In this document: positions 1-64,000 of the stretch, piece after piece
How the letters are laid out: each line of letters opens with the position of its first letter
Numbering within the stretch: position 1 is the first letter of the stretch
Source: Adineta vaga
Lineage: Eukaryota; Animalia; Rotifera
Length of the DNA: 64,000 nucleotides
Reading direction: 5' to 3'
Assembly (NCBI GenBank): GCA_021613535.1
Contig: CP075494.1
Span: forward strand, 6,324,001-6,388,000
The notes under the pieces: generated by a model
Seen by the model: the letters and a program-made list of their open reading frames with translations, nothing else
Database searches by the model: none
What the model was told of the DNA's origin: nothing
Made by a program: the position numbers and the translations under genes

Positions 1-509
1 TTCATCACCATGTTCTTTAGTAATATCTTCGATTTGATCGAAAATTTTACCAAGAAAAGGTGCCGAACCAGGAATTAAAGTAGCACTAGCTGATCGTAAA
101 TATTTCAATGTTTCAGTTGAATCACCAGCTTTGTCTTTAATTTTTTCTTTTAATTCTTGTGCTTTCTTTGCACCTTGCTGAGCTGTACTTACAACTTGAC
201 GAGTACCACTAAAATGATACCATGCAAAGCCTAAGAAAATAATCAAAGTATTGAAATCATATTTAAATGAATTCTTTACCTCCAAGTAGAACAGTAAGAC
301 CACCAGCAATTCCGGCTGTAAGATTTGATCCTGATCCTTGTCCTGCTTGATTAGCAGAAGCTTGTGATGATTGCTAAAAAAAGAAATCGATCAAAATAAA
401 TGTACGATAAAGAAGGATGGCTTACCCAACGATAAGGCGCAACTGATCGAATAGTTGGATTGACACGAGTTGCTCGTATAATAGTACTGAGTGCAATACG
501 ATTCATCAT
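1..509 (-). CDS. Partial gene (runs off the window start): mitochondrial-presequence, single-TM, helical protein resembling a fungal 'WYHFSG' apolipoprotein/LEA-like family
   Basis: Hand splice (introns ~374-425 and ~231-279): MMNRIALSTIIRATRVNPTIRSVAPYRW|QSSQASANQAGQGSGSNLTAGIAGGLTVLLG|GFAWYHFSGTRQVVSTAQQGAKKAQELKEKIKDKAGDSTETLKYLRSASATLIPGSAPFLGKIFDQIEDITKEHGDE. Arg-rich, acid-free N-terminus followed by a Gly-rich TM segment. Confidence 0.7.
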
Positions 510-1707
510 TGTTAATTAGAAAGAAAAGACGTTTAGATAGATATAAGAAATATACAAGGTATGCTTTTGAATGAGAAAAAGAATGGTAAATATTTGATTT
601 TGAGAATAGAAGCCTCCGTTGTGAAAGAAAAAATCATTGATTGGTAGATTGATCGACCAATTCATTCGTAGAAATAAATGAATGAATGAAACGATCGATC
701 GATACCATAAACGTCAAAAACTCTAGTTAGTCTCTGTACTTTACGTACGTGCGGACAAACAAACAATTTATCCTTACAAGACTCTTCTCTATGAATAAGA
801 GAATTCAATAAAAGAAGCATTTAAAAAAATAACCTACTCTTTTCCTTTTATTTTCATCAAATATTTTATGTTCATTAGATCTCTCATCTCATCGATGGAT
901 TTTATTCTTTCAAATATTCTCTCATAAACTTTATATACTCAATTTGAATCATTTAATACTATTATAAAATAGTAATGGAAACTTAATGTACATCGTTTTC
1001 TAGTTACTGAGAATGAAGACTCTGTTGATCACCATCGTTTTGTCCATTATTACGATTATCTAATAGTTCTGTAACTGTTAGTTCACTGATTTTGAATCTA
1101 TGAGACGAAAAATGGAATATAAGATTAACGAATATTTATTTCGAATTAGCACATCCACGTTTTTTATTATCTCTAGTAACTTTATCTGCACTAGCCCAGA
1201 ACCTTTTGATTTTATGTTGATCATCATCCCTCGGCAAACGCATACAATGCTCTATTTGTATTCTTTCTAAAGTTAAAAAGGAAACGAACCCATTTCCGAC
1301 TGAAATTGGGAGTCTAAAGCATACGTTCTACTAAAAAAGATAAACAGTCAAACAAAAGCTATCGATATAAGATATATTAAGTTAATCTCACATTTATTTC
1401 ACTAAGTCGTCTTATTACATCAAATACGTCTTTAGACCTGTTTGTGAAGAATACATGAGTTAGACGGCGCTTATTTTTAACATACGATTGATTCACAGAT
1501 AAAATCTTCGAAATAGAAATTATTCGATACTTGATTGAAATTATGAAAAAAACGTTTGTATAACTGATAACATATTTACGTGTGTAAATTGATGAAATTT
1601 ATTTTTGCTACATTTGATTTTAGTTTGTAAAAAAAAGAAAGCAAATACATAATCGTATATAGAAACTACATAAAAACAGTTTAAAAAATTGTCTGCTTTT
1701 TTTCTCT

Positions 1708-2583
1708 TTATATATCATCCCAAGTTAATGGAATTTTTTTTTCGGTTGATCGATTCGTATGTGAATTATTCAAATCATCCCATGTTAATGGTATAACACC
1801 TTCAATTATCTTGATTGAATCAGCTGCACTATTTTCTGATATTAATCGACAAAATTGTGATAATTTTACAGGATCAATTGAAATTCCATTGATTTCAATT
1901 GTTAAATCAAAACGTGTTTTATAATGACTTCGAAATAGAAAGGATGATTCATGTTCACAAGATAAATGAGCATAAACATATGCATGAATATTCATTTTTA
2001 CTAATGGTTCATCGATTATATATGTATTATTGAATCGAACAATAGTTGATGAATTTTGATGATTTCTACCCCAATTTGGACATTGATCAAGACATTTCGT
2101 CGATATTTCTTTAGCAAGTTTGCCCGGTGTAATTTCAGTTATATTACGTTCACGAAACATTTTTTTAATTGCATCACGTAAATGACTACGAAGATTACTC
2201 CACTCTCGATTATATTCAAAACCATGATTATTAAACCAAAGATCACTAGTATATGAATCTTTTTCCGATGTATATTTTGATGATGATTTTGCTCGAAGAC
2301 TAAGACTTCGTTGTGCACCTTCTGATGTATGGAATTTTTTGCTTATAGTTTCCGGAATATCTTTTGGTGTTTCTTGCCATTCTATATCATTATGATCAGA
2401 ATCAAAACGGTACGATTTAGAATGACTAAACTCACCACATTCAGCTTTTTTCGATATTGATTTTGGATCGAAATATTTCAATAATGTTCCAGGAATACGA
2501 TTAAATACTTCGACCGTTTTCGAATGAATATCTGCTGGAATAAATGGTAAAATTTCATTGATTGTACTGGAAAAGAGTGACAT
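1708..2583 (-). CDS. Intronless orphan protein (291 aa), paralogue of 3188-3823, with a duplicated C-terminal IPLTWDD(L/I) motif
   Basis: Long ORF in AT-rich DNA; shares FxRIPGTLLK, LRDxIK, STIVR, HAYVY, GxSID and LTWxDL blocks with the neighbouring ORF. Confidence 0.8.
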   Translation of the reverse strand: MSLFSSTINEILPFIPADIHSKTVEVFNRIPGTLLKYFDPKSISKKAECGEFSHSKSYRFDSDHNDIEWQETPKDIPETISKKFHTSEGAQRSLSLRAKSSSKYTSEKDSYTSDLWFNNHGFEYNREWSNLRSHLRDAIKKMFRERNITEITPGKLAKEISTKCLDQCPNWGRNHQNSSTIVRFNNTYIIDEPLVKMNIHAYVYAHLSCEHESSFLFRSHYKTRFDLTIEINGISIDPVKLSQFCRLISENSAADSIKIIEGVIPLTWDDLNNSHTNRSTEKKIPLTWDDI

Positions 2584-3187
2584 ATCTGTTGTTGTTAAAT
2601 GTTTTCTATAGCTTGTCTTCTCAATGATTTGTAATGCCTAAAAATGTATACTTTAGCATAGTCAAAAAAAAGGAAATCAATTTAGTTCCACTTACGTTGG
2701 ACGTTGCGTACGCTTTAATGATAGTATGATGATAAAAAGTAAAATTTATACATATATGTATAAAAAACAAATTGATAATATGAGGTGTTTTGTTTTTTTC
2801 TATCGTAGAGATAATGATACGAATGACTTGTTAAGGAAATCAAAACACTCGTAATAATAAAGTTGTTTTTTGATACGGTCTATGCATCGTCATTTATTAT
2901 GTCAAAACATACGATAACCTTGAAATTTGCATGTTTTCGTGCCATATTATTCGTTCATTATCAGAAAGAAAAAGGGTAAAAGGCACGAAATCAGATTGCT
3001 TTTGTACATATATATATATATAAATACATATCTCTTACCTTTTACCTTCAGAGTTACATTCAAGCCGTAAATATTATACAACTTCATCTTCAAGGACATA
3101 TTTTTGAAAAAAAACAAAATATTCATATATAACTGTTTTTGTATTTTATAGAAAAAAAACACATACATATTTTTCAAAACAATCACG

Positions 3188-3823
3188 ATGGCGTTGGCTA
3201 TGTATACTGGTAATGAATTAGTAGGTTTATTTTCTCAGGAAGTTCGGGAGAAAGGAATGGAAATATTTAGTCGCATACCTGGTACATTATTGAAATTTTT
3301 GGACGAAAAAAAAATCATCAAAAAAGTCATTTTCAAAGATGATATATTGGCAATCGGAAAAATTATGGGTACAGAAAGACAAAAAGATTTGAATAATTTT
3401 AAAAAAAGTTTACGTGATTCAATTAAAGCACGTTTTCGACAAGCAAATGTTAATGAAATTCAACCGGAAGATTTTAGTGAAGATATTACTGCACATTATC
3501 GTGATCAATCGAAAATATGGGCTAAACCAGGTGAAAAATTATCTACGATTGTTCGATATACCAAAGAATATCAAGTAAAAAATCTTCAACATTGGACTAA
3601 AGTTCATGCATATGTGTATATACATATTATTGAAGAATGTGAAAACAATTGGTTTGGGAATAATAATTATAAATTTGGATATGATTTATCAATTGAATTA
3701 AGTGGATTATCAATTGATACAGCCAAAGCATTAAAGTTCAGTCAATTAGTTGCTCAAGGAACAGTTTCAGATTCAATTCGAGCAATCGAAGCACAAACAA
3801 CATTAACATGGAACGATTTGTAA
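3188..3823 (+). CDS. Intronless orphan protein (211 aa), paralogue of 1708-2583, ending TTLTWNDL*
   Basis: Collinear motifs with the 291-aa ORF; AATAAA at ~3962. Confidence 0.8.
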   Translation: MALAMYTGNELVGLFSQEVREKGMEIFSRIPGTLLKFLDEKKIIKKVIFKDDILAIGKIMGTERQKDLNNFKKSLRDSIKARFRQANVNEIQPEDFSEDITAHYRDQSKIWAKPGEKLSTIVRYTKEYQVKNLQHWTKVHAYVYIHIIEECENNWFGNNNYKFGYDLSIELSGLSIDTAKALKFSQLVAQGTVSDSIRAIEAQTTLTWNDL

Positions 3824-4460
3824 AAAGAAACATTTTATCAAGAAACGTCTTTTATTCATGGTATTGTCTTATATATAAATTCTTCTTTTTTTTTTTACTT
3901 TCAACAGAACATTATCATTTCTTTTTCTTTTTTGTTTTATTTCATTTGTATTGCTTTGTGAAATAAAATAAAGATATTCAGTATTGAAGATAGAACATAT
4001 TAAGATTCAAAGATGAAAGAGACCAAAAACCGAAACTGTTGATGAGTAAGTTTAATCCAAATATAATTGAATTTGAATGTTATATATATATATAGAGAGA
4101 GAGATAATATTGAAGGTGTGCGTATCGATGTACATAATGATGTAAATATAAAACAGTGAATGAATCAAGAATGACGTAATGTACTCTTACATATATTCTG
4201 ACCTTATTTGAATAAAATATACTTTTGAAGATATTTGATGAATGCACATTGTACTCGACAGATTGTGTTTTTATTTAGACATTTATCTCTAGGCTGATAG
4301 GAAACTTTTTTTTCTTCAAGCGGTTGATTCTTTTGATAAATAGTAATGATTTATTTTCGTTCGTTCTTCTTTTATTTTATTGTTTTTTTATATCTTGAAA
4401 ACAACAAACAACAAAACAAAAGGCTTTTACATTGAATTTGTTGTTGTAGTTGATTGATGT

Positions 4461-5059
<599 letters not shown>

Positions 5060-5641
5060 TTGTTTGAGATGACGTCAAAAACCTAGTTGTTATCTAGAAA
5101 CAAAGTAAATGAAAATCGATTCAATTCAACTGAACTATTATACTAAAAAATAATTTCGTAAATAAAACTTTTTTTTTCTTGTTTATTTACAACATCGAAA
5201 AAAAACGAAGCAATCAAAATGTTTGATCGTATTCGAATTGGAGGTCCATATAGATGTCGCTTGAATCATATTTATTTCAATAATAACATTTGATTAGTCG
5301 AAGATTTCAATCGAAGATTATCCATTCGAACACAAAAAAATCTTTCAATCGTCGAATATTGACTTTTTAGTTTTGTTTTCTTTTTCTTTTGCTAATACTA
5401 ACAAACTTGCCTTTCTCAGGGCTTCTTATCAGTTGACTATACCAGACACTTCTATACATAATAAATTTTTTCTTTTTTTTTTCTTTCTTTCTTCTGTTTT
5501 CTTTTTCTCCCAAGAGCAAATAACCCGAATATGTAAACATAATGCTGCTCAGTACGAATATTTCAATATTTTAGATGAAGATGCTTTTTGTGATATGATG
5601 TAAATAGCATAAGATCGATTTGGTTTTGTTTGACTTAGAAC

Positions 5642-8600
5642 ATGCTACCAACAAATCAAACAACATCACGAACATTAATACCTGTTAATATTGAAACATT
5701 AGCTGGAACATCATTTGAATTACTTGTTTCACCTTTTGAACAAATACAATCAATTAAACGAAAAATTGAACGACGAGAATGCATACCAAGTTCACATCAA
5801 CATTTAGTTTTTAGATCGAATGAACTTGATGATGAATTATGTTTAAATGATTATAATATTGAAGCTGGTACAACAATTAAACTTGTTTTAGCTATGCGTG
5901 GTGGACCTGTTAATACAAAACGTGTCCCTATTGAAGATAATTTAATTCGAGATATGACAGAATATATCGAGAGTAGTCGAGATGATTGTGATTTAGTCCC
6001 ATCGTCATCATCGTCGAATAAAAATGTCACATTTCTTGTTCTACGTGATGGTGACCAATTTAATTTCTTTCAAGTTATCGATCGAGGTGATGGAACTCTC
6101 TCACCTTTATCAGGTTCAATAAGGTAAATGATTTTTATTGAAAAAAAAGAGAGATTTTCTTAAAAATCTCTTTAATAAATTATTGATTTAGTGCGGCATC
6201 AATGTATAATACTCATGAGACATTAAGTGTGGAACCTGAACCTGAATACGATCAAAAACGACGAGATGATGATCGGAAAATGAAACAAAAAATGGAATTA
6301 ATTCGATCAAAACTAAAAACACACGCACGAAAAGTAAGATATGATTTTTAATCTATTCCAATTTTGTCTTTTGAATAATCAAATAGCGAACATTAGAGAA
6401 TTGATGAATATAAGGAAATGGAGATTATTTATCGATAATCTCACGAGAATATCTTTGTCTTTGTTATTGACTTAGACTCAATGTCACACGATAGAGAACA
6501 ATGATCTTAAACTACTATTTTATCTTACTCTAAAAAAAATTATATTACCACTTTGTAATTTATCCTAACCTTTCGTTTTTATGATTTAACACTTATCTGA
6601 TTGTTCGTGTTGTTTCTTTTTTCTTTCAAGGATAGTCTTCTTCCACCTCGGCCACCTACTTCATCAAAACCAACGAAATCTAATATTCTACATCATCATC
6701 ATCATCATCGTCGTCCTTTTCCGATCGAAGCAACATCAACTATAACTACTCCAACTACTGAACATTTCTCAAGTAATTCATCAGCATTAAAACAACCTCA
6801 AACTCGATCGTTATCTTATTCATTTTCTACGAATATTTTTAATCCGTATAATTTATTATCAACATCAAATATCAATCGAACGAATCTTCTTCATGAAGAA
6901 GATAGTGAAGATGATGATGACAGTCCAGATGAAGAAGACGACGATGACGATGATGATGATGATCAAAAACTTTCTACACAAAAAATTTTCGGTGGAAGAT
7001 CATTTTCATCATCTATTTATTATCAACGAAAACATCATCATCATCATCACCACCATCACCATCATCATCATACAGCTAAAAATTTATTTAGTCAAGAGAC
7101 GGCAACAACAACAACAGCAACAACAACAGATAATACAACTGGTAGTAGTAGAGTGCTAATAGATTATATTCATCGAATTTCACCAACGATACCAATTGTT
7201 TCGACATCATCACGAATGCTTTCAGCAACTAAATGTTTGAATACGTCGGATGAACCGATTAGTTCAGATGAAAAAAATGATTCCACGAATGAAATTCTCT
7301 ATCATCATTCACATACTTCTCCAATGCTAGAATTAATTGATGATGAAACAATATCTTCTACGAATATAACACGAAAACCTACGGCTGATCTTCAAAGTCG
7401 AAATGAAACATCATTAAGTAAACCTATATGGACAGATGATGATGAACAAATCAATGTTTCGGATGAATATATACCTGGTGAACGAACATCTACAAGTCAA
7501 TCAATGATATTTTGTCATCAAAATAGTTCAACAAATATAACATCAATTCCAACATTACCTCAAGTAATAAAAAAATCGACTTTACCATCAACAAGTCAAC
7601 AATTTTATCATCATCATAAACCATCAAATTCTGAACAACCGCAACTGAACAAAACAATAACACGACCATTAAGACCTCTTTCATTAGCAAAATATCGACG
7701 AATATCATCGAATGTACATTTATCAACGTCATTACAACCTCAAACATTGATCGGTGGTGCTACTTCGACGAATTCTTCCAATGAATTAATTAATAATAAC
7801 AGCCATGGACTTGGAATTAATAGAAATAATAGTACAGATTCTTTCAATGAACATTTAATGCTTAATAAACGAATTGAAATACTTAAAACACCTGGTAAAC
7901 AACAACCAACTGCTCCATCTCCTTCTTCATTGTCCAACACCAATCTCTCTCCTGCATCGTTACCGCCACCACCTCCTCCTCCTTCAAAACGACATTTTGC
8001 TCAACAAGATATCAAGCCTACAACTACAATCCCTCCGATAACAACATCAATACCACCCTCAAGATCTTCATCTCTTATACCAATCGACAATACAAAAGTC
8101 ACCATTGGTAATTAAGTTTAATAAACGATAAGCGACAGGAGTCAATATCATTCATTTTTAGAAACTATTGGTTCAAAAACTGTATCTGCACTTCTTCGTC
8201 AAAATGCTACAATTGAACCTGTTGACACTTCACGAGGTGTTGGTAAACATCTCGTTTCATTACTTACAACTGCATCAAAAGAAACAACTTCAACTAAAAC
8301 TAGTATAGTTTTTAATGATTTAATCTTTTTCTTCTTCAATTTCTTTCTTTTAATCATAGATTATAAACAACCATCACGTGATGCAATTATTGACGAACGT
8401 TTTAAAGTAATTCAAACAAATAAATCACTTTTAAATACAAAACAAATAATGTTGAAATTTCTAGTTCGATTCAAAACTAACAAATTCTCTTTCATCGAAT
8501 ATAACAGCAACGACTAGTACTAGTAGTACTTGTAATTCAAATAGATTACCACCTGTTATTCGCAATCGAAAATCAACAGCAAAATGTTTTCTTTGTAAAA

Positions 8601-8829
8601 AGAAAACGGGATTAGCAACAACGTATCAATGCAGGTATGAAATCCGACTTGTTCGAAACTTTATTTTTACTAAATGAACGTATTTGACTTTAGATGTGGA
8701 AGTTCATTTTGTAGTGAACATCGTTATCCTGAAGCTCATGCTTGTGCATTTGATTATAAAGCGGAAGGCAAACGTTTAATCGAACGAAATAATCCATTAG
8801 TTACCGCTCCAAAATTACCGAAGATCTGA
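5642..8829 (+). CDS. ZFAND4: Ubiquitin-like domain + AN1 zinc finger protein (ZFAND4/ANUBL1), multi-exon
   Basis: N-terminal UBL IETLAGTSFELLVSPFE...LVLAMRGGPVNTKRVP; C-terminal AN1 finger CFLCKKKTGLATTYQCR|CGSSFCSEHRYPEAHACAFDYK...APKLPKI*; long low-complexity middle exon (poly-His, poly-Asp). Confidence 0.92.
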
Positions 8830-11341
8830 TTTCATTTATCGTGTTTTCTTTTTCTATTCATTACTGATATATCAAATACCTATCCCTCCGTTGACTTTTG
8901 CATATCTGTGCAACATGAGTTTTGTTTTCTTTTTCGATAATTAACCGTTTATGTGTGAGCGTGTGTGTATCTTTTCTTTTCTTCTTCTTCTTCTTCTTTC
9001 CATTAAGCTTGAGCTTATGCTTCATTTTGCTTTTTTTGTATCTATATTGAATTAAAACATATACATATATTCTTTTGCATAAGCAAAGAATGACGCGAAT
9101 GATTCGCGAGAACAGTAGCAAAAAACAAACTCCTCGTGCTGAACAGTCTCGCTCGAGGATAAAAGATACTTACACATATTTTTGTATAAAAACTCTGTAA
9201 CATCATCTTCATTCTCATTAAAAAAATGCATTTATGGTTCTGTTTCTTTTGCTTCCTTCCGGTTTCTTTTTCTAGCAACGCGTTCTTCTTTTTCTGTTTG
9301 CGTTTTCTTCTTCTTGTGCTTGCTAGTGATATTGACCAAACCAAATATGCACTCGTTTATATTATATGCGAGCAAATATATTCTGTATAATATTCACAAA
9401 TGTGTGTCTGCGAATGAAAAACTGCAGATGATAATAATGAAGAACAAAATATTAAATAAAGAAATTGTTTTTTTTATTGAACTCATCAATCGAAGTACTA
9501 TTTTTAATATTCAAATTGCATATGATCTTTTTCTAGATTGAGATCATGGTTTAAGAGCTATGCAAAGAAACGGATCTTGAGGTATTTCAATGTTGTAATT
9601 CTAAGTGTCTTGTTGTCATAACCTATAAGTCAAATACAATTGATTAGAGACATATGAAAATCTCGAGAGAAATTGAAAGTTTCTAAATCAATAAATATTT
9701 TGATGAAATGATGCATGTCCTAATATATTTTTGTCTTGTAATCATGAAGACTATATTGTTTGTCATATGTTATGTACTATGTGACTGTTGTCTATTTTGA
9801 AGTTCAAAGTATTTTGTTACATTTACAATGATACAATGAAGGTAAGAATAAAACATCAGTTATTAAACTTGGTGTATGTCTTATGTTGTATATCAATGAT
9901 TATGTACACATACCTTGATATGAATGTAATTTATTTCTAAATTGCTTGAGAGAAAGACATCATCATTGTCATTGCGGATTATCGGTTTTTACGTAAGATT
10001 TCACAGAATTCTACTGAATGCAGAAATATATATATATATATATATATATAAAAGCAACAAAAAATGAACATCTATCCGGCGAAAATGTCACACGATCGTT
10101 CTAATCATTGTAAAACACGACATAATAGAAATTAGTTTCTCGACAGAATCAGATTACATTGAAGAAAATCTATCGGATATTAACTAAATGAACACTTTAG
10201 TCGAAGAAAATCGATCGGTTTATCTAATCGACATTCCGACTTTCTTTCTAAGATGACATCAACTAACGTGTTAATCTTATTTATTTTGATTATCGAAAAT
10301 ATGATTAACATTCGACAGAAATTAGTACAAAGCTCTCGAACTTTGACCGTTTATTATCATTCAAGGTTTTATTCACTTCACAGTTTATTAAAAAAAACTG
10401 TCAATCGTATTGTTCTTAATTTTTTTTCTCTCTGATGCATAATTAATTACATTATGTCAAAAGAGATTTTCTATAAAAAAAAAAGGTGAACAATGCATTT
10501 TATTCCACCTCATAATAATCAGACTTCGCTCTGCATGACAATATTCTAGGCAAAAACAGACAGAAAAACCGTTTACGTCAAAGTGACAAAAAAAGAATTG
10601 AAACAGAGAAGAAAGAAAAAGAAATTTATAGAGGTTAAATAGCAAACTATTTGCCGGAAATAGAAGCTAAGTAAATGATGGAGTATAAGAAAAAAAAATT
10701 ACTCATTATAACAAAGGAAAAGTGTTATTTATTTTTATTTTAGATTCTATATTATCAATTATCACGATTCAATGTTAGTATGAACAGGAGAAGAGGATTC
10801 ATCGAATCAACGTGGATGTCTTGTTATTAATTAGAAAGTTTTATTCATCCTGAAGATAAGATGATAGTATTTGTAATGATTGCTGGTTTTCTATTGTTTT
10901 CAAGTTGTCTTCTTCAATAACATCGACTCTTGTCTTTCTCATATTAATTAGATATTTATATTCATGATCTTCGTCGGTACATTTTTTCTTCTCGAAAACA
11001 ATTGTATTTTCTCCCTTTCGGAGAACGATAGAATTGTGAAGTAGTAATGCTTATTAAAAAAGAGCAGAGTTACATTGATTTTTTTTCTCTCTTTCTTCCT
11101 TTTTCCGGATGTGTTTTCTTGTTCTTCATCTTCGAAACGGAGTTTTTCTCTTCCAAGACATGTTCATGAATAGTGACAGAAATTTTCTTCTTTCTTCCTC
11201 CTGCAACGTTTTTTTTTTCTTCTTCACCAAAACAACAACATGAAGATCAGTCGGACTATCATAATCCAGTAGTCTTTTTTCTATCAATAAAAACCTTATC
11301 GCATTACAAGAATAGATGAAATCCTTTTTTTTCTAGATAAA

Positions 11342-14474
<3,133 letters not shown>

Positions 14475-14913
14475 AATTTCTAAACAAAAAAATTCTTTCT
14501 TTTTTTGTCGCTCTTATCTGTTACCTTTATCAGTGTCGTTTGTTTGTGCAATAAAAAAAGTCTTCGTTCTTTTTATTTACTAATGATGTGTTATTAGTCG
14601 GGCATAGAATTTTATCGTTCGTTTCTCGTTTTTTTTTCTTCTTTCTAGTCAATTGCTTTATGTTTTGTATATGAAAAAGAAGTAAATGACATCATTTCGA
14701 TTATTACTATTCTTTTTTTTTTGTGTAAGAATTCATTCCGATTACGTACGATCGAGATTTGCCGAACACAAATAACGAAAATCTTTATCATCACTAATGT
14801 TTTTATTTATGCAATAGATTCCAGTCATATTTTCTGTAGTTGTATATCTCGTCTTTTTTTCTGTGTAGATAGATAACCTTTTTCTATCCTATTGTGTTTT
14901 TTCTTGTAGATCA

Positions 14914-15264
14914 ATGGAAAAATTTGAAATTACATTGATTATTGTAACTGTTTTTTGGGGTTTACTTGGTATTGTCTTACCATTTCTTATCCCAAAAGGA
15001 CCACATAAAAGGTAGATATTTTGAAGATTATCTTCGTTTTGAAATCCATATTTCTATTTCAGACTTATACAAATAATGCTATCGTTGACATCTGCATGTT
15101 GTTGGATGTTGTATGTTGAATATTTTCGAATTAATAATAGATTTTATTTTGTATTTTCTAGTTGGTTATGCTTTTATCTTCACCAATGGAAACCGCTCTT
15201 CGGACCACAGATTGAAAGTGGCCATGCACGAATGCTTCGTAGTATCTGGGGAGAAGAATTATAA
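14914..15264 (+). CDS. ATP6V0E: V-type proton ATPase V0 subunit e, 3 exons
   Basis: MEKFEITLIIVTVFWGLLGIVLPFLIPKGPHK...MLSLTSACCWM...WLCFYLHQWKPLFGPQ matches the subunit e pattern (FW..G...P...PKGP; CC..FW....L.Q..PLFGPQ). Confidence 0.93.
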
Positions 15265-15575
15265 TATTATTCAATAATTTTATGATATATTTTCTTTTTT
15301 ACATTTGTGTGTTTTTCTACTGTCGAATAAATACATCTTCTTTTCTTACATAACGAATAATCTGATTGCCCTCCGCCCTCTTCTACGATTAATATTATTT
15401 TCTTCATTCATTCCTCTGTCGTATATGTATATATGCTGATGGATGATAAACGTGTGTTTTTTTTACACTGGATCGTTCGTTCTTTAACTACTATCAATGA
15501 CAGGCAAAAACAAACGCATAGAAGAAATAATTTGGATTTATTTTTTTTTTCTTCTTTCACTTCTAGAATTAGAAT

Positions 15576-16213
15576 ATGAATACTAGTTTTGGTGCACCAA
15601 AACTTCTTACTTTTGTTCTTTCGCGAGAACATGGTTTAGCGGCTGGAGTAGCAATATCATCATGGGTTGTCTTGCAATATATGGGTATGGGTGTGATGAG
15701 AGCACGTAAAGAGTAAGTTTTGTATATATATATATATATTATCTAAAATAAACAAGGTTTTTGTATCTAGATTTCATGTCGAATATCCAAAATTGTATGC
15801 CAATGAATCAGATGTAAATGGAAAGAAATTCAATTGTATATATTTAGTTACCAAAAAAATGCATCTATTCAAATGATTGATATGTTTGTTTTTTATTAGG
15901 TATACAACGTGGACATCAAAATACCTTAGAAGTTTATCCAGAATTTCTTCTTATGTTAGGTTTAGGCTCAATCAAATATCCACTTGTATCATCAATTGGT
16001 GGTACAATTTGGTTACTTGGGCGAATAGTCTTTTTTCAAGTATAATTTTTACTTTTTTAAATGAAATCTCATATTTTCTATCGAGTTTTTTTTTCGAAGG
16101 GTTACTCAAGTGGACAACCTGAAAAACGTCGATATGGTTCATTTGCTTATTTCGGATTATTCACAATGATGGGTTGCGCTATCAAGTCAATTTATGATTT
16201 AATACGAGCTTGA
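15576..16213 (+). CDS. MGST3: Microsomal glutathione S-transferase 3 (MAPEG family), 4 exons
   Basis: V.RARK...VEYPKLYA...FNCIQRGHQNTLEVYPEF...GRIVF..GYSSGQPEKRRYG. Confidence 0.93.
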
Positions 16214-17015
16214 ATATATATTTAAGCTTATGTAAAAGCTCAATTAACAAGCTATCAATCTGAGTAGAATAATTCTAAAACATGTCATCCCGTTTCAATA
16301 GAAACATTGTTTCTGACATTTGCTTAGAAATTTAACATATATAACAAACTATCGTGCATGGATTCTTGTTTTTTTAGAATAAAATCGATGAACAAGATCA
16401 AATAAATATAATATTCTTGATTTATTTCAAATTCAAAGAGATGTACAGTGCTGTGTTATTATGATTTTTAGAACACCATATCGTGCATTTGGAAAAGCAA
16501 AGATAAATGACAACTAATATCATGTCAGATCAATCTAAATACAACTCTTTGATGATCATTGAGAATGTGTTCATCGACAGAATCGTTAGAAATGAAACAA
16601 CAAATGTCAACATGTTCTTCTTTTCAAAGCAAAAGTCAAGGAAGCGGAACGTATGATGAGCTATCATATATAACTGCTGCAACGTCACTAGCATATTTCG
16701 TTGATTTGCATGAACTTTCTATTCCAAGTTTTTGTAGAAAAAGATACTAATATTAAAACTATTCACCCAATTATATTTAAATAGAAGTTCAAATGATATA
16801 AATTGATGCCGTTTAGTTTATCGAAATAAATTGAATTCATAATCTTCGAACAGATGATGAATGAATCACACAGGAAAGTAGCGAACAGAACACGAAAAGA
16901 GAGAATAGAGAGAAAGTATATATATAGCGAACGAAAATCGAAACACATTAACACATAGTACAGAAGCTTGTATCCTAACATTCAGCTAACATAGATACTA
17001 TTGACTAGTGGCAGC

Positions 17016-17968
17016 ATGTCCCCTGCTATGCACGATGAACACAATCGAACTACATCTGATACTCTACTTTTCACTCTTCTCTCACAAGAAGATCAACATC
17101 ACTATTCACAAATCAACAACATTCAACTTCCACATCACATTCTTCACATTCTACATCAGGTAACATTCACTTTTCCTCTCCTCTCACACTAATCATCTAA
17201 TCACTTTACTCCCGTTCTCTTCTAGTTAACTTCACTTCTTCACTCATCATCTACCTTGTGGATGTCAATTACTCTTCTCAAAAAACTCATTCTACAACAA
17301 CATTCCATCGATCTCATCATCGTCATTGCATCCTTCACTCTCGCTCACAAATATCAACAATCACACATCATTGATTATCAACTCATTGCTCAATCTTCTC
17401 ACATCGACGACATACAACTCATTCATGTAAGTCCACCTTCATTTCCTTCATTTCCTCCATCATCAACAACATCGTCATCATCTTCATTCTAGGATGCTGA
17501 AGTTGCAATACTCGATGCACTCTCATATGATATCTCTGTATCGACACCTGATGATTTCTTTTCTTACTTGTCAAATCTTGCCAACAACGATGAAGAAGGC
17601 AAAGATATCATTGAACAAGCTCGATGTTCATTATCGTCAACTTCACTCTCACATCAAACATTCGGTAAGCATGAAACAAATCGAAAGACTCGGTGTTTGT
17701 TGAAATTGTCTTTTATTTAGATCTTCTTCACAACTATCCATCGAGTATCGTCGTTCTCTCTCTCATCTCGCATCATTTTACATCGAATAGTTTCATTAAT
17801 GAACAAATCAAAAGTTTTGTTCTGCACAAGAAAGATGCGTCGAATTATCTGGTAAGTAAACATTGAAAATAGAAATATCGATGAATAACAATGTTTGTGT
17901 TTTGTTATTTGTAGAAACAATTGATCCATTGTACAACTCAACTTCAAAGTCATATGGCGCAATCATGA
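17016..17968 (+). CDS. Divergent cyclin-D-like gene, copy A (5 exons, ~233 aa, altered N- and C-termini)
   Basis: 17073-17954 matches copy B (offset 5815) apart from 3 substitutions seen by eye; own start MSPAMHDEHNRTTSDTLLF and end ...SHMAQS*. Confidence 0.7.
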
Positions 17969-18159
17969 TTTCATCAATACTTCTTTCTTTTTCTGCTTAC
18001 AGTGATCTTTGATGTGTCACATAAGACTTGAATATGTTTACATGAAGTGTTTTTTAGTCTTTTCTTGATTTGTGAAGAATTATTTTATATTGTGCAAACG
18101 TTGTATTATGAAAGACGACAAATATAAAAAATAATCAGATCTTATTCATCAATCCTTCT

Positions 18160-21037
18160 ATATGTAACTTGTCGACTGGCTGCAGGCACACTGAATCATT
18201 CACGAGTTGAAATATGGCGGCATGCATGATTATGTACTGCTTCTTTGTCTATTTATTCACATATGTAAGGCTGAGGATTGTGATACATTTCAATGTAGTA
18301 AAGGTGGCACGATGTCGTTTAGAAGAGACCTCATGCTTTCAAAGTAAAAGAATCAAGGAGAAAACGAAAAATATATAATATATCATTTGATACAAATTTT
18401 AATGACATTAGAAAAGCGGCCGTTGCGTAATGAATACAATGCGAAGGAAGTAGTTTTCAATAAACAGGTAGTAAAGAAAGTAAAAAGATCGAATCATAAA
18501 TATTTTTTTCGTATGTTCTTTGGACAATATTATTATGACTGTGTAAAAGGTGACTAATATATCTAGTATAAAACGGTTCTTTGCTTTCCAATTCGTTAAT
18601 ATGTAATAACCATGACAGTACATTTTTTTTATGTTGGAAAATATTTGAGATTTTTCCAATATATGCAACTATAAAACTATGATTCTTTAAGAATTCTTAA
18701 TTTTACAGATTCGTGCATTAAATTCACTTCGTTGGTCAAATATTTACTCCTTTTCGAATGTATCCGAATATACATCACATGTTACCAAATCCTCCATCGA
18801 ATCATATGAATAATATGTACAATGGTTTCACTTATAATCAACCTCAACTCGAACATTACGTATCTAGTGAAGAACGTATGGTTGGCTTTCAGAAGTTTGT
18901 TCTTCGTTATGGAAGTAAGTTTGATTTTGACAATAAGATACAATGAAAGAATGCTAAATATTATCTATCACAGTTAATGACACGTTTGCTTCAAAATTAC
19001 TTGGTTTAGATGGATATGAAATTGTTTTAATCTGTGATGATTCAGGTTCCATGAATACTATACTTAGTATGTCATTCTATTTCTCGTCTTGACACAATAA
19101 TTTGTTTTTCACTTTTTCAGGTGATGTTTCTGGCCCATACAATCAATCTCCAACTCGCTGTAAGAATTTGATCAATTCACTTAGAACTTTGGATGCTATT
19201 TTTGCTTGATTGTTCCTTTTTTTAGGGGATGAATTGAAGCATACTGTATCCATCGTTGTTGATCTAGCTAGTGTACTAGATCCAGATGGTGTTGATATCT
19301 ATTTTCTTAATCGTGAACCGATGCTTAATGTTCGCAGTTCACAAGAATTGATACCAGTATTTGCTGTAGCACCTGAAGGTATGTTTGATAGTGTGTGTTA
19401 AATGATATCAGTAGTTGTTGAAATGTTCACAGGTCCAACACCTATTGTACGAGTTCTACGACAAGTTCTTCACGATAAGCAAAAACAAATTGCTGAAAGA
19501 AAATTATTAATTCTTCTTGCAACTGATGGAGTACCCACAGATGATCGAGGTCAGGCAAACATTGATGAATTACGAAGAGTTCTCGCGTATGAACGTAGTT
19601 CAACCGAACGAATTCCAGTTACAATTATTGCTTGTACAGGTAAGCATTTTATTTGCAATGAACAACATAAACTTTATGATCATGAAATTATTTTTCGTTG
19701 AAAAGATGATGACAATTGTATGGCATATTTAAACAATTGGGATACAACCATTCCCAATCTTGACGTAGTAGATGATTATAAAAGCGAAAAGAATCAGATT
19801 CTCGATTGTCAAGGACAATCTTTCCCATTTAGTTTCGGTGATGTAAGTCATTTTATTTATAATATAAATATTAAATCTATGATAATGTATAGTATGTTGT
19901 AAAAATTCTAATGGGTGGTGTCGATCAATGGTTTGATCAATTAGATGAGAAAAAGGTCTCATTAGATAATTATGAACAATTTAAATCAGCTTCATCAACA
20001 GTATTAGCAAATGCAATAATTAAAAATTCACATTTTTCATCATGTTCGTAATATTATTATGATTCTATTATGATCATCTGAATTCATTTCTTTTCATAGA
20101 TTCCCCTCCAACATCATTGAATTCTAAATATCAACATTATTAATCAGCGTTACTAAACGACATTGTTTCATGTAGATATTTTTTGATGAATTTTAAAACG
20201 TATCACTTCATCTTCAAAGCGTTACTTCATAATAAGGACATGATCCGTTTCTTTATTCATATTGATGCCGGTACTGAATTATGACATCATCTAACTTCTA
20301 TTACTGTTGATGGAAAGTGTTAATTCTTTTCAAGTATCGTCGCTTCCTATTTTCTTCTCGATTATTTATTTAGTACCTAAATGAAAGAGGAATATATATA
20401 TCTAACAGATTAGTCATGATGCCATATTATATACGTAAATGAAACATATTGAATGACCGCTAGCGGAAAAGCAACTATTCAACATTTTTATTTCTTTGTC
20501 GGAAGATATAAATATCCTTCATGCAATTTTTGAACTAGAATCCATTAGATCAACTAACTTATCGACTAATTTCACTCTACTCCGAAGAGACTATATAAAT
20601 AAAGAGATTTGCTCGATTGAATGTTATTGAATAGATAATTTAGGATACAGATATAATCTTTGTTTATTCACATATGTGAGACTAAGGATGAATTCATTTG
20701 CACAGGCTAAAGATTGTTATTGATACAACAAGTGGATCATGAATATAATAATCAATAAACACCATGTTGTGATCCACCCACTCTCAGCAAATGAATGATC
20801 AACTATGTAAACATGAAGGTGTGACGAAAGACAACAAATCAATCGAGCATGATGATGAGTTTGTGAAAAAGATAGTGAAACACGTTTGTGTCCTAGATTG
20901 TAGTTGTATATGGTAGGAGGTGACTGGATATGATAGTTCTAGTTTCCTCATTTAGTGAGCTCATCAATTTGAGTTGAGCATGAGCAGAGAAACAGACAAG
21001 TGAGAAAATATCTTCGTCAAATAAAGTTGTGATATGG
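18160..21037. repeat. Split diverged direct-repeat block: ~18160-18280 plus ~20660-21037 together match ~24385-24882
   Basis: Shared CTGCAGGCACACTGAAT...CATGCATGATTAT and GTTATTGATACAACAAGTGGATCATGAATATAATAATC...GAGCAGAGAAACAGACAAGTGAGAA; ~35 bp indel between the copies. Confidence 0.85.
18758..20051 (+). CDS. Stand-alone von Willebrand factor A (MIDAS) domain protein of fungal/protist-like type, ~7 exons; 3' end slightly uncertain
   Basis: YEIVLICDDSGSM, TR|WDELKHTVSIVVDLASVLDPDGVDIYFLNR, GPTP, LLILLATDGVP, YLNNWD...LDVVDDY.SEK..I...QG..FPFSFGDYVVKILMG. Confidence 0.85.
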
Positions 21038-22156
21038 CTGACATGAACAAGATTGATATCATTAGGGGAAATAATAACACAAATAATTGTTGACGATAAT
21101 CATTGTGAGACATTCATCTCGAAGTCAATCTGAATATATTCTCGCGTAATGAGATAAATTGTTAATAAAACAATAATTATCGATCAATATTTTTCTTCGT
21201 TTCTCAGCATCTAACAAGAAGCATTCATTTGTATGGCTCATTAGCATGGTATTGAATGAAAATAGATAAGTTATTTTTGCATTGATAAACAGTTACTGTC
21301 TAGAGACTCATAAGGAGGTTCAAACCACAGGAATGCTCAATAAGCCATGATGAGTATATGTCTATTTAGTATGAGACTGGTGATAAACATGTGTAGATGC
21401 TAATCTCTCATGGGTCATCGATCGAAACATACAATTTCAATTAAGTGGTGCGATATTGAGAAGTGATTTATTTTTCTCCTTTCCTTCGTTCCCTATGGAT
21501 GATATCGTTTCATAATTAGGTGATTATTATATTTCGGTTAGTGACGATTAGATATGCACATATACGCAGCACTCATGATTCCGATAGACTGATTTCACTC
21601 CATACTTTAACGAATAATATCACTTCACACCTGAGAATAGATATGAATTCTAACTTGTTATTACAAAAGTTCATAGATTGGAATTGATTGCTTCGAGCAG
21701 ATAAAATATTCCTATCTCAATAGCTATTATAAATGAAATTAATGATGACTTTCGTTCAAAAACAAGAGTGCTTGTATAATACATTTGAAAATGTCTTAGA
21801 TATCTATTCAAATGAATTTCACCTCTTAATGAATGTAAAGCAGATGTTTTGTGATTATCGTCTGTCTCAATCTTGAATTTATCATTCTATTCAATTTCAT
21901 ATGTCAAAATATCCCTGACATCATCATGTTCTACATTTTATTGTCATTAAACTGTCATTATTATTGGGTCACATCTCATTTTCGAGCTGCACTACGTGTG
22001 AAAATATCTTCATTCTATAGCACATTCATTTCATGATTAGTATGACATCATATAAATTTCTATCGAATCGTTTCTCTAAATCTCTCTCGCGTGTAAACGA
22101 CAGCCGGATCGGTTCGATTTCAGTGCGTTTGTTTCGATCATTTATTTGTACTCTTG

Positions 22157-22268
22157 TGATCATGATTTATGATGGATAAAAAGATTTGTGCGGTGAAAAT
22201 GTGTCAAAGTCACTAAGAATGAAACAAATTTGAAAAGAGCGCATCGACGCGTGCCGAATAACATCAAA
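22157..22268. repeat. 112-bp block, inverted copy at 26681-26792 (2 mismatches seen), upstream of both palindromic cyclin genes
   Basis: TGATCATGATTTATGATGG...GCCGAATAACATCAAA reverse-complements to 26681-26792. Confidence 0.9.
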
Positions 22269-22685
22269 AATTTAAAAAGATTAAAGGTAGGCGGAGAGAG
22301 GAGGATAAAGATGCATCGTTTCAAAAAAAAAGAAAACGATACAGCCGAGTCGGTATGATGAACACGCAAACAGACAATGATTGAAAAGTAAATAATAACT
22401 CATCATTGATTCAAACAGATCAAAAACAATGACGAACGACACTCAAAGGCTAGGTATATAGCTGACTTTCAGCTTGTTCACAAGATCAACCATATATCTT
22501 CATTTTCATTGTCATGAAAGTTTCAAATCATTGCTTAATGTACCGTCCATGTTCAGCATAACTATACTTTGTTGTTATATCATAGAAGATTGAAAACGCT
22601 CAATCTGCTCATACACACAGATGATATACTGAAAACAGCTGATCAAAAGAGGCAGAACGCCAAACAGTAAGTAATCTGGATCACC

Positions 22686-22743
22686 ATTGGTCAATCTACT
22701 TTTCTCTTTCCTTCCTCTTTCCTTCTCTCGCCTCCCTATAAAT
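22686..22743 (+). promoter_or_regulatory. Core promoter of cyclin-like copy B: inverted CCAAT (ATTGG 22686) and TATAAAT (22737-22743); mirrored for copy C at ~26389-26446
   Basis: TATA box ~52 bp and CCAAT ~105 bp upstream of the ATG at 22795. Confidence 0.6.
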
Positions 22744-22794
22744 ACACAACATCACTACGACTCTTCCCTATTCATTTCATTCGACTTCTTCATC

Positions 22795-23777
22795 ATGATC
22801 TCATCCGCACTCAACTGCATCGCTCCTCAATCCATTCGAGCTGCACCTGATACACAACTCTCATCACCAGAAACTCATCTTCTCGCAACTCTTCTCTCAC
22901 AAGAAGATCAACATCACTATTCACAAATCAACAACATTCAACTTCCACATCACATTCTTCACATTCTACATCAGGTAACATTCACTTTTCCTCTCCTCTC
23001 ACACTAATCATCTAATCACTTTACTCCCGTTCTCTTCTAGTTAACTTCACTTCTTCACTCATCATCTACCTTGTGGATGTCAATTACTCTTCTCAAAAAA
23101 CTCATTCTACAACAACATTCCATCGATCTCATCATCGTCATTGCATCCTTCACTCTCGCTCACAAATATCAACAATCACACATCATTGATTATCAACTCA
23201 TTGCTCAATCTTCTCACATCGACGACATACAACTCATTCATGTAAGTCCACCTTCATTTCCTTCATTTCCTCCATCATCAACAACATCGTCATCATCTTC
23301 ATTCTAGGATGCTGAAGTTGCAATACTCGATGCACTCTCATATGATATCTCTGTATCGACACCTGATGATTTCTTTTCTTACTTGTCAAATCTTGCCAAC
23401 AACGATGAAGAAGGCAAAGATATCATTGAACAAGCTCGATGTTCATTATCGTCAACTTCACTCTCACATCAAACATTCGGTAAGCATGAAACAAATCGAA
23501 AGACTCGGTGTTTGTTGAAGTTGTCTTGTATTTAGATCTTCTTCACAACTATCCATCGAGTATCGTCGTTCTCTCTCTCATCTCGCATCATTTTACATCG
23601 AATAGTTTCATTAATGAACAAATCAAAAGTTTTGTTCTGCACAAGAAAGATGCGTCGAATTATCTGGTAAGTAAACATTGAAAATAGAAATATCGATGAA
23701 TAACAATGTTTGTGTTTTGTTATTTGTAGAAACAATTGATCCATTGTACAACCCAACTTCAAAGTCATACTTCATAA
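22795..23777 (+). CDS. Divergent cyclin-D-like gene, copy B (exons 22795-22974, 23041-23241, 23308-23479, 23536-23666, 23730-23777; 243 aa)
   Basis: Four GT-AG introns give an open frame: MISSALNCIAPQSIRAAPDTQL...LLATLLSQED...ASFTLAHKYQQ...DAEVAILDALSYDISVSTPDDFFSYL...NYPSSIVVLSL...QLIHCTTQL. Compare cyclin D: [50 protein letters not shown]. Confidence 0.8.
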
Positions 23778-25354
23778 TCATGATCTAACTTTTGCCGAAC
23801 AGTGATCAATCATGAACGAAGTTAGCTCACATTGCATTCATCGGATCATTTTCTTTATGTTTGATGTTCTACAGTTGTTTATTTATTTTCTTCTTAGTCT
23901 ATTTTTTTATTCTCATGTATAAATGAAAGATATTTTACGATTAAACATGATACTACTTCACGATACTTCCTTTCATAACATCTTAAACAATGAAAATGAC
24001 AAGCAATAATCGTATACTCCGCAACAGAGATTAAATAGATTACAGATGAAGTGCTTTGTTTGGACGTTTGTCAGTTTTAAAACTGTAAAGTTTAACGAAT
24101 GTTTCATAATAGTTTCCTGGCCAGTTTGGATAGCACTTACATCTTTATATGATATTATTATACTTGGACTGCGCTTCAAATAGAGACAGAAAAGGTGAAG
24201 TAGATCAATTTCAATTGAATCAATTAAATATATTTTTGAATCACACTATAATCATCTGATATCATTTATCGACAGAAATTGAAATAGCTGTCGATTAGCT
24301 AAAGGCATTTGTCAGTAAATCGATTGTTTCTTTTGTCGGAAAGACAAGTATCTTTCACACAATATCCAGATCATTCGTTTCGTATATAAGTTGCCGACTG
24401 ACTGCAGGCACACTGAATTATGCACGAGTGGAAATATGACGACATGCATGATTATAGATAGTTTTGTTTGTTTATTTGTTCGTGGATAGGAAGCTAAGAC
24501 TGAATTAATCAATTTAGGATGGAAAGTGTTATTGATACAACAAGTGGATCATGAATATAATAATCAATAAACACCATGTTGTGATTCACCCACTCTCAGC
24601 AAACGAATGATCAACTATGTAAACACACACACCCTCACATACAAGTAGTTCTAATTGATGCGAAGGTGCGAAGAAAAGAAACAAATCAATCGAGCATGAT
24701 GATGAGTTTGTGAAAAAGATAGTGAAACACGTTTGTGTCCTAGATTGTAGTTGTATATTGTAGGAGGTGACTGGATATTTTAGTTCTAGTTTCCTCATTC
24801 AGTGAGCTCATCAATTTGAGTTGAGCATGAGCAGAGAAACAGACAAGTGAGAATATCTTCGTTGAATACAGTTGTTATATGGTTCACGCTGAAAAGTTAC
24901 TACTTTGCTGATCTAGGCAATAACTATCGAAAGAATGCCAATCTTTCAGTGGTATGTTTCACTCTACTATAAAAATGTGTGTGATACAATGAAATAACAT
25001 GATTTTGCATCATTCATCTTTTCAGAATAGAGCTATTCGAAGATGATCATTAGAACTGTCGCAATATGATTTAAACATTGACTCATTCGCTAACATTGAA
25101 CAAACTTCATAACCAGACTTAGATAAAAGTAGTATTTGCTCTTGTAACTTAGACACCACTGAAACGATAAAAAAGCGTAATAATTATCGGGAACGGCAAA
25201 AAATTAAATTTATATTCAACATAATAAAAATAGACTAAGAAGAAAATAAATAAACAACTGTAGAACATCAAACATAAAGAAAATGATCCGATGAATGCAA
25301 TGTGAGCTAACTTCGTTCATGATTGATCACTGTTCGGCAAAAGTTAGATCATGA

Positions 25355-26337
25355 TTATGAAGTATGACTTTGAAGTTGGGTTGTACAATGGATCAATTGT
25401 TTCTACAAATAACAAAACACAAACATTGTTATTCATCGATATTTCTATTTTCAATGTTTACTTACCAGATAATTCGACGCATCTTTCTTGTGCAGAACAA
25501 AACTTTTGATTTGTTCATTAATGAAACTATTCGATGTAAAATGATGCGAGATGAGAGAGAGAACGACGATACTCGATGGATAGTTGTGAAGAAGATCTAA
25601 ATACAAGACAACTTCAACAAACACCGAGTCTTTCGATTTGTTTCATGCTTACCGAATGTTTGATGTGAGAGTGAAGTTGACGATAATGAACATCGAGCTT
25701 GTTCAATGATATCTTTGCCTTCTTCATCGTTGTTGGCAAGATTTGACAAGTAAGAAAAGAAATCATCAGGTGTCGATACAGAGATATCATATGAGAGTGC
25801 ATCGAGTATTGCAACTTCAGCATCCTAGAATGAAGATGATGACGATGTTGTTGATGATGGAGGAAATGAAGGAAATGAAGGTGGACTTACATGAATGAGT
25901 TGTATGTCGTCGATGTGAGAAGATTGAGCAATGAGTTGATAATCAATGATGTGTGATTGTTGATATTTGTGAGCGAGAGTGAAGGATGCAATGACGATGA
26001 TGAGATCGATGGAATGTTGTTGTAGAATGAGTTTTTTGAGAAGAGTAATTGACATCCACAAGGTAGATGATGAGTGAAGAAGTGAAGTTAACTAGAAGAG
26101 AACGGGAGTAAAGTGATTAGATGATTAGTGTGAGAGGAGAGGAAAAGTGAATGTTACCTGATGTAGAATGTGAAGAATGTGATGTGGAAGTTGAATGTTG
26201 TTGATTTGTGAATAGTGATGTTGATCTTCTTGTGAGAGAAGAGTTGCGAGAAGATGAGTTTCTGGTGATGAGAGTTGTGTATCAGGTGCAGCTCGAATGG
26301 ATTGAGGAGCGATGCAGTTGAGTGCGGATGAGATCAT
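25355..26337 (-). CDS. Divergent cyclin-D-like gene, copy C (inverted copy of B, no differences seen)
   Basis: Reverse complement of 22795-23777. Confidence 0.8.
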
Positions 26338-27552
26338 GATGAAGAAGTCGAATGAAATGAATAGGGAAGAGTCGTAGTGATGTTGTGTATTTATAGGGAG
26401 GCGAGAGAAGGAAAGAGGAAGGAAAGAGAAAAGTAGATTGACCAATGATGATTGACATATATTGTTCTTATTTTAGGTGATCAGCTGTAGTTTTGTAATC
26501 TCACTATGAAATAAAGTAAGGACATTTTATAAGGAGCAATTTAACGTAGCTTCTGATCGCTTTCAATAGATGATACATCATTATTTTCTTTTCAATCATC
26601 CTTTCTTTGCGTATCCATTATATTAATATGCATTTTCGCTGCTCCTCCCTTACTTCAATCTACCTTTATTCTCTATAGTCTTTGATGTTATTCGGCACGC
26701 GTTGATGCGCTCTTTTCAAATTTGTTTTATTCTTAGTGACTTTGACACATTTTCACCGCACAAATCTTTTTATCCATCATAAATCATGATCAAAAAAATA
26801 TAAATGAATTCGAACTGATTATTCGATCGTTTTGCATGCAAGAAAGATTAAAGATCATTGAAGATGCGATGTAACATAGGAGACATGATAGTTTATTAAC
26901 AACAAAATTGTTTATAACTATCTAGGAACTTTGATCCATTTTTGATCCAATCTGTTCATCTTCACGTTGTAGAGATTTTCGAGTTTCTACGACAAAGAAA
27001 TTCAAAGAAACATCGGTACATATATATTTCATAGAAATTTCATATACCATAACAATTTTTTAGTGCAGTATCTTTATCACTTTTGAAAAATACTAAACTA
27101 CCTGGTTGTTGAATATAAACTTTCTGAAAAAGAAACAAGTAACTGTATATAAGAATGTTGTGAGAAAGGATATTTACACGTCCTGTTTTTAATGCTTCTA
27201 ACTCATGTTGTAGAACAGTAGTAGCTTGAATCTAAAGACACGAATAATTATGATTTTTATTTTTATTATTCCTGATTGATGTATAAGTAAAAAGAGAAAG
27301 TTATTCACTGACCTTTACTTGAATATTGGACTTAGTAGAAGACATAGTATAAAATACTTGATTTTATTTCTAGAAAAGATAACTATTAGTTATCATTATT
27401 TCAACTGTTGTATTTTTTTCATCACGAACATATGGCTTTATGCGGAAAAAGTAGTATACATAACAATCAAGAAAACAATAAACACAATACAAAAATAAAT
27501 CTTGCAAACAACTTAAACAAAAAAAAGGTCATAGCTTGAATTTGTGAGATTT

Positions 27553-30500
27553 TTATTTGGCTTTAGCTTTTTTAGCAGAACCACCACCGGCTTTGCCTTT
27601 CGCTTTCGTTTCACTTGCTGCTCCAGCTTTACGTTTCAGACCTTTATTAGCAACAATCGGACTTTCCTAAACAATAACAGAAAGAAAAAGCTATAAAATA
27701 TTCATGCAAATCATCAAAACATACAGGTTTTTTTACATTCGATGTTGTCGCTGTTACAGTACGCGATACTGTAAAGAACGTATCAAGGCGACCTTGTTGA
27801 GTAGTTGCTCGAGCTTTTGTTAATTTTTTGGAACCATTACGAATACGATCTTCACTGGAAAAGAGAAACGTTCTTATGCAGATTAAATAGCTTTTGTAGG
27901 ACATCTATCCGTCAATATTATAATTGGTTGATTTTTTTATTTGATGTACTTACTCTTACTCAACAAGAATTCATATATTTTCTTTTTTCCTTATATCTAC
28001 TGAGAAAAGCTTTTTCATAAGTGCAAAGAGAAAAACAGACGGTTTGTTTATTTTCATTTTTTTAATATTTTCAAATGAATCATATGACTATATTTTCTAT
28101 TTTACTAGATAAACTAGAGATATTTAAATAATAGAGTTATCGTTTTACTCAATTCAGTCGATAAGAATACTAAGATGACATCACCCTATTATGTCAAAGT
28201 TTATTTTACAAAACAACAGCAACAACAACAACAACAACCAGAAATCCGTCGATTTGCTGTAAGTATCTTGACAACTGTTTTACATAGATTTAATCATAAT
28301 CAACTTTTTTAGCTTGATATTTCACCAGAAAATAATATCTATCAAGACTTATGTACAAAAATAGCAACATATCAACCGGATATTCAATTACATGGTTATA
28401 CCCTTCAATATATCGATGATGAAAATGAACGTATTACATTCAGTTCGACAGAGGAATTACGTTCGGCAATATCTACTAATAAAGATATAAATGCTCTGAA
28501 GATTTTCGTTACTGTCAATCAACCGACAACAACAACTACTACTACTACTGCTGCTTCTGCTTCGGCTAGTAATAAAGAACAACATGTAGGTGTGGAATGT
28601 GATGGTTGCAAGGGTTCAATCGTTGGTTTTCGATACAAATGTGTCGTATGTCTAAATTATGATTTATGCGAAAAATGTTCATCAGAAGGTGTTCATTCAG
28701 AACACGATATGATTAAAATATCTAAACCGGGAAATTTCTATCATCCATATGGTCCTCGTCATCATAATCGTCGTCATCGTTTTTCACCTCCAACACCTCC
28801 GTCATTATTTCCTAATGGAGATTTCTTTGAACAAATTCAAACACAAATTCCTCAATGGTTGCCCAACCGTGAAAATACAGCCCACTTTCGTACACATATG
28901 CAACATCATATTGATAATATCAAAACAAATACTCAAGCTCATATGCAACATTCAAGACAATATTTAGAGAATGTTGGACAATATTTACAACAAACATTAT
29001 CCCCATTTGGTATTGATTGTGAATATCGTGTTGATGGACAAGCAGCATCAACTAACGATAATTCTGCTCAATCCGAACCAAGTGCGGTACCGAAGACTTC
29101 GAATACTACAACGGAAACCAATCAACAACAAAATGGAATTTCGTCGTTATTGAATATGTTTCGTGGTTCAGGTGTGAGTTCTTCATCAACAACAACTCAA
29201 GCGAATTCGCCGAATGAAACAGGTAATTCATCGGGAAAAAATGTTGAAGAATGTGTTGAAAAGTTGAAAGCAATGGGATTTGATGAAAAAGACGAAAGTC
29301 TAATGGAACTTATTCGTTCAAAACAAGGTGATCTGAATTCTGTTCTTGATGAAATCAATACACGTCAACAGTAAAACCAATTTCAACAAATTCATATATC
29401 CATCTTTCTATATATATATATATATAGACATAATTTTTGCTTTTAAATTTGTAAATTATTGAATATCAATCAAGCACATTCAGTTAATCTTGAAAATCTC
29501 CTTTCTTACGACTAATAAAATATTTCAAAAAGATCTACTTACGAAAATCCTTTTTCATTGACCATATAGGCTACAAGCCCGTTCTCATCCGGTTCCGTCC
29601 ATTTTAACTATATAGAAAACTCTAGCATTTAAATAAATGAAATCATATGTATATATATATACAAACATCAATTGCATCAACTGATAAAACATCAGGTACT
29701 TTAAATAATTGTCTAGCTTGTTCATAAGCCCAATCATCTGGTACACCATATTTCTAATCAAGTGAAATCGAAAGAAGGAAGAAAGAAAGGAATAATTAAA
29801 GCGAATTTCTTCTACTTACATTTTTATCGATATTTTTAAGAATTGTTTCAATATTTCGATGTTGTTTAATTAAATCAAGTGCACGTTTTTGTCCAATACC
29901 TTTAATTGAATCACAATAATCACAACCAAGTAAAATACATAAATCAGTAAACTAAATAAACGTCGAATACATTATACAGTAAACAAAAATGATTTTTGTT
30001 ACTTCTTCAAAACTGATTCCTAAACATTGGAGAACTTTTGACAAAGAATATTCACGTATTGGCATTTTTCTAAACATTTCAATACACTTGTCTTTATCAA
30101 TTAATAATATCGATATTGAACTTACCGTGCTTCACTAAATGTCAGATGACGAACAAGAACATCGGCACCGAATGTTAAAGCCTAAATCAATAATTTCATT
30201 ACAAAATAGAACTGAATAAAATCTTACGTACATCCATATCTTCAGTGCCTACTCCATAAACTTTGCCTTGTTTGACAAGAGCAGCACATTCTGAATGGGA
30301 AAATATAAGAAATATTTATTTTAATTGAAAATTTCATCATACGAGCTTCAGCTTCAGTCGGTGCATCTACATAAGGAACACCCATTAATTTTAATAATCG
30401 TTTACAATCTTCATTATGTTCACGCGTTACTTTAACTGTTCGACGAGCAAATTTATCAAAAGCTGCTTCATCACCTATAAGATAACTGATCAGTCTTTTC

Positions 30501-30948
30501 CTGATCGCTCAAAAAGAATATTTTTCGTTACCAGCATCGGCTGCTTTGGACATTTCAGATTCCGCTTCAGTTCGTCGTTCAAGACGTTTTTCTAATTCTT
30601 TCGATTTCATCTGTGGTGGTTTACCATCAAAAACATAAACCGGTTTAATCCCATTTTCGATCATTCGAATAGTTCGATAGAACATGCCCATCAAATGACT
30701 TGTTGTTTCACCACTATCATTTGTTAAATTCTCACCATTCTGTCGAACAGCAATCAAAAATTGATAGATCGACATTGAACTAGAAAATGCCACTCATTTG
30801 CATACGATTAACTACTGGATAGGTCTCATGTCACATTTACTTACGCGTCGATCGCAATTTTTCTTCCAAAATAATTTGCCATTTCTCCTTCTTTAATTGC
30901 AGCTGGTGCTTGATCAGCAATTAATTTTGCTAAATTATGAATTCCCAT
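27553..30948 (-). CDS. FEN1: Flap endonuclease 1, multi-exon, with one ~1.7 kb intron (~27856-29542)
   Basis: [12 protein letters not shown]..., [71 protein letters not shown] box QGRLDTFF, basic tail. Confidence 0.97.
28175..29374 (+). CDS. SQSTM1: Sequestosome-1/p62 (Ref(2)P-like): PB1 + ZZ + UBA, one intron 28259-28312; nested in a FEN1 intron
   Basis: VKVYF...EIRRFA PB1 with [13 protein letters not shown]; ZZ finger [27 protein letters not shown]...HSEH; [19 protein letters not shown]; UBA with MGF. Confidence 0.92.
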
Positions 30949-31044
30949 GGCGTAGTTATATATTTATATGAATCTCAAAACAAAAACAAAACATATTTCA
31001 TTCTTATTTTTTTCATTTGTTCGATTTCAACAGAAGAAAAAACA

Positions 31045-31602
31045 TTATTTCTTAGAACTTCTTATTCCAGTCTGTCCATTATATCTTATTTTTCCATACG
31101 AAAATGGTACATATCGATGACGAATCATATGTAAAATACGTTGTCGCATTGTTAATACAAATAATACAATGAAATAAATGACAAGTATTGGCCACATTAC
31201 TGGAATATTTAAGATTGGTATGAATGCTAAGATTAAACTAATAACTAAAGCTTTGAATGTAATATACCAAAATTTAAATTCTGGTAAACGACGCATAAAT
31301 GGTCGAAATTCATCGGAAGATCTTGTGGGTAAACTTGGTGCATCGTCATCATCATCGATATCAGCGATCGATGGATCTTGTTTTGGTGTTAAAAAGAGAA
31401 GAAATTGATTGAGAAGAAAGATTCCAAGGCAATATGCGATGATATAGAAACCTTGTGCGAAGAAAATTCGAAGAGAAAAAATAATTAAGACGAACAAATT
31501 TGTTAACCAGCGAATAGTAACATATGGTGTAACACGATCAAGATAATACTGAATGAATATTTCCAGACGAGTAAAATTCGAGACGTTTTTATCTGTTTCC
31601 AT
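31045..31602 (-). CDS. RER1: ER retrieval receptor RER1 (intronless)
   Basis: YLDRVTPY...QGFYIIAYCLGIFLLNQFLLFLTPK.DP...EFRPFMRRLPEFKFW...PVMWPILVIYF...TMRQRILHMIRHRYVPF. Confidence 0.97.
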   Translation of the reverse strand: METDKNVSNFTRLEIFIQYYLDRVTPYVTIRWLTNLFVLIIFSLRIFFAQGFYIIAYCLGIFLLNQFLLFLTPKQDPSIADIDDDDDAPSLPTRSSDEFRPFMRRLPEFKFWYITFKALVISLILAFIPILNIPVMWPILVIYFIVLFVLTMRQRILHMIRHRYVPFSYGKIRYNGQTGIRSSKK

Positions 31603-32144
31603 TTGACTTTTTATTTATTTCAAGAATTTTGTCAAAATTGTGAAAGAGAACAAGAATGAATTTCTATTGGTGAGAAGAATAGAGGACGCTCGAATTTGTT
31701 ATGTCGAAGAAATTTTTTTCGAATAAAAACATGAATTTTCCGATAGAATTTTATTTTTGTTTGAAAAAAAATTCAAGGATAATTTTTGTTTGACACAATG
31801 ATTGATCATGAGTTTCAGGGTCATTCTCGACCTATTGATATTAATCTGGAACTGTAGCGTTTAAATTTATCTTATTGTCTTTTTGTTCGTCCAAAGGCAA
31901 AGAAAACTAGAAAAGAAAATTTCGAAATTACGTATTGATTTGATTTCTACCGAAAGAAACTAGATATTACTTTCACGGTATGTATTCATTTTCTGTTTGT
32001 ATCTCTATACAATATATATATATATATATGTTTTCGTTATCAACATGTGTTCTCGTCGAAAAATCAATAGGTTAAAATCTATCAATTCAATATTGAAATA
32101 GCATTATATAACCATGTAGACGATCTTTACAACTTTTTTAGATC

Positions 32145-34542
32145 ATGTCAAAAACAGATCTTAGTGATATTTGCGGACGCTTTTTAACTTCACGTTTCAC
32201 TAAACAAACCGAATCATTACATTTAAAATCATCATTAAACAATGAACATATTGCTAATGAACACAAACGTCATACAATTCTTACACAAAAATTATTATTT
32301 AAACCTTATAAAAAGAATCCATTAGATCAATTACGTAAACGTTATTCGAATCTAATTACTTTAGTTAGTCATGAAACTATCAAACCAACGATTATTAATC
32401 ATTCAACAACAACAACAGCTCCGAAAAAAACTTCATCATTAATGATGAATTGGAAATTATTAAAAGATCGTGGTTCGGGATTGATTAATCTTGGTAATAC
32501 ATGTTTTATTAATGCATCATTACAATGTTTAGCCAATACACCACCACTTGTTCAATGGCTTTTATCAAATTCTCATCATCAACATTGTCGAATGAAATTA
32601 GAAAAACAATTTTGTTTATTTTGTGAAGCTGAACGAATTGTTAAATTAATTCATTCTAAATCCTCTTATTCATCTTCATCATCATCAATGGGCCCAGCGA
32701 ATCCAAATAATATCGTTCGACGAATAAAAGATATATCAAAAACATTTCGTTTCGGACGTCAAGAAGATGCCAGTGAATTTCTCATTTGTCTAATTGATAA
32801 AATTGTCGAAGCGTGTCTTCGTTCATCTCAACCACCTGAACGTTTACGTCCATCATCAGGTACATCCTATGATCAATTGTGTCATTCTCAAACATTTCTT
32901 CATGATCTATTTGGTCTTGTACTTCGTTCACGTGTTATTTGTTCACGTTGTCGTTATACATCTGATACATTTGAAGTTCAATATAGTTGGATTGTTGGCG
33001 TACGTAATCATTCAGATTTAAGACAATCACTACAACAATTCGTTTGTCGTGAAACATTATCTGGTGAAAATTTATATCGATGTATGAAATGTAAACAATT
33101 AGTACCTGCAGTGAAACGATATACATTACATAAAGCATCGAAAATTTTACTAATTAATTTGAAACGTTTTGAATTTGGTAAAAATTCACATAAACTATCA
33201 CATCTTGTTCGTTATCCTGAACGTCTCAATGTGAAATCATATATGAGCGAAGAAAATTCCAATGATCAATCATTAAATTATCGTTTATATGCTGTTTTAG
33301 TTCATGTTGGTTCATCGATGCATTCCGGACATTATTATTCATATGTACGTTCACCAAATAATCGTTGGTATAAAGCTGATGATACAACGATGACTCAATG
33401 TGATTTAAATCAGGTTTTAACACAACATGGTGCTTATATTCTATGTTATATTAAAGAAACAGAAACAGAAATAGAAATAGAAAATCATATGACAAATGGA
33501 ATAACATCAACGAATAATATTGTTTATCAAAATGGAAAAGTGAATAACGGTGAATGCAAAACAAGTACAGCAACAACTAATTCTAAGTTTTTCGTACCAC
33601 GTTCAATAACGTCCACTCAGAATCTTCCAAAACAATGTATGTGAAAATTGTTTTTTTTTCCTATACAAATTCATAAGAGAATAAAGTTCTTCCGTTTTCA
33701 ATTTTTCTTCTCTAAATTTCTTGAGAAGAACAGCAATTGACACTTTGTATATGTAGCTATTTATTAATTCGAAGACAATGTCTAGATTTGTAGAAGAGAT
33801 TGTAGATTGACTAACAAGATATTTGATTATTATTCTTCTAACTAAAAAGTATTGAAATATTGACTAGTCTATAACTCTTCTTATGATTTCACTTCATCTG
33901 CTATATCTAGTGAATGGTGTTAATGGACATGCAAAACCAACTATTGTTTCAACTAATGGTAATGGTATTTCATCGATCGCAAAACAAGAATCACATGTGA
34001 TGCACATTCCAAAAGTTCCTTCTCTTTCAAATAAGGTTTATAATCTTTCTCAATCTGATCGGGAACTATTTCTTTTACATAATTCTTTTTTTCAGCCGGT
34101 TCAATTAGAAAATAAATCATTATATGCTTCTGAACTTGAAACTAAATCAAATTCAACAAATACTTTCACACCATCTAGTTCATTATCATTAAATTCAACT
34201 ATACAAACAAATGGATCGTCGAAAACATCGAATGGACATACATCTATTTCGAATTCACACAATCATAATCATAATCATGAGAATAATGATGATTCATTGG
34301 AATTACAACAACCTGTCAAAAAGAAACAACGAGTTGAAGAATCACCATCACTTGTTTCCTCATCTCAGTCGACTTCTTTGAATGATCAATCGATTTCTCC
34401 ATTGACCAATGAATTACATAAGAAGAAAAAGAAGAAAAAACTTTTTCAACAACACCAGGATAATCAAGATCGTTTACATTCACCTTTATTCTCTTCCACA
34501 ATTAATGGACAGCATGTTAAACCTAAAAAACTCTCATCGTAA
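32145..34542 (+). CDS. Ubiquitin-specific protease, USP36/USP42 family; 2 coding exons (intron ~33637-33910)
   Basis: Cys box GLINLGNTCFINASLQCL, GRQEDASEF, His box YAVLVHVGSSMHSGHYYSY, WYKADD; C-terminal KKKKKKK basic patch. Confidence 0.9.
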
Positions 34543-35147
34543 TCGATTATCTTTCGAATTATTGTGATGTTTACGTATTATTATAATTTAAGTTTATCTT
34601 CGATATTGCATCCTTGTGCTCATATTGTTCGCAACAAGTGAGTTTTGTTGTTTATCGTAGCAGTGCAATTTGTTTTTTGCTCGAGTGTGTGTGTGTGTGT
34701 GTGTGTGAGTTTTGGTTCGTTTTTTTTTGTATTTCTTTGTTAACAGACACATTTGAGTTGAAAGAACAGAAATAAAGCAGATGAATTTTCAGGGTTCATC
34801 AAGTGAAGATGAAATAGACATTGTAATTTCTAACGAATATTGTTGACGTAATTCCATTTCTCAACAAACTTCGTCAATCGTTATTTGCATGCATACTATG
34901 AGTAAGAAAATATCAATTGTAGAAAACAACTCATGACATCGGAAAATATAATTGTATCAAAGTTACTGATATTAGTCATATCAATCTATAACTAGAACCT
35001 GAATCATTGACGCACATCGTCAATTGCACCGAATGAGTAAAATACAACCACGCATTTAATCGAAAATATGTCAGTTCTATAGCATATAAATTGTTTGCAT
35101 TTGCTCAGTTAAAATCAACTATTGTATTCATTCATATCAACAAAAAA

Positions 35148-35426
35148 ATGGGCAATTTACTCAGACGTGGTAATGCTGGAGGCTATCCTGGCGGAGGCTT
35201 CGGTGGAGGTTATCCAGGTGGAGGCATTGGTGGTGGTTATCCAGGCGGAGGCATTGGTGGTGGTGGTTATCCAGGCGGAGGCTATGGTGGTGGTTATCCA
35301 GGTGGAGGCTATGGTGGAGGCTTTGTGAACACAACAACCACTGGCTTCTTCCCACGTGGCCGACCTCGTGGTGGTGGCCGTGGTGGTGGTTGCCGACCTC
35401 ATGGTCGATCATATCGCCGTTATTAA
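35148..35426 (+). CDS. Small Gly-rich protein (92 aa) with GGGYP repeats and an RGG/Arg-rich tail
   Basis: MGNLLRRGNAGGYPGGGF(GGGYPGGGx)n...RGRPRGGGRGGGCRPHGRSYRRY; TATAAA at 35085; GC-rich island in AT-rich DNA. Confidence 0.7.
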   Translation: MGNLLRRGNAGGYPGGGFGGGYPGGGIGGGYPGGGIGGGGYPGGGYGGGYPGGGYGGGFVNTTTTGFFPRGRPRGGGRGGGCRPHGRSYRRY

Positions 35427-35825
35427 TATTATACCAATATATAAAGACGATTGAATTCAAAAGATTCAAGAAGTTCAGTGTACGTGTGTTTTTATTTTCA
35501 AATTCGATATAATTTGTTTGCAACAAGGAGATGGATTCATATCATCTCCTTGCTATTCTGTTGGAAATATACGTGATATTCTTTTCTACTTTATATTTCT
35601 CTTCTGTATCTATTATACTTTCTCATTTTGGGAAAAGTAATTCATTCGGAACGTGTAATATTGCATATATTTATATATTCGCAATACGAGGACCATAAAA
35701 ACAGACACATCAAGGTCAATATATACTCTAATTCTTAACACATATTATAACACAGTATTTGTGAAATACTGTTATAACTAATGTATCACTCTCAAGTAAA
35801 AGACAAAATAGAAAATTTACGATGT

Positions 35826-36701
35826 TTATTTTTTCTGTCGATTAAACACACCAATTCGATCATTCATTGCAACAAATATATTTCCTTTGGTATTGACAGC
35901 TAATGATTCAGGATATTCAATACCAATGGCAAACAATTGTTGAAATTGTCCATTATCATCAAAAAGTACAAGACGATCATTATGAGAATCGGCAATCAAT
36001 ATATGATGTGTATCTGGAAATGCAGTAATACCACGAGGACTTGATAATGGTGAAGAAAACTTTGCTGTTATCTCACTACCAAAACGTTGAACAAATATAC
36101 CTTCAAGGGTAAATTTATGAACACATGAACCTAAAATAGTTTATTTAATAAAGATATATTTATGAAGTTAATAGTAATAACCTTGTGGATCCGTGATATA
36201 AATATGTTCATCTGTAGCAATACAATATGATAATGAACTGAATATACTTTTGTTTCCAAAAAATCGTACGATATTTCCACTTTTATGATCATAAACTTTA
36301 ACTTGTCGATTTGCTTGATCACAAACATAAATTAAATCTTTTTTATCGACACAAATACCTTGATAATTCGTTAGGCCGGCATCAATATCATCACAAGCAA
36401 TTGTACGTGTTAAACGAAGATCATTATTTAAGATTAAAACTTGTATTTCATCACTCATGACAATTCCGCCATTACTCAAAACAGCTAAACCATTTTTTGT
36501 TCCATAATTACTGATAATTTTTGCGACTTTATTATCTTCCGTAAAAACAACGACACGTTCATTTTTAGAATCAGCTATAAATAATAACGAATCCGATGGA
36601 CGATATGCAATTCCACGTGGTTGATCAATAAATGATTTTCCATATTCTAAAGAACCAAGTTCACCAATTGAAAGAAATTCGAATTGAGATAAAGTTGACA
36701 T
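35826..36701 (-). CDS. Stand-alone NHL-repeat beta-propeller protein, one intron ~36132-36181
   Basis: PRGIAY...LFIADSKNERV, GICVD...IYVCDQANRQV, SPRGITAF...ILIADSHNDRL, YPESLAVNTKGNIFV. Confidence 0.85.
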
Positions 36702-37498
36702 CGTTTTCTCCTTTAATATAGTCACAGCAATCTTCTTCTATACAAAATGTATTTATGATAATAAGGCAACTCAGAAAGGAGAAATTCTTCTTGTCTAAAT
36801 ATAATTCAACGAGCTGAAAATGATGTATATCTTGACGTAATGTCTATTCCAGTCAACTAATATATCGAAGCAATCTGATCTATATGTCGTTCCGAAGAAA
36901 CTCGAAGAACAACAATTGTAGATGACAATTTCGTCTAAGAGAAAAAAATAGGATAATTTTATAGGAACAAATGGCTTTTTATTTGGGTAATCCTACTGTG
37001 GAGAGTACACTTGATTAATATAAACAAACTGGTTGAGAAATATAAATACAAATTACCAAATAATCCTATAAGATTTTTGATAAATAAGTAAATACCAAAA
37101 GTAATTGATATAAAGCAAGATACTTTAGTCTAGAGATCTGATTTCGTATCTTATCCCAATCAAAATTATGACGACTTTGCTGATTGATAGAAGATAATAT
37201 ATTGGAATAACAAGACTATTTCAGGAATACGGATATGTATCATACTTTTGCTAGAGTTTCATTTTAATTCAAAAATAAAAGAAAAATTTCACATAAAAAA
37301 CAAAAGAACATCCACGAATGAGATTTGAAAACTAGCACACTTTGCATACACCATCACCCTTAATAATTGTTAAATATTAGTATAAGATTATCAACAGAAT
37401 TTCTTCCCAATGTAACTGTATTGTATGAAAAGAGATTCGATTACTGACGAAAAAGAAAACAAGAAAATTTCATCAAAGAGCAGATCTTTTTTTTTCTT

Positions 37499-38160
37499 CT
37501 AATAAGTTGGTTCTTGTCGTGTGATTGTCGTCGTTGTCGTTGTTGTTTCTGTGTGTCGACCGCGTGGACCTGCACGAATCAATCGAAGTCGATTAAGTCC
37601 ATCGGCAAGATAGGCAATAAAAGCTGCAAAACCAAAAAACTAAAAGATAAGATTAACAAAAATATTGATTTATTTCCATTGTCAATTCTATACCGCTGCA
37701 GCTCCATAAACACCATTCGTTTTAGCAGCTGTTGCAACAACAATGCTAGCAATACAATAAAGCAATGCAATAATACAACAACAAAACATTTCCTAAAAAT
37801 TCAATTGAAAATTTTTTCATAAATTTGAAAAGAACAAAGTTACAATTAAAGGCCAACGTTCAGGTATACAAACAGCTTGAAGATTAATTACAGCCAATAA
37901 TATAAGAAATGTTGTTATAACAATTGCTAATACAGCAACAAATAAGAAGAAACCTTTATGACCAGTAAAGGTGAGAGAAGGTGCGACACCACCTAAGATA
38001 ATGCAAATAACATCACATACCTAAAAATAAAGATAATTCATTTCGAAACAAAGATGATAAAGATTGATTTTACGAATTGAACAATTTTTAATATGCCAGG
38101 TATTGTTCGAAGATATTTTAGGCTACATGTAAGTCGTGGAGATCGTGTATCATTATCCAT
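37499..38160 (-). CDS. MARVEL-domain tetraspan protein (CMTM/plasmolipin-like), 4 exons
   Basis: YLRTIPGILKIVQF, GFFLFVAV, WPLIE, YGAAA|FFGFAAFIAYLADG. Confidence 0.88.
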
Positions 38161-39886
38161 CGTTGAAATAACTTTCAAACGTAAAATCTATAAAAATAAA
38201 TCATCATTTTATCGATAGAATGAAAGAATAAGATCAAATGTAAAACAACATATAATAAATTCTTCATTCTTTTGACGAAAAAAAGATTAATAGAAGCTAG
38301 TTTTATTTGTCGAAGACATACTAAAAGACCGAACGGATAGAAGAAGAAGAAGAACATTCAAACAAAGCTAACAGTACAAGCTCTGTTCATTGTAGTAAAG
38401 TGATCACCTATTACTTGTACTGAGCAGCGACAAAACGTCACGTTACCTTGAATAAATACAATCGTGTCTATACCTACATAACAAGTAATAAATCAATACA
38501 TCTTCTATCAAATAGAATAAGATCGAAAGAAACTATATAGAAAAATTATAATGCATCATTTTACGATAGTCATAATAAGTCATTTGACTGTAACTATCTA
38601 TACCGAAAAATGATTCACTTTAAAACCAAAAAAATCCAATTGGTGTGGAAGAACCAATTGAATACGTTTAATTAGAATAAACGAGTAGTACCTTTGACAC
38701 TCATACTTTTTACTACATGTTATAGGAAAGGAATATAAATTTCCGTGAGTGTTAAACGACACAATCAATGTGAAAAAAAACGAGACACTTTGATACTACC
38801 GATGAAAGTATTTTTCTATCTATACATCGATTCTTAGATTGAAGATATAAGTTTTTGTGTATAATCACATGAAAAACTCTTTTTCCATTAAAACAATATC
38901 TCCTTCGTTTATGAAAAATGACTTGCACACTTCGAGTAGAATTCAATCACTTTCTTCATTCCCATGAATAACATAATTATCATCGTAATTAGCGGATCGT
39001 ATTTCTTCATACTATCTCAATCGATCAATTGATGAATGCTTTTCATCCGTTGAAATTCCCGTTTTTCTTTTTGTATAAATTTCATATTGATGTATATGAA
39101 TGAAAGGAAAACACACGTGGAATACTTTTTTGATCAATGATAAGATAGAAGATCTTCTTAATTATGAATCATTAAAACATGTTTTAGTTATTATAAGAAG
39201 TAAATGAATCGTTAGCAGATGTGAGCTGAAGAGATTGTTAGTTCGATGGAAAATTGTTTGATGAAATTGGTAATGAATTCTTTATTTGCCTTAGAAATTT
39301 TATATGTATATTCGGAATATTTTTCTAATGGAAGTTGAATGCCTGCAACTGCTGATGAACTTTTCTAAAGGAAACAATTTGGTTGAAACTTGTCATTCAT
39401 TTGCATATAGATAATATTTGAAAAGAATGAGAAGACGATTGGATTTATCTTGCATTAGTGTCGTCTTCAACTCTCTTTTTCAATCGAATCAGTGAACGTG
39501 CTGACTAAATAATAAAGAATTAACATTTTTTCCTCCGACTAGACAAGAGACAGAGGGAGAAGGGGGAAGAGAAGGAGGAGGAGAAGAAGAAGAAGAAGAA
39601 GGATAAATTGTTCTTTGTTAGTTTAGTAGTAATATGAAAAAAGAGGGAGAGAGAATTCTACAGGAAAATATTTATCATCATTTAACGCATTGATGTCGAT
39701 GTTTCCTGCAGTCAGTTCGGAAAAAATGATGATCGTTTCAAACCAACAAATATTGATGAATGACAACTACGATTTTTTCTCTTGTCCACTATTCATCTGC
39801 ATCTTGAGGGCATGACACGTAAATTTTGCGGAAAACATCTTTCGTTATTCTTTTTCTTCGCTGTTCATCAATTGTATCTCTTCTTG

Positions 39887-39922
<36 letters not shown>

Positions 39923-42900
39923 CATATACACGCACACACCATTATTTACTTGTCCACAGTTTCTATTAAAATGTTCCTTTCTACTCATGTTCTAGAACGG
40001 AAGACGTTCCTCGGTCCTATTTTTATCTTCATGTTCATTACTTGCCGTTCTAGTCATCCAATCATTTATCTATGTTATACTCTCTAACTTTTTTCTTTGT
40101 TCTAGAACGTCGAGCGAAAAAGAGTTCTCAATATAAGCAAAAAGAACGAGAGAGATAGAGAAAGAAGAAAACAGCTCGAGTCGAAATAAACCGGCAATGC
40201 ATTTTCTGCGTTCTCATCAACAGCGTCATGGATAGATAGAACATGTAATCTATCAGCGCACACATACACATAAGCATTTCGCATCATTGTATAGCTTCTT
40301 CATCGTTCTTTTCTACAAGGCAATATAAAAAAAAGAAGGGAACATGGAATAGACAAAAAAGCATTGTGGTTCTAATACCGACGAACGCCGAAGACAAGAG
40401 AACGGGATAAAAATTGGTAAAAAAAAGAACGAACGAACGAACGAATGAGAAAGAGAACCAAAGGCGCTTTTTTTTAATAATACATACATACATAGATGTG
40501 AATGTCCACGACACATCATTCTCTTTTCTCTCTCTTCTTCTCCCATTTTTTTGTGCTTGACAAGCGTTCTCGTCTGTCTTCGTTTTTTTCCCTTTACTAC
40601 TTTACCATCTGTTGCATATGTAGAAGCAAAGAAAAAAGGAAGAAGGAGAGAAAAAACGACCGACTAGCAACAACAAGGCAAAGTAGTATCACATCCATCG
40701 AAATTGCTTTCTCTCTCTCTTGTTCTATGTTCTCGTGCAACCAAGTTGATTAAAGACACTAGTATGAAGTGATGGAATCACTGCTACTCATATAAAAATG
40801 TTTGCAACAATCATCTTTTTTTTTCAAGTAATGATGAAGACAAAGAAGAAAAGGTAAGGAATGTTAACTAAAGATCAACGAGGGTTATACCCTTTTTTGT
40901 TTCAGTAATAGCCAAGCAGAAGAAATAACGGCCGGCAACGATCGGAAACAAATGAGAGTTCATCTCAAGAGACTAGAAAGAAGCAAGCACATTTTTTATT
41001 CTTTACCATCATCATTCGTCGTTAGATTCGTGTGTATGTGTGTGTGTGTGCTCGCGTCGATCACACGTTGTGTTGTCGACATTGTCGTTTTTTTTTATTA
41101 GATAAGTGACATGCGAACATAGAATAGTGGGTGTCGGTAATATTGTATCCTGCTGTTAAAGTATATTCAACGAGGTAGAAATGAATCTGATCGTTCCCTT
41201 ATTTGTCTTGATAGTTTCTATTCAATAAGTGTGTTTAAGAAAAAACGAGAGGAAAAGAGCTCTCTTTTCTCTTCATATATATATATATATACATATCATT
41301 GTATGTGTATATAGAAAAGAAACTATTGAAAAAGGCAATTAATAGTAAGAGTAGTAGGACTCTATGAAGTCAAAAGTATTTTTTTCTAGTTGAGTAAATG
41401 TCTATAACATCGATGGTTGATTATATGAGATCTTCCTGTGTGGTAAAATCGTGCTAGGAAGAACTATCTTTGAACTAATTCGATCATTGGCATGAATCAG
41501 CAAAAATGAATTTCAGTGATGACACAGACACACATATTCATTTTGTGTACATTTGTGGCCTCGAGTTGCAATTAAACCTCGTTTTTTCCTCTTTCTCTCT
41601 ATACACGCGTATTCTCTTTATTCGACAAGGTTGAACTCTTCTCTTTTCCACGCACGTATGAGTCAGTCGACTTGAATGATAATACTCCATGTGCAAGTGT
41701 GTATATCGATATATGTATACATATGCACTCGTCGACTATTTCTGTTCGTTTCTTCTAGTATAGATATATGTATGGACATAGTCGTTCATTCATCGACACG
41801 ATTTGCTTTTTTTCTTTCTTTCTTTCTTTCTTTCTTTTTTTTCTCACGCTTACTTGATGTACAATTCGTCGACATATGAGCAGTAAGTTATACATCTAGA
41901 TGGAAATGTCAAGTAAGGTCAGATGTTTTGTCTCTTCTTCTGTTGTTTTATTTTACAGAATCACATTCCAATCATCATAATGATAATTATTATTGTTATG
42001 AATTTCATTTATTTATTTATTTATTATCAATCATAGTTTTTTGCTATGGATTATTAAAATTGTTTTTGTACGTATATAAATATAGATATGGAACTCTACG
42101 AATGATTAATAATTGTCTTTACCTGATCTGTAAATAGATGGGCCTTCAACACCTCGTTAATCTTTGTCACAAATCGATTTTCTTCTTTTGGACGGAGGTT
42201 TGACGAGGAATTGAGGCTCATCAAGGCAGCGAAAATAATGTCGTACATTGTGCTCTATTTTCTTTTTTTTATTCAGTGCAAAAAATATATCAATATATCA
42301 GATATTTGTATTCATATCCTATGTTGTTCAATTAGGTTAAATTCATGCATTAGTAAATCATATGAATCTATTGAACTGGTGCTAAAAGAGAATAGTTTTA
42401 GGTGATAATTATCTTGAAACAACATGGATGGATAAACAAAATCGCAATAGAGTCCGATCAAATAGAGATCGATTACGAATAATCGATATGTAAAGAAGTA
42501 AATGGAAAATTTTTTATGCCATCAATGAAAAAATAATTCCTGTATGTTATTTTGTCATTTGCAAAGTAGAATGGCATGTGTTAAAAGATCTTATTTGATG
42601 AATTATACACTTTTGACAGTGAAAAATGGCAAATTAGAAGGATAAAATTGTATTTAAAGAGTGTATCACAATGCCTTTTTAACGAAAGTAACAGACACTA
42701 TAGAGACATGCATCTAGTAAAAAAACAAACAATTTCACGAGAGATATTTCTCATATCATTAGTGCATGACTTGAAGATGCATAAATAACTATTTTACTGT
42801 AGTGCTCTCTCAGACAAATCTTGATAATAGTACAACGAATGCTATTAGCGGTAAATAGTGATAAAACGGGAAAAGATCAGAGTGAAATATGGATCTTTGT

Positions 42901-43170
42901 TACATGTGGCCATTTGCAAGTTTGACTGAATAAAGCTGTTGATGATATATGGAAATCAATTGATTATTCGGTACGTTTATTCGTATCAATTTTTTGAAGG
43001 AAAAAATTAAAATATTTTCTATCCATCATTTATTAACTTTGGAAAAGAAACATAAGTAGGGTTTGATAGAATGAAAATAAAGAAAGGTATAGATGAGTTT
43101 GCAGAATACACTTTCAAGTTTGATGATGAATTGAAGTGTTTTAATTTAACGGTGCACTTGCAATATGAGT

Positions 43171-44064
43171 TTATTGCTCGTTTGCTGCTTGAGGTGCTTG
43201 TTCACCCTGACTATTAGATACAGCAGCGTCTTGTGAAGCTGGAGCTGAAGCATCTTGTGAAGCTGGAGCTGGAGCATCTTGTGAAACTGGAGCTGAGGCA
43301 CTTTGTGAAACTGGAGCTGGAGCATCTTGTGAGGCTGGAGCTGGAGCATCTTGTGAGGCTGGAGCTGGGACATCTTGTGAAACTGGAGCTGAGGCATCTT
43401 GTGAAGCTGGAGCTGAAGCATCTTGTGAAGCTGGAGCTGGAGCATCTTGTGAGGCTGGAGCTGGGACATCTTGTGAGGCTGGAGCTGAAGCATCTTGTGA
43501 AGCTGGAGCTGGAGCATCTTGTGAGGCTGGAGTTGGGACATCTTGTGAAACTGGAGCTGAGGCATCTTGTGAAGCTGGAGTAGCAGTATCTTGTGAGGCT
43601 GGAGCTGGAGCATCTTGCGAAGCTGGAGCAGCAGTATCTTGTGAAGGTGGAGCTAGAGCTGGAGCTAGAGCATCTTGTGAAGGTGGAGCTAGAGCTGGAG
43701 CTAGAGCATCTTGTGAAGGTGGAGCTGGAGCAGGAGCATCTTGTGAAGGTGGAGCTAGAGCTGGAACTGGAGCATCTTGTGAAGGTGGAGCTAGAGCTGG
43801 AACTGGAGCATCTTGTGAAGCTGGAGTAGCAGTATCTTGTGAGGCTGGAGCTGGAGCATCTTGCGAAGCTGGAGCAGCAGTATCTTGTGAAGCTGGAACT
43901 GAAGCATCTTGTGAAGGTGGAACTGAAGCATCTTGTGAAGGTGGAGCTAGAGCTGGAGCTAGAGCATCTTGTGAAGGTGAAGGTGGAGCTGGAGCAGCAT
44001 CAGCTCGAGCAGACACAGCGACAAGGCATACGATGGCAGAGATCAAGATTGTTGTGAAACGCAT
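43171..44064 (-). CDS. Secreted acidic Pro/Ala/Ser-rich tandem-repeat protein (PASQDA repeats), intronless
   Basis: Signal peptide MRFTTILISAIVCLVAVSARA; 28 SQD units, mostly in 24-bp and 36-bp repeats; TATA-like element at ~44114-44121. Confidence 0.85.
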   Translation of the reverse strand: MRFTTILISAIVCLVAVSARADAAPAPPSPSQDALAPALAPPSQDASVPPSQDASVPASQDTAAPASQDAPAPASQDTATPASQDAPVPALAPPSQDAPVPALAPPSQDAPAPAPPSQDALAPALAPPSQDALAPALAPPSQDTAAPASQDAPAPASQDTATPASQDASAPVSQDVPTPASQDAPAPASQDASAPASQDVPAPASQDAPAPASQDASAPASQDASAPVSQDVPAPASQDAPAPASQDAPAPVSQSASAPVSQDAPAPASQDASAPASQDAAVSNSQGEQAPQAANEQ

Positions 44065-44794
44065 GTTTCTGAGGGATATCTAAAATAAATGAAACCAGAA
44101 CGAATAGATACGCTATATATATGTTCACTATGATGACATCCTACGTCAACGAATCAATGGAAAACAAAGAAGCAGCTGTGACATAAATGGTTAATGGCGT
44201 TCTTAAATTTTTTAATGGATATTGTCAAGTTTTCATATCGGTTTCTTTTGAGAACTAAAGATGGGTGGCACCTAACTAGGAATCTCTAAGTACGCTATAT
44301 ACTTTTTGAAACATACGTTATTTTCTTCAAATGACCATAATAAGACAGTTATGTGCAATCAACATAAAAATAATTCTTTTTCTGAAAGAACAAAGTATGT
44401 ACTTTTTGCGGAAATCTGTTGTTTATTTCTTTAGTACTCAAAATGTCAAGTGTAATGTACGATTCTTTTCATTCTTTATTACAGCTGATGCCTAAAAGTA
44501 CGGAAGCCATTAAATATGTTTCATGGGGTACATCTATTCAATAGACAACCGAACAATAAAAGCATTTATTCTATGAAAATGTTATTGATTCTCGCAACAA
44601 GGTTAATCTTCAAACCTAGTTTAACAAGTAAACGTTCTCTTTTTTCTTCTTCTCGATAGTAATACTTTCAAGTGTTGAGGAACTTCCTATTTCAATTATA
44701 CAAAAGAATTGTAAAAAAAACGACAGAAAATAATGTTCAATTTATCATAGTTGTTCTAAGATCGTATCGATGAAATAGACGGTTGATTATCATG

Positions 44795-46910
44795 CTAAAT
44801 AGGAACAGAAAATTTTGAGAATATTTCTTCATGAATTGAAATATTTACTTCATTATATAATGAACAAATCGATTTTGATTGTTGGTTATCTCGTAATCGC
44901 ATATTATCATTTCTTAAATCATTGATACGATTTTGTAAATGTCGAATCAGTTTATCTTGATTGATTTCATTTTCAGAATTAAATTCATGATCAATCTTTT
45001 TCTCGCATTCAATGTGATGATTTGATGTTGCTCGTTGTTTCGATAAACTAAATAGACTTTTGTTTCGAAAGCGAACTTTACTTCAGAGAAACTAGACATA
45101 CCGATCCAATTCCAGAGCAATGTGATCTTCTAGTTTTTGTAACAAATTATCAACTGTATGACTTTGTTGAATTGATAACTGAGACGAATGATGGGAAAAA
45201 TTTTCCTATTGAACAATGAAATGAAATGATACAGATCGAATGATTTTACTTTTGAAGATTTCGAATAGGAATTCGTTTGATCTTGATAACTATTATCATC
45301 AGATGATCGAAATACTCGATCAGTGGAGATTTTCGGTTTTTCGAAAAGTATGGTTTGATTTTCAAGTTGTTTTCTTTGTTCGCCAGTATAATCATGAATT
45401 TCTTCTACCGTTCTCTGAAGATATTTCTATTCGAAGAAAAGAAAATGCAATAACGTCAAAAAATAAAAAAAACTATTCAAAACCAGAAGAACTTGAGTTG
45501 GTGTTCTTTCGATAAGTGCATTTTCATCATAGATAAACGATGAAACATTTCTGAAAAGAAAGATTAATGACAAAAATCATGTTCGATTATAAAGAAAGAA
45601 TTTTCTTTACGGAATTGCTGTATAAACATGTGATGGTCGATTCATAGTTTGAAGTAATATTTTTATAGCATCATTAATAGAACGAACACAAGATTTTTCT
45701 GCTGTATCTAAACTATTGTATAATTGTCGTCGAACAGCATTGGAATTATTATAAACATCTGATAAATGTGTTACAGTTTCTTCTAATTCTTGAACACGTT
45801 CTTGTAAACGAGTAATTTCAATCGTTTTTTCCTAAAAGAAATCGATTGTTGATATTCATCTGATGAATGTTTATACAACGATGTCAAGAAGGTTAATCAT
45901 TCTGTTTAAACTCAAGAACTATTTCAATAACTTCAATAATACAAGGTCAAAATATCTTATACTTACAATCTCTTGTATGCTAAACTAACATCTCTTCTCT
46001 GATTGAGAAAATACAAGAAGACTCTTTGACATACTGAATGAAATTGATTACGTAATCGATTAATTTCATCTTGAAATTCTTTTCGATATTGTTCTTTAAT
46101 CCTATAAATCGCATTGATGCGTTCACGATCGTTCTCTTTTAATTGAAATTTTGCTTCGCTTGATTGCTATAATCAATAAAAATGATTATCTGCTTTTCTT
46201 GAGAAAGAAAGAGAGGAAACTTTGTATCATTACCATATGTGCGTCACGTAATTTCTTTTCTAATTGTTGATAACGTTCACGTTCAATGTTCAATTGATGT
46301 TGTAGAAAATGTTTTTCTTCTTCAAATTTAGTTCGTTCATCAGCTAAAAGAAGTTCTTTATGTTCATTCCAAGCTTTTCGTTCACGTTCCATTCGTTCTT
46401 CAATCTATGATGAAAGAGCATGCTTTAGCTATCAGAACCTGAAAATATTCTCCTACTTTTAACAAAGCATTTTTATGTGTGGTAGCTAAAGCAAGAAATT
46501 CATTATCTTTTTGATAAATAACTGCTTTTAATTTCGTTATTTCTTGATTTTTTGTCTATAGAGAAATACATAGATTATTTATTAGATTTGAAAATTATTT
46601 CATACTAATGTATTCCGATAAGAATTAACATTAGAATGACGGGAACCATCGGGTATATACTTTAAAATGAGAATATAAAATATAGAAATTCATTAACAGA
46701 AGAATGATTACCAATGTTTCTAATAAAGGATCATTTTGTGAACTAAAATCAATCATTTCATCACTACTTCATTCGTATGTAATATATGAAATAAATCATT
46801 GCTTACCTTCGTTTCATCATTGTGTGACCGTTTTGTTTCAATAGATTTTCCAAAGTTCGATAATTTTCGTCAAATGTACATCGTCTTTGATTATATCGAT
46901 CATTCATCAT
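44795..46910 (-). CDS. Multi-exon coiled-coil protein of unknown family
   Basis: Hand splice: MMNDRYNQRRCTFDENY...KNQEITKLKAVIYQKDNEF...MERERKAWNEHKELLLADERTKFEEEK...EITRLQERVQELEE...KISVPI*. Some internal junctions are uncertain. Confidence 0.65.
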
Positions 46911-47273
46911 CTTTCCTCTATGTCGATTTATTTCGTATAATCAAAACTGAAGAATGTAAGAAGTCGTTGTTTGTATCAATCGTGAATGTCAGTGAAGTGA
47001 AGCTCTAGGAGATGAATCAAGGTGACATCGAAAAAAAGCTTTCTGTCCTATTTTACACTAAGATTACGAAATCAATTGAATTGAATCTGTTGATCCTTAT
47101 AGATTTTATTATGAGTTAATTTTTATTTCAGAACACACCTGCGAAATGACAAACAAAAATGAAGATGAAGAAAACAAACGAGAGACAAATTATGTTATCG
47201 GACGCATCTACACATAAAGAAAAAGAAAACAATGGAATTCATCACCGTTCGAAGAAAAAAAAAGAGAAAGATT

Positions 47274-50200
47274 TTATTTGAATGTAACTCGTTGACCAAT
47301 TACTGGTGAAGTCACGGCCGCATCCGAATAAGCTCGCCCACGAATATCATCGCCCTCATCTATACTTGTACGATATATACTCATTCCACCGAAATGTGTT
47401 GTTTCATTATGACTTCCAGTACTATCTTCAGGGGTTTTCGTTGGATCATGCTCATGTTTATCTCCTCCACCACCTAGAATATTACTGATTGCTCCTCCAA
47501 CACCACCTGTACTCGGTCCACCATGACGTTGAAATGCTTGCATGGAAAATCGACGATTTTTTCGTCGTTGACCATGTCGTTTTGTTAAATGTGGATTATC
47601 TTTGCGCATAGTTTTTGTTTTTAAAACATGCAAAGATGAGTATAAACGTTTTAATTCCGCCTAAACAAAACAAAGATTATTGAATGAAAAGAAAACATGA
47701 AAAATTTAATCTTACTCGAATCTCTTCGGGATCCATATCTCGTATATTTAATTCTCCAAATTCAATATCACCATTGGATTGTAATTTCGCTACTAATTCA
47801 CCTGGTTCAACACCATCAGGTAATGAACGAAATCGATCTCGAACTGTATGTTCTTCCGTTGATTTTCGAAACATAAAACATAACTAAATGAGAGAAATAG
47901 AGAGAGAACATAATATCTCTTCTATGAATATGATTTCAAATTCAACTTACTTTAGTACAAAAAATAAATAAAATCATACATGTGACGGTAAAATGACATC
48001 GAAAAAATGATAATGTAAGAAGTGTATCGGGATCAATCGATGCCCATAAACAATCTCTATAAAATATGTCAAACAAATATTTTCTTTTCAATCAATGATT
48101 TCATCGTTTGACTTACTTAATAATATGAAGTAATGTTGAAAAAAGCATTTCACAAACAACAACAAGAGTAATTAATTTACGTTCATGATATTCGCATGGT
48201 GCTGTTCGAGTACTATAAATAAAACGAATTCCCACACAAAGAAAAATAAATTCCGCTAAAAGAGAAAAACAAACACGTTTCTAGTTTTATTTTCTTTTTT
48301 TATTGTCGTTGTTAACAAACCCATTTGAATCAGATAATCCCATGAACGTGGTCGACATGTTTGAAAATATCGTTTATTTCGAAATGTATATCCATTTCCT
48401 AATAGATATTTTTCAAGAGATACATTTTCTTTTGCATGATCAATATTAACAAATGTCCATCCAAGTAAATAGCCAATAATTGATATTGAAATGAAAAATA
48501 ATATACGTAAAATATCTTTTTCTTTGACTTGAACACAATGTGCTTTTCGAGATTGAAATTCTGCTAACATTCTATTTGCAAAAAAGATATAGATATTCAT
48601 TTGATTGAATTTTCGAAAAGAAGAACTCACTTATAAATACGTAAAATTAATGTACCATAAACAATTGTAAAGCCAAGTTCACGAAGCCTAGAAAAAAGAG
48701 AATTTATCCTAATAAATCATTTAGTTCTATTGAATAAAAAAATCGAGAGAGACTAATCGAGATTCTATTAATGATTGTTGAGAAATTATTCAAGCGATGA
48801 TCTTTTTGCCATAAGATATATATCGAAATAATTTAGTAGCTAAGAAAATTGATTTCCTATTTATAATGTATCTATGATGATAGTTTTCACTCGATTGAAT
48901 GATTAATAGATCGTATGACTTTTTTTCTTCTTCTTCTTCTTTCTTCAATGCATTTAAAAGTTTTTCACACGAGAAAAGACTTTTTTCTTCTTCTTCTAAT
49001 GAATATCATTTGTCTTCCTTTTCTCAACAGGAGACTATGACATCTTTTTTTCTGTCTTACATACCATGGCATTATTAAACAAACGATTCCATGTGGACCA
49101 AGACTATCAACAATAACCTATAAAAGGAAGAATAGAATAAGCTAGAGAGATAATTTATCTCATTATTCCTACTGATGCGTAGAGTAATGCTGCACCAAAA
49201 AGAACTAATTCTAATAGTATCCACATTGAATGTTTGATAATTTTAATTTTTCGTTTTTTAAATACAATTGCAGCAAGTATTGCAACAAAGACAATAAATA
49301 CTGATTGAATGATAATAATTATGGTACGTAGAAAACGATTATATTTAAGTAAACATGATTGTGGATTACATTTACATCGATTTCCGAGTTGTCCTAGCTG
49401 ATTATCTTTCGTGGTTTCATTCCATTCCAAATATTGACTATCAATAGTCATTGAGAGATTATCATATGGACCTTGACAAAAGCATTTATAGGCACCTAAT
49501 ATAAAACCTTGACCAGGTTGATGTAAACACTAATCAAATTTCATAAATATGAAGAATGATAAAAAGAAGAATATTCTTTTTCCCTACCTGCATATCTATT
49601 GGACATTTATGTGTACCACCAAATGGTACATCACTCGTTTCACATTGATTGATATCAACAGATGATATATTGAAATAAGCGATAAGAAAATATCTAGAAG
49701 AAATTCGAGATCTTGAAATATCATAATATCATTTCTCTCCCCCATCCTCCCTTTCTTTTTCTACATACCCATTAGTAAGAGAAAGAATATTTGCCATCAG
49801 ATATGTTTCATTCGGATTTTTGTCGCATAAAACAGGTCCAAGCCACCAACCATTATTGAATAGAAAACGTTGAGAATCATATTTTAATGTTTCTCGTAGA
49901 TTTGCCATGGTAAATGTTTGTAGAATTGTATCTTGTTTAGTTAAATCTTCATTGATTGCATCAATATCAATTTTTGTCGTAATACGAGAGTATTTCAAAA
50001 CATCAGAACCACCATTATCATTTGGTAAAGCTCGTATATCAATTTCATTTATACGTTTTTGACTAGCTAATAAAACACGTAGATCTGAACTAAATTCAAG
50101 ACGAAATTTTTCTAACGATAAGTCACTAATATGATTTAATTTCATTCGAGTTATATCAACAAATCGTTTTATTGTTAATGATTCATTTCGAAATGCTCGT

Positions 50201-50592
50201 TCAATCAAACGTATAATCAATGCTGACACACTATTATCTGATGGTATCTGATAAATACCATCTGATGCCATATTGATTGTACAATCAGGTAATACGGATG
50301 ATGTTGATCGTTGTAATAATTGACGCAACATATCGGTATTATGATGTTTATCAATTAAATGTGATGTTTGTCTTTTTAAACGATGATTATATTGTGTTAT
50401 TGGAGAAGAATTTGTGTGAAAGAAAATTAAAAAACTAATAAGAAATATAAGAAGAAATAGAATTAAATAGAAATAAATTGATATAAAATGAAATAATGAT
50501 GATGATTGTTTGGATTTTGAATTGAACATTAAATTTGGTTTAACTTGAAGATATGATGCCGAGAAATAATCTGATTCTTCTTTAGGTTTCAT
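47274..50592 (-). CDS. Class C orphan GPCR, GPR158/GPR179-like
   Basis: WWLGP, DINQC...FGGTHKC, GQGFILGAYKCFC, WILLELVLFGAALLY, WLRELGFTIVYGTLILRIY, FHER, and C-tail DPEEIRAELKRLYSSL...DNPHLTKR. Confidence 0.88.
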
Positions 50593-53500
50593 GATTAGAT
50601 TTTTGAAGCTGAAAAAAAGAAACGAACAAGATATAATTAACAAAAAAAACATCAAGCGTTAAACGAGAATGATAGATAAACATAAACAAAAAAAAATAAC
50701 GGTAATGCTTTTACGATCGATTCATTAGTATGCCTAAAAATAACTAGTTTAATCGAATAAATATCGGACAGAGAGGAATTTTGTATGATGATGAAAAATT
50801 TTGGAAATGTTTTCAATCGAAAGACAAACTCATTTAACGTATTGACATTCTAGTCTTCTTCTTCTTTTCTTTTTCTCTTCGTTGTCTTATCATCTAGACG
50901 ATACTATCTTAACTATCTTATACGGAACTACTTCATGTCGTTGTTGTTGTCGTCATCATCATCATCATCATCATCATCATATAGAAGAAACTAAATCTGT
51001 TCTATCTTTCTTCTCGTGTCTCTTCTCTTTGTCGATAGTCGAGCGAATGCGCAAGTAGACTTGTATGTTCGCTAGAACTCGCTCGCTCGATAATTGATCA
51101 TTTGTTTTTTGACATCCACTAGATTCTTCCTTCTCGATATAATCATTGAATTGGATGTCGTGGTATTAGCTTTGCTTGATCCTTGAGTTATGCTCGTGCG
51201 TCCAAGTAATGAATATCTATTTTTTTTTTCATCATGAAAAAATTCATTATGCTCGATATAGATAACACATGTATTTGCTTTCTTCGTTTGTCAGATACGT
51301 GGAGAAAAAAAAAGGACATTCTCATTATATACGATTGATTTTGTCAATTGAGAATATATGTCCACAAGCAATCAGTGACCATATGTCTGATGAGAAAGAA
51401 TGAAACATAAAGAATATATTAGCCGACAGATATGATATAATCAACAAATATAGCTTTGAGGATTATACGTGTAAAATGACAGAGCAAATGTTGGTAATAA
51501 AAATGCGGCAAAAAATGAATAGTAATAGCTAAGAACTAGTGAAATCTAAGACGGTAATGAAGATGCGGATGTCTAGAGGCATATAAAATAATCATGAACT
51601 ATCCCTCTGTCTCTTTCTCTTTCCTTCTTCATCAAACTGTTTGTCTGTATATGTCGTACGTATTTATTTCAATCAAAACTTACCACAATAATTAGATGTC
51701 CATTTTGATGTTTGTAATGCTGATTAATATAGAAAATAAGGAGGATTAATATGATATATAATGTGTTATTAGATTTTTTTTCTCGTTTATTTCAAACTCA
51801 TCTCGTTTTCTACGCTTGATTTTTCACATACTAGAGTTTCTTTTTTTTCTCTTTTTTTTCTACACACACTTTTTTTAGCTGAAATGCGACCGACTAAAAA
51901 CACAGGAAGAAGTATCGTTTTATATTTTTTTTTCACATACAGACATAAACATTCTGTCCTTCTATCTATATTGTTCTACTATACACCACTATCTAAATTT
52001 ATTGACAAGCATATAGTCAAATGCATACGCGCGCGCGCCTGTCTTTAGACAAGAGAGAGAGGGAGAGAGGGAGAAGGAGAAGAAAGACGAAGGGCAATTT
52101 TTTCGCACTCTCTTGCGCGTATGCTCTAATTCTCACCGGAATTCTTCAGCGCGAGCGCACGGTCGTTTCCTCTCGACGACGACGACGACGAAGACGAGGA
52201 CGAGGACGACGACTTGAGCCGATATACGACGAGATACAAACATAAATGTAGATTTCATGTTCGCATCGGTAGAGAGCTTGGCCTCTCGTAGGAAACCAAT
52301 ACTAGAAACATCTCTTCTCTTGCCACTACATTTTCCGCTTTCTTTTTCTTTTTCTGTGTTTTTCTTCTTTTTCTTTCCTCTTTCCTGCTGTTATGAGCGT
52401 ACAAATACTTTGCTCGCAATTGACGATAGTCTCTTACAGCTATTTTTGTTCTTCGACGGCGATGACGATAAAAGAAATGTCGTTTTTATTCTTCTTCTTC
52501 TTCTACTACTACTACTTCTTCTTTTGGTATTCGCTGTCGTTTCTTCTCTTATTTTGAACAGCAGTAACAACGACTCTAGTCTTTAGGGTCCTCCTTGCCG
52601 CATTCTTTTTCTCTTCGTCGTCGTCTTCTTCTTCTTCTCCTTTTTCTTCTTCTTTCTGACAACAAAATAAAAATGCATGAGTATTCGCAGTGTTTAGCGC
52701 AAACCAAATGATAATGATGATGATGAGTGCTCATTGTTCTTTCTCTAGAACATAAAAGCTGAAGTTGATATATAGACAAAAGCAAATGAAACAAGCAATA
52801 GAATTGATAAACGATTGCTTATTTCCTCTTCTATATTAGCAAAGCTTGATTTTTCTTTCGGTAAATGTCAACGCTCATTCACTGTAGATATGCACAGAAT
52901 TGTCAAAATAAGAAAAACAAGTTTATATATATATATATAAAGATCGTCAAAAATGTCTTTGTTAATGTATATCGATGTTCTTATTGTGTTTAGTGACAGA
53001 TGGAAAAAGCTGAAAGAAAAAACAAGAAAATCGTTCTAAATATATCCATATGTTTGTCTTATGTTTTGCTAATATCTCGTGTGAGAACTTCACCTAATGG
53101 AGATATATCTGTTTCTTGTTGAAATAAATATACAGATGGTATCTTTTTGTTAATAATATACGAATGGATGTATTGATGATAAACAAGTAATATATATATA
53201 TATATATATAAAACGAAATGGAAATATACTAAGAAAAGATCAGTTCCTATTTTTCCTCTTATCCACTTCAATAAGAAAGAAGAAGAAAATATCGAACGAC
53301 TTAATTTAGTTTTGCCTCACTTTCGATCGATTTGATACAAGTATCGAATATATAGTATTGAAGATTTAATAGGACTTTTCTATTTGATATATTCAATTTC
53401 CGCTAAGTATCTACTTTGCCTAGATGAAAAAGAGATAAATATTTTGAAAAGAAATCACTAGGCTGATTTAGGATCTAATCAGTATATTAACAACATTCTT

Positions 53501-54987
53501 TCTCTTTATCAATTTGTGCAAAAATCCATTCGCTACGCATCAAATCGTATTTTTCTTCTCTCTCTCTCTCTCTCTCTCTCGCCACTTATGATAATAATAG
53601 TATTATATTGATCTATCTCGATGTGGAGTAGTAGGGTAATCTGTTGATGATATTTACAAATGTTGACATGAAATAGATATGTACTAATTATAATTCGATG
53701 AGAAATTTCTTTTCCGTCAGTTATGACAATGAGAAGACATTGATGACAGTTAAGGAAAAAACGTTAAGAATAGAATTCGAGATGAATTTATCATGCGCAT
53801 CAAAAGTAGAAGATTTTCAAGTAACGATGCATACATGATATGCAAACAGAGTTATCTTCAATTAAAGACATTCAACGATAGATTCGACAAACAGGGAATG
53901 CAGATATTGAATACATACTGTCATAATCGAGTCAATATCTGTTCAGAATTCGATGTTTGAACATCTTGAATTTACACATTTGTTCTTTCATGGAGGATAA
54001 ACATGCGATTAGTATTTAAAAGAAGATCACATTCATACTTGTCTACTAATTTCAAATGAAAATTTATCAACCGTAATTTAGTTCTTCTATTCATCAAAGA
54101 ACTTTTCAAGCATTAAATTCCTCACAGGATTAGAAAAAGAAGTTTTTTTTCACTTCCTACGTTCAAGTTAGGTTAAAAATCTAGATAGCAAATGATCTAA
54201 CTATTGACTACGAAAATAAAAGTTTCATTTCCAAGTAATTTATCGAGAAAATTTTCATTATTGACAATTATTAACATTGCTTTTTTTCTGCGCTATATTT
54301 AGAGTTTTATTAATTACACACTTTCTCTTATGATTCTATACTTAGCACAAATTATTTGCTAAACTATCGATTTTAACTTGAATAATAGTTTTTTGATCTC
54401 CGATATAAATAACGATCTTTTTGTTTTCATCGGAAACAGGTATATATTAATCTCCTAACATAATTCTTAATTATAATAAAACTTACCTACAAATCATTGA
54501 GTTTTCTACGGATAAAATAGTTAATTAATACATTATGATATAATGAAACTAAATTAAAGGATTTTTCAACATCCGCACACATCTATTCGCCATAGAATGT
54601 TGATTTTCTCGAACGAAGAAGATCAGACAACATCGAGATTAGAGAAAACTAATACACGAAGAAATAAGTTTTCTTAAACTAAAAAAATGATGCTAATTAT
54701 AAGATGTTCATTGCACTAGAATTTATTTAACATTTCTCTAATTCTCATACGTATGTATATATCATCTAAGCGGAATGAATTCATCTGCATTTAGAGAGTT
54801 CTTCCATAGAACAAGAAGAACGTTAGATTATCTTCGCAATTTTGAATCAATGTTCAATTAAATAGTTGAAAGTGATTCAAAAATGGTTAAGAATTTATTT
54901 CACGAATAATACTTAGAAGAAAAAAAGTTCATCAAAGAAATTTATGATTTAGTTCGATGTTTTACGTGAACGAAAGATTTTGTTTGA

Positions 54988-57831
54988 TTACTTTTTGCTT
55001 TTTCGTTGTTCATGTTTGGAAGATGTTTCTTCATCATCACTGTCTGAATCGTGTAGTTTGAAAGAAGTGATACCAGATGCTCCAGCAGGTTTTTCTTCAC
55101 GTGGTGGACTAGATTCACGCATATAACTCGATGATAAATTTTTATATCGATATAAATCTTCGGAATTTTTATCATCATAATGTGCAAGATTTGTTGTGGC
55201 AAAACCATAACTTCGTTTCGATTTTACTGATGATGGCAATACTAAAGAAGAAGCAGCACCAGAAGCAGGAGCATCACTTGATGACGCACTTTGTCCAGTA
55301 ATTAAACGTGACATTCGACTGAATAATGAAGGAGTTTCATTAGATTTTGATCCTGGTTTTATTGCTTCAACTTTACGACTTTTTGATGTTGCGACATGAG
55401 ATTTTAAATCACTACTAGCTTTATTCCAACGTCTAATGAAATAAAAAATAAACAGTATGTAGAGAGAAGGAGAAGAAAAAGGAAGTTTCGTATACTTTTC
55501 ATTAAAATCATCATCACCATCATCTTCTCGTCGAGCATGTTTCATTCGATTAAGATTACTCATATAAGCCATACGTTGTTTTTGCATAATAGGTTTTGAC
55601 CATTTTGAACGAATACGTAAGTCACCCTCTTCGTCATCATCTTCATCAAAGTCTACCCTAGAATAAATTTTATCTTTAAAAGAATATCCAATTATTTTAT
55701 ATTTGCTTTACTTACATCATTTCTGTTGCTGTACTTCGAATATGATTTTGTGCAATAACACCACGATATGCATTAACTTCAGCTACTTCTCGATTTTCTG
55801 TTGTTTCTTTCAATTGAGTTAAAACACGTAATGCTTTACTACCATCCACAGCTGTATAAACAACTTGTACTTGAAATGGTAATTGTTTTAATTGATCGAG
55901 ATCAATATTCCATTTATCTTTCAATTCTAAACAAATAATTTTGAATTTCTTATTTGAAACTATCGATATAACAAACCTTGTTTATTTCGAACACCAAATT
56001 CAAATGATACTTCTGTTTGTTTAGTTACATTACCAATTTCACGTTTGATTGTTTCAAGTTTTTCATCGGGATTATCAGGATTACGTATATACAGACCACG
56101 ATGAACGATTAATGTTGCTTCAACATTTGTTGCAATTACTTTTTGTTCAAGTATAGAAGCAAATTCATCTCGAATATTCAATAAATCAACTATAGTAACA
56201 TTGCCACTGGTACCATCAGCCTATAAAATGAAAAACTTCATATAAAAATTCAGAAATTCTTCTGTGAAATGATTATTTTACCATTTGACCGATAACAGGA
56301 AGTAAGCAAGCAGTACCTAGAAATAAATAAATCATGTATCAGATCAAAATGATTCATGTTTAAACAATTCAATTCGATTTAATTCGCTGAAGATTTCACA
56401 AACTCTATCGAACAGTATTTCATTCAATAATTACCTTTAATTGTGATTACACTAATACTAACACCTTTTTCTCGTGCACGTTCGGTTACTAAACAAAAGA
56501 AATTGATAATAGATCAATCGAACAAAAAGTCGAGAAACTAAAATCTTACATCCAGCATAGAAATGATTTCCGTCGGAGAGTGCTTGCATTCTTGCTTCTT
56601 CTTCAACTTTTTCATCTTGAGCTGTTTCTAAACTACCTAAACCTCGATTAGCCAAACCTAAGAAAGAAAACCAGCAATCATTGTAAGCATTATTCCAGAA
56701 AACTAAGTGATAAATTTACCATCTGTACAAATAACAACTTTTGATCCTTGTCGTTTTGATGCAATATTAAGGGCAAAGAGAACAGCTGGACCTAGTGCTG
56801 TTTGTCCACCTTCTTCAAGATCATAGATACGTTCAGTTAAATTTGTTTTTGTCTGAGCAACAGGTTTTAATTCATTATTTTGTTCACGTTCAGCTTCGCG
56901 TAATAAATCATCAACATTATTTAATTTATCACCACGAATAACTAATGGTTCAGTACGTGTACCATCACCTAAAATCGAACACGAATACAATCAATCGTGA
57001 TATAAAATAGAAAATCATCAACAAACCATAATAAGTGATTTCATGATTAAATGTTAACAATGCTGCACGTCGTGTTGGAGTATCTTTAGCAAGTTTATCT
57101 AAATTTGCATCAACAGCCATTTGTACACCTTGTAAACGTGATACATATGTTTGATGACGATCACGAATTAATCGTTCACCATCAAAATTAGCTGCTGCAC
57201 GGTCTTGTTGGCGTAAGGCATTGGGCAATCGAAATGTGCCTGGTACTGTTGTTGTTGATGACATTGAACCACTAATATCAACAACAAAAATAACAATCGA
57301 ATCATCCACACCAGTCATATCTGAACCATGAACAACAGGTGCTGGTGATATTAGATATGTTGCATCTTCTTTCTTTGGTAAATCTGTTTGTTCAATATCA
57401 ACAGTATTTGATTTCGAACAAAATTCACATTTCCATTTAGCTTCTTGATTTTCTTCCGTTTGAATTTGACTTAAATGTGAACCAATAGCGCGACATTCTT
57501 CACAATAAACTGGATCACCAGCATGCATTTCACCTGGTTGTAGTAATTGATTGAATTTAACATTCAATACGTTAGTATCAGCTTTTCGTAGACGTTTTTT
57601 GCGTTTATGAATACTCGCTGCAGCACTAGTTGGTTGGATAGCTTGTTGTTCCGCTTGCTCACTAAAATTCAATTCAACATTTTGAATCAATTTTAGTAAA
57701 TATATTTACCTTTGTGCGAGTAGTGCGAGGGGTGCTTGATGACGAGCATCCAAAAGTATTTCGTCATCATCCGAAATGGATTCATCCGATGAATGTGCAT
57801 ATTTAAAAACGTATTTCGATCCGAAATCCAT
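54988..57831 (-). CDS. Sec23/24-type zinc finger + VWA protein (circularly-permuted-Ras-protein-1-like; no Ras domain seen)
   Basis: MDFGSKYV start; GDPVYCEECRA...WKCEFC; FVVDISGSMS; YVSRLQ; GQTALGPA; ICTDGLANRGLGSL; LPFQVQVVYT..DG...LRV.T. Confidence 0.8.
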
Positions 57832-58256
57832 GATAAATTCTTAATCGTTAAAAAACAAGAAAATCAACTTTATAAATAACCGAATAAAATCCTTTTTTTA
57901 TGTTGTGTGCTAGAGTACCTTACTTGCTGTAAAAAGAAGAAAAAATGAGCGTGTAAGGAAGAAGAAAAAAACATTCGCCATTGTTTTTTCCCTGATGGTG
58001 TAATTCCGTGAGTCATCGACGATATTACACATCATAAAAGAAACATCATGTCATTACTTATTCATATTTGCTGGTAAAAAGAACAAAAACATTTTAGTTC
58101 TTCTTTCAATTATATTTTATAGAGAATTTCAAGTCAGTCATTTATTACTTGAAAAGTAAATACTACATACACACACGTAGACGTGGAAAAATACAAAAAA
58201 AAGGAAAGAAACATAAACAGGTGCATAGACATGAATATTGTGTTGTTAATAATCGA

Positions 58257-61179
58257 TTATTCATTTGTTAAATCAGGGATTAAATATTGTTTAGAAAATT
58301 GATGTAATTCATTGTTGATTTTGTCACCTTGTTTTTGAATTTTCTTTCCTTTATCCATATAAGATTTTAATTGATAGATTTCATTTTTTAAATCTTGTAT
58401 ATTATCAATAACATCATCTTTTTCTAAAGCAACATAACGAATAGTTTGCGCAAAATACATAGATAATTCTTGTTGAACTTGAGCACTCGCATTACCAGAT
58501 GTAAGATCAACAATTAATCGCATTTTTGATGATGCATAATCAGCATATTGACGTTTAAATGCACGTTCTTGAGCGTTTTTTGTCCACAATAATCTTTCAT
58601 AAAGATAAAAACTTCCATATACTCCTGCAATAACACCTAGCATTTTCCATCCGACACTTCGCCATATTAATGCACATGTACCTAATGCAAGAAAACTTGA
58701 TGTTGAAGTTAATTCTGTTAGATGAGTTGCAGTTGTTATCAAATCATTGGATGAATTTAAAAATGATGATGATTTATATTTTGTTTGTTTTTCATTTAAC
58801 ATAAAACGTTCCCATAGAGATGCTAAACTTAATGAGAATTTAAATTTGATATCTTCACGAAAATCAGAACAAAGATTTGAACAATCTAAACGATATGATA
58901 TAGCGAAATCAGCACGTGGAACAATTGCATCAACATATGCACGACGTTCGGCAGTAGTTAAAACAGATTTAACACGATCTTTAATTTCATTATGAACAGC
59001 ATCAAGAGCTGCATAGAGAGCTGTATGAAGACGATTTTGTAAATTTGAACCAAGACGTTCCTCAACCCAACGATGAAGATCTTGTTTGTAAAATGGAATT
59101 TGATCACGTTCAGTAGAAAATGGACGATCGAATTCTTCGATTAATGTGTAAAGACTATAAATGGATTAGAATTCAGTATATTTTTCTTTGAAAAAGACTT
59201 TTATCATAATGAGAATTTGACGATCATGCATTTTTCTATGAACTTACCGTCTGATTTCATCGTTCAATGTTTGTGCTACTCTTTTATAAACATCTTCTGA
59301 TACATGTCGAATTCTTTCTTTTGCTGAATCTGTCATTGATCGAAGTTCATGTTCAAGAAAAACATTCTTCTCTTCCATTTCTCGTAATTTTTCTTGACAT
59401 TCCTCTTTGATTGTTTGAGATTTATTAATTATATTCACAATTGTTTCACATAGTAACATAATTACTTCTTTTCCACGACTGGTATGTTGTTGAAATTTTG
59501 TTTGAACTGCTGTTTTTGAAATACATTTTTCAAATTCATGTTCGAATTTACTGAATTCTTGAAGACGCTCCCGATATCCTACGAGAAAAATATTGTTTTG
59601 CTTTTTCAATTTATTGAAATGAACTTTATCTTACCTTCGTTGTATCCACTTCGTGGTGAAGTAGTTGGATCTGTATTACGATTTAGGAGAGCTTCACGTG
59701 CTGAGATAAAAAACATTCGATTTTCGGACGCTTCTTTTCGATCACATAAATGCAATTCATCACAGAGAAATTCTAAACCACGATCAAGATGTTGTTGCTT
59801 TACCTAAAAGATATTACATAAATTCATGATTTTCTTTCAATACTATTTACTTACTGATTCTACCATTTCAGGTTCATTGGCTGTTGCATCCCATCGATTC
59901 ATTAAGATAAATATATTTGGATTTGATAAACGTTGTGCGACATTATGAAGAAATTTCTTTTCCTAATAATGAATTCGAAAGACGGCATTGTGGAAAGGAG
60001 AATAATGAATGAAGACACTTACTGATACAGTAATCGTGGATTCGGCAGATACGACAAGAATAAAAACATCAGCATCCAAACAATATTTTTCAATCCATTG
60101 ATCAAGATTAGTTGAAACATCAATACCAGGACTAGAAAATTTAGGATTCATCTATTGTATTGGAGAGATTCTTAAAATTTGGTATATTCAAGACTAAATT
60201 CAGTGTTAATTGCTAGATATATCTAATTGAAATCTCAAAAATCGAATGTCATTTCTATCGTATATGACGAATTATTCAATAAAATATTTACTTGATCTTA
60301 CCTGTCAACAAGTATAACATCATCTCTTATAAGACGACACTTCTCTTTTGGCCATAAAATTGTTACCAATGAATCAGAATCTAATTTTTCGCTTGATAAA
60401 GCATTACTTATACTACTTAAATTCTACAAGAAAATTCATATTTTTAAAATATTATTCTTCCAATCATTCTGTTACTTACATGAACACTTCTAGGTTCATC
60501 AGATCCTGGTATGAGAACTGCAGCTTCCATTTTATCTGTACCTTCAATCTAAAATTCAAAACAATTCATAATTTATTTTTCGTATTTAATATGTAAATAT
60601 AGAAATCTACTTGAAGAAAACAATTCGTTGTATGTCCCATTCCAACTGGTAAGATTCTTTCTCGTAACATTGCATTCATAACCGTACTCTTTCCATTACT
60701 TGTTCTAAAACAAATAATACTGAAGTTCCAACACATATCAAATCAATACAATCAATGAACCTTCCAAAAAACACGACTTTCATATGATCACGTGAAATAA
60801 TTGATAATATTCGATTGACTTTTTCTTTCAGTTGTTGAATATCTTTATATTTTTCGATGGTCAGTAAGTTTCGATTGGATTTCATAACATCTGTATAAAT
60901 AGAGAACAAAGAAAGATATCAATTCATTTCAATCAATAGTAATTGAACAAACCAGTTAAATAGAGATTTGAATCATTGACATACGATGCAATATTTTTAA
61001 AAATATCAGTTATTGTTGTTTTGGCATGGGTAAATAATTTTAACGGAGAATTACCATCTAAAAATATAAGCAAAACTATGTCTGATCGAATGAGTTGAAA
61101 GTTTTTAGTTACTTGTTGCATTATTCTGACGAATCGATCCAAATGAGACAGGTTTTTCTCGTATAATACTGCCCGACAT
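58257..61179 (-). CDS. MFN: Mitofusin (Marf/fzo family GTPase)
   Basis: [34 protein letters not shown]...[20 protein letters not shown]...[59 protein letters not shown]. Confidence 0.96.
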
Positions 61180-61781
61180 GGTGATTTATCTGAAACAAGA
61201 AACGCATTGTTCATTAAAAGAATGTCAAAACATAAATAGAACTTTGGAACTATCAAATAATCTAGATATGATACAAAGTACGAAGGTTTCAAATGTTAAA
61301 AATATCTCTGTAAGATTGAGAGTGATTGTTGAGTAAAAATGAATTGTCGCTTGTTTGATATATCGAGGTTAATAAGCGTCATTTTTTCATTTTCTGATGA
61401 AATTTAGTTAAATGAACGATAAGTTACCGTGAAAGAAATCAAAGTACAATCAATCAGTCAGAATCTAGATTTATTATTTGATAGTTTCTATCCAACGATA
61501 TTTGAAGGCAAGATGGCGCTCGTTTATGTATCTACGACAACATTTATCTTTTTTTCTTTTTATCATAAAGCAAACATTGAATCAATCTTTGAGGATCAAC
61601 TTGATTTGTTAAACATTTCATCTTTTCATAGACTCACATTGTATTAATATCAAATGTGATTAGCTTACAACAACATATAGATTAAAATAAGATATGAAGT
61701 TTTTAAATAAGGGAAGAAAATGGTGAATGCTTTGTTTATTGAATAGAATCTTCTATATGTAAACATTTCGTTTCGTTATTA

Positions 61782-62335
61782 TTATATTTGAACATTTCGT
61801 TTGCCACGATAACGTGGCATTGAACTTATTGGTGATTGATGAACATGATGATCATATCCATTAACATAATATCGACCTTGAGAATCTAACATTCGATGTG
61901 GATTTGATCGACTATTTGCCCAAAGTAAATTATGAAATGCACGTTTGCCAATTCGTGGAAAAAGAACACTGCGTTGTTCGATCAATCTTAAATCATTATT
62001 GCCATTTTCATCATTTGTTTCTTCGCTATTTGTATTAACATCGAAGAGATAAGAGAGATCTTCATCATCATATATTGAGCGGCCAATACGTGGAAATTTT
62101 GTTGTACGAATAAAACGATCATAAATTGAAGGAAGACTTAAATCCGATGGTTGATCAATAAGATTATTTCTTACTTCATTTGACTCAACAACATAAGCGC
62201 ACTGGAAACAAAGAATATTTTCAGTCTATTAGAAACAGTGCTTCGAAATTTACTTACCGATGATTTCAAGAAGATTATCATGACAATATAGCAGCAAGAA
62301 AGGATAATTGTTGATGATAACGATGGAATGAACAT
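61782..62335 (-). CDS. Neuropeptide precursor encoding FPRIamide peptides (PRXamide/SCP-like), intron 62202-62257
   Basis: Signal peptide, then R-TTKFPRI-GR, R-SVLFPRI-GKR and ...PRYR-GKR amidation/cleavage sites; TATATAAA upstream at ~62439-62446. Confidence 0.88.
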
Positions 62336-64000
62336 GATGATTAATTTTTAAAAAAGATTAAGAATTAATTTTATGATTTTATCTGTAAAAAAAAGTTAAC
62401 GAATAGACAATGTATGTGTATAGTAATTTCTGCTGGTCTTTATATACATAAATAACTTTAAGTAGTTATGGAAATAAGATTTTCATAAAGAACAGTCAAA
62501 AGTGTAGGAGGCACGAGAAACAATAGTCATATTGATGATGAAAAGACGGCGAAGAGAATGGAATCTTTGTTTCAGTTCGAGCAAATCATAGAAAGAACTG
62601 TCTTGCAAATCGGAAAGACAATCGATCGAGTGCAAAGGCATTGTTGCAGAGGTCGGAAACGTTAGGCGGACACATTTTTTCTTAATCAACTCAATTTTGA
62701 GGAAGTTCTGCTTGATGAATTATTGCGACTCTTGCCATTAATAAACCATCCCACACGATTTTCTTCTAAAATAAACACCTACCGAGAAGCTATTTAAAAA
62801 AGAAACACGTCATACGGAAGTCCTTTAAGCGAATGATTTTTTCAAATAAATATTCAAAGCGAAGAAAAACAGAAGAGAAGAATGTTATATTTATTACGGG
62901 TGGTATTTATTGAACTTAAAAAGAAATATGACAACAAAAATACAATTAAATATTGAATTGTTGTATTAGTACAATTCAGTTGTCGTCATCATGATTTCTT
63001 CTGATGATCAATCGATCTACCACACAATTTGAATTCGTGTAATTGTTGATAATATAAATTCATTTCCTTCCGATTATATAGCCTACGGATGGTGTGATTT
63101 CATTTGAAATATAGTACTATTAATTATGTTATAAACAAATCAAATTATAGAATTAAAGGAATGTCAATTTCAATCTGATATAGTATCATAATTCTTCCAA
63201 TGAGTCTGAAGAAAGAGACATTTTTTGTATTTTAAGTACGCTTGGTCTCTAATTGAAATGATATTCTCATCACATATAATTCTCGTTTCAAAAACAAAGT
63301 GATCAAAACAACAAATCTATCAAGTCATTCATAGTTATTGTCATACTTCAAAAACGAATAACTAGTATAGATGTACGTCAGTCAATACTAACTAAAACGT
63401 TTGTCAACACTACATAAATTGTGTACCAAACTTGTTTATCATTTCTTCATGTGAACAAAACTATTTGCAATTTCTTGCTTGAATATCCATTATCATCTTT
63501 TCTTTCTATTAACCCACACATATAATTTGGGCATCAAAATTTCAAGATTCTTTTAATAGTATACGTCAAAGACAATCGTATAGACTATTTTCAAATCTAA
63601 TTCTTTTTCATAACAAAAAATGTAACTATAAATTAATGCTCACATTTATCTGTAAACAATCTCAGTGACAATGTAACATCAGTTTTGCTATGATGTTGGT
63701 TAAAAGTACGTCATCAACTGAGAAAGAAAATGTTAAGCTATCTGTAACTTTAACATGAAGAGCAAATTCTAAGAGAGTTACGTTATTATCTTCGTTTTAT
63801 CTACTCGTAAAAGAATCAATGAGAACTAAGTGTTTCTATTTCAATATGTTTGACAAACTGTTCGGTATGATAATTAATTTTGCAGAAGTACAACGAATAT
63901 ACAAATCAATCACGAAAATAATCAGTAATTGAAAACTATTCAACATAGTATTATTACACAAAAAATAATGGGAAATGTATGTAAGTTGTCAGTGTACCAT

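Follow-up and report, generated by a model that had tools for sequence, protein, structure and literature searches.

A triplicated gene of Adineta vaga encodes a predicted two-box cyclin of probable D-type origin

Cyclins engage their kinase partners through a Lys in helix 3 and a Glu in helix 5, both of which contact the PSTAIRE helix of the CDK. Bdelloid rotifers are eutelic, ancient asexuals that tolerate desiccation and radiation; to our knowledge, the control of their cell cycle is almost unstudied. In the human cyclin D1 gene, CCND1, intron 4 follows codon 241, and the D1b isoform lacks exon 5, which carries the PEST/Thr286 region (PMC10079974). Bdelloids possess a canonical cyclin D, represented in A. 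vaga by I4U23_025963 and I4U23_007333 (P0056 and P0060, at loci L009 and L007). When its profile was used to search for D cyclins outside the bdelloids, the named matches came only from Adineta and Rotaria. Loci L001-L003, also tried as cyclin D, were rejected, being cyclin C. Here, we describe a second, strongly diverged gene family of these animals; a full-text literature search for bdelloid and cyclin D revealed no such family among the titles listed.

A spliced gene in three near-identical copies

Within the window—the whole 64,000-nucleotide stretch of A. vaga DNA analysed here—we located three near-identical gene copies (A, B and C), as had been proposed in an earlier, sequence-only reading. 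Copy B (22795-23777, plus strand) encodes 243 amino acids in a five-exon spliced model. Exon 1 (22795-22974; 60 aa) ends in phase 0 after LHQ, exon 2 (23041-23241; 67 aa) spans predicted helices 2-4 of the first cyclin box and carries an invariant Lys102, and exon 3 (23308-23479; 172 nt, ending in phase 1) begins with DAE, contains an invariant Glu130 and aligns to CCND1 from residue 139. Exon 4 (23536-23666; 131 nt) comprises the predicted cyclin box 2, and exon 5 (23730-23777; 15 codons and the TAA stop) closes the protein with its last helix, without a C-terminal tail. The four introns are all of the GT..AG type, with phases 0,0,1,0. Transcript contigs of 833 nt and 863 nt from two independent studies skip exactly 22975-23040 (junction 22974/23041), 23242-23307, 23480-23535 and 23667-23729, and match the B/C form without mismatches. 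The B/C form, at least, is thus expressed with correct splicing, and the gene model of the sequence-only reading holds at all four junctions. Promoter-like motifs precede copy B at 22686-22744 (plus strand), namely an inverted CCAAT (ATTGG, 22686-22690) and TATAAATA (22737-22744) some 50 nt upstream of the ATG, both recognised as sequence motifs only.

The gene had been thought to be hidden. GenBank, however, annotates all three copies as hypothetical proteins (UJR20796.1, UJR20798.1 and UJR20799.1 for A, B and C, with 233, 207 and 243 aa, respectively). The longest of them agrees exon by exon with the model proposed earlier; this entry and the individual exons served as queries in place of the spliced model. 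Copy C (25355-26337, minus strand; UJR20799.1, P0032) has the same coding sequence as copy B, in exons at 26158-26337, 25891-26091, 25653-25824, 25466-25596 and 25355-25402. Copy A (17016-17968, plus strand; UJR20796.1, P0021) has exons at 17016-17159, 17226-17426, 17493-17664, 17721-17851 and 17915-17968. Its homology to copy B begins at 17073. It differs from B and C in its first exon (17016-17072 being peculiar to copy A) and at its 3' end (17955-17968), with the first 19 residues and the last residues deviating and the C-terminus slightly altered.

An inverted repeat of 1245 nt (22680-23924 and 25208-26452; 99% identity) has copies B and C as its arms, which differ only at 22684 and 23907-23917. 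The left arm, 22680-23924 on the plus strand, holds all of copy B's transcription unit along with its promoter-like motifs. The spacer (23925-25207) contains, in diverged form (79-85%), sequence that is also present downstream of copy A, at 18148-18258 and 20715-21037, and a diverged outer continuation of the palindrome (26551-26814, minus strand) is 75-90% identical to 22133-22425. Copy A aligns to both B and C over 897 nt at 99%. On contig C5, A. vaga thus carries one tandem copy (A) and a palindromic pair (B/C), and a fourth, single-copy paralogue resides on contig C2. Gene bodies of 99% identity within flanks of only 75-90% point to gene conversion, and the divergence of the outer continuation confines the high identity to the transcription unit. 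Gene conversion thus probably holds the three C5 copies almost identical, and the locus is a clean small case of concerted evolution, with homogenisation of the tandem copy and the palindromic pair confined exactly to the transcription unit.

Cyclin fold and probable D-type derivation

All links between the family and known cyclins at the sequence level fall below conventional significance. Cyclin_N (PF00134; gathering score 23 bits) was the only recurrent Pfam match, found in six of 11 members at E<1 (best E 4.5e-4) and always below the cut-off, as with orthologue P0005 at 17.1 bits. No Cyclin_N match was obtained with the 243-aa P0032, Pfam searches of single exons returned no cyclin but only chance matches (MENTAL, DHR-2), and a genome-wide Cyclin_N scan placed none of its 37 matches at the triplicated locus. 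Likewise, phmmer of P0005 against the PDB gave no matches. In a search of the PDB with the family profile, the only matches were four cyclin D1 sequences at marginal E-values (0.07-0.09), with family position 131 aligned to cyclin D1 residue 139. Profile-profile comparison with bdelloid cyclin D was collinear (E 0.09; probability 0.6%). Exon-level hmmsearch and hhalign comparisons of the family profile with 17 cyclin loci yielded weak and partly spurious top matches (E 0.003-0.06; probability ~6%), the approach having no power at the level of exons. The N-terminal segment (IRAAxDPQLS...LLxTLLSEED) resembles the stretch ahead of the box in vertebrate D cyclins; as its profile had only a chance match to GRB2 (E 1.9) in the PDB, we treat this as a lead rather than evidence.

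Structure prediction supports a cyclin fold, in keeping with what had been supposed from the sequence. The AF2 model (pLDDT 74, pTM 0.71, 13 helices) consists of two tandem five-helix cyclin boxes, the top Foldseek matches were all cyclins, and 30 of 30 language-model neighbours carry Cyclin_N. An exhaustive structural search returned cyclins at Z 13-16 over about 200 residues; taking all comparisons together, about 200-215 residues superpose on cyclins of the D, A, B and E classes (Z 14-16.6). In a second search, the best 11 matches, at Z 15.7-16.6, were entries for cyclins D1 and D3 and a single viral cyclin of the D type, with cyclins A and B at 15.4 at most and hence below all D-type entries, a gap of ~1 that the structure-search tool treats as a tie.

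Intron positions link the family to cyclin D genes. In A. vaga and Rotaria, the canonical cyclin D introns fall at LHK|LT (phase 0), at IF|(D/N)xE (phase 0) and, in phase 1, eight residues before a conserved Pro-Ser. Those of the family lie at LHQ|LT, at IH|(D/N)xE and, again in phase 1, six residues before Pro-Ser. Introns 1 and 2 occupy the same columns in the profile-profile alignment, and intron 3 is offset by two residues relative to the Pro-Ser landmark. By our residue mapping, intron 4 of the family directly precedes the xxLxxC helix, like intron 4 of CCND1. Introns of the family thus come after WMLE-, before QME-, in phase 1 before N-P-P-S, and before the DCLRAC equivalents. The CCND1-like places and phases of the sequence-only reading are thereby corroborated, for introns 1-3 by canonical bdelloid cyclin D and for intron 4 by CCND1. 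Its account of the human gene is documented for intron 4 (PMC10079974) and indirectly for introns 1 and 2, as in canonical A. vaga cyclin D the starts of exons 2 and 3 map to CCND1 residues 67 and 139.

Given the agreement in intron places and phases, the restriction of PDB sequence matches to cyclin D1 and the top rank of D-type structures, the gene most probably derives from a D-type cyclin, as had been suggested earlier. Could it instead be a divergent cyclin-fold protein of another or unresolved class, its D-like features reflecting convergence or shared ancestral introns? Sequence statistics do not separate the cyclin classes, the structural Z-scores of the D, A, B and E classes differ from one another by no more than about 1.5, and the PDB searches gave no chance to cyclins J, O and G/I, for which there are no solved structures. 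Intron 1, moreover, is common to cyclin E. However, no intron occupies the intron-2 position in A. vaga cyclins E, A/B or G/I; of the A. vaga cyclin genes inspected, the canonical D genes alone have counterparts of introns 2 and 3, and human CCND1 has one of intron 4. The sole PDB sequence matches are to D1, and ten of ten D-type entries rank above every A, B or E entry. We therefore regard a non-D origin as unlikely. The reading we favour, and hold to be reasonably probable, is that of a lineage-restricted, fast-evolving two-cyclin-box cyclin, descended from an old D-type duplication, with gene-converted copies on C5 and putatively able to bind a CDK.

Predicted CDK-contact residues, Rb motifs and selection

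Named orthologues all belong to Adineta or Rotaria. The 11 full-length orthologues and paralogues from these two genera share 51-65% identity and 59 invariant columns, which concentrate in helices and CDK-contact residues. Exon number and phases are identical in a Rotaria locus (L018) and in L004, the paralogue on C2, and the reading frame and four introns are intact in all 11. K102 and E130 are invariant across the 11 sequences, and canonical bdelloid cyclin D has its Lys and Glu at the aligned positions, while HMM alignment sets the DAE of the family opposite the QME of cyclin D1. The CDK-contacting pair that the sequence-only reading had singled out is thus retained throughout the family.

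We propose that a D-type cyclin was duplicated before the split of Adineta and Rotaria and that one descendant became a two-box protein of ~245 aa. This lineage would have kept the five-exon, CCND1-like structure and the Lys/Glu pair gripping the PSTAIRE helix, whereas the C-terminal tail was lost. Its action would most likely be that of a regulatory subunit that binds a CDK. With respect to partners, a search for CDK4/6 in the A. vaga genome found none; the kinases recovered were CDK9, CDK10, CDK11, PCTAIRE, CDK1/2-like (C5:6080460, C2:14152113, C4:4980217 and C4:10566395) and JNK genes, and a divergent, PSTAIRE-less CDK-like gene lies at C4:7017392. Rb-family genes are present (C4:14.64-14.68 Mb).

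The gene had originally been read as a D-type cyclin that is possibly stable, uncoupled from Rb or dominant-negative, and as a candidate cell-cycle controller in a eutelic, parthenogenetic animal; such a protein would sequester or redirect CDK4/6. Part of this holds: the degron-bearing tail is indeed missing, with the protein ending 15 residues after intron 4, shortly past its last helix, and devoid of a PEST or Thr-Pro phosphodegron tail. The retained Lys/Glu pair, the amplification to three copies and the Rb-family genes would also fit, as would the absence of LxCxE from all 11 members and of the Thr/Ser-Pro site that the canonical protein keeps in its tail. However, LxCxE is equally absent from nine of nine canonical bdelloid cyclin D proteins, which also lack the Trp of MRxIxxxW, so that loss of the motif does not discriminate here and a rewiring away from Rb is not special to this gene. 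Nor does LNCIA appear to be a remnant of LxCxE, as this segment is not conserved among orthologues. Together with the failure to locate a CDK4/6 gene, these points make this reading very improbable, and dominant-negative action, stability and a link to eutely or parthenogenesis are speculation.

Estimates of dN/dS, computed as exon-by-exon sums with split codons dropped, were 0.61-0.90 for the family between close Rotaria species, whereas canonical cyclin D gave 0.37-0.58 where dS was similar. The family thus evolves fast, and the values between close species are compatible with weak constraint. Together with the His/Ser/Leu-rich composition of the encoded protein, they might suggest drifting, dispensable duplicates that are transcribed under little selection. 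We give this little credence in view of dN/dS values of 0.22-0.29 at larger distances, the intact frames and introns in two genera, the clustering of the invariant columns in helices and CDK-contact residues, and the spliced mRNA in two studies. The favoured reading, a fast-evolving cyclin of D-type descent, can also be taken further. The family could constitute a second, private bdelloid D-type lineage, shaped by loss of the degradation tail, recurrent positive selection and multiple converted copies, and paired with an unusual CDK-like kinase such as the PSTAIRE-less one. It might then serve a lineage-specific cell-cycle decision, be it the divisions of germline or embryo in a body that is otherwise eutelic, or a return to the cell cycle after desiccation. 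We consider this extension quite unlikely. An expressed cyclin D offshoot that is private to bdelloids and lacks the tail would offer a concrete handle on how the few bdelloid divisions are regulated. Lineage-specific cyclins are common, which renders the finding useful rather than surprising: this is a divergent, mildly interesting member of a very well-known superfamily, already annotated as "hypothetical protein".

Comparison with known D-type cyclins

Canonical bdelloid cyclin D resembles the family in its two cyclin boxes, its similar length (about 250 aa), its occurrence on contigs C2 and C5, and the positions and phases of the first three introns. Shared as well are the junction motifs LH(Q/K)|LT and I(H/F)|(D/N)xE, the conserved Lys and Glu, and the lack of LxCxE. 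Identity between the two nevertheless amounts to only 16-20%. Unlike the family, the canonical protein passes Pfam Cyclin_N and Cyclin_C and matches cyclin D1 at E ~1e-6; its gene has no intron 4, and its tail is ~35 residues longer and bears a Thr/Ser-Pro site (PIDTSP-like). The family, in turn, has the longer N-terminus.

Human cyclin D1 is the best PDB match in both sequence and structure, although identity in the structural alignment is about 12% and the family lacks LxCxE. CCND1 shares the gene layout, its five exons being separated by introns that sit at equivalent places and have the phases 0,0,1,0. Like the D1b isoform, the family is devoid of a degron-bearing C-terminal tail, but its exon 5 still codes for the last helix. 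Herpesvirus D-type cyclins (MHV-68 cyclin, K-cyclin and V-cyclin) are among the best structural matches (Z 15-16) and are likewise short (about 230-250 aa), tail-less, strongly diverged and D-derived. They are, however, viral, intron-less captures, whereas the family is cellular, intron-bearing and vertically inherited in bdelloids.

A triplicated five-exon gene and its transcripts

The window (C5:6324001-6388000) is AT-rich (G+C ~31%) and contains three sets of the His/Ser/Leu-rich ORF fragments, in copy A (17016-17968, plus strand), copy B (22795-23777, plus strand) and copy C (25355-26337, minus strand). Copies B and C, whose coding regions show no differences throughout, lie in the arms of a palindrome (22680-23924, plus, and 25208-26452, minus), an inverted repeat of 1245 nt with 99% complementarity and a spacer of 1283 nt. 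Copy A (plus) matches both at 99% over 897 nt (17073-17969), differing from B at two intron positions and in a few bases where the final exon ends; its 5' end upstream of 17073 is unrelated to copy B. Read from the sequence, copy B has five exons (22795-22974, 23041-23241, 23308-23479, 23536-23666 and 23730-23777, plus strand), separated by four GT..AG introns of 56-66 nt in phases 0,0,1,0, with a product of 243 aa.

Public assembled contigs were aligned to window positions 22300-24300. An 833-nt contig (run X1) and an 863-nt contig (run X5), from different studies, skip exactly the four introns with zero mismatches, while contigs from two further runs, carrying other organism labels, continue through the introns like genomic DNA. 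Two studies thus support all four junctions, and expression, with splicing as in the predicted model, is shown for the B/C form. A further X1 contig of 176 nt has a loose end identical to the outer flank of copy C (26453-26482).

Exon 2, searched against a representative library, gave 11 relatives, one of them a Rotaria protein of 245 aa with proper splicing (P0005), and a search with the latter plus cluster-member lookup led to the A. vaga entries: UJR20796.1 (copy A, 233 aa), UJR20798.1 (copy B, 207 aa), UJR20799.1 (copy C, 243 aa) and UJR28784.1 (another contig, 245 aa), each a GenBank "hypothetical protein". The sequence-only reading had called the gene hidden; the copies are already in GenBank, merely unnamed. 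Its three-copy fragments splicing into a 243-aa protein were borne out by repeat alignment, RNA contigs and the GenBank protein. Because UJR20799.1 (P0032) equals the five exon translations in order, with Asp as the split codon, we took it as the full-length reference model. UJR20798.1 departs from the RNA at its 3' end, where exon 3 is joined to a spacer ORF (24046-24183, plus) and exons 4-5 are skipped; the RNA contigs back only the 243-aa form.

The 99% identity among the three copies ends where the transcription unit does, and the 99.8% identity of the palindrome begins at an inverted CCAAT motif. Its outer flanks (22133-22425 versus 26551-26814) are only 75-90% identical, and the regions downstream of A and B 79-85%. 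Such near-identical gene bodies inside diverged flanks indicate gene conversion, limited to the gene and acting between older duplicates, rather than a very recent triplication. Between copies A and B lies a multi-exon gene (18750-20050, plus), presumably I4U23_023910, whose ORF pieces gave no Pfam match; it is missing from the duplicated flank of copy B, which implies either an insertion downstream of copy A or a deletion downstream of copy B.

A bdelloid family with a predicted double cyclin box

In the A. vaga genome (100.8 Mb in six contigs), a profile of 11 full-length family sequences identified four loci, namely the three in the window and a paralogue at C2:13673529-13674394. Named relatives are all from Adineta or Rotaria, the remainder being unnamed metagenome or run assemblies. 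Family members are 51-65% identical to P0032, with 59 invariant columns, and the five-exon structure and its phases are common to a Rotaria sp. and the C2 paralogue. On both contigs a cyclin E gene (C5:6018048-6018492 and C2:14275448-14275901) is found at a distance of 0.3-0.6 Mb from the divergent-cyclin loci, consistent with homoeologous C2/C5 segments; a functional linkage is improbable.

Pfam searches with single exons gave no relevant match, and a genome-wide Cyclin_N scan did not flag the window locus. Among the full-length members, 6 of 11 had Cyclin_N matches below threshold (best E 4.5e-4), UniRef labels two family orthologues cyclin-like, and Cyclin_N is present in every one of the 30 named language-model neighbours. 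At the sequence level, these signs of cyclin identity are weak but consistent. An AlphaFold2 model built on the family profile (pLDDT 74, pTM 0.71; residues 1-38 disordered) displayed a double cyclin box, and its best 50 Foldseek matches were all cyclins, in line with the fold originally proposed. An exhaustive structural search ranked cyclins first (Z 13-16, ~200 residues), followed by single-box proteins such as TFIIB and the Rb pocket (Z 8-13). The modelled structure thus clearly argues for a double cyclin box.

CDK- and Rb-related features

Across the family K102 and E130 do not vary, and in alignments they match the Lys and Glu found in canonical cyclin D; the putative CDK-contacting residues are kept, as claimed from the sequence, which supports a predicted CDK-binding face that would have been retained. 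The claim of Rb uncoupling fared differently. LNCIA lies in a non-conserved N-terminal segment, LxCxE is absent from all nine canonical bdelloid D proteins, and these carry KRRxIADxLHK where MRKIVATWMLE is expected. Since both motifs are also lost in canonical D, their loss is a bdelloid trait, and Rb uncoupling as a property of this gene is unsupported, as are the dominant-negative action and the stability proposed for its product. The missing C-terminal tail is real: the family protein ends 15 residues past intron 4, whereas canonical D has ~35 more residues with a Thr/Ser-Pro site.

A search of the A. vaga genome for a CDK4/6 gene found none; Rb-family genes are present. Three Rb-family (RB_A) loci lie within ~32 kb (C4:14643793-14675823), two of them followed by truncated JNK-like kinase fragments, with intact-looking JNK copies in inverted orientation at C4:14562428 and C4:14575967. 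A CDK-like kinase at C4:7017392-7018375 has LLCVVIRE at the PSTAIRE helix motif position and is a possible partner for the divergent cyclins. Another CDK-like locus (C1:3536892-3537428) has degenerate catalytic motifs (HRD to YHC, DFG to NFE) and may be a pseudokinase. Two cyclin C genes (C6:12490465 and 12502979) lie 12.5 kb apart, each adjoining a Deltex-like RING gene, with another copy on C3.

Rates of change were estimated as dN/dS by the Nei-Gojobori method, summed exon by exon. Between close Rotaria species, dN/dS was 0.61-0.90 for the family (dS 0.11-0.20) and 0.37-0.58 for canonical cyclin D (dS 0.08-0.12). The Adineta-Adineta, C5 versus C2 paralogue and Adineta-Rotaria comparisons gave 0.22-0.29 for the family, with dS saturating at ~1. 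Non-synonymous change in the family is therefore 2-3x faster than in canonical D, with the core still constrained.

Probable D-type ancestry

The sole PDB matches of the family profile at E<10 were to cyclin D1 (four sequences, E 0.07-0.09); the aligned region begins exactly with the residue that opens exon 3, paired with D1 residue 139. In a second structural ranking, D-type cyclins took the best 11 places, with cyclin D1, cyclin D3 and the cyclin of MHV-68 at Z 15.7-16.6 over 204-215 aligned residues; cyclin A (<=15.4) and cyclin B ranked below, a margin of ~1 Z being a tie by the tool's standard. Profile-profile comparison of the family with canonical bdelloid D was not significant (E 0.09, probability 0.6%).

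Canonical cyclin D genes of A. vaga lie on C2 and C5, with significant PDB matches to D1 and D3 only. Their exons 2 and 3 start at CCND1 residues 67 and 139; intron 1 separates LYK from LCEDE and intron 2 EIF from DAEQ (both phase 0), and a phase 1 intron lies eight residues before a conserved Pro-Ser. Family introns separate LHQ from LT and IH from DAE (both phase 0), with the phase 1 intron six residues before Pro-Ser. Introns 1 and 2 occupy the same columns in the profile-profile alignment. Among the A. vaga cyclins inspected, cyclin E shares intron 1, and cyclins E, A/B and G/I have no intron at the intron-2 site. The junction motifs LH(Q/K) followed by LT and I(H/F) followed by (D/N)xE are common to both bdelloid families. 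Family intron 4 falls directly before the xxLxxC helix, which we take, from the residue mapping assumed here, to be the position of CCND1 intron 4. Human CCND1 intron 4 follows codon 241 (PMC10079974). The CCND1-like intron arrangement first noticed in the sequence is supported. The GenBank model of the C5 canonical D (P0056, 269 aa) contains, past exon 3, 13 additional residues without counterpart in orthologues; this insert coincides with a stop-free stretch across intron 3 (L009:1054-1512 in that locus, C5 ~12.557 Mb) and looks like a retained intron.

Sequence, structure, gene structure and junction motifs, none decisive alone, agree on derivation from a D-type cyclin, so that the proposed ancestry is probably right. 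Exon 3 of canonical A. vaga D spans 160 nt and the gene lacks the fourth intron, a structure shared by Rotaria canonical D genes; the family split is thus most simply older than that loss, which fits the finding that Adineta and Rotaria each have both lineages. The family is a new, lineage-restricted member of the known cyclin superfamily.
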